DNA of 36,318 bases, taken from positions 1 to 36,318 of the forward strand of contig NKIB01015365.1 in NCBI GenBank assembly GCA_002256025.1, written 5' to 3'. Origin of the DNA: Asterionella formosa. Taxonomy: Eukaryota. Numbering within the stretch: position 1 is the first letter of the stretch; each line of letters starts with the position of its first letter. The notes beneath the pieces are model-generated. The model saw only the letters and a list, made by a program, of their open reading frames with translations, did not search any database and had not been told where the DNA came from. A program made the position numbers and the translations under genes. Shown here piece by piece: positions 1 through 36,318 of the stretch.

Positions 1-2
1 AT

Positions 3-1187
3 ATGTTGACAGAACTCAGCCCCGAGACTTATGAAAAATATGTTGTTTATGAAGGGAACAACAAGGTCCTATATGTTAGGATGATCAAGGCATTATATGG
101 CATGTTACAGTCATCATTATTATATTATAAGAAATTTCGGAAGGATATTGAGTCAATTGGATTCAAGGTAAACCCATATGATCCATGTGTTGCAAATCGC
201 ATTGTTAATGGCAAACAGCACACAGTTACTTGGCACGTAGACGATTTGAAATCAAGTCACGTGTACAGCAAAGTGAATGATCAATTTTTGGAATGGCTCA
301 AAAAGAAATACGCTTCTGACGAAATTGGTGAAGTCAAGGTCATGCGTGGAAAGAAGCATGATTATTTGGCTATGACGCTAGATTACTCTCTTCCAGGAGT
401 GTTGAGGGTGGACATGACCAAATATGTGAAATCAATGATTGAAGGTGTTGGAAAATTCCCATGGACAGATAAATTGTTCACAGTTGATACAAAATCAAAG
501 AAGCTTGAATATGAAAAAGCAAAAATATTTCATACTTTTGTTATGAAAGGAATGTTCCTATGTAAGTGAGGAAGACAGGACATTCAACCGGGAATTGCAT
601 TTCTGGCAACCCGAACTACCCAACCGAATGAAGGCGATTGGGAAAAATTAGTCAAGATCATGAATTTCTTGAAAGCAACTCAGAACGAGGTTGCATCTAT
701 GAGTGCTGATGACACTCAGAGCATTAAATGGTACGTTGATGCGGCGTTTGCAGTGCACAAAGATTTTAAAAGTCACACAGGAGCTACAATGTCACTTGGA
801 AACGGAATTATCTGTTCTATGTCTACAAAACAGAAAGTGAACACTAGAAGTTCGACTGAAGCAGAATTGGTTGGTGTCGATGACATCATATCAAAGGTGT
901 TGTGGACGAAATTATTTATTGCAGCACAAGGACACAAGGTGACTACGAATGTCATTTACCATGACAACACTAGCGCAATGAAGCTAGAAGCAAATGGAAA
1001 AGCAAGTTCAGGAAAACGCACGCGACATTTCAACATCAAGTATTTTTATATTACTGATCTTATTGAAAGAAAGGAAGTACAAATCAAGTACTGTCCAACG
1101 GATGCAATGTTAGCAGACTACATGACGAAACCACTGGTTGGAACGAAATTTATTCATTTTCGTCAGCAAATTATGGATTCAAAGTGA
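3..1187 (+). pseudogene. copia pol (RT-RNase H) interrupted by an in-frame TGA at 567-569
   Basis: ORFs 3..569 and 660..1187 share one frame. Reading through the stop gives FLCK*GRQDIQPGIAFLATR, matching the usual xKRxRPDI copia motif, so the stop is probably CGA>TGA. Confidence 0.85.
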
Positions 1188-1209
1188 GCATCCGTGTCCA
1201 GCAGGAGTG

Positions 1210-1476
1210 TGTTGGAGAAAATATTTTAGGAAAGAAAATCCCGGTATAAATTGCCTACTACATATTGAATCGAATGAATCAAGAAAGAATATGGTACCAG
1301 AGAATTCGAAAACAATCTACACCAACAGTAAAAACCCATAATTCTATTAAAACTCTTAGGAACGATTACAATCGATCACGGAGACATCGTTGTTATATCT
1401 ACAGCCTATTTTGGTCCCTGACGTGTCCTTACAGGATACAAGAAAGCATAGAGTGCTTCGGGACGCAATTTTAACA
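1210..1476 (+). repeat. 3' LTR (~267 bp)
   Basis: Starts TGTTGG immediately after the PPT and ends TTAACA (inverted TGTT/AACA termini). The 5' LTR is not in the window, so the right boundary is inferred. Confidence 0.7.
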
Positions 1477-2085
1477 CGATGGGTGATCATTCAAGTGCGC
1501 AAATGCGCTCTGTATCATCGAATTACAGCGCCGTAGATCGCCTGTACAGGGCCGTCCAGTCACTCCTCTGTATTGTCCTCAATAGGCTCCGACAGCTTTG
1601 GTTGAGGCATCAGAGTTGATTCGAACGAAATAACGTGCATGTGTATGAGTAGCAGCCGTCACGGCAGTGTCATCGAGCCAACTGATTTCCGTGTAGCAAA
1701 AAATATTGTTGGTTTGTATGAAGGCTATGTAGGCTAGGGTTTCAGGGTTTAAAAAAAAGAGGGGACGAAATATCTTTTTCCTATGTTTATGATAGAAATA
1801 AAAAATAATAAATATTATTTATGATGTCGTTCTGTTGATTTCGACATCAAGTATGGCATACGAACGGATTCTGGATTCCGTCCTTTGGTAGACTCGTGTG
1901 TGGAATATATTGTATGTAGCCTATTCATATCTGACCTACGGAAATGTCGAAGTGTCCGGTAAAACTGAAATGCAACTCACCATAATATCCTCATTTTTAC
2001 CCCATACTACCTGGTACCAGGTTCCCTGGGGGTATATAAGCTCCTACCTACCCATTATACCTTCTTTTGTGAGTCAAATCCGACG

Positions 2086-3181
2086 ATGAAGTTTTCTGCA
2101 GAACTTGCTGCTCCGTTGGGACTGTTCTTGGTGGCTCTGCACTCGTGCACGGCTTTTGCCGTATTCCCTTTCAATCCTTTATATACCATCTACCCTTGCC
2201 CTCAAATCAGACATCATTACTTGTCAACGACTTTGTTTTACCGAGAAGATGATGAAAGGGAGGCACTGCCCGATCCAAAGGGCACCAGCCCTTGCAAACA
2301 ACAACTGCTACGTTTGTTGAACGAAGTGCCTAGTAGCGCTCCTACACCGAGAAGATTGACAATTGATATTCTAAACAAGGTTGAAGAAATGGAGTCGCTT
2401 TGTCCCACCCCGGATGACGAAGTTCTGGGACAACTAGGGGGCAATTGGGAGCTGCAATGGACTGCACAGGTAATTATTCGATGGAGGATAAAAGGGTCAT
2501 GAGCATTTCGTAAGATGGAAACATTCAATGATACTTTATTGTCGAGATGTCGTACTAACTTCGTGTTTCGGGCTTTTTAAAGGATCGAGAAAGCAGAGAA
2601 TGGAGGCGAAATCCAATGCGTGCCTACATCAAGTGAGTATACAAATTCTTTTTTCAACAATGAAATGAATTCATACTTATTGGTTTAATCTCTCACAATG
2701 TCATACGACCAACAGTCCCCTGGAAAACCAATCCTACAGCAATAACCCTGACGGCGGCGGTCGGGCAAACCCGTTTTTGCCTCGTCGCATCCAAGACCGT
2801 CTAGAAAGGCTAGGCATACTCAGAGGCGCTGCCGAGACAAGAAGTTCTCAATCTGTCGATCTTAACAAGAGACGCGTTCGTAATGTTGTCGCGTTTGAAC
2901 TGCCTACGTTGTTGCGCCAGGCGCTCAAGGTGAGCCTTACGGTGGATATCAAGTTTCAGGCGAATGAAAGTGATCAGCGCAGGGTGGATGTGAAATTTGA
3001 TCAAGTTCAATTGGTGATACCCTCCTCAAGGTTGGACATCAATTTGCCACTTGGACCTATTGGGCCTACTGGGTGGCTTCGAACCGGATACATTGATGAC
3101 AACATGCGTATCACTCGAGGACACAAGGGTTCTGTCTTTATTTTGACAAGGCGAGCCAAGAAAAAGCGAGCTGAAGTTTAA
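2086..3181 (+). CDS. Plastid-lipid-associated (PAP/fibrillin)-like protein, probably plastid-targeted; exons 2086-2469, 2583-2632, 2716-3181 (299 aa)
   Basis: GT-AG introns join the frames cleanly (WTAQ|DRES...YIN|PLENQSY). Fibrillin motifs LGGNWELQWT and GWLRTGYIDDNMRITRGHKGSVFIL. Signal peptide ending in a TAF-AVF (ASAFAP-like) site. Confidence 0.82.
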
Positions 3182-3399
3182 GTTCATGTAAGAAGACCAC
3201 AGGGACTCACCACGACTACTTTCACCTCAGAGATCAATTCGCGCCACACACAGCATTCCTACACACCAATGGTCGTAATTGTTTCAGGCACAAACAGCAA
3301 AAAGTGCGAAGTGTCGATATGTATATACATTGCTTTTGCTCGCAATGAGCTTAAAAATACCATCTAGAATAGAGCCAGCGATGTCACCATTTGCTTTTT

Positions 3400-5108
3400 T
3401 TATGGTAAAGAGCTGCTGCTTATATCATTACTTCGCAGCAATCGATTCTGAATTCTTGCGACTCCAGCCCAAGGTTCCCACAAGTAAAGTGAATGTTGGT
3501 GAGAATAGCAGTACTTCCTCCTTGTCAACCATTCAGGTAGGAGTTCGTCATCAGTACCTCCCACTTTGGCAATCAAATATGTAGCTAGGTCAATCTCGAA
3601 TTTCGCGATCTTTTCTGCAAGCTCGATATGACCGCCCACTCCAGCTAGATCTGAAGGGCAATACCCATCTGAGTCTGGACCAATCCATGCAAATTCAATC
3701 TCATTGCGTAATTCCGTCACAAGCCACTCCACTATATCACCACGGCCTCGCTGAGCCGCCTTATGAAGGGCACCGTGTCCATTGGCATTCACTATGCTCA
3801 TCTTACAACCGATTGCTTTTAGCCACTCTATTGTTTCCAACCGAACACCTTCACCTTGGGCACACCACAGAACAGCGTTACAGCCAAACGTATTCGGCAT
3901 GTGCACATTACAACCTTGGTTGTGTAAAAATTTCATAACTTTCAAATGTCCTTGCCAAGAAGCCCATCCAAAGGCCGTTGTGCCGTCTGCAGTCGATGCG
4001 TCAAGAGCAGCATTGCAATTTTGAACAAGATATTGGACAACATGTAAATGCCCATTTCTGGCTGCCCAATGTAACGCAGTACGGCCCGAAAACGATCGCT
4101 TTCCACGCTGTCCTAGATTTGGATCACATGCACAGTGCTGAATTAGATATTGTACAACATTCAAGTGCCCTGATCCAGCAGCCCAATGTAGAGCCGATGC
4201 TCCTCTTCGATCAAAAGAATGAGCAACGCCTTGAGAAGCCTGGAAAATCGCTAGCGTCAGAGTCAACGTGGTCATTCCTTTTATCCCCATTCCACACCAC
4301 CTACCTCTACTTCTTGCCTTAAGGATTCCAAGTCTCCTTGTCTTGCCCACTCATAAATTAGCTCCTCATCAGTAGTCCTCTGTGTCGGTATTGTTTGGGT
4401 TACAATGGACGAACACCTGGGTTGTTGCAAGATATATGGTATAATGGGCAACACTAGTCGTTCAAATGCTGCGGAAGCCGCTGCTACGGAATGCTCTGAC
4501 GCGTGCTCACTCTGTTTGTGCCACCATAATCCCTTCTCGCCTGTCGTAAGTGAAAGGGTAATGATACGTCCAATGAGCTAGCATTACTACAGTAGTATTA
4601 GGATGTAACAATCACCTCACCGTACCGTACCTTTGCACCACTTGATACATTGCGGGCAAGGAAGTCTACCGGAGTCTCTTAATGCGGTTGCTCTTTCTGG
4701 TGTTACGATACATATAATACCGGATGCATTCGAGCGTACATCGTGGCAAAGCCCAGCCTCTCGGCAGATGTCTTCCAGCACGGAACATACAAGAGTGGCC
4801 AAATCAAAAGGACAGGCAATTGTTCTTTCCAATCCCAAATCAGACACAACGGTGATTTCAATATCCCCCCTCTTTCGTTTCCGCTGTTGATGAAAGAACG
4901 CGAGAGCTGCTTTGACTTCGATATCGTGAGGCTTTCCTTCGTTTGCACTCAACGGATGTTGTAAGTTATTAGGAAAGGAAACGCTTGACTCTGCTAGCTT
5001 GAATAGCTCCTGTGTTGCTCCTTCGGTGCGCTGGTCTTCAGTTCCTCCGCATACTTGAAGCAGCGCGCGGTGGACAGCTTGTGCCACTTGGTCCCGGTCG
5101 ACAGCCAT
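3400..5108 (-). CDS. C2H2 zinc finger + ankyrin-repeat protein; exons 5108-4631, 4540-4305, 4239-3400 (517 aa)
   Basis: Splicing reconstitutes CPQCIKWCKG|EKGLWWHKQSEH (C2H2). About 6 ankyrin repeats (GASALHWAAGSGH, GRTALHWAARNGH, GTTAFGWASWQGH, GHGALHKAAQRG). Canonical GT-AG sites keep the frame. Confidence 0.85.
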
Positions 5109-5330
5109 GGTCAGGAGTGTAAGGCTACAAAAGGTACTGATATAGAGTTTATTCAAACTTTCTGAAGAACATTCTTCTATGTACAAAAGATGGTATATGT
5201 ATATTAGCAACAATAAAACATAACAATACCAACGTCGCTTTTGCTGAGCCCATCATGGCTGCTTGGCTTGAGATAATTTACAGGAGAACTGCTCGATGAC
5301 TCCATTGTTTACAAGCACTTCGTCCAGAAT

Positions 5331-7090
5331 ATGAACATGCCGAAATCACCTTATAAGCGCCCCCGGGAATCATTGGCATTCCACGTATCATCGTTCGATG
5401 ATGCTAATGTACAGCAAATGGTTTGCGGTGCGTATCATGTGTATGATGTAGCCTGACGGTGATGGGAGTGAGCTTGTTCGCCTCCGCCCACGAGACGCTT
5501 GCCCTGCCCTATCTCACATAATCTCAATGCATTTCCCTTCATACAGAACTCCACCACGTAGTTGCAACTCCTCAAAGACTCAAAACCATCCAATCTATTC
5601 TCGACCGGCTGGGCTATCATCCTGTCAGTAAAAGTTGTCAACATTTCAATATTGCGGAGAAGCTGGTGGAGCATGGTGCTTTGCATGCTTTGAGTCTCCA
5701 ACTTGGCTTCGTATTGAATAAGGGATTGGACAGCGAGAGTGAAGAGTTGAACAAAATTTGTGCACTAGTGCATGTACTGTGCCAGTGCTCGGAACGGGTG
5801 CGAGGAGAAGCCATGCAACAAATAGGAAGGGACATTCATGAACTCTTAGTTCGAGCTTTCGAGCATGCCAATACTGAAGGAAAAGTGAATAAGGATACAA
5901 TCCACTCGATTCTTTGCATCTGGCACATACTTGCGTCCAATGAAGAAGGAGCCATCAGTCTGTTGCAATGCCGAGGGCTTGTCGGGACAATTATCCAGGT
6001 CTTGAATACAGGACCAGATTCAGCTGAGATCGAAAACGAAGCAATTGTAATCATCAAACACTTCACATATTTTGCGCAAGGTTATCGATCGCATCTCTTC
6101 GAATATGACGAGTTGATTCCAACTTTATGCCGACTACCCTTTTCGACAATGCAAGAATCATCAGCGGAACGATTATCAGCCATTTTTAGGAACTTTGCCT
6201 GCAATTCACAACTTAGAATTGCCATGGTTCAGAAATCATGTATCATGGCTGCTGTTGTGCAACTTAGCAAAGGATCGAATAGGCGAATGACTCGGAATAT
6301 TTTATTCACTCTGGAAAGTCTTGCGATGGAACCGGACTCGGCCATTCCAATTATCATGTTTGGAGATGGCATGCTACTGAATGTCCTCATGAATTATTTG
6401 GGGGTCAACCAGGATGATACCACAAGGCGACGAGCGGCTCGATCACTCAGACTCTTGGCCAGGGATAAGGCTGCCACACTCATGTCGAGGGTAGAGCAAT
6501 TGTTAGATCAACTTGCTTTTGTAGCCTTGCATGATCCATCACAAGACATTAGAGTGGAAGCCGCCGAGGCCTTTTCCAATTGTGCAGCATTCATTCGATC
6601 GCCCATGCCAAGTCACGATGCGGTTCTTGCTTCACTTGCTCAACTATCGTCTGGCCCAGTTCCTGATGCTGTTGCCAAGGCATTGAAAGAGCAAGCCTTA
6701 GTACCAGACAATAGACCAAAAATGGCAGAGAGTGTTGATCTATTATCCGCGCTAGCTGAATTGGCATTGCGGGATCATGCCTCGAGCATGTCGAAAGAAC
6801 ATGTAGTCATTGCTCTATTTCACCTTTCGAAGGATGAAGTGAATCGAGAGAAAATGACGACCGAACCAGTGTTGATGACGTTGGTGCATGCATGCCAGCA
6901 AGTTAGTATTCGCGGGATGGCCATTGTTGCAATTCTGAATTTAGCTTCAGTCAAAAGCAATCACAAGCGAATGGTTTCTCATACTGGTTTACTGAATGCA
7001 TTGGTTCAGTTTACAGCTTCAGATTTGTCAAGTCCGTCCCTCAGGAAAGATGTGAAGAAGCTAGTCTTGGATTTGGTTCCTCTATTGTAA
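5331..7090 (+). CDS. Armadillo/HEAT-repeat protein; exons 5331-5427, 5547-7090 (546 aa)
   Basis: Long helical ORF with ARM-like repeats (LSAIFRNFA, AARSLRLLA, AIVAILNLA). An upstream exon with a GTGCGT donor and a TACAG acceptor supplies an ATG in phase. Confidence 0.75.
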
Positions 7091-7192
7091 TTTAATATGT
7101 TATTAATAGCACTTGCTAGATCATCCGCGTTGCATTCGTAGGCGTCAATTCATAGCCTTTCACTTCACCCCTATGCCGAGCAGGATGGAAGT

Positions 7193-7690
7193 CTACAACT
7201 CACAGTCCGGAAAGAAAGCGCCCTTGAAGGCTCTTCGCTTGAAGCAAGTTGCTAAACAAGTTTCCTTAGTCTTTTCCATGTCGTCGTCGATCCCAATTGC
7301 GCCATCGTTGTCGTAGTCGCACTTTTGCATAATCTTATCTACGGATCCCAAAATCTTGAGAATGCCCTTGGAATACCAAGGCAAGGCATTAATGGCAGTT
7401 TCTAATTCGACGCGATCAAGTTTATTGTTCTTGTTGGTATCCAAGTTAGCAGCAGCACAACGAATAATATGTGGTCTAGAAGGGCATTTGGGGTCTTCCG
7501 GCACCGCAGATTGCTTGTCTACAACCGGTACATCGTCAAGAGTCTCGACGACACTCTCTTCCGCCTCGGAGTTGGCGCATTCACCCGGAGTTGCACATTC
7601 AGGCTCGTTGACTGCCACTTCCAGTGCGAAAGAACAAGCAGTCAAGAGAGCAACAAAGAAGAGGATTCGCAGGAAACGTGAAGGCTGCAT
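7193..7690 (-). CDS. Secreted EF-hand (Ca2+-binding) protein, 165 aa
   Basis: Signal peptide MQPSRFLRILFFVALLTACSFA. Two EF-hand loops, DTNKNNKLDRVE and DYDNDGAIGIDD. Several cysteines. Confidence 0.8.
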   Translation of the reverse strand: MQPSRFLRILFFVALLTACSFALEVAVNEPECATPGECANSEAEESVVETLDDVPVVDKQSAVPEDPKCPSRPHIIRCAAANLDTNKNNKLDRVELETAINALPWYSKGILKILGSVDKIMQKCDYDNDGAIGIDDDMEKTKETCLATCFKRRAFKGAFFPDCEL

Positions 7691-8959
7691 GGTGTTCAAT
7701 CTCTCAGTGTTGATGATGTTGAATTCTCGACAAGAATACCGATAATGGAAAAAGCTGAGGCAGGGAAGGAAGTCTTGTGGAACATGGTTATTTCCGCAAA
7801 CCATCCATTTGGTTATAAATACTTATATAGGTATATATTGTATATTGCTCTCCAAGAATACATATATAAAAATATTGTGGATAAAATGCAGGGGTACGAT
7901 ACTGGTACCGTAGTACGTAATGTTGAATAAGGCACGGGAGCATCAGTCAATTTTGATTGATGTCAATGATGCCACGTATGCGTTTTGTAAGGGTGTGGTA
8001 CCAGCACCGGTACCAGGTACCAGGTACCAGTACAAGTGAAATTAAGGGCTATCAAGGAATACAGTTGTTTACCTGACGAAAACCCATTGTTCTTTTGCGG
8101 TTTTTGTGCGTTCGTCTCCGGATTTTTGAGTACTTTTGCGGCCTTTAAGATCTTTTCGTTCGAACTCTCTCAGTATGATACTAAAAGGTATTTGATATCT
8201 TGCCAATGTTCATATTGCCCCATGATGTTTAATGTCTTGTCAGAACTCAAACTCGCTTCGACAATACGTATGACAGTCGCGTGTACTTTTGAAGAAGTAC
8301 CGGGAACGCGAACTTCACAGATGAACGCGCGACTAGAGAGGAAGTACGGAGTTTCCCGTACCTCCCAGACGTGAAAACGAATGACAACCACAAGAATACA
8401 AATGGTTTGGAGTTTGGAGTAACCCTTTTTGCTTGAGGTAAGTCACGACCAAGGGTGGAAAATACCTGCAAGTATTCTTGTATTCGAGGATTGGGAGGCA
8501 TGAGTAGGTTGACCAAAGCAACTCACAGCGCTGGGGGTGCCACTCATTTGATCAACCTGCAAGGGCCACCTCCCAACTCAAGTACACAAAATTACAGGTA
8601 AGCAGACTCCTTTCGAGTAGTGTCTTAACTAGCTATCAGCGTGCTTTTTGGATTACTCAATTCTTCAATTGACCTTCATTTAAAACATGTTTTGTATATT
8701 TCATATGCTCTGTGTTTTGATTGCCAAACTACCTTTAATAATTTCAATAGCCCCTAGATTTGCCTGCTGAAATGGACTACCATTTGCTTAAGGGAAATGT
8801 ATTACTGATATCTATTGCCCCCCATTTGGACTGCTGTTTACTGAAGTAAAATGGATTGCCAAAATTGGAAGACAATAGGATAAGCTATGTGAAGGCACAA
8901 CATGATAGTTTTCTGTGTTAAGTGTTGCTTAACAACAATTCCACTTCAAAACGCTCCTA

Positions 8960-9295
8960 ATCATCAAGCATCTCAAGAAGTCTTAAACAAACTCTGCACA
9001 CAACAAGATTGGCAGGGTGCTTACCTTACTGAGAGGATACCTATCAAAGTCCTGGCACACAGTGATGACAGTACAGGAAGACCCCTCTGAGCCCCAAGAA
9101 TTCACGCCATTCCAAGCTCGCTCTTTCATGGTCTACAGCGGCAAAGGGATGTCGGCCCAGTGTTCGTTTACATCATGAGCTTGCATAGCTAGTAGCCTCT
9201 TTGTGTCTCTAAGTCCCAAGTGAGATTATTTGTTTAGATATCATAACGTACTCTAAAATTTTATTTACCTCTCTACAGCGGCAATCAATCAAATC
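8960..9295 (+). mobile_element. Possible decayed 3' end of a non-LTR retrotransposon
   Basis: 8999-9055 reads HNKIGRVLTLLRGYLSKSW, resembling the QxxIGWxxLLRGxLSxxW C-terminal motif of some LINEs. The segment ends in CAATCAATCAAATC. No intact ORF. Confidence 0.3.
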
Positions 9296-10575
9296 TGGTT
9301 GCTCGCATCCCACCATATGTGGAAGGAATGGAATCTAACACAAAGAGAATAGTGCTCACATTGTACAGTCGGAATACAATGACCATACTATAGCACTTTA
9401 TGACAAGTAAAACACGGGGTGTCTGAGAGATGGTCACTTGTTTCAACAAACAGTTTGCTTCCATCCCATCCCATATCATTCCATGCCTAGTAATACATAT
9501 TGCAAAGCTTGCCATTCATTCATACAGTTGAACTCAAACATGCTGTTGAATTTTAGAGTGACAAAAACAATTTCAATGACATTGATTCTGGATCTGCCTC
9601 TCTTTCAAGTGAAAATGTATACCATGCCATCTTTCTCCTCCTGCTGGATACTACCAGGTACCAGCAGCAATTGGCACCAGCACCAAACACCAACTACCAG
9701 CTGTTTCTCCTCCACCTGTGCTACCACAAGTCAAAATCTATCCATCACCCACTTCCTGGGAACTGATTAATTTATCATTGTTGCTCGTTCAGGACCATTT
9801 TGAACCTTTCTGAATTTTCATTTCGACTACCCAAGAAAAAAGTGTAAGTTGACAATTTTTAAAGAACAATCATTGACAATTTTCCACATGAATTTTCCAC
9901 TTAACCATTTTCTTTTTCACTATTTATTCTTCTCCCTGTTCTTCATTGTCACTTCTTACCTTTCATTTTCCATTTCATACTTTGGTTGCTTAAAAAATTG
10001 AGTGTCGAATTTTTCGACATTTGTTACAATCTTTTTCGTGTGATAATTTTTTTTTGCTCTGTGCATTTTTGATGGCTGTGGCTGGTGCATATCGATTTCT
10101 AATATTTCACTTCAATGTACAGTAATCCTGACGTTGCTCGATGGTCACTGCCAAAACCTAGAATTGGACTGCCGAAAAATCTATTAACAGAGATACCAAA
10201 AATTACTTAGACACCCTCAGTTCTCATCGAAAAGCAAGACGATAGCTGGTGGGGATTGCTTTTGTGGAATGGCCCGCCAACAAAAGCATTTGTTTATGTA
10301 GTATATGAGTATATACTGTATACATTTTCATGTAAATAGCTGTTTATTCACCTGTATATAATCATGATTGATTTTATTGTTAAAGATTCGCTCGACCATC
10401 ATCCCCACCGGTCATCGACACTGCGGCTGGTTATAATTACGTATACACTGAGTTTTAAGACTATCTTGGATAGCCTGGACTCCTCCTCTGTCTGATGCTG
10501 CCTAAATGTATGGAAAATTCAGCAATCTACAAAAGGCTTCATCATATCTGTTAAACACTCGGTGCGACTACCGGT

Positions 10576-11931
10576 ATGTCATCTGGAACACTTCCTTCGG
10601 CATCATATCATAGAGCGCAGTCGCTAGGCTCTGGCACTTTTGGTTCAGTTGTTGCCGTTTACAATGACGATGGAGAAGAGTTCGCTTTGAAACTTTTTCT
10701 CGATGAGGAGAGCGACGATGAAGAAGATAATCAGGATGTGGGCATGAATTTGGGAGCTCTTCGAGAGATTTCCATTCTCAGACTGTTGAGAGGCGAAAAC
10801 AAACACCAGAATATTGTGGAAATGGTTGATATTCAGGAGGGTTTTGGTGAAGACGAGGATGGTGGAGGTACCGCTGGGGTTCTCGCCATTGCTATGCCTC
10901 TTTACAAGGACGGAACGCTTGGCAACGCAATTGATAAAGGTTGGCTGCAGTCCAAAAAAATGAAAGTAAAAATTGCTCATGGGATACTTTGTGGCCTTGC
11001 ATATCTGCATGACAATGGTATTATCCATAGAGACCTTAAAGCTGACAACATCATGGTGATCCAGGAGGAGGATGGTAATCTGAAGCCAGTTTTGATTGAC
11101 TTCAGTCTAGCCAAACTTGTTGATAGTACGATGTATGGAAGGACATTGTTTGACAGCCATGGAGACACCGAGCCTACGCATACTACTCAAGTGGGATCTG
11201 CTACCTACACGGCCCCAGAAATCTTGGCCGATGAACCTTATGGTCTCAAGGTGGATCTATGGAGCGTCGGCGTAATTTTTTTGGAAATCCTTCAGAATCA
11301 CACGTTGATTGCAGAAAAGAATCGCGAGGCAGAAAGGCTGATTGTACAAGCTAAAGAATCATTGCCAGATCAGCCATTTGCGAATCTAATCCGAGGATTA
11401 TTAAAATTAGACCCCTGCAAACGACTATCGGCTCGAGGAGCTCTGGAGTCTTCTCTCTTCGCCAAATTTGGTTTACTAGTCCCACCTGTCAAGCTATTAG
11501 AAATCGAGGTAGCCTTGCCAATCGAAAATGGTGACGAGGATGAAAACACGCAACAGGTTATGAAAGCCCAAAAACCCATGCTATCCAAGGTCCTTGAGAG
11601 ACGCATTAAAACGATTCGAAAGATTTGCCACGAAATTGATGCCCAACATCCCATGACAGCGTTAACAGCTTTTTGTTACTGTGAAAGATTCTTTCAGCTT
11701 GATGATGAAATTGATAACCAAAGTAAGTCACAAGGTCTTTTGGATTGCGTTCTACTTGCAAGTAAGTATTGGGAGTTGGAATTGCCAAGCTTTCGAGATT
11801 TAGAGGGAAATGGTAGCTTTTCCAATTGGTCTATTGAAGAATATGAAGACAATGAAGCGACCATATGGATGATGATGGATTATTGTTTGCTCCCTCGTGG
11901 AGTTCCTCACTTTCTTTCCAAGCACATCTAA
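10576..11931 (+). CDS. CDK-like Ser/Thr kinase with a C-terminal cyclin-box-like domain (451 aa, intronless)
   Basis: Kinase motifs GSGTFG, ALK, GMNLGALREISIL (PSTAIRE-helix equivalent), HRDLKADN, DFS, YTAPE and DLWSVG. The C-terminus TAFCYCERFF...CVLLASKYWE...EATIWMMMDYCL resembles a cyclin N-box. Confidence 0.9.
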   Translation: MSSGTLPSASYHRAQSLGSGTFGSVVAVYNDDGEEFALKLFLDEESDDEEDNQDVGMNLGALREISILRLLRGENKHQNIVEMVDIQEGFGEDEDGGGTAGVLAIAMPLYKDGTLGNAIDKGWLQSKKMKVKIAHGILCGLAYLHDNGIIHRDLKADNIMVIQEEDGNLKPVLIDFSLAKLVDSTMYGRTLFDSHGDTEPTHTTQVGSATYTAPEILADEPYGLKVDLWSVGVIFLEILQNHTLIAEKNREAERLIVQAKESLPDQPFANLIRGLLKLDPCKRLSARGALESSLFAKFGLLVPPVKLLEIEVALPIENGDEDENTQQVMKAQKPMLSKVLERRIKTIRKICHEIDAQHPMTALTAFCYCERFFQLDDEIDNQSKSQGLLDCVLLASKYWELELPSFRDLEGNGSFSNWSIEEYEDNEATIWMMMDYCLLPRGVPHFLSKHI

Positions 11932-12210
11932 ACTAGTCATTCGTACTCCTCTCAGCACATTTTTGTTTTGATCCCGTAAATGGTTTTGATTCAGAATAAG
12001 ATAGTTGGTGTACAATGCTTGTGACCATTGATGTTTATCTTCTTTACACCCCAATTCCGTAGGCAATATATTCCGGGTTTCCATTGGGGCATCTCATTAC
12101 CTAGGCTTGTTTGTCGTGCTCATAGGAGATATTAGATCAAACAAGACCCAGCCAGTTACAAAAATGCAGAACAAGAAAAGTATAAATGAGGTGATAGTAT
12201 TGATTTTCAA

Positions 12211-12759
12211 CAGGGCATGACAGTATCCCAATTTCCACTCAGTCAGGATCTATCATTTGATCTGTTTTCTAATGATCCAACATTGCATGCCAATGGAATT
12301 TCCTGCCAGTACCAATTACATATTTACTTGTAAAGTTGATTCATTTTGATTTTCATGGTGCACTACTCTATATCCAACACATATCAGCATATATCTAAAA
12401 ATGTTTCAGTGATTTGTGTTGTGAATGCAAAAAACAAAATGTTTGTGCATATTAATGATGAAGTATTCCCAAAAACCAATATCATACCCAAATATTTTCA
12501 AAATTCATGCAGGATTTCACTCATTTATGAAAATATTTGAATCCATGACTTATTTTCATAAATAAACTATTTTACCCCATATAAATGAAACTCATTTTCT
12601 CCGCCATGGTGAAAAACGAAAAATGGATGTTTTGGAAACGTTTCAAAAAAATCTCCATGAAATTATTGCTTTAGAGTCATGCAATCCATAATTGAGAATT
12701 AAATTAAGAATATACTACCGGTCATTTATTTTAAATGATTCAATGTATGATATGCCCTG
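12211..12759. mobile_element. Candidate non-autonomous hAT-like MITE (~549 bp)
   Basis: Terminal inverted repeats CAGGGCAT (12211-12218) and ATGCCCTG (12752-12759). Flanking 8-mers ATTTTCAA/ATTTTAGA match at 6/8. AT-rich non-coding interior. Confidence 0.4.
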
Positions 12760-13307
12760 ATTTTAGATTTTTCAAAACAAATCCCCTGCCCTCTGTAATG
12801 CAACCTTCACTTATTTATCTATCATATGCTTGAATCAAATATCTAAACATGTTGGTTAAATATAAATATAAATGTAGCAAAGCACCCTAATAATGGATTT
12901 CATTCAATCATGATGGAAGGTAGGGTAGGTCATATGAAACAATCAAATATAAAGTGAACGTCAAGCAGAACCGCCAAGACCAGACTTTTCAGCCATCAAT
13001 TCATACTTTAGATTATGTATAGTTTTGAACAAGTCCAGAGGCGTGGCAGAAATATACTATTGTTCATGGCGGAAATTCATGATTTGCAATTAGATTAGTA
13101 CAAGTAATGAATATTTCATGCGTTGATTTCCTTTGTTCGTGTCTCCTTTGAGATGGCAGATGGTTTTGTGACTGAGGGATGCAATGTTAAAGCAGGTAAG
13201 ATTAAGTTTTGGTGTAAGGAGATGGCTCTACAACAACAACAACATTTGTAGTCTCAAGGGTGTATTCCTATCCTCATGATCATGTGACAGGACTTTCAAA
13301 CCAAGGA

Positions 13308-14643
13308 TCACTTGTAATCATTCCTCATGTTGCTGGATGCTGAGTTTGAGGCATGGCGCAACAGCAAGTCGATTGCAGCGAGCATGAAAGAATGTGGGTC
13401 AGTCCCATTTGGTGTTTGACCTCTTAGATCTTGGAATGTTCCTTGGACGCCCAATTGCGCCAGGGAGTTGAAATAAGTGTTATCATTTGCACTCATTATT
13501 CTGGCTTGATGATAGTGACTGCTTTCGGTATTCCTAATGTTTTGTTGCTGGTTCGTGATGAAGGCATTTTGCAAAGATGGTGTCCCATTTTTGTGGGTCA
13601 AACGATCAATTACGTTGCTCATCCTCTGATGGCGATCAGTACGGGTATCATTGTCAACATTGAGGGTGACTGAAAATGGGGAAGGGCCTTGAGCATACGA
13701 ACCGGCAATGTCCCCTGGTGACACAGTAAAGGCAGGTGATGGCTGAAGCTCCGTTAACTGAGTAGGCCCTGTGGGGGGACCAATCATGTTTCCAATACCT
13801 GACCTGTGTCCAGATTGGAACTGATACTTTTGTTTCGAGGAGGTTAAAGCCCTGCGTGTTGCTGCAGCAGTTACAGATCGCATCCTTCCCATGAGTGTCT
13901 TGTTGTCCTTTCGAAACAAGTCGTGACCAAAGATAATCTCTCTCTTGCGATGGATGCGGTCAGGAGATACAGTGACCTGACGAAAGCCCCATCTGTAAAG
14001 CTTTCGAGTGAAGCTGGCGAACTTGCCTTCGCGGAAGAACATAGGCAAAAGTTCTTTGACAAGGTCATCCTTGCTCCGGATGATAAAAGCTCGGCCATCC
14101 ATGGTCCAAGAGACAGTCGCGTGCTCAATTTCCTTGCCACAATCAGTCGCGTATTCGCGGTCGACGTATGTTAGCATGAGCATGAGCTGTAGTGAACAAG
14201 TTGTGGCAGACGAACAAAAGAAGTTGAGTTAGATCAAGGCAGATGGGAGGTGGAGGGCGTTATTGTGCCTTCCGTACCTTTTCGGGAAACGTTAGAGTTG
14301 CATGGTGATCTCTGACGAACTCAGGTAGATCTGAGGAGTGGGTGGCATATTTGTGCAAGCCGAGGAGGAAAGCACTAGTGGGTGATGAGCCTGGAGGATA
14401 TGGGCTGGATTCTCGCACCTGCAGCGGATCTCGACCCCCTTGCCCAATGTCAACGACATGGTTCGATTCTGGTGACAAGGTCGAAACAGCGCTGAATGAA
14501 GGCATTAACTGGATATTCACCGTTTGATTCACTCCTGAAAACTGTTCTTTATCATGGACTGAACTAATAGCTGTACCGGTTGATCCTCTACTAATGTGCG
14601 ACCTATCTTGGAGTCGTCCTTCGACAGGGCGCTCGTTTTGCAT
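13308..14643 (-). CDS. Heat-shock-factor (HSF-type DNA-binding) transcription factor; exons 14643-14278, 14186-13308 (414 aa)
   Basis: The spliced HSF DBD reads FPEK|LMLML...VSWTMDGRAFII...LLPMFF...KFASFTRKLYRWGFRQ...FGHDLFRK. GT-AG intron of 91 nt. Confidence 0.9.
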
Positions 14644-15897
14644 TATCAAGGGTCGTATTAGACTTAGTGGAATAGTTTAAAAGAAGCACTTCGCAGCCTT
14701 CCGATGATATCGGATCGTCTAGCCTACAAAGCGTGACCGTTGTTGCAATCAACAGGTTTTAATTTCCACTACCCCTCCTCCTTGTTGAACGGAAGTGACA
14801 AATTGTGGCTTGCTTTTTTGTGCGAATTGCTTGTGATAATGTAAACAACATAAACGACATACTAGTACCGAGTAGCCACTACCTGGTACCAGGTACCAGG
14901 CACTACTAAACAAGCCACGCCTAACAATTGCTTCTTGCTTGCTTCGCATAATGATGTAAATATTAGTAGCAAACTGCCGTATGTAGAGCCATCCTACCGT
15001 GTCCTAACTTGCATACTAATACAATAGTAATTGCGGAATAGCACCTGGTAGAGTTCCTGTCATCTATTACTATTATACACCTGTGTACCAGGTAGTCTAA
15101 TAAAATCAGAAAGTGTTGTCATGAAATATGCATTGAGCCATGTTCTTTCTTCAAAAGTGACGGGCGGCATGTGATGCATGCAGCAGGGTTGAGAACTCCT
15201 TTGGCTTCTATTGCCCCTAAACTCCCAAGCGTTCATCTGGCTTCAAGTTCCATCCTGTCCTCCGTTGAATTATGTGCTACGAACGGAGGCAACCAAGACT
15301 CTATTTGTTCCAAAAAGCATTACGAGGCAATTCATTCAAATTTTCAGAAAAACGGTGTCAAAAGAACGACAAATTGCAACGGACGTGAGATGATCATTGG
15401 GTGCAGCACATCACTTGCCCTGTGATACAATCCCATTGTGTTCACTCATCAGTTGGCGAAGGAATGCAAATACCTATATATGTAATAAAATAAGAAGTTA
15501 CACCATCAGCCATTGCGCACAGTAACAGGTACAACTGCTACGTACGGTGTTACCGGTCGTTTTGGTTGTACCAGTACCCTGGTTCTACCTGGCACTAGGT
15601 ACTATTGTATGATGTGTACTCCGTACTCCCTACAATGATCATCATTAACACATTTATGATCGCTTTTTATGTAAAATTCTGCTTTCATCACACATTATCA
15701 CGTGCTGTTATCAACTCATATCTTTTTGTTCTTCTTTCCTTTAGCTTGCCCATTAGCTTACCACTCGACCTCAACAGATTCGAAATCTTTACATAGTTTC
15801 CTGAATCGCAACCTGTGTTCGCAGCAAGCATTTCACTGATTGCGCTTGACGCACGGGCTTAACAGGGAGGGAGCACAAAGAATTTGAAGGATCGAGA

Positions 15898-16585
15898 ATG
15901 CGTTTGTTGTTGGCTTGCTTATCATTGGTTGCTTGTGATGTGGATGGATTTGTGGTTCACGAGGGGTCAAAATTGTTTAGATCCTTGCCAAAAATATGGG
16001 CAAGAGCAGCAGATGAAGTGCAACGCCTTCGAGAAGAAGCAGACCGTCTTCGACAAGAGGTGGCTGCGTTTCAGCAGCTCAAATTCGAAGCGGAAGAGAA
16101 GGGATGCGGAGAAGAAAAGTCAAGATGAGAGACAAGAAGTCATAAATAGATACTCAGCCGAAGTTCCCATTTTCAAAGAAGATGGAAGCACCGTGATGGA
16201 AAGAGTGAATTTCTCTCCTTGGTATAACGATGGCTCCTCGAGAATAGTTGTCGTGGAAGCTGCTTTGCCGATGGCGATTTTGTTGGGGGAATCAGAGAAC
16301 TTCCCAGGGGCGATTAGCGTAGATGAGGTCACTGGCGGTGGCAATGGAGAACTTGCCGGAGTCAAGGAAGGCGACTTGCTTAGGGCTTGTACCGCATGTC
16401 AAAGTATCATGGAGGCCCCTACTTGGCAAATTCTCGCTGGAGGTATTGGTATGCCAAAGACCAAGAGATTCATGTATTCTGTGGACCGTCGGCCATTTGA
16501 AGAAGTTATGGGCGCTGTTGGTTCCAATCGAATGGACCCAGATCAAAGGCCAGTTGTGCTCGTGTTGGAAAAAAGAGATTTCTAA
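15898..16585 (+). pseudogene. PDZ-like domain protein with signal/transit peptide and coiled coil; 1-nt frameshift near 16098-16103 (pseudogene or assembly error)
   Basis: Frame A gives MRLLLACLSLVAC...DGF...EVQRLREEADRLRQEVAAFQQLKFEAEEK. Frame B continues RDAEKKSQDERQE...PMAILLGE...GGNGELAGVKEGDLLRA...VVLVLEK. No intron-sized gap separates them. Confidence 0.65.
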
Positions 16586-18407
16586 AGCTACCGGTAGTCT
16601 ACCCGGGTATTCTTAGCTTATTCTGTCTCTGAAGCGGGTGTTTCATGCGACACAGAAGGTGTCACCAAACTTCTTATTCATTCTTTCGCACAATTTCGTG
16701 CCGATTCAAGATCAAGCTGAGCCGTCTCGCTGGTTTTTATAGTTTTTGGTAAGATTGATCACGGGTCTAAGCACTTTTCATCAAGGCGAAAAGGAAATTT
16801 CATGACAATCCATCCGATCGTTGTCGTCTATAGTTTTCTTCCTATTTTCTTTTTGGATTTTTCAGAATTCATCGAAAGTCGACTACTGATCATGTATTTT
16901 GGTTCACTTTCTTGAATAGAGTTCCATGCAAGAGAAATAGTACCTACTGTACACGGAAATTTTCTCATCATGAGCTTGCATTGGAAGGAAAGAGCAAAAA
17001 GTTCAAGTTCAAGCTAGTATATTTCATGCATCTGTCTATGAAAACATGTTCCAACCAACTTGATCTACTTTGCCCTTGACAATTGGTGGCGTAGTATGAA
17101 CAGAACGGAGCACTGTAAGCTCAAACAGGTATTGATGGAATGTTCATAATTGAGCTTGATCAGAGCTGGGAGCTCGATGGCTAACTGTAAATTATTTCAG
17201 CCATACTATATTAGGTCTATCCTAATATTCATCATCAAGCAAAGCAGAGGATGAGCAAAATGAACCACTACCCTGGCCATGATATACATCATCATGAATA
17301 CTCCAGCTAAAAGATTGGTACATTCATATTTTAGAATGATATATCAGGTCTTGTACCAGTTATATCTATCTAGACTCGACATAAAATACAGCCAAAAAAA
17401 TTTCATGCCTACCACCAGTGCACACAAATATACCGGGTACCTGGTACCATATTCTAGAGTCTAGAGTACCATACCTGGTACCAATATCAGGAGTACCTGC
17501 ACCAAATATTCCGCAATCCAATTCCTCATGCCCTGCTGACAGCTAATGCATTCATGATGGTTGTCCTCATGATATCATACCTCCATTCCACCTGTTGTCT
17601 ACCAGTCGCTATGAATATGTAGTTGATGCAGTGCAAAGCAAATTTCTTCTTATTTTTCGTCGGTATCAACGCTGCTTCTTATGGAGACCGGTAATGCATA
17701 TTCTTTATTTTTTTCATATCATGGACTTAATATATACTGGTACCTGGTACCGGTATGTTAAAGTATTACCTTTTTAGATAGATCTATATTGTTAGACAAA
17801 GAAGGCTATAGATAGAGATGTTCGTTTCTCTTTCATTTCTATATTGTTATTGTGAGTTACTAAACAGGTTTAGGCTGTTCGGTTTGAATCAACAAACGAA
17901 CTATTCTCCAAATGCTATACATTCATAGGTAGACTCATGTCTATATCACACTTACTGATCATAGGTTGATAACCATTGATCATTCATTTCAAACTATCGG
18001 TCTTCCGAAATAGTTTATATTGTCCAGCTCATTATGGCCGGAGTAACAACATTGAACGTGTGGTTGATGAGAGCAAAGTCGACTTATTCGAATCATTTGT
18101 CTCATTTGACTGTGTGTCGCAACTACGTACCCGATAGATCGATTAATTAGACTACCAGGTACCGGTACCGGTACTCAAATATTAGCTTTTAGCTACAGGA
18201 AGGCTGAATGCACTCACTGCTCATCGAGATCAGCCCAGCAAAAATTTGAAACAGATTCAACACAGAAGTGTGAACAAAATAGCAGATAATAAGGAGCAAT
18301 TTCATTGTAGAGGAGGAGGCACTTCCGAGCAAGTCACATACCGGTATACTCGTCTGCAATACTGACACCGGAGGTTCGAGCTTTGAAAGAAGGAAGAAAG
18401 ATTAAAG

Positions 18408-19907
18408 ATGAAGTGGACTTTTGTCAATCCGTTGATGTTCTTTTGCGTTGCTTGTCAATGTCAAGGATCAGTGAACACTGCAATTGACGTCTTTCATAGT
18501 GGATCAGAAAAAAAATCTCCATCCTACAGAATTTTGGCAGAAACAATTCGAACCAAGTTGGAGGATGCACCCAATCTCGAAAAAATTGAGAAAGCGCTTG
18601 TCTCGCTTTCCTCCGCGCAACACACCTTGAAGGGATTGGATGGAGCCGCTCACGAAGCGTACCAGCGAACCCACAGAAATGCAGGAGACATCAGTGGTGC
18701 ATCTGGTAGGGCGAAACGAAGTGCTGCAAGAGCAGGTAGCACCGCAGATGCCTTGCTGGCAGCTGAACTTACTGAGCTACTAGAAAATCCAGACATTTTC
18801 GAATTGGAACTGGACAATGCCAACAACATCAATGGAACATTGGCTGGTCGATTGATTGTAGCAAATGTAACACAACTCAGGCTAGATCGGTTGACAAATA
18901 TTTCTTGCCTTGTACTGTATGAACCCTCATACACTGGTGGCTCTGGGTTAGACCATGGAGGCATTGACGATTTGGCCGAAGACAGCAGTGCCAAAAGTAA
19001 AGGTCGCTTATTAGTCGTCGTGAGTGACAGTGCAGCAAACGATTTGACTCGAATCATGGATATTCTTGACTCTAATCCCCTTCAGGTCGGCCTGCACGCT
19101 GGCCTTGTTGCGAATGAAGTGGCTTCGGTACAACCCGCACTTTATCACGCAGCTGGAAGGCTAGTGAGGGCATTAGAGCCGTTGCTGGAAAATTATAACT
19201 CTACAGAGGTTGCAATTCACTTCGTCGGGAGATCACTTGCCGGTGGAGTCGCTAGCTTGGCCGCGACAATTCTGGATGGATCACTGCCTCTACCTTCTGA
19301 TCGAAGGATGAAAAGCAAAAGGAGAGGGTCACGCGACCAGGTCGCTTTCACACAGAAGACCGCCAACAAGAATTTTACTAGAACGGAGTTAGAAGGCTTT
19401 GGTCGAGGGCGATCATCAGCAATGGTGCTTGGAACTCCACCGTGCTTATCAGCGAATGTTAAAGCTGCATTTGTCAAATCCATAATATATGGAGACGACG
19501 TAGTTTGCAGAACAACTCACGATAGTCTTGAACGACTTGTGTCTAGAACCAAGAAGGCCTTAAAAGGAGGTATCTTGGGACGAAATTTGGGCTGGGTAAC
19601 GGATACAGTGTCTTTGACAGTCTCAAGTATGTCTCGACATGCCCAAGGAAGTGAAGGTGAAGAGGAGAGACTATCTGTTCCAGGTCAAGCATTCTTGATT
19701 CGACCTCGAAGACTAGGCGGTACTTGCAGCATGCACGAAGTAGGAGGTCAGAAAGGGGGAAGAGAAGCTTTGCGAGCTGCTATTCTGTGGCAACTTAGCG
19801 ATATCCTGCTTAGTTCAAGTTTTTGGAAACATCACCAACTGGACTCCTATATCCACGGATTGGCTAAAGTGCAGCTCAGAGGAGTCGATGACAAAGAGCA
19901 GTATTAA
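18408..19907 (+). CDS. Class-3 (fungal-type) lipase-like alpha/beta hydrolase with signal peptide (499 aa)
   Basis: Nucleophile elbow IHFVGRSLAGGVASL, GTPP, acid motif GDDVVCR and His motif HHQLDSY. Hydrophobic N-terminus. Confidence 0.78.
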   Translation: MKWTFVNPLMFFCVACQCQGSVNTAIDVFHSGSEKKSPSYRILAETIRTKLEDAPNLEKIEKALVSLSSAQHTLKGLDGAAHEAYQRTHRNAGDISGASGRAKRSAARAGSTADALLAAELTELLENPDIFELELDNANNINGTLAGRLIVANVTQLRLDRLTNISCLVLYEPSYTGGSGLDHGGIDDLAEDSSAKSKGRLLVVVSDSAANDLTRIMDILDSNPLQVGLHAGLVANEVASVQPALYHAAGRLVRALEPLLENYNSTEVAIHFVGRSLAGGVASLAATILDGSLPLPSDRRMKSKRRGSRDQVAFTQKTANKNFTRTELEGFGRGRSSAMVLGTPPCLSANVKAAFVKSIIYGDDVVCRTTHDSLERLVSRTKKALKGGILGRNLGWVTDTVSLTVSSMSRHAQGSEGEEERLSVPGQAFLIRPRRLGGTCSMHEVGGQKGGREALRAAILWQLSDILLSSSFWKHHQLDSYIHGLAKVQLRGVDDKEQY

Positions 19908-21516
19908 TATCTTATTTTCACCTTATAAGATCCGCAAGAGAAAGGAGAGTAAGTTCTATTGTTCCTTAGGCCAAAATGGCAATACAGATTCATTTCTCGT
20001 ATCTCTCCCAATCATTTTAGTTGCAATGCCTTTAGACTACCTAGTAACTGTAGTTACATTACATATTGATTTTCCTTTTTCATAAAAATAAATTACAGAT
20101 CACTGATATTCTGGGAAATGATAGTAGGCGCATTCTGATAATTAAAAATAATATGTTATGTGTGTTATCATTATTTTGGTAGTTTGACAAATAACCAATA
20201 TTGTTGTTTCATTCTGATAATCAAAATATTTTAGATTGCTTATCTGACATCAAATATAAATTTAAATTTAATCTAACAGTTAAATTTTCGTAGCAATTTA
20301 TCCTCTCATTTGTTATGCCTCCTTTTGTATTTACTTATATATATAATAGTCATTTTTGTGACACTTGCTTTGTGTAATAGACCTCCAGCAACTCTTGTCT
20401 AGCTATTCCACCGACTGATTTTCCAGGTGATATAAAGAATCAATGTTGACCATGATGAATTGGAAGCATTACAAAGCTCTAGAGGGGTAAGATTTCTTTT
20501 CCTACACAGCGATTTGGAGGCTGATGATTGACCCTGACAAGAACACAAGCCAACTGATATTTTATTGCATCACATGTATGCAGCATGTCATTCTACACAA
20601 GTAGACTGGTTCTAGTATGACTCATTGAAATAACATGACCATGTCACACCCACCTGTAGCATGGAAGGCGAAGTTGGACAAATACTATTTTGAGATTTCT
20701 ACTTATACATTCATAGACAAGATTGCCATAGTTATACATGAATCAACAATAGGCAGTCTGATGGCTGGTTTGGTACAGCTCATATTTACTGCAGCTATTC
20801 AGCAATGAAGCTATGAGGCTTCATAAACATTATAACAATCATTGTTGATTTGAACAAAGACAATCTCCATCATATCAAGTTTGTGTAGTTGTTTGCTAAT
20901 CCTCTTGGTTAAAGTAAGTCAAATGCAAGTTAAGTGTATTACACTTTCGAGTATTTACATATCAATATGATTGATTTGTAGATGTATTTCGAGAGCAGCC
21001 ATTTCTGGTATGAGCAAGTCTTGAAATATTCTGGGAAATCATATGTAGTCATATACAAATTGACATATTTTTGAATATTTCTGGTACCGGTACCTTGTAC
21101 ACTGCTACTTGTATGCATAAAGAAAGCCAACTGCAAATTTTTTTGGTTATGAGTGCAACGACTTGTGTTGTTTTATATAATAATGTGGTCTAGTATAGCT
21201 CTACATATATTTTGTAAGGATAATGAGAGTGCACCCAGTGAGTGGCGGACGTACAAAGTACCTGGTACGACTCTGAGACACGCAACGCCAGTAGGCCATA
21301 TTTTACATCTGCCCGGATATATTGTACATACGCCACCTGGTACCTGGTACCAGGTACCTGGCACCACGACCAGCACTGTACGTACATAAGATACTGCCAC
21401 ATTTTTGACCAAACAAAAAATTTCACCTCTATACCAGGTACCGGTACCAATAGCTACCAGGTTACAGTACTACAGACAGTTAATATTGTATTTATCTACC
21501 TTTTTCAGCAGTGTCG

Positions 21517-21589
21517 TCTCTGTTAGCTCAGTTGGTAGAGCGCGGGACTGTTAATCCTGAGGCCGTAGGTTCGATCCCTACACAGAGAG
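21517..21589 (+). tRNA. tRNA-Asn (anticodon GTT)
   Basis: Cloverleaf: acceptor TCTCTGT/ACAGAGA, D arm GCTC/GAGC, anticodon stem CGGGA/TCCTG with loop CT-GTT-AA (GTT 21550-21552), T arm GTAGG-TTCGATC-CCTAC, discriminator G. Confidence 0.96.
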
Positions 21590-21590
21590 C

Positions 21591-21595
21591 TTTTT
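21591..21595 (+). terminator. RNA polymerase III oligo-dT terminator
   Basis: A T5 run begins 2 nt after the tRNA 3' end. Confidence 0.75.
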
Positions 21596-21991
21596 CTTCG
21601 TTATAGTTGTATCCCTGTACTTGGAAGCGTACATGCGTCCCGTTAAGGGTCATTTTTTTGGATCAAACCACGTAGTGGCACCAGCAAGTTGTCTTTGTCC
21701 CGGATTAAATTGTTGATTTAAGCAAATTGACCGCAACTTGCAGTAGACTATCATTAGTCGGAAAGAGGCTATGTTCTGGTATGACTCGACTCCTCCTACC
21801 GGTATGATTCTGGTAAATTAATAGTCTTCAATTTATGAACCGTTACATACTTCTCATTATGACATCATAATTATGGATACAAAAAAAGCGGAATTTTTTG
21901 TAGGAGGCTGATTGCTTGGGACAGGCAGGTGATGTTGATTCAATCTTCCTAGCTGGCCTTTTTTCCTATTTTCTATAGCTATTTCAAGAAT

Positions 21992-22904
21992 CTAGGAGTA
22001 GTCTCTTGTGCTGCTCAGAATTTCCAAGCCACCATTCTGTTTCAGAACAAGTCCTCTCCAGTGACTCTTCTCATTAGGGAGAGCACACTTGATGCAGTCA
22101 TGGCAAATTCGAATGGATTCTTCTACTGTCATAAGATCTTTCATGTGCTCAACCAGATAGTTCTCGGCAAGTTGGGCTCCTTTGCCGACACATGCTGCAC
22201 GACATTTCCAAAATTGGCCTGTAGGGTCGACTCTCCAAAGATTGTCATTTTCAATAATGAGAGCCGAAGACTACAAAGACTGAATGAATCAGGATGAATT
22301 GCACACACACGCACAAGCCACAAAAGCCACGTACCGCCAACATGGGCCCTGCCGACAATGTTTGCGTTGGTCGGTGCAACTGGTCGGCAACATGTCGTGC
22401 CACAAGTGAGGCCGAAATCCTCGACGACATGACAAGCTGACCAGCATCAGCGCTTTCATATAGAAAGGCGGCAATTTGATGTATTTTATCTCTAAGTAGC
22501 TGAGAATCAACTGCGTTTCCTCCAGTTGCACAGTACAGCCCGGGCGCAATCTTCGAGCAGGGTTTTGCCAGGTGTTCGTCATCTTCCAACAACAAAGGTA
22601 TATCTTCGTCTTGAAATTCCAGATCCAAATGAGGCGATTTCGTCATAGTCGACAGTACCACTACTCCATCAGTGCATAATATAGACACGCATAGATTGGC
22701 ACTCGCATCCTCCATGGTGACACTAGCGGCAACAATCGCTTCGACGCCGTAAAGACGACCAGATCCAGAAAAGACAATCGGCGGCAAGTCCTTGTATGTT
22801 TGTTCCTCGACGATGTTGTTGGCCATTGCTGGTTGCCAGGGAGCTGAGGAAGACATAGACAGGGTGGGCATTACGAGAACGATCAGAAAGAAAAAGTTCG
22901 GCAT
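21992..22904 (-). CDS. Divergent proteasome alpha-type subunit with N-terminal signal peptide (periplastid-type candidate); exons 22904-22335, 22270-21992 (282 aa)
   Basis: VFSGSGRLYGVE (alpha FSPxGRLxQVE motif), DGVVV, ATGGNAVDSQ and, after a 64-nt GT-AG intron, LWRVDPTGQFWKCRAACVGKGAQLAENYL. Confidence 0.8.
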
Positions 22905-23090
22905 GATGGCCTTCAAAATCGAATATAATGAACTGACGGAAACCGAAAAACATCAAAATGAGCGAAGTTTATGCCACCTCCTCCAGTCCATCTGTTGAAG
23001 TATGCAGCAGTGATGGCAAAAAATTGTTTTTTATTGTTCATGGCTGGTTCTGCAATATTGGTGTTTCATAGGATGATATATTCCATGAAC

Positions 23091-23428
23091 TACCAGGTAC
23101 TGGTACCTGGTACCGTACCAGGTACCGCGGTATGGGCGTCTATTTTTAATTTATTTTTTATATACTACCGGTGTATTTGTGTATTTATTTCGATAGCCAT
23201 CTACCGGGTAAATAGAAATTTCATCAAGACATTAACGGCATGTAGTCGAAAGTGCTATTGTTTATTTTAGTAGAAATGTTGACAAGTTGATTCTCGAATG
23301 ATATATCGGTGGACCAGGTTCCAGGTACCTCGTACCAGGTACCAGGTACCAGTATAGTACATACCGGTAAGCAGAAGCAATGTGAATTGTAAAAGAGACT
23401 ACCGGTATACCCGTACCGGGCACTGGTA
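23091..23428. repeat. TACC(N0-2)GGTA / (GGTACCA)n repeat cluster in the divergent spacer between the proteasome-like gene and DHX16
   Basis: TACCAGGTACTGGTACCTGGTACCGTACCAGGTACC (23091-), GTACCAGGTACCAGGTACCAGTA (23333-) and several TACCGGTA copies. Confidence 0.8.
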
Positions 23429-23460
23429 GTTATTATCTCGAAGTATCATCCCCATCAACC

Positions 23461-26400
23461 ATGCCGCTATCCAAGAAAGAAGCCTTAACTTGGTGCTCTG
23501 ATGCCCTTCATGATCTCCTGGGATTTACTGATTCTGCATTGGCCTCCTTTTTGGTAGCATTGGCACGGAAATCATCCAGCACGCCGCAATCGATTCTGCA
23601 AGAGTTGTGCGACGTGAATGCACCACAGGATAAGCTTCAGAGCTTTGCCAGGCAACTGCATGACCAGTGCAAACCATTTCCAAATAAGGGTGAGACATCA
23701 TTGTTCAACAAAAGGAAAACAAACGCCGACTGGGTCCAACAAGCTCAAAAATACAAACTGTTGGACGACGACGTGGACGATAACGCTCCAACTAAAGTCA
23801 AACCTTTTTCCAAAAAAAGAGAACGCAAGGAAATGAAGCAACGTAGTCGAGTGCGAGACGATGAAGGTAGCGATGATAGCGTCACTGAAATCAAGCGAAC
23901 TTCGCATGAAGAACGACGACGCAAGCGTAAAGAGGGGAATGAGTCTCGACTCACAGAAGAAGAAAGAAACGCTCTCGATCGAGAAAAAGACTTGCAAGAA
24001 AGGGATGAGTTTGTACAGCGCATGCTGGCAAAAGATGACACTAAAACAAAGCAAAAAGTTGTATCACCAGAATCGCGGAAGCAGTCTGACGCAGAGCAAC
24101 GGCTTGCACGTGGCGAAACGGTTGTCGACGAAACAGGCGAAGAAATGACACTGGATCGGCTACGCGAGCAATCAAGGCGAGCATACTTGAAGAAACGAGA
24201 GGAGCAGCAAGTCAATCTCCTAGAGCTGGAGTTGCAGGAAGAGGAAGAACTATTTCGGGGACAAAAACTGACAAAAGCAGAGAGGAAACGGATTGAATTG
24301 GGCAAACAAATTTTGACCATGGTAAAGGGACGAGATGATGATATAAATCAAGGGACTGATGGGTTATATCGACTGCCCGATGAATATAATGAAAAGCATA
24401 CCAAGTCAGATCAAGACAAGGCATTGTTAAAGAATAGATACCATGATAGCAAAGGAGAAAAGACAGAGCAAGAGGCGTGGGAAGAGTCTCAAACGCAAAA
24501 AGCGGTTGGCGGCAGGAGTAAGAAAAGGGATACAAATGAAAAAGAATACGACCTTGTATTTGACGATCAGATCGCGTTTGTCATGCAAGATACAAAAAAG
24601 GGTTACGATCGTCGCCGAAAGAAAGAAGCACCTATGGTCAAAGACGAGAGGCCCGATCCTTTGGAACCTCGATTGACAGAGCACCAAAACATATTAGTAG
24701 GCCGTAAGAAGCTTCCCGTGTTTCCTTATAGAGAAGAATTTCTGGCTGCAGTTAAGGACCATCAAGTATTGGTATTGGTGGGTGAGACCGGTTCTGGTAA
24801 GACTACTCAGATACCTCAATATCTCCATGAGATTGGGTACAGTGAGTTGGGAAAAATTGGGTGCACACAACCTCGTCGTGTTGCAGCAATGAGTGTGGCT
24901 GCGCGTGTTGCAATCGAGATGAACGTAAAACTGGGTCATGAAGTGGGCTATTCCATTCGCTTTGAAAATTGTACTAGCCCCAAAACTATTATTCAATATA
25001 TGACAGATGGTATGCTGCTTAGAGAGATTTTGACAGAACCAGATTTGGCAGGCTACTCTTGTCTCGTTATAGATGAGGTGAGTGTGCATACACTACTGCT
25101 TCTGAATTTTATTATTGTCTCACTCCATTCTACAATATAGGCACACGAGCGAACACTTCACACAGATATTCTATTTGGATTGGTGAAAGACATAGTACGA
25201 TTCCGCAGCGATTTGAAGGTGATTATCAGTAGCGCTACCCTTGATGCAGAGAAATTCTCCAAGTATTTCGATGATTGCTCTATCTTTATGATTCCTGGTC
25301 GAATGTTTCCTGTAGATATCTATTACACCAAGTCGCCCGAAGCTGACTATGTGGATGCTGCTGTCGTGACAGTCCTTCAAATTCATGTCTCGCAACCTCT
25401 AAATGGTGACGTACTTGTGTTCTTAACCGGCCAGGAAGAAATTGAAACGGCTGCTGAGGTGCTGGCTCTTCGAACGAAAAACCTGGGATCGCGCATTAAA
25501 GAATTGATCATTTGCCCAATTTATGCAAATCTTCCACCAGAGCAACAGGCCAAGATTTTTGAACCTACTCCGGCGGGGGCCAGAAAAGTTGTTTTGGCTA
25601 CGAATATAGCTGAGACAAGTTTGACCATCAACGGAATATGTTATGTCATCGATGCAGGCTTCGCCAAGCAAAAATCGTTCAATGCCAAATCTGGAATGGA
25701 GTCTCTCATTGTTACCCCCATTTCCCAGGCTGCGGCCAACCAAAGGGCGGGACGTGCTGGTCGTACACAGCCGGTAAGTAACATGTTGCATGAGGTGAAT
25801 GAATGAGATCTAGCCATTGGTTATTGACACATTTGTCTACTTGTTCAAAGGGGAAATGCTTTCGCCTCTACACTGCTTATTCGTTTCAGCACGAAATGGA
25901 TCCCAATACTGTACCGGAGATTCTGCGAACCAATATGGGGAACGTAGTTCTAATGTTGAAGAGTTTAGGAATCAACGATTTGATGAATTTTGATTTTATG
26001 GATCGACCACCGGCCCAGACTTTGATTGTGGCCTTGGAACAACTCTATGCACTTGGAGCCCTAAATGATAAAGGGGAACTGACCAAGTTGGGTAGACGAA
26101 TGGCAGAGTTTCCACTGGATCCAATGCTAAGCAAGAGTCTGCTTGCTTCGGAGAAATACAAATGTACGTCGGAGATCTTGTCGATGGTTGCAATGCTTTC
26201 TCTTGGCGCTTCTGTTTTTTATCGACCAAAAGATAAGGCGGTCCACGCTGACACTGCTCGATTGAACTTTGCTCGAGGTGGAGGTGGTGATCATATGGCG
26301 TTGATGCGCTGTTACGTAGAATGGGCTGCAATGGACTACAGTACACAGTATTGCCAAGAGAATTACATTCAGATTCGAAGTATGAGGAAAGCTCGTGATA

Positions 26401-26780
26401 TTCGAGAACAATTGGAAGGTCTATGTGATCGTGTGGAGATTGATAAGAACGTGTCGAATCCAGATGATATGGATGCTATTCTGAAAGCAATCACATCTGG
26501 TTTCTTTTACAATATCGCTAAGTTGGCGAGATCTGGTGAATATCAAACAATAAAGCAACCTAAAACTGTCTACATTCATCCGAGCTCCGTCTTGTCGAAA
26601 GAGGAAGAACCGCCTGCATGGCTTTGCTTTTTCGAGCTTGCCTTCACAACAAAAGAGTACATGCGATCAGTCTGCCCGATCAAGCCTGAATGGCTGCTCG
26701 AGTGCGCCCCTCATTACTACAACAGCGAAGAGGTAGAAGAGGCCCGATCCAGGAAGATGCCAAAGAATAGGCATAAATAA
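23461..26780 (+). CDS. DHX16: Spliceosomal DEAH-box RNA helicase DHX16/Prp2; exons 23461-25077, 25141-25773, 25851-26780 (1059 aa)
   Basis: [30 protein letters not shown] split by intron 1, [31 protein letters not shown], and HA2/OB C-terminus. The N-terminus ([21 protein letters not shown]) is typical of DHX16. Confidence 0.95.
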
Positions 26781-26866
26781 TTCGATTTGTGTCGTTAACT
26801 TTAAACTTGGACCCATTGGTTCGCACTCATTTTGGCGAGGCCGTGGAAACATATTATACATCGTCA

Positions 26867-28394
26867 TTATTTCTTGATTTCCAGTTCGAGAACAACCGGG
26901 CAGTGGTCGCTACCAATGATTGCAGGCAGTGTGTAGCTATCACGAACAAAAACGTTGTTCGCGTTGTTGTCATCAAAGAAGGAAGGAGAACAAATGAAAT
27001 AGTCCAACCGAAGCCCCTTATTTGGTTCGCGATTTCCAGCTCGTTGACTCCAATAGGTGTAATGACCTTTCGCCTCTGGATGAAGTTTACGGAAGGCGTC
27101 GACAAACCCAGAATCAAGTTGAGCCTGAAAGGAGTCCCGTTCCTGTTGAGTGACACCAGCTTGTGTCGCCAAATGTTTTGCGCCATCGTTCCATACTTCG
27201 AGGTTGGTATGTGCCACGTTCAAGTCTCCAGCCCAAATAACAGGAAGGTTTTTCTTTTGGTGATATGCAAGAAAGTCCTTGTCCCATTGTTTCGTGCGGT
27301 AATCAAGACGTTCTAGTTTCTGTCCAGAGTTGGGAACATAGACATTTGTCAAGCTAAAACGTGGAAATTCCAGAGTAATTACGCGCCCTTCCTTGTCATG
27401 TTCGTCCTTCCCTATATCGAAAGTCACTTGTTTTGGAACCAAATTGGCAACATCAATAGGAGCTTCTACAGACGCTGTCGATGAAGCAGTGTCACCTTTC
27501 TTAACAGTAAAGAATCCGTCCAACTTGCTTTGATGCCTTTTGACTCCCTTGACACCACTCCGCCGCCTAACAAATACTGCAGTACCCGAATACCCCTTTT
27601 TCGAGGTTGAGCAAGAATAGTGTGCATCATAGCCTTCATTTTCCAATAAATGTCCCCGAATCTTGAGCTTTGGATCATCCACGTGGATGTCTTGTAGTTT
27701 GGTTTCTTGTAGCATCAAGACGTCGAGATTGTGATCTTGGACCAAGTTGGAAAGAGCATGGGGATGGTTCTTCAATACGGCACGAAGACCAGCGACGTTC
27801 CAGGATGCGATCTTGAAGGCTGCAAAACGTGTCAGATTAGGAGCAAATCAGAACACCTACACAAACACATCAAAGTGAACAATTTGTTTTCCATCACTCA
27901 CTGTACGAATCCTTGTGGTCATTTGCATTCCACAGTTTGGGGAGGTCATCGCGCTGCGTCAAGACTTGATGTTTGGGCGCAGCAGCTTTCTTTGATTTTT
28001 GTTTGCTGTCGACCTCGTCATTGGTGGAATCATTATTCTCGATTTTTACGTGGGCAATACTAATGTCCGAAGCGCCTGCTGTGTCAACAACAGCTTCCGC
28101 ATTAGCCGCACTTCGGTCTTTCTTGCTTCGAGTCTTGCCATTTTTCATTTTCTTGGGAGGAGATTCGCCGTCTGTTGAGGCGCTCATCTCCCGTTTGGTC
28201 CTGGAAGCATGACGGGCACTTTCCAATCGTGGCATAATGGAGTACCGGTAGGTGATGTGAACTCTCGGACAATGACTAGAAAACAGTCTAGTTGGAACTG
28301 CAATAAACAACGAATTCACAAACTGTTGCCGACGTGCAGTCCACAAAAGAATAAGAGCTTGGGAGGCGAATTGGTGACCGAATAGTAGTCTCAT
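26867..28394 (-). CDS. AP endonuclease / exodeoxyribonuclease III (APE1/ARP-like); exons 28394-27902, 27819-26867 (481 aa)
   Basis: FKIASWNVAGLRA, LQETK, GYSGTA, EGR, YVPNSG, GDLNVAH, YTYWS, RLDY and SDHCP are all present. Confidence 0.93.
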
Positions 28395-28483
28395 GCAAGC
28401 AACGAGCGATGTTCCGATGATAAGAAATGGTGGCGATTCATCGGCAGAATGGATTTCAGTGGCGTGATGGTGAGTTCATGAAT

Positions 28484-28690
28484 CCGGTACCAGTACCAGT
28501 ACCAGTACCNNNNNNNNNNNNNNNNNNNNNNNNNNNNNNNNNNNNNNNNNNNNNNNNNNNNNNNNNNNNNNNNNNNNNNNNNNNNNNNNNNNNNNNNNNN
28601 NNNNNNNNNNNNNNNNNNNNNNNNNNNNNNNNNNNCAGTACCAGTACCAGTACCAGTACTGCATTACCGGTACCAGGTACCTGGTACCAG
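28484..28690. repeat. (CCAGTA)n microsatellite / GGTACC repeat cluster spanning an assembly gap (N 28510-28635)
   Basis: CCAGTA units occur on both sides of the N run, followed by TACCGGTACCAGGTACCTGGTACCAG. Confidence 0.85.
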
Positions 28691-28933
28691 CCACTCTAAA
28701 GGAACACAGGTACACAGTAGCTATCAGCTAAATATCGGTACATACCGGTACTACATATATATTAAAATTTATCATTTCAAGTCCATGAAGTCATCTCGAC
28801 GTCAAATGCGTGCGATGTCGTAATTGTGCGGTAATAATTTGAAGGTAGCTGAATGTCAGCCATAGGTGAAACGAATAATTATCGCATGCATCTATCTAAT
28901 GTGCGGCTCTCATTTTTCAGATGATTAGTGACC

Positions 28934-29947
28934 ATGATGATTCTACGACTTTTCCTCCTAACCGTTGCCGTTTTGCTAGCACCAGTCGCCACATTGTCCG
29001 CCGATTCCCAATTGAATAAAATCAGGATTCAAGAAGCCCTCTCCTCAGTAGCAGGCAAGCTTACACTCTCCCCGGAGATCATCGTCCCAATTCCGACGGA
29101 TATGACTGCCATTCTGTTGCAAGCCGATGCCATCAAAACACTAAGCTCGAGACTTAGGAATCAGGCCAAGGCCAATGTTGCGTTCATTGATGGCACAGTG
29201 ACGAGTGTTACGACATTTTGTGAAGAACAAGAATCGGCGAGAGGCAACTTTCCTGGTCCCATACCTGTCGTGTACTTTGGTCAGCCGCAAGACGATTTGG
29301 AGGCCTTGGTGGAAGCTGGTGTGGCTGGTATTGTAGTCACTGTGGAAAATGTAGAAGAAATAGGTGAATCTCTCAAGTTGAAGTGCCGAGCAGCTCTTGA
29401 CTGTGGGTTGCAACCCATTCCAGAGCTTATGGTAAATCCTTCGTCGTGCAACGTGGAGGACTTGGTGGATGCTGTCCACGCTTGTCTCGGCATGGACCCA
29501 GCCGCGTTGCTACTAACATTTCCACCCGTGGATGCCGACGTAGAACCAGATGATCTTCCTACGGTGACAAAGGAATTGAAGAAAAGGGTTCCAATACTTG
29601 GCAGTGTCCGAGTACCGGTCGGAGAAAATCGGATGGGTATGGAAACGTCTCGTTTCAAAGATGCTGGTTTCACGGGGGCCCTTCTTCGATCAGAATGCGT
29701 GGCTGGGTTTCGTGTAAACACCGATATTGATGTAGTGGGAAAATTTTGGGCCAACTGTATCGGCGATTTGAAATCGACAAAGTCCAAGTCCTTCAGTTTC
29801 CGATCCAAGAACGGGCTGAACAAGAACATGGCGCTGGAGTGGGCCAAATATTCTTTAGATGTTGTGGAATCGGGTGCATTGGGTTCTGAGGACTTCGAGA
29901 AAGGCCCATCAATCAACACGGAAGCTGGAGACTATCAAGGATTCTAG
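28934..29947 (+). CDS. Signal-peptide-bearing protein of unknown function, possibly a ribulose-phosphate-binding TIM barrel (337 aa)
   Basis: Long intronless ORF with a hydrophobic N-terminus. Alternating beta/alpha pattern (PGPIPVVY, EAGVAGIVV, GLQPIPE, KDAGFTGALL) is reminiscent of IGPS-like barrels. The function is not assigned. Confidence 0.65.
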   Translation: MMILRLFLLTVAVLLAPVATLSADSQLNKIRIQEALSSVAGKLTLSPEIIVPIPTDMTAILLQADAIKTLSSRLRNQAKANVAFIDGTVTSVTTFCEEQESARGNFPGPIPVVYFGQPQDDLEALVEAGVAGIVVTVENVEEIGESLKLKCRAALDCGLQPIPELMVNPSSCNVEDLVDAVHACLGMDPAALLLTFPPVDADVEPDDLPTVTKELKKRVPILGSVRVPVGENRMGMETSRFKDAGFTGALLRSECVAGFRVNTDIDVVGKFWANCIGDLKSTKSKSFSFRSKNGLNKNMALEWAKYSLDVVESGALGSEDFEKGPSINTEAGDYQGF

Positions 29948-30091
29948 TGATGTTAGCCAGGAATCAATTTTAAGTGACTTGTTTGCATCGGGGTGTTGTG
30001 GGTATATTGGAGGGATATCTTGCACAAGTTTCTAGCGTTCGGACGTGAGCATCGTTAGCGATTATAAAATTTTGATGTCGACACATATAAC

Positions 30092-31204
30092 TCACAAACG
30101 TGGATTTTGCACGAAGTGATTCACTACATGCGTTAGGACAGCACCTATAGGGGCTTCAATTTTCAGACAATCCAACCCTTCAATCTCTGCCCTTGTTTGG
30201 CCCACGTTTAAAATAGCAATGGGAATACCATTGTTTGCGGCAGTCCGTACGAATCGAAACGCAGAATGAACCGCAAGAGATGTTCCAATGCACAATAATC
30301 CATCGGATGCGTCAACGGCAGCTCGACATCGTGCCACTCTGTGCTTGGGTACTGAGTCTCCAAAGAACACTACGTCTGGCTTAAAGAATCCACCACATTG
30401 AGGACAGGCTGGAACACCAATATTGGAATAATCATCTCGGTTCACGTTCCCATCGCCATCTGGTCGACTATCGCTGGATTTTTTTTCGGACATTACTTCA
30501 CGCAGCCAATCCTCATTCATAACTTCCAATTGATTATGAAATTCCTTTCTCCCCGTTGTACTACCACACTGCATACATTTGAGACGGGAGGTTCGTCCAT
30601 GCAATTCCGTCACGTGTTGAGCCCCTGCTCGATGATGTAGATGATCAACATTTTGAGTGATGATAGTCAATTGTCGTTGACCAGTGCTGGTTGTCCAATC
30701 TTCTTGTCGATTGGGTTGGTAGTAGTCAAGAGAATCTTCGAAGCGGACTCCAATACGTTTCATTTTCTCTAGATTCACTAGGGCATTGTGACCAGTCTTT
30801 TTTGTCGCAGCGTTGTTGAAATGAGATTCGCGCTTTTGTACATTAGGTGCACCACAAGATTCAGATAAAAAAGCGATCTAACTTACATTGGGTTTTGATA
30901 AATCGAAGTCTCTCCAGCCCGCCATTGCTCGACCCCAATATCTCTGCCTACTAGAAGCAGATCGCATAAATTCGTCGTGAATCATGGGCTTATGGCCCTT
31001 GTGATAGGAACCATCGCTACCTCGATAGTCTGGAATTCCAGATTCAGTCGAGAGACCAGCTCCAGTCAGAGTCAATATATTTTGCTTCCCACTCATCCAT
31101 TCTATCAATTCTGTACCCTTGGCCACCAGCTCGACAGTCGAAAGGAGAGTTTGGGGATTCGGAGGACGTTCTGAAACTTCGTGTACGGAAGTTCGCGGAA
31201 CAAT
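30092..31204 (-). CDS. SIRT4: Class II sirtuin (SIRT4-like NAD+-dependent deacylase), 5' end in gap; exons >31204-30887, 30796-30092
   Basis: LTGAGLSTESGIPDYRG, RQRYWGR, KPN|TGH, ITQNVDHLH, ELHG, CxxC...RPDGD...CxxC, KPDVVFFGD and GTSLAVHSAFRF. The frame stays open up to the N gap. Confidence 0.92.
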
Positions 31205-31866
31205 NNNNNNNNNNNNNNNNNNNNNNNNNNNNNNNNNNNNNNNNNNNNNNNNNNNNNNNNNNNNNNNNNNNNNNNNNNNNNNNNNNNNNNNNNNNNNNNN
31301 NNNNNNNNNNNNNNNNNNNNNNNNNNNNNNNNNNNNNNNNNNNNNNNNNNNNNNNNNNNNNNNNNNNNNNNNNNNNNNNNNNNNNNNNNNNNNNNNNNNN
31401 NNNNNNNNNNNNNNNNNNNNNNNNNNNNNNNNNNNNNNNNNNNNNNNNNNNNNNNNNNNNNNNNNNNNNNNNNNNNNNNNNNNNNNNNNNNNNNNNNNNN
31501 NNNNNNNNNNNNNNNNNNNNNNNNNNNNNNNNNNNNNNNNNNNNNNNNNNNNNNNNNNNNNNNNNNNNNNNNNNNNNNNNNNNNNNNNNNNNNNNNNNNN
31601 NNNNNNNNNNNNNNNNNNNNNNNNNNNNNNNNNNNNNNNNNNNNNNNNNNNNNNNNNNNNNNNNNNNNNNNNNNNNNNNNNNNNNNNNNNNNNNNNNNNN
31701 NNNNNNNNNNNNNNNNNNNNNNNNNNNNNNNNNNNNNNNNNNNNNNNNNNNNNNNNNNNNNNNNNNNNNNNNNNNNNNNNNNNNNNNNNNNNNNNNNNNN
31801 NNNNNNNNNNNNNNNNNNNNNNNNNNNNNNNNNNNNNNNNNNNNNNNNNNNNNNNNNNNNNNNNNN
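31205..31866. other. Assembly gap (N)
   Basis: Run of N that hides the sirtuin start codon. Confidence 1.
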
Positions 31867-32184
31867 CCTGTCGTTTCTTTTAAAACTATATTTAGGTTTT
31901 CACACTACATTTTGCCAACATTGGTGCAAAAATGGAGCGAAATGGACAAATATTTCTTAAAAATGATGAGGGGACAAACCTTATCTTTTCCACAGTTGCT
32001 GCTGTGTAAAACACGACAACCCCGATTTTATTAATAATATACACGGTACATAACGGTATTTATGTTTCTACGGTTGCATGCATATGACAGTACATCAAAA
32101 AATCGCAAGGGACATGGACGGTGACTGCTATCGTGAGCCATACGATATAAACCCAACCATGATGTTGCAATCAAAGGAGCAACT

Positions 32185-33726
32185 ATGATACTGAGAATTC
32201 CCAGAGCATCGCCGCTCTTACGGAGCATCCAGATATACCGTCGACAACCCATCATCCGCAATCAAGGTACCATGTGCCTTCTTGGCAGCACGATAAGACC
32301 GCGTCAATCAGCATTCAATATCAACCAAGGATACGCTTCCACCGACGCGTTTTCAACATGTGATTCACAACGATGTCAACACCGATCATTCTCCGCTAAA
32401 CATAATATATCCTACGCCAAAACAGGAATGCTGTCAATTTCGTCCTCCTCGCTCCCCCTTTTTTCGTCAATGATTGAACCTCATCTTGCGACGATCCAAC
32501 TACTCCCTGAAGTACAATATGCTTTGCAGAATGAACCCAGCCCGAGTAGCATCGAAGGTTTGACTCGAGCACTGGATATATTCGCTCAAATGAAACCCGG
32601 AGGAGATGAGTACTGTGCAATTCTTGCAATGTTGGCAGATTGCCACGCTAGAATTGGACAATATAGTCGCGCGCAAGAAGTGCTCAAGACGTTGCAGAAA
32701 CGTAGACGGAACGCATTTGATGTCAACCTTAGCAAATCAAAAGCGGAATGGTGCCTTGGATATTTCTCAGAAGCGTCACACACGTGTATCAATGAAGTAT
32801 TCAGAAGCCGCGGCGTTGTCTTTGAACCTCTGAAGATGAGTACGGCCCAGAACAGCATGGGGCTTATTTCCCTGTTTTTGGAGGGCGAGGAGCGTACTAG
32901 TGACTCAGTTGAAGTTTTAGAAGAAGCTTGCTATGGATTGATCGAGGATTTAAATTCTGAAAAGGGCGACGAAGATTCGGACCAGAAACATGAAATGGGG
33001 AAGGACGAGGCCAACATGGACTTGACAGCAGAAGAAACTGCTGCCATGAACCAAGTTGTAAATGCAGTTCAAGAATCAATAGATTTAACACCACAACCAA
33101 TGACAAATTTGATTCAAACCGATGATCAAATTAAATTAGCAGCAGCCATTGGATTTAACAATCTTGGAATCGCACTGGTAATCAATCCTCAGCCAGAAGG
33201 TGATCACATGGCAGCCTGGAGAGAAGGACTTGACGTGCTGGATCGGCTGGCCACCCAAACAACATTAGCAAATTCGATACGAATTAGATTATTGTTGAAT
33301 CTTGCCATTACTTTATTGAAACAAGAATCGGACGAGTCCCTCAAAACTGCCTCCGGATATGCAAAGGGGGCACTTCGACTCAGCGAGGATCGCAACGGAA
33401 TAGATCCATGTGAATATCATTTTATGCTGGGGCGTTCGCTTTCAGTTGTTGCTTCCTGTTTCCTCAAAGCTGACTCAGCTGTGACGGCAGAAGGTCTTTT
33501 CCAGTCATCGTTGGATGCTCTAAAGAAGGGGGTCGGGCCGTTAAATCAATTAGTCCTGAAAGAAACCTATCTAAAGTACTCCATTCTATGCCAAAAATGG
33601 GACAAGCGTAAGGCTGATGCAAAGAGATTGGAACAAGATCACAAGGGCATTCGTCTTCCCAACGGTTGGAATGGTCAGCAAGAAATCTTGGCTGGCCTTG
33701 TGTTTTATGGTCCGGGAGATTTGTGA
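32185..33726 (+). CDS. TPR-like helical-repeat protein, probably mitochondrial (513 aa)
   Basis: Arg/Ser-rich N-terminus that is nearly free of acidic residues. TPR-like helices (LADCHARIGQYSRAQEVL, AIGFNNLGIAL, AVTAEGLFQSSL). Acidic central insert. Confidence 0.65.
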   Translation: MILRIPRASPLLRSIQIYRRQPIIRNQGTMCLLGSTIRPRQSAFNINQGYASTDAFSTCDSQRCQHRSFSAKHNISYAKTGMLSISSSSLPLFSSMIEPHLATIQLLPEVQYALQNEPSPSSIEGLTRALDIFAQMKPGGDEYCAILAMLADCHARIGQYSRAQEVLKTLQKRRRNAFDVNLSKSKAEWCLGYFSEASHTCINEVFRSRGVVFEPLKMSTAQNSMGLISLFLEGEERTSDSVEVLEEACYGLIEDLNSEKGDEDSDQKHEMGKDEANMDLTAEETAAMNQVVNAVQESIDLTPQPMTNLIQTDDQIKLAAAIGFNNLGIALVINPQPEGDHMAAWREGLDVLDRLATQTTLANSIRIRLLLNLAITLLKQESDESLKTASGYAKGALRLSEDRNGIDPCEYHFMLGRSLSVVASCFLKADSAVTAEGLFQSSLDALKKGVGPLNQLVLKETYLKYSILCQKWDKRKADAKRLEQDHKGIRLPNGWNGQQEILAGLVFYGPGDL

Positions 33727-34095
33727 GAGGAGCCTTACTTTCGAGTTGTTTCAGTGTCTCTAGCTTGACGATTTTTTTTCAGAAATTGTCCATTTGGTGC
33801 TCGCATTCTCACCGTGAACCCTCTTCATGATCCTTGACACTTTTTGATGTTGCTACAATAACACTTGAATTTTATCAACTTACCTTTTTTCATATCAAGA
33901 ATCTTATTATTTTGTCATGACGGCATGTTGGCTTTTCCACCTCGTACAAATCTAAATCATTCCTACCTTTCCAATTCGTAACTCGATTTCTCCCGGGAAA
34001 GTATTTCCAAGTGCCCGCGCATGATTTACAAATTAATTGTTCAGGGCATTGACTATGTAAAGCTTACTGTAAAAATTCGCTGTTGGTATCGTACA

Positions 34096-36015
34096 CTATT
34101 CATTCTTGTCTCCTGAATACCACGGATGATGAACTCCTAGTACCGACATTAAAACATGTTTGTCAAACCATTCCAGATCTTGACATTTGTCTCGAAGATC
34201 CTCCATCAGTTCAATGTTTATGTCATTGTCGTTCATAGCTGCCACAAATTGATCCCACTCTGTCGGTAGTTTGGGCGATCCAAATGCTGCATTATACCAT
34301 TCGTCCTTTATCGCTGGTAACCAAATTCTTACAATTCGCATGTAATTCCGCACAGCTAGCTTTGTTCGATCATCTGCGATGGTGCCACGGTAAAGAAATT
34401 TCCCATTATGTCTCAACCCATTTCCTTCAATCAACGTTTCAGGGACAGTCATGATCGGAAATTCCGATAAGAGCACGATTCCGACTCGCACGCATGGTAC
34501 TTGCACAATACGCGCACGACACATCCAAAACTTTAGTGCTAATGCAATATTCTCACCGTCCATAAATTTTAAGCCTCTGTCAACCGAGTTTAAAATCTCA
34601 TCCTTGCGGACTGCAAACAAGTGACCGTCGAAGAAAGGTGTAGGGTAAGCTTTCCAATTGGATAAGTATTCAGCGCTTAAATCAACATATACCCGCTTCA
34701 ACTTGAGTTCTTCGTCCATCATTAACATGTAATTCGACTTATCACCTTCTTTCTTCAGTTCCAGTTGTGAATTCATCTCATGCACCATGGCCACAGATAG
34801 TGTTCTCGGATCTTCGAGTAGCGGCAATAAAAGCTGTTGCAACCAAGTCCCGGACCACACCTCAACGTATGGATCTACAAAAATGAGATGTTCCGCCTTG
34901 GCTGCCAACATTGCATTGTATCTGCTCAAAACGCGATTGGCAGGAGTGCTGGGCGATCTAGGCTGCAAAATCGAGATCAATTGAGATAGGGCCGTGAGCC
35001 TCTTGAATTCCGCATCAAGGTCATCAATACCCGAGTTTGTAGCAGCATTGTCGTGTACGATGAGAATTTCGGCAATGAGATGACTAGGCGTTCGGGCCAG
35101 AATAGAGTGCACCGTTGTGCTTAGTAAGTCTATGGGATAACCCTCGTAGACTGGACCAATGATTATGGAAACCTGAGGAAATTTTTCGAGGTCAAATCTG
35201 TATCGCCCACATGTGACTGAATAAATACCGGCAGATGCAAATGTGACGTCTCTCAGAGCAGTGAGCTTGTCTTCAAAATCTTCGGTCACAAATTTTTTGG
35301 CCAGGTAATTATCTTCAGTTGCAGCCATCCACCAAGAATCTTGATAAAGAATAGTAGTGTTTATCGGAGTTACCATAGTCCAACCCATATCGCTCGCAGG
35401 CCGAACGGGACTGGTCACAACATCGTCGTCGCTAAGTGGTGTTGCGGTATTACTCTCATAAGAAGTAATAAGAACTAAAACAATCATTAGAACTGCCAAG
35501 AAATACACCGAATGATCTGCTGTGACAAAACTAAGAAATTGCACATTTGGCAGGACGAGTTTAGGTGGCCATTCGTCACGATCATCCATCAGTGTAGGTT
35601 TACTAGGCTTGCGATCAGCAGCTGGACGAGACATCAAATGAGATACAACGGCCAAAGAATCTTCGCCCGTATCCAAACTGCTGCCCCGTCGTCGAATCCC
35701 AGTCCTACTCTTTCCTGGTTTGTGGTTCTTCTTTGTGGACCCATCACAATCAAGACATAGTCGAAACGGAGAATCATCAGTTCCAACAGGAGTCCCACAA
35801 TCTAGATGCATTGGACAGTCGCAACCAGGACACGATGCTTCCACGCCACTTGTGTCCATAGCGTCCATGCATCCACCACACAGTGGCGCAGCCGGTGGGG
35901 CTGGTTTTCGATTGTAGTCTTGTAGCTCAATACCTCCACCTTCATTGGAAGCATCATGAGATAACAAGCTTGACTCTTCGTCTTTTGGGAATCCAGCAAC
36001 GCCGGCCACCACCAT
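34096..36015 (-). CDS. Type II membrane ppGalNAc-T (GT27)-like protein with N-terminal PHD-type finger; catalytic motifs degenerate (639 aa)
   Basis: Single TM segment (YFLAVLMIVLVLI). GT27 landmarks PQVSIII, TVHSILARTPSHLIAEILIVHD, WLQQLL, PTP..GHLFAV, GENIALALKFWMC...VPCVRVG and CQDLEWF. N-terminal C-x2-C-x12-C-x2-C-x4-H-x2-C-x13-C-x2-C. Confidence 0.82.
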   Translation of the reverse strand: MVVAGVAGFPKDEESSLLSHDASNEGGGIELQDYNRKPAPPAAPLCGGCMDAMDTSGVEASCPGCDCPMHLDCGTPVGTDDSPFRLCLDCDGSTKKNHKPGKSRTGIRRRGSSLDTGEDSLAVVSHLMSRPAADRKPSKPTLMDDRDEWPPKLVLPNVQFLSFVTADHSVYFLAVLMIVLVLITSYESNTATPLSDDDVVTSPVRPASDMGWTMVTPINTTILYQDSWWMAATEDNYLAKKFVTEDFEDKLTALRDVTFASAGIYSVTCGRYRFDLEKFPQVSIIIGPVYEGYPIDLLSTTVHSILARTPSHLIAEILIVHDNAATNSGIDDLDAEFKRLTALSQLISILQPRSPSTPANRVLSRYNAMLAAKAEHLIFVDPYVEVWSGTWLQQLLLPLLEDPRTLSVAMVHEMNSQLELKKEGDKSNYMLMMDEELKLKRVYVDLSAEYLSNWKAYPTPFFDGHLFAVRKDEILNSVDRGLKFMDGENIALALKFWMCRARIVQVPCVRVGIVLLSEFPIMTVPETLIEGNGLRHNGKFLYRGTIADDRTKLAVRNYMRIVRIWLPAIKDEWYNAAFGSPKLPTEWDQFVAAMNDNDINIELMEDLRDKCQDLEWFDKHVLMSVLGVHHPWYSGDKNE

Positions 36016-36318
36016 GGTTGAAAAGAAGGGACGGCTTATGTATATAGCTCACTTTTTTCAAATACTGTCTGCATGGGTACAACAACAAAGTGTAGCAAGA
36101 TGTGTTCCACTAATGTACTCGTCAAGGAAACATAAAAAATCCTTTTTTGGTTCCCATCAGTTGTTCTTCTATGCTGTCGTCGATATTATTAGCTAGTCGA
36201 GAACAAAATCATGGGGGTTGCAGATAGTGTAACCGACATACTGAATTTCCTGTAGAGTCTACAAAATAGGTAATTTATATGCTTCATACAAAAGACAAAT
36301 ATGGCGGCATATAATTAT

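Follow-up and report, generated by a model that had tools for sequence, protein, structure and literature searches.

A single-chain diatom protein that joins a CDK-like kinase domain to one diverged cyclin box

Gene structure and transcription

The window analysed here is a stretch of 36,318 nucleotides from the diatom Asterionella formosa (contig NKIB01015365.1 of assembly GCA_002256025.1, positions 1 to 36,318), and all features described below lie on its forward strand. Positions 10576..11931 hold a whole, intronless coding sequence of 451 amino acids plus a stop codon, delimited by the list of open reading frames with its translation, by RNA contigs and by the conserved ends of related proteins, 40 of which, when aligned, share both the start (MSSGxLP) and the C-terminal end. 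Contigs from the RNA libraries of three studies are colinear with this reading frame and span the kinase domain and the C-terminal domain, hereafter the tail, with 0 joints. They include contig X1 from a polyA library (1444 nt, 10459-11902, 0 differences), contig X5 (1502 nt, 10456-11956) and contig X4 (1577 nt, 10478-12057). The extent of RNA, with 5' and 3' untranslated parts, is therefore given approximately as 10456..12057, the true RNA ends not being fixable from the contigs.

Kinase and tail are one open reading frame on one unspliced RNA. The preliminary description of this locus had proposed a kinase with its own cyclin box in a single chain made from a single transcript; translation and Pfam place a kinase domain and a cyclin-type tail in the same frame, and the contigs over both domains confirm the unspliced RNA. 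That the frame is a gene-model artefact, in which a neighbouring gene pair or an intron-containing gene has been read through as a single ORF, is hardly credible. Two GTAAGT hexamers, at 11723-11728 and 11762-11767 in the part that encodes the tail, could be taken to favour it, but both are traversed without a joint by RNA-library contigs, which rules out this in-frame pair as intron marks, and the same uninterrupted protein is encoded by complete MMETSP transcripts and by numerous diatom genomes.

The kinase domain

A protein kinase domain covers residues 11-295 (10606..11460; Pfam Pkinase, E 6.1e-46). Its catalytic loop, HRDLKADN (residues 151-158, 11026..11049), is intact, and the residues invariant in 40 relatives are K39, E64, H151-R152-D153, K155, N158, D175-F176-S177, P214-E215, D227 and R283. 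Given this invariance of the catalytic residues, the kinase is apparently catalytically intact and looks active, as judged from its sequence.

Between strand beta3 and helix alphaC, the alignment of 40 relatives reveals an acidic insert (residues 42-56, 10699..10743) that varies in length across the family and is modelled with pLDDT below 50 at residues 45-50. The alphaC helix region that follows, MNLGALREISILRL (residues 57-70, 10744..10785), is the PSTAIRE equivalent according to the model and to the alignment with PfPK5, a Plasmodium CDK, in which it faces GIPSTTIREISILKEL. The helix itself is modelled at residues 59-70, with E64 invariant and R63 nearly invariant in the 40 relatives. Comparison of the family sequence LGALREISILRLL with STTIREISILKEL of PfPK5 indicates that a PSTAIRE-type helix is present and that its P-S-T part has been lost; the helix named in the preliminary description is thereby borne out, LGALREISIL of the family aligning with STTIREISIL of PfPK5. 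The activation segment runs from DFS to APE (residues 175-215, 11098..11220) and contains, by spacing and conservation, T203 (11182-11184), ten residues ahead of the Ala in APE, the spacing of CDK2 Thr160, the activating T-loop Thr. H202 and T203 are invariant in the 40 diatom relatives, and in a wide alignment of 11 sequences the conservation of T203 is 90% or more.

The earlier assignment of the kinase to the CDKs holds in part. The N-lobe is CDK-like, with its ALREIS helix, and so is the T-loop Thr, whereas the features of the CMGC group are missing. The CMGC insert is absent, since 25 positions of the family profile (247 to 273) face 58 residues of PfPK5 (200 to 259), a region in which the alignment is interrupted, and so is the CMGC Arg ahead of APE (xYRAPE), the protein and the family consensus both reading TYTAPE. 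The kinase also has DFS where CDKs have DFG. Searches of solved structures do not single out the CDKs: the family profile matches PfPK5 (1.6e-30), CDPK (8.3e-30) and CDK9 (about 3e-28), the single sequence matches GCN2 (2.2e-21) and PfPK5 (5.2e-21), and Foldseek with the full model returns DCLK1, CDPK, CDK9, CaMKII and CDK2 intermixed, so that CDPK, CaMK and DCLK1 score about equal to CDKs. Without a CMGC insert, "CDK" is a loose label for this kinase, despite its CDK-like N-lobe.

The linker and the cyclin-box tail

Alignment and model confidence define a linker at residues 296-337 (11461..11586), which begins with a conserved stretch, VPPVxxxDIxxALP, and continues as a disordered part, acidic and basic. 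Its residues A313 and P315 are nearly invariant in 40 relatives, and the mean pLDDT is 92 at residues 301-310 and below 50 at residues 319-334.

The linker leads into a single cyclin-box fold (11587..11874) of five helices (338-353, 359-372, 387-399, 406-409 and 420-433), the core of which is modelled at pLDDT 85-94 per 10-residue block. Sequence comparison detects it marginally: Cyclin_N (PF00134) scores 25.4 bits with the whole protein and 28.6 bits with the tail alone against a gathering cut-off of 23, and among relatives it is matched by 3 of 40 at E<=0.01 and by 6 of 16 tails at E<=1, being the only Pfam family matched by more than one of these 16. Structure comparison by a method other than Foldseek places cyclin-fold proteins at all of ranks 1-45, ranks 1-11 belonging to true CDK-binding cyclins, whose first box is the aligned part, and language-model features (Atlas) assign Cyclin_N to 26 of 30 matches with a score of 0.92. 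Sequence and model together lead us to conclude that the tail is a single cyclin box that has diverged strongly but has the fold of a cyclin's first box.

Two conserved residues correspond to those by which cyclins contact their kinase. In the structural alignment, residues 36..145 of the tail model match 201..309 of the cyclin A2 chain. By conservation and by this range, K397 (11764..11766), in the motif A-S-K-Y-W-E, is the counterpart of the cyclin-box Lys that contacts the CDK, the mapping to Lys266 of cyclin A being exact to about 2 residues; E427 (11854..11856), in D-N-E-A-T-I, is the counterpart of the cyclin-box Glu, by the same mapping within about 1-2 residues of the CDK-contacting Glu295. 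Position 397 is Lys or Arg, with A395 and E400 invariant, in both the 40-relative and the wide alignments, and E427 is invariant in both as well. The residues kept in the 40 relatives are R343, T361, C391, A395, E400, F415 and E427, of which R343 is lost in distant members, and a counterpart of the buried cyclin-box Asp, D240 of cyclin A, is not conserved in either alignment.

The cyclin likeness of the tail proposed earlier is accordingly upheld by the Cyclin_N score above gathering, the five-helix model, the fold search and the language-model features, and the Lys and Glu of that proposal are found with E427 invariant and position 397 as Lys or Arg. What does not stand is a whole cyclin: only one box is present, Pfam detects no Cyclin_C (the second box), and the protein ends 18 residues past helix 5. 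It might be argued that even this single box is a likeness by chance, in a helical bundle of other origin whose Cyclin_N score is fortuitous, given the marginal Pfam score with its 3 matching relatives, Foldseek E-values for the tail of 0.37 or worse, and the failure of both phmmer and a tail profile (E<=10) to find any cyclin among PDB sequences. We regard this as very improbable, because methods of three kinds (a Pfam HMM, structure comparison without Foldseek and language-model features) arrive at the same fold, Cyclin_N alone recurs among the 16 tails, the fold search returns nothing else down to rank 45, and the motif register agrees at R343, A-S-K-x-x-E and E427. The best matches to PDB sequences, a Dps protein (E 0.87) and SH3BP5 (E 0.013), fall on the charged linker and the first helices and were taken as chance.

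The tail is a rare sequence, as its profile finds only 95 matches among 1.84 billion proteins, no canonical cyclin-like protein being evident among them, and in the rows checked the matched segment lies near the C-terminal end. A Pfam scan of 30 of these matches finds an N-terminal Pkinase domain in 18; the other 12 are short (112-210 aa), have no kinase domain and may be fragments or free-standing tails.

Distribution in diatoms and giant viruses

In 119 of the best 120 relatives listed, the match extends over 93% or more of the protein. Full-length relatives occur throughout the diatoms, from centric to pennate, the two-domain layout is conserved across the group, and public records label members of the family as generic kinases only. 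More distant relatives are found in the chlorarachniophyte Amorphochlora, in Amoebophrya and in a giant-virus metagenome-assembled genome (MAG), and the wide alignment of 11 sequences, which includes Amorphochlora and Amoebophrya, keeps A365, A395, E400 and E427 of the tail.

The giant-virus MAG protein (P0257, GVMAG locus L001), of 418 aa, is colinear with the diatom protein over residues 1-439 at 30% identity (E 7e-50) and groups in the tree with environmental proteins, outside the diatom clade. Giant-virus proteins in BFVD resemble the diatom protein in structure: 18 of 50 rows superpose along the full modelled chain with TMq 0.58-0.67, whereas proteins that match the kinase alone do not exceed 0.51. 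Cedratvirus A11 A0A1M7XV71 (440 aa, TMq 0.67, TMt 0.68, rmsd 4.3) ranks first, and further whole-chain matches are Orpheovirus A0A2I2L4W4, Pithovirus LCPAC302 A0A481Z6Z1 and Marseillevirus LCMAC103 A0A481YU06. These viral kinases share the two-domain layout, but their C-terminal domain is helical or cyclin-like by superposition alone, and except in P0257 no sequence relation to the diatom tail is detectable. A search of IMG/VR viral contigs for tail relatives gave 54 pattern matches, of which 0 were confirmed. The relative in the giant-virus MAG ties the family to virus-host biology.

Relation to known CDK-cyclin systems

In the textbook scheme, a CDK is controlled by a separate, unstable cyclin, and natural single-chain units can probe how much of this rule is needed. 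Such units have a precedent: CDKs with integral C-terminal cyclin domains were described in oomycetes, Paramecium, Tetrahymena and Theileria, Phytophthora infestans having four such genes, e.g., PITG_21617 (Judelson and Ah-Fong, 2010; PMC3019232). The implication of the preliminary description that the layout is unprecedented therefore falls, the oomycete, ciliate and Theileria proteins having been published in 2010. Our literature search for natural CDK-cyclin fusions found only this report (PMC3019232); the other papers listed deal with engineered fusions, and PMC5510908 proved unrelated. In the 2010 report a single transcript was confirmed by RT-PCR for an oomycete fusion, and CDK-cyclin fusions were stated to be absent from diatoms (PMC3019232).

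The oomycete and ciliate fusions and the diatom protein are alike in being single chains of SAR protists with the kinase N-terminal and the cyclin C-terminal. They differ in both domains. The published fusions carry two cyclin boxes, with strong matches to both Cyclin_N and Cyclin_C, and their kinases are thought to be inactive because of an Asp-to-Asn change in subdomain VIb (PMC3019232), whereas the diatom protein has one weak Cyclin_N box, no Cyclin_C and an intact HRD Asp (D153, invariant). An apparently active kinase with a single diverged cyclin box is a new version of the known natural fusion layout. With a kinase that looks active and no more of a cyclin than the kinase-contacting box, the diatom protein appears to be the most minimal natural kinase-plus-cyclin-box unit among those compared.

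With the heterodimers CDK2-cyclin A2, CDK4-cyclin D3 and CDK6-viral cyclin (PDB 9qcv, 3g33, 1jow and 1g3n), the diatom protein shares a PSTAIRE-type helix, the T-loop Thr, the first-box fold and the Lys and Glu. It differs from them in being one polypeptide with one box, without Cyclin_C, the CMGC insert or its Arg, and with DFS instead of DFG, and its tail has diverged so far that a profile search recovers no cyclin of solved structure. The first cyclin box is the one that contacts the CDK. Single-box activators such as p25/p35 (CDK5) and Spy1/RINGO (CDK2) are separate proteins and score below true cyclins. A cyclin and a CDK linked artificially, as in Cdc13-Cdc2 of fission yeast or cyclin D-Cdk4/6, can reportedly be active and even drive the cell cycle; such fusions are man-made, include an entire cyclin and place the two domains in the reverse order to that of the diatom protein.

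Proposed mode of action and alternatives

Several observations bear on whether the tail packs on its own kinase. The full-length model reaches a pTM of 0.84 though 60 of 451 residues have pLDDT below 50, from which we infer that the tail is probably placed confidently against the kinase. Among the 46 PDB rows listed for the full model, all 19 CDK2 chains come from CDK2-cyclin A crystals (18 by their titles), which hints at an alphaC-in conformation of the model; such a cyclin-bound-like conformation is weak evidence, as AlphaFold2 tends to draw kinases active. Mean-field covariation (175 sequences, effective number 103), which is too noisy to locate the tail, gives a mixed signal: it yields the alphaC-tail pairs L59-E402 and A61-L393, but the C-lobe-tail pairs K128-Q382, V231-R348 and W229-L389 rank above them. 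From the whole-chain pTM and the conserved Lys/Arg and Glu, we infer that the tail docks in cis on alphaC.

The reading we favour, and hold to be somewhat probable, is that of a conserved protist family in which a CDK-derived, active kinase is joined to one diverged cyclin box that serves as its own activator. The tail would pack in cis on the N-lobe and alphaC, like the first cyclin box on a CDK, and would hold alphaC in the active position, so that a separate cyclin would not be needed. The level of activity would in that case follow from protein synthesis and destruction, with a probable further dependence on phosphorylation of T203.

Two other roles for the tail have to be weighed against self-activation. 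In the first, rather unlikely but to be taken seriously, the tail has a cyclin fold yet serves a different function: it could dock substrates or partners, localise the protein, or autoinhibit it in the style of CaMK, DCLK1 and CDPK, and the kinase would be intrinsically active or otherwise switched. Those three kinases, which match about as well as CDKs, do carry other C-terminal regulatory tails; against this, the top of the fold search is occupied by true CDK-binding cyclins, matched on their first box, the cyclin-bound helix is kept in the kinase as a CDK-type ALREIS, and the conserved tail residues are counterparts of the cyclin-box Lys and Glu, which face the CDK. Action of the tail in trans, either on a second copy in a head-to-tail dimer or on another CDK, such that the protein is a kinase plus a cyclin for others, seems improbable. 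The linker, flexible and some 40 residues long, with its stretch of low pLDDT, would permit binding in trans, and diatoms possess several CDKs, hCDK1-7, whose cyclin-binding motifs are unusual (PMC2872877), but the monomer model alone places the tail confidently, and the tail is C-terminal to a kinase in 18 of the 30 scanned matches with no canonical free cyclin evident, which suggests co-evolution with its own kinase.

A wider version of the self-activation reading can be offered only tentatively. The protein may belong to an old, SAR-wide and also viral single-chain lineage in which a CDK, having lost its CMGC insert, acquired a single cyclin box and no longer depended on free cyclins, yet stayed active; in diatoms it might serve a cell-cycle or environmental-signalling step timed by transcription, proteolysis and T-loop phosphorylation, and viruses might use it to impose CDK-like activity without host cyclins. 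The diatom cell cycle is unusual in having diatom-specific cyclins and seven unplaced "hypothetical CDKs" (PMC2872877). Diatoms, throughout which the family is conserved, are important as primary producers, and those that can be transformed make the self-activation idea directly testable. At position 22 the A. formosa protein has Phe and some relatives keep Tyr, in which Wee1-type inhibitory phosphorylation would be possible.

Reading frame and transcript

The gene product can best be summed up as a CDK-derived kinase, apparently active, that carries a single, very diverged cyclin box of its own. The ORF listing and translation give one whole reading frame of 451 codons from ATG to stop (10576-11931, + strand), in which residues 11-295 match the Pfam protein kinase family (E 6.1e-46) and residues 324-426 match positions 15-114 of the 127 in the Cyclin_N model (E 1.2e-5; 25.4 bits, the gathering score being 23). 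The peptide strings quoted in the preliminary description were found where it had placed them, and the acidic linker, the Lys of ASK (K397) and the Glu of NEA (E427) are all present in the translation.

The proposed fusion of kinase and cyclin-box tail is borne out in one reading frame and one RNA. Contigs assembled from the RNA libraries of three studies, assemblies that alone neither prove transcription nor fix RNA ends, are colinear with the locus, with no joints reported. X1 (10459-11902; 1444 nt, polyA library) carries kinase and tail and aligns without differences or gaps, X5 (10456-11956; 1502 nt) and X4 (10478-12057; 1577 nt) come from the same sample, and X3 spans 10300-11692 (1528 nt, plus a 305-nt piece). 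The ORF is bracketed by the ends of these contigs, and MMETSP includes complete transcripts of relatives that likewise code for both domains in one protein. Within the cyclin-box coding region, GTAAGT occurs twice as a perfect in-frame hexamer (11723-11728 and 11762-11767); these sites are ruled out as splice donors in these contigs, since the contigs are colinear and read through both without a joint.

Nature of the C-terminal tail

At the level of sequence, the evidence for a cyclin box is marginal. Cyclin_N was found at E<=0.01 in three of 40 full-length relatives and at E<=1 in six of 16 tails, every other Pfam family being matched by at most one tail, and a search of PDB sequences with the tail profile returned no solved cyclin at E<=10. 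The highest Cyclin_N score belongs to the A. formosa protein itself, which passes the gathering score narrowly and reaches 28.6 bits when its tail is scanned alone. Cyclins read Y-x-D-R-F-L at one motif site, where this protein has Y-C-E-R-F-F and most relatives Y-x-x-Q-M; we attribute its top score to this resemblance.

At the level of the predicted fold, the evidence for a cyclin box is clear. Modelled with AlphaFold2 from 16 sequences, the tail has five helices; pLDDT is 74.6 overall, and 10-residue blocks of the core score 85-94. Foldseek E-values were weak (0.37 or worse), and the listed matches with a molecule in the title were all cyclins (C, T1, H, E1, A, K, Y), p25, TFIIB/Brf factors or Rb pockets, the remaining ones being chains of Pol II/III initiation complexes. 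When VIA-align was run against all 48,161 PDB representatives, without Foldseek, all proteins at ranks 1-45 had the cyclin fold. The stretch aligned with cyclin A2 (model 36..145, chain 201..309) places R343, K397 and E427 within 1-2 residues of cyclin A R211, K266 and E295, which we take from the CDK2-cyclin A structure to be the buried Arg and two CDK-contacting cyclin-box residues. A second cyclin box is absent, the protein ending 18 residues past helix 5.

Affinity of the kinase domain

The kinase had been called CDK-like, and it can be regarded as a CDK only in part. In favor of this, the best solved match of the family profile is the Plasmodium CDK PfPK5 (E 1.6e-30), with a striking N-lobe alignment (family YHRAQSLGEGTYGSV...LGALREISILRLL...HENIVELVDV against PfPK5 YHGLEKIGEGTYGVV...STTIREISILKEL...HSNIVKLYDV), and T203 falls at the spacing of CDK2 Thr160; R63, R152 and K180 occupy the sites of the three CDK2 Arg that hold the phospho-Thr. 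Against it, CDPKs (8.3e-30) and CDK9 (about 3e-28) follow PfPK5 closely, GCN2, PfPK5, CDK9, DCLK1 and CaMK1 score alike in a single-sequence search, the C-lobe is short (25 profile positions against 58 residues of PfPK5, 200-259, the CMGC-insert region), and the xYRAPE Arg is replaced by Thr. DFG reads DFS, and the catalytic residues are all intact. Since the glycine loop reads GTFG (GTYG in most relatives), the Wee1-type Tyr is absent from the A. formosa protein.

Two further segments deserve mention. The N-terminus MSSGxLPxxxYHR (10576-10608, residues 1-11), predicted to be disordered (pLDDT about 35), hardly varies among 40 diatom relatives (M1, S3, G4, L6, P7) and might serve as a degron, for docking or as a site of modification. 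Strands beta4 and beta5 are separated by an acidic insert rich in glycine (10840-10885, residues about 89-104, pLDDT <50), a family-specific loop with a conserved G-A-G-T-x-G core, in which G96 and G101 are nearly invariant.

The tail as a proposed built-in cyclin

On the following observations, we infer that the tail probably acts as a cyclin for its own kinase. Modelled at full length from 40 sequences, the chain reaches pTM 0.84 even with 60 of its 451 residues under pLDDT 50; the ordered part of the kinase makes up only about 60% of the chain, and such a pTM would imply that the tail is confidently placed against it. The 46 PDB matches shown for this model include 19 CDK2 chains, each from an entry of CDK2 with cyclin A (18 by title) and none from the many entries of monomeric CDK2, which hints at an alphaC-in model; AlphaFold2, it should be noted, favors active kinase states. 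In BFVD, a library of predicted viral structures, the whole chain can be superposed on 18 of 50 giant-virus kinases (TMq 0.58-0.67; best Cedratvirus A11, 440 aa, TMq 0.67, TMt 0.68, rmsd 4.3), and kinase-only matches reach TMq <=0.51 in either structure library; models of this two-domain kind, with putatively cyclin-like viral tails, thus recur. In the linker, the conserved VPPVxxxDIxxALP stretch (pLDDT 92 for residues 301-310) may route the chain towards the N-lobe. Covariation was noisy, with some alphaC-tail pairs and higher-ranked C-lobe-tail pairs. The preliminary reading of a single-chain, self-activating CDK thus stands in part: the fusion holds, the CDK assignment is partial, and the protein probably, if by a small margin, activates itself in cis.

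Relatives and distribution

The best 120 relatives listed are 434-607 aa long, with query coverage of at least 93% in 119, and their named sources are diatoms only, both centric and pennate (Seminavis robusta, Mayamaea pseudoterrestris, Thalassiosira exigua, Synedra, Cylindrotheca, Nitzschia, Amphora, Fragilaria crotonensis, Skeletonema menzelii, Attheya, Gedaniella, Fistulifera solaris and Coscinodiscus wailesii). Their records carry unspecific or mistaken names ('serine/threonine protein kinase', 'protein tyrosine kinase', 'SPS1-related...', 'Cdk9'), and cyclin is not mentioned in those of the named diatom relatives looked up. Invariant in 40 aligned relatives are K39, E64, H151-R152-D153, K155, N158, D175-F176-S177, H202-T203, P214-E215, D227 and R283 of the kinase, and R343, T361, C391, A395, E400, F415 and E427 of the tail.

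Searched against 1.84 billion representative proteins, the profile of 16 tails matched only 95 at E<=0.001. Thirty of these, the weaker and longer ones plus six mid-range, were scanned with Pfam: in 18 the tail is preceded by a kinase domain, 11 have no Pfam family and are all short (112-210 aa), possibly fragments, and one (191 aa) has only weak Cyclin_N. Non-diatom names among the weaker matches are the chlorarachniophyte Amorphochlora amoebiformis and two Amoebophrya genomes, whose proteins align across both domains and keep A365, A395, E400 and E427. An IMG/VR scan with the full-length alignment yielded one gene of a giant-virus MAG (L001, 1501-2757; 418 aa; putatively viral contig of 22.7 kb), whose product, P0257, comprises kinase and tail and is colinear with residues 1-439 (30% identity, E 7e-50). 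In an unrooted maximum-likelihood tree of 32 rows with several long branches, the 24 diatom-type rows are united in one clade (support 98/98), within which the A. formosa protein is nested; P0257 lies outside, grouped with the environmental proteins P0190 and P0188 (100/98 and 98/94).

The BFVD matches to both domains (TMq 0.58-0.67) include many kinases of 440-690 aa from Pithovirus, Orpheovirus, Cedratvirus and Marseillevirus (A0A1M7XV71, A0A2I2L4W4, A0A481Z6Z1, A0A481YU06 and others), some of them annotated as cyclin-dependent kinases; built-in tails of helical or cyclin-like type thus seem to be common among the kinases of these viruses.

Comparison with known fusions

Natural kinase-cyclin fusions are already on record, and the diatom family represents a variant layout. 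Judelson and Ah-Fong (2010; PMC3019232) described four RT-PCR-confirmed P. infestans CDKs with C-terminal Cyclin_N and Cyclin_C and found related proteins in other oomycetes as well as in Paramecium, Tetrahymena and Theileria; they reported an Asp-to-Asn change in subdomain VIb in all such fusions, and no such fusions in the two diatom genomes then available. The diatom family shares the domain order with the oomycete and ciliate fusions but differs in every other defining point, its catalytic residues being intact, unlike those of the published oomycete proteins. Huysman et al. (2010; PMC2872877) listed seven 'hypothetical CDKs' of Phaeodactylum whose cyclin-binding motifs are divergent. No description of the present diatom family was found in the full-text literature, most subscription journals lying outside the search.

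Neighboring genes

The 15 window ORFs scanned included no cyclin gene. The neighbors are ordinary genes of a eukaryote and encode an ankyrin-repeat protein (3400-4290), an HSF-type DNA-binding protein (13308-14183), an endonuclease/exonuclease/phosphatase-family protein (26867-27715) and a Sir2-family deacetylase (30092-30763), all on the - strand. At 23461-26780 (+), three consecutive ORFs are pieces of a DEAH-type RNA helicase (AAA_19/AAA_22, Helicase_C, and HA2 with OB_NTP_bind, in this order); a single gene interrupted by short introns or frame changes is the probable explanation.
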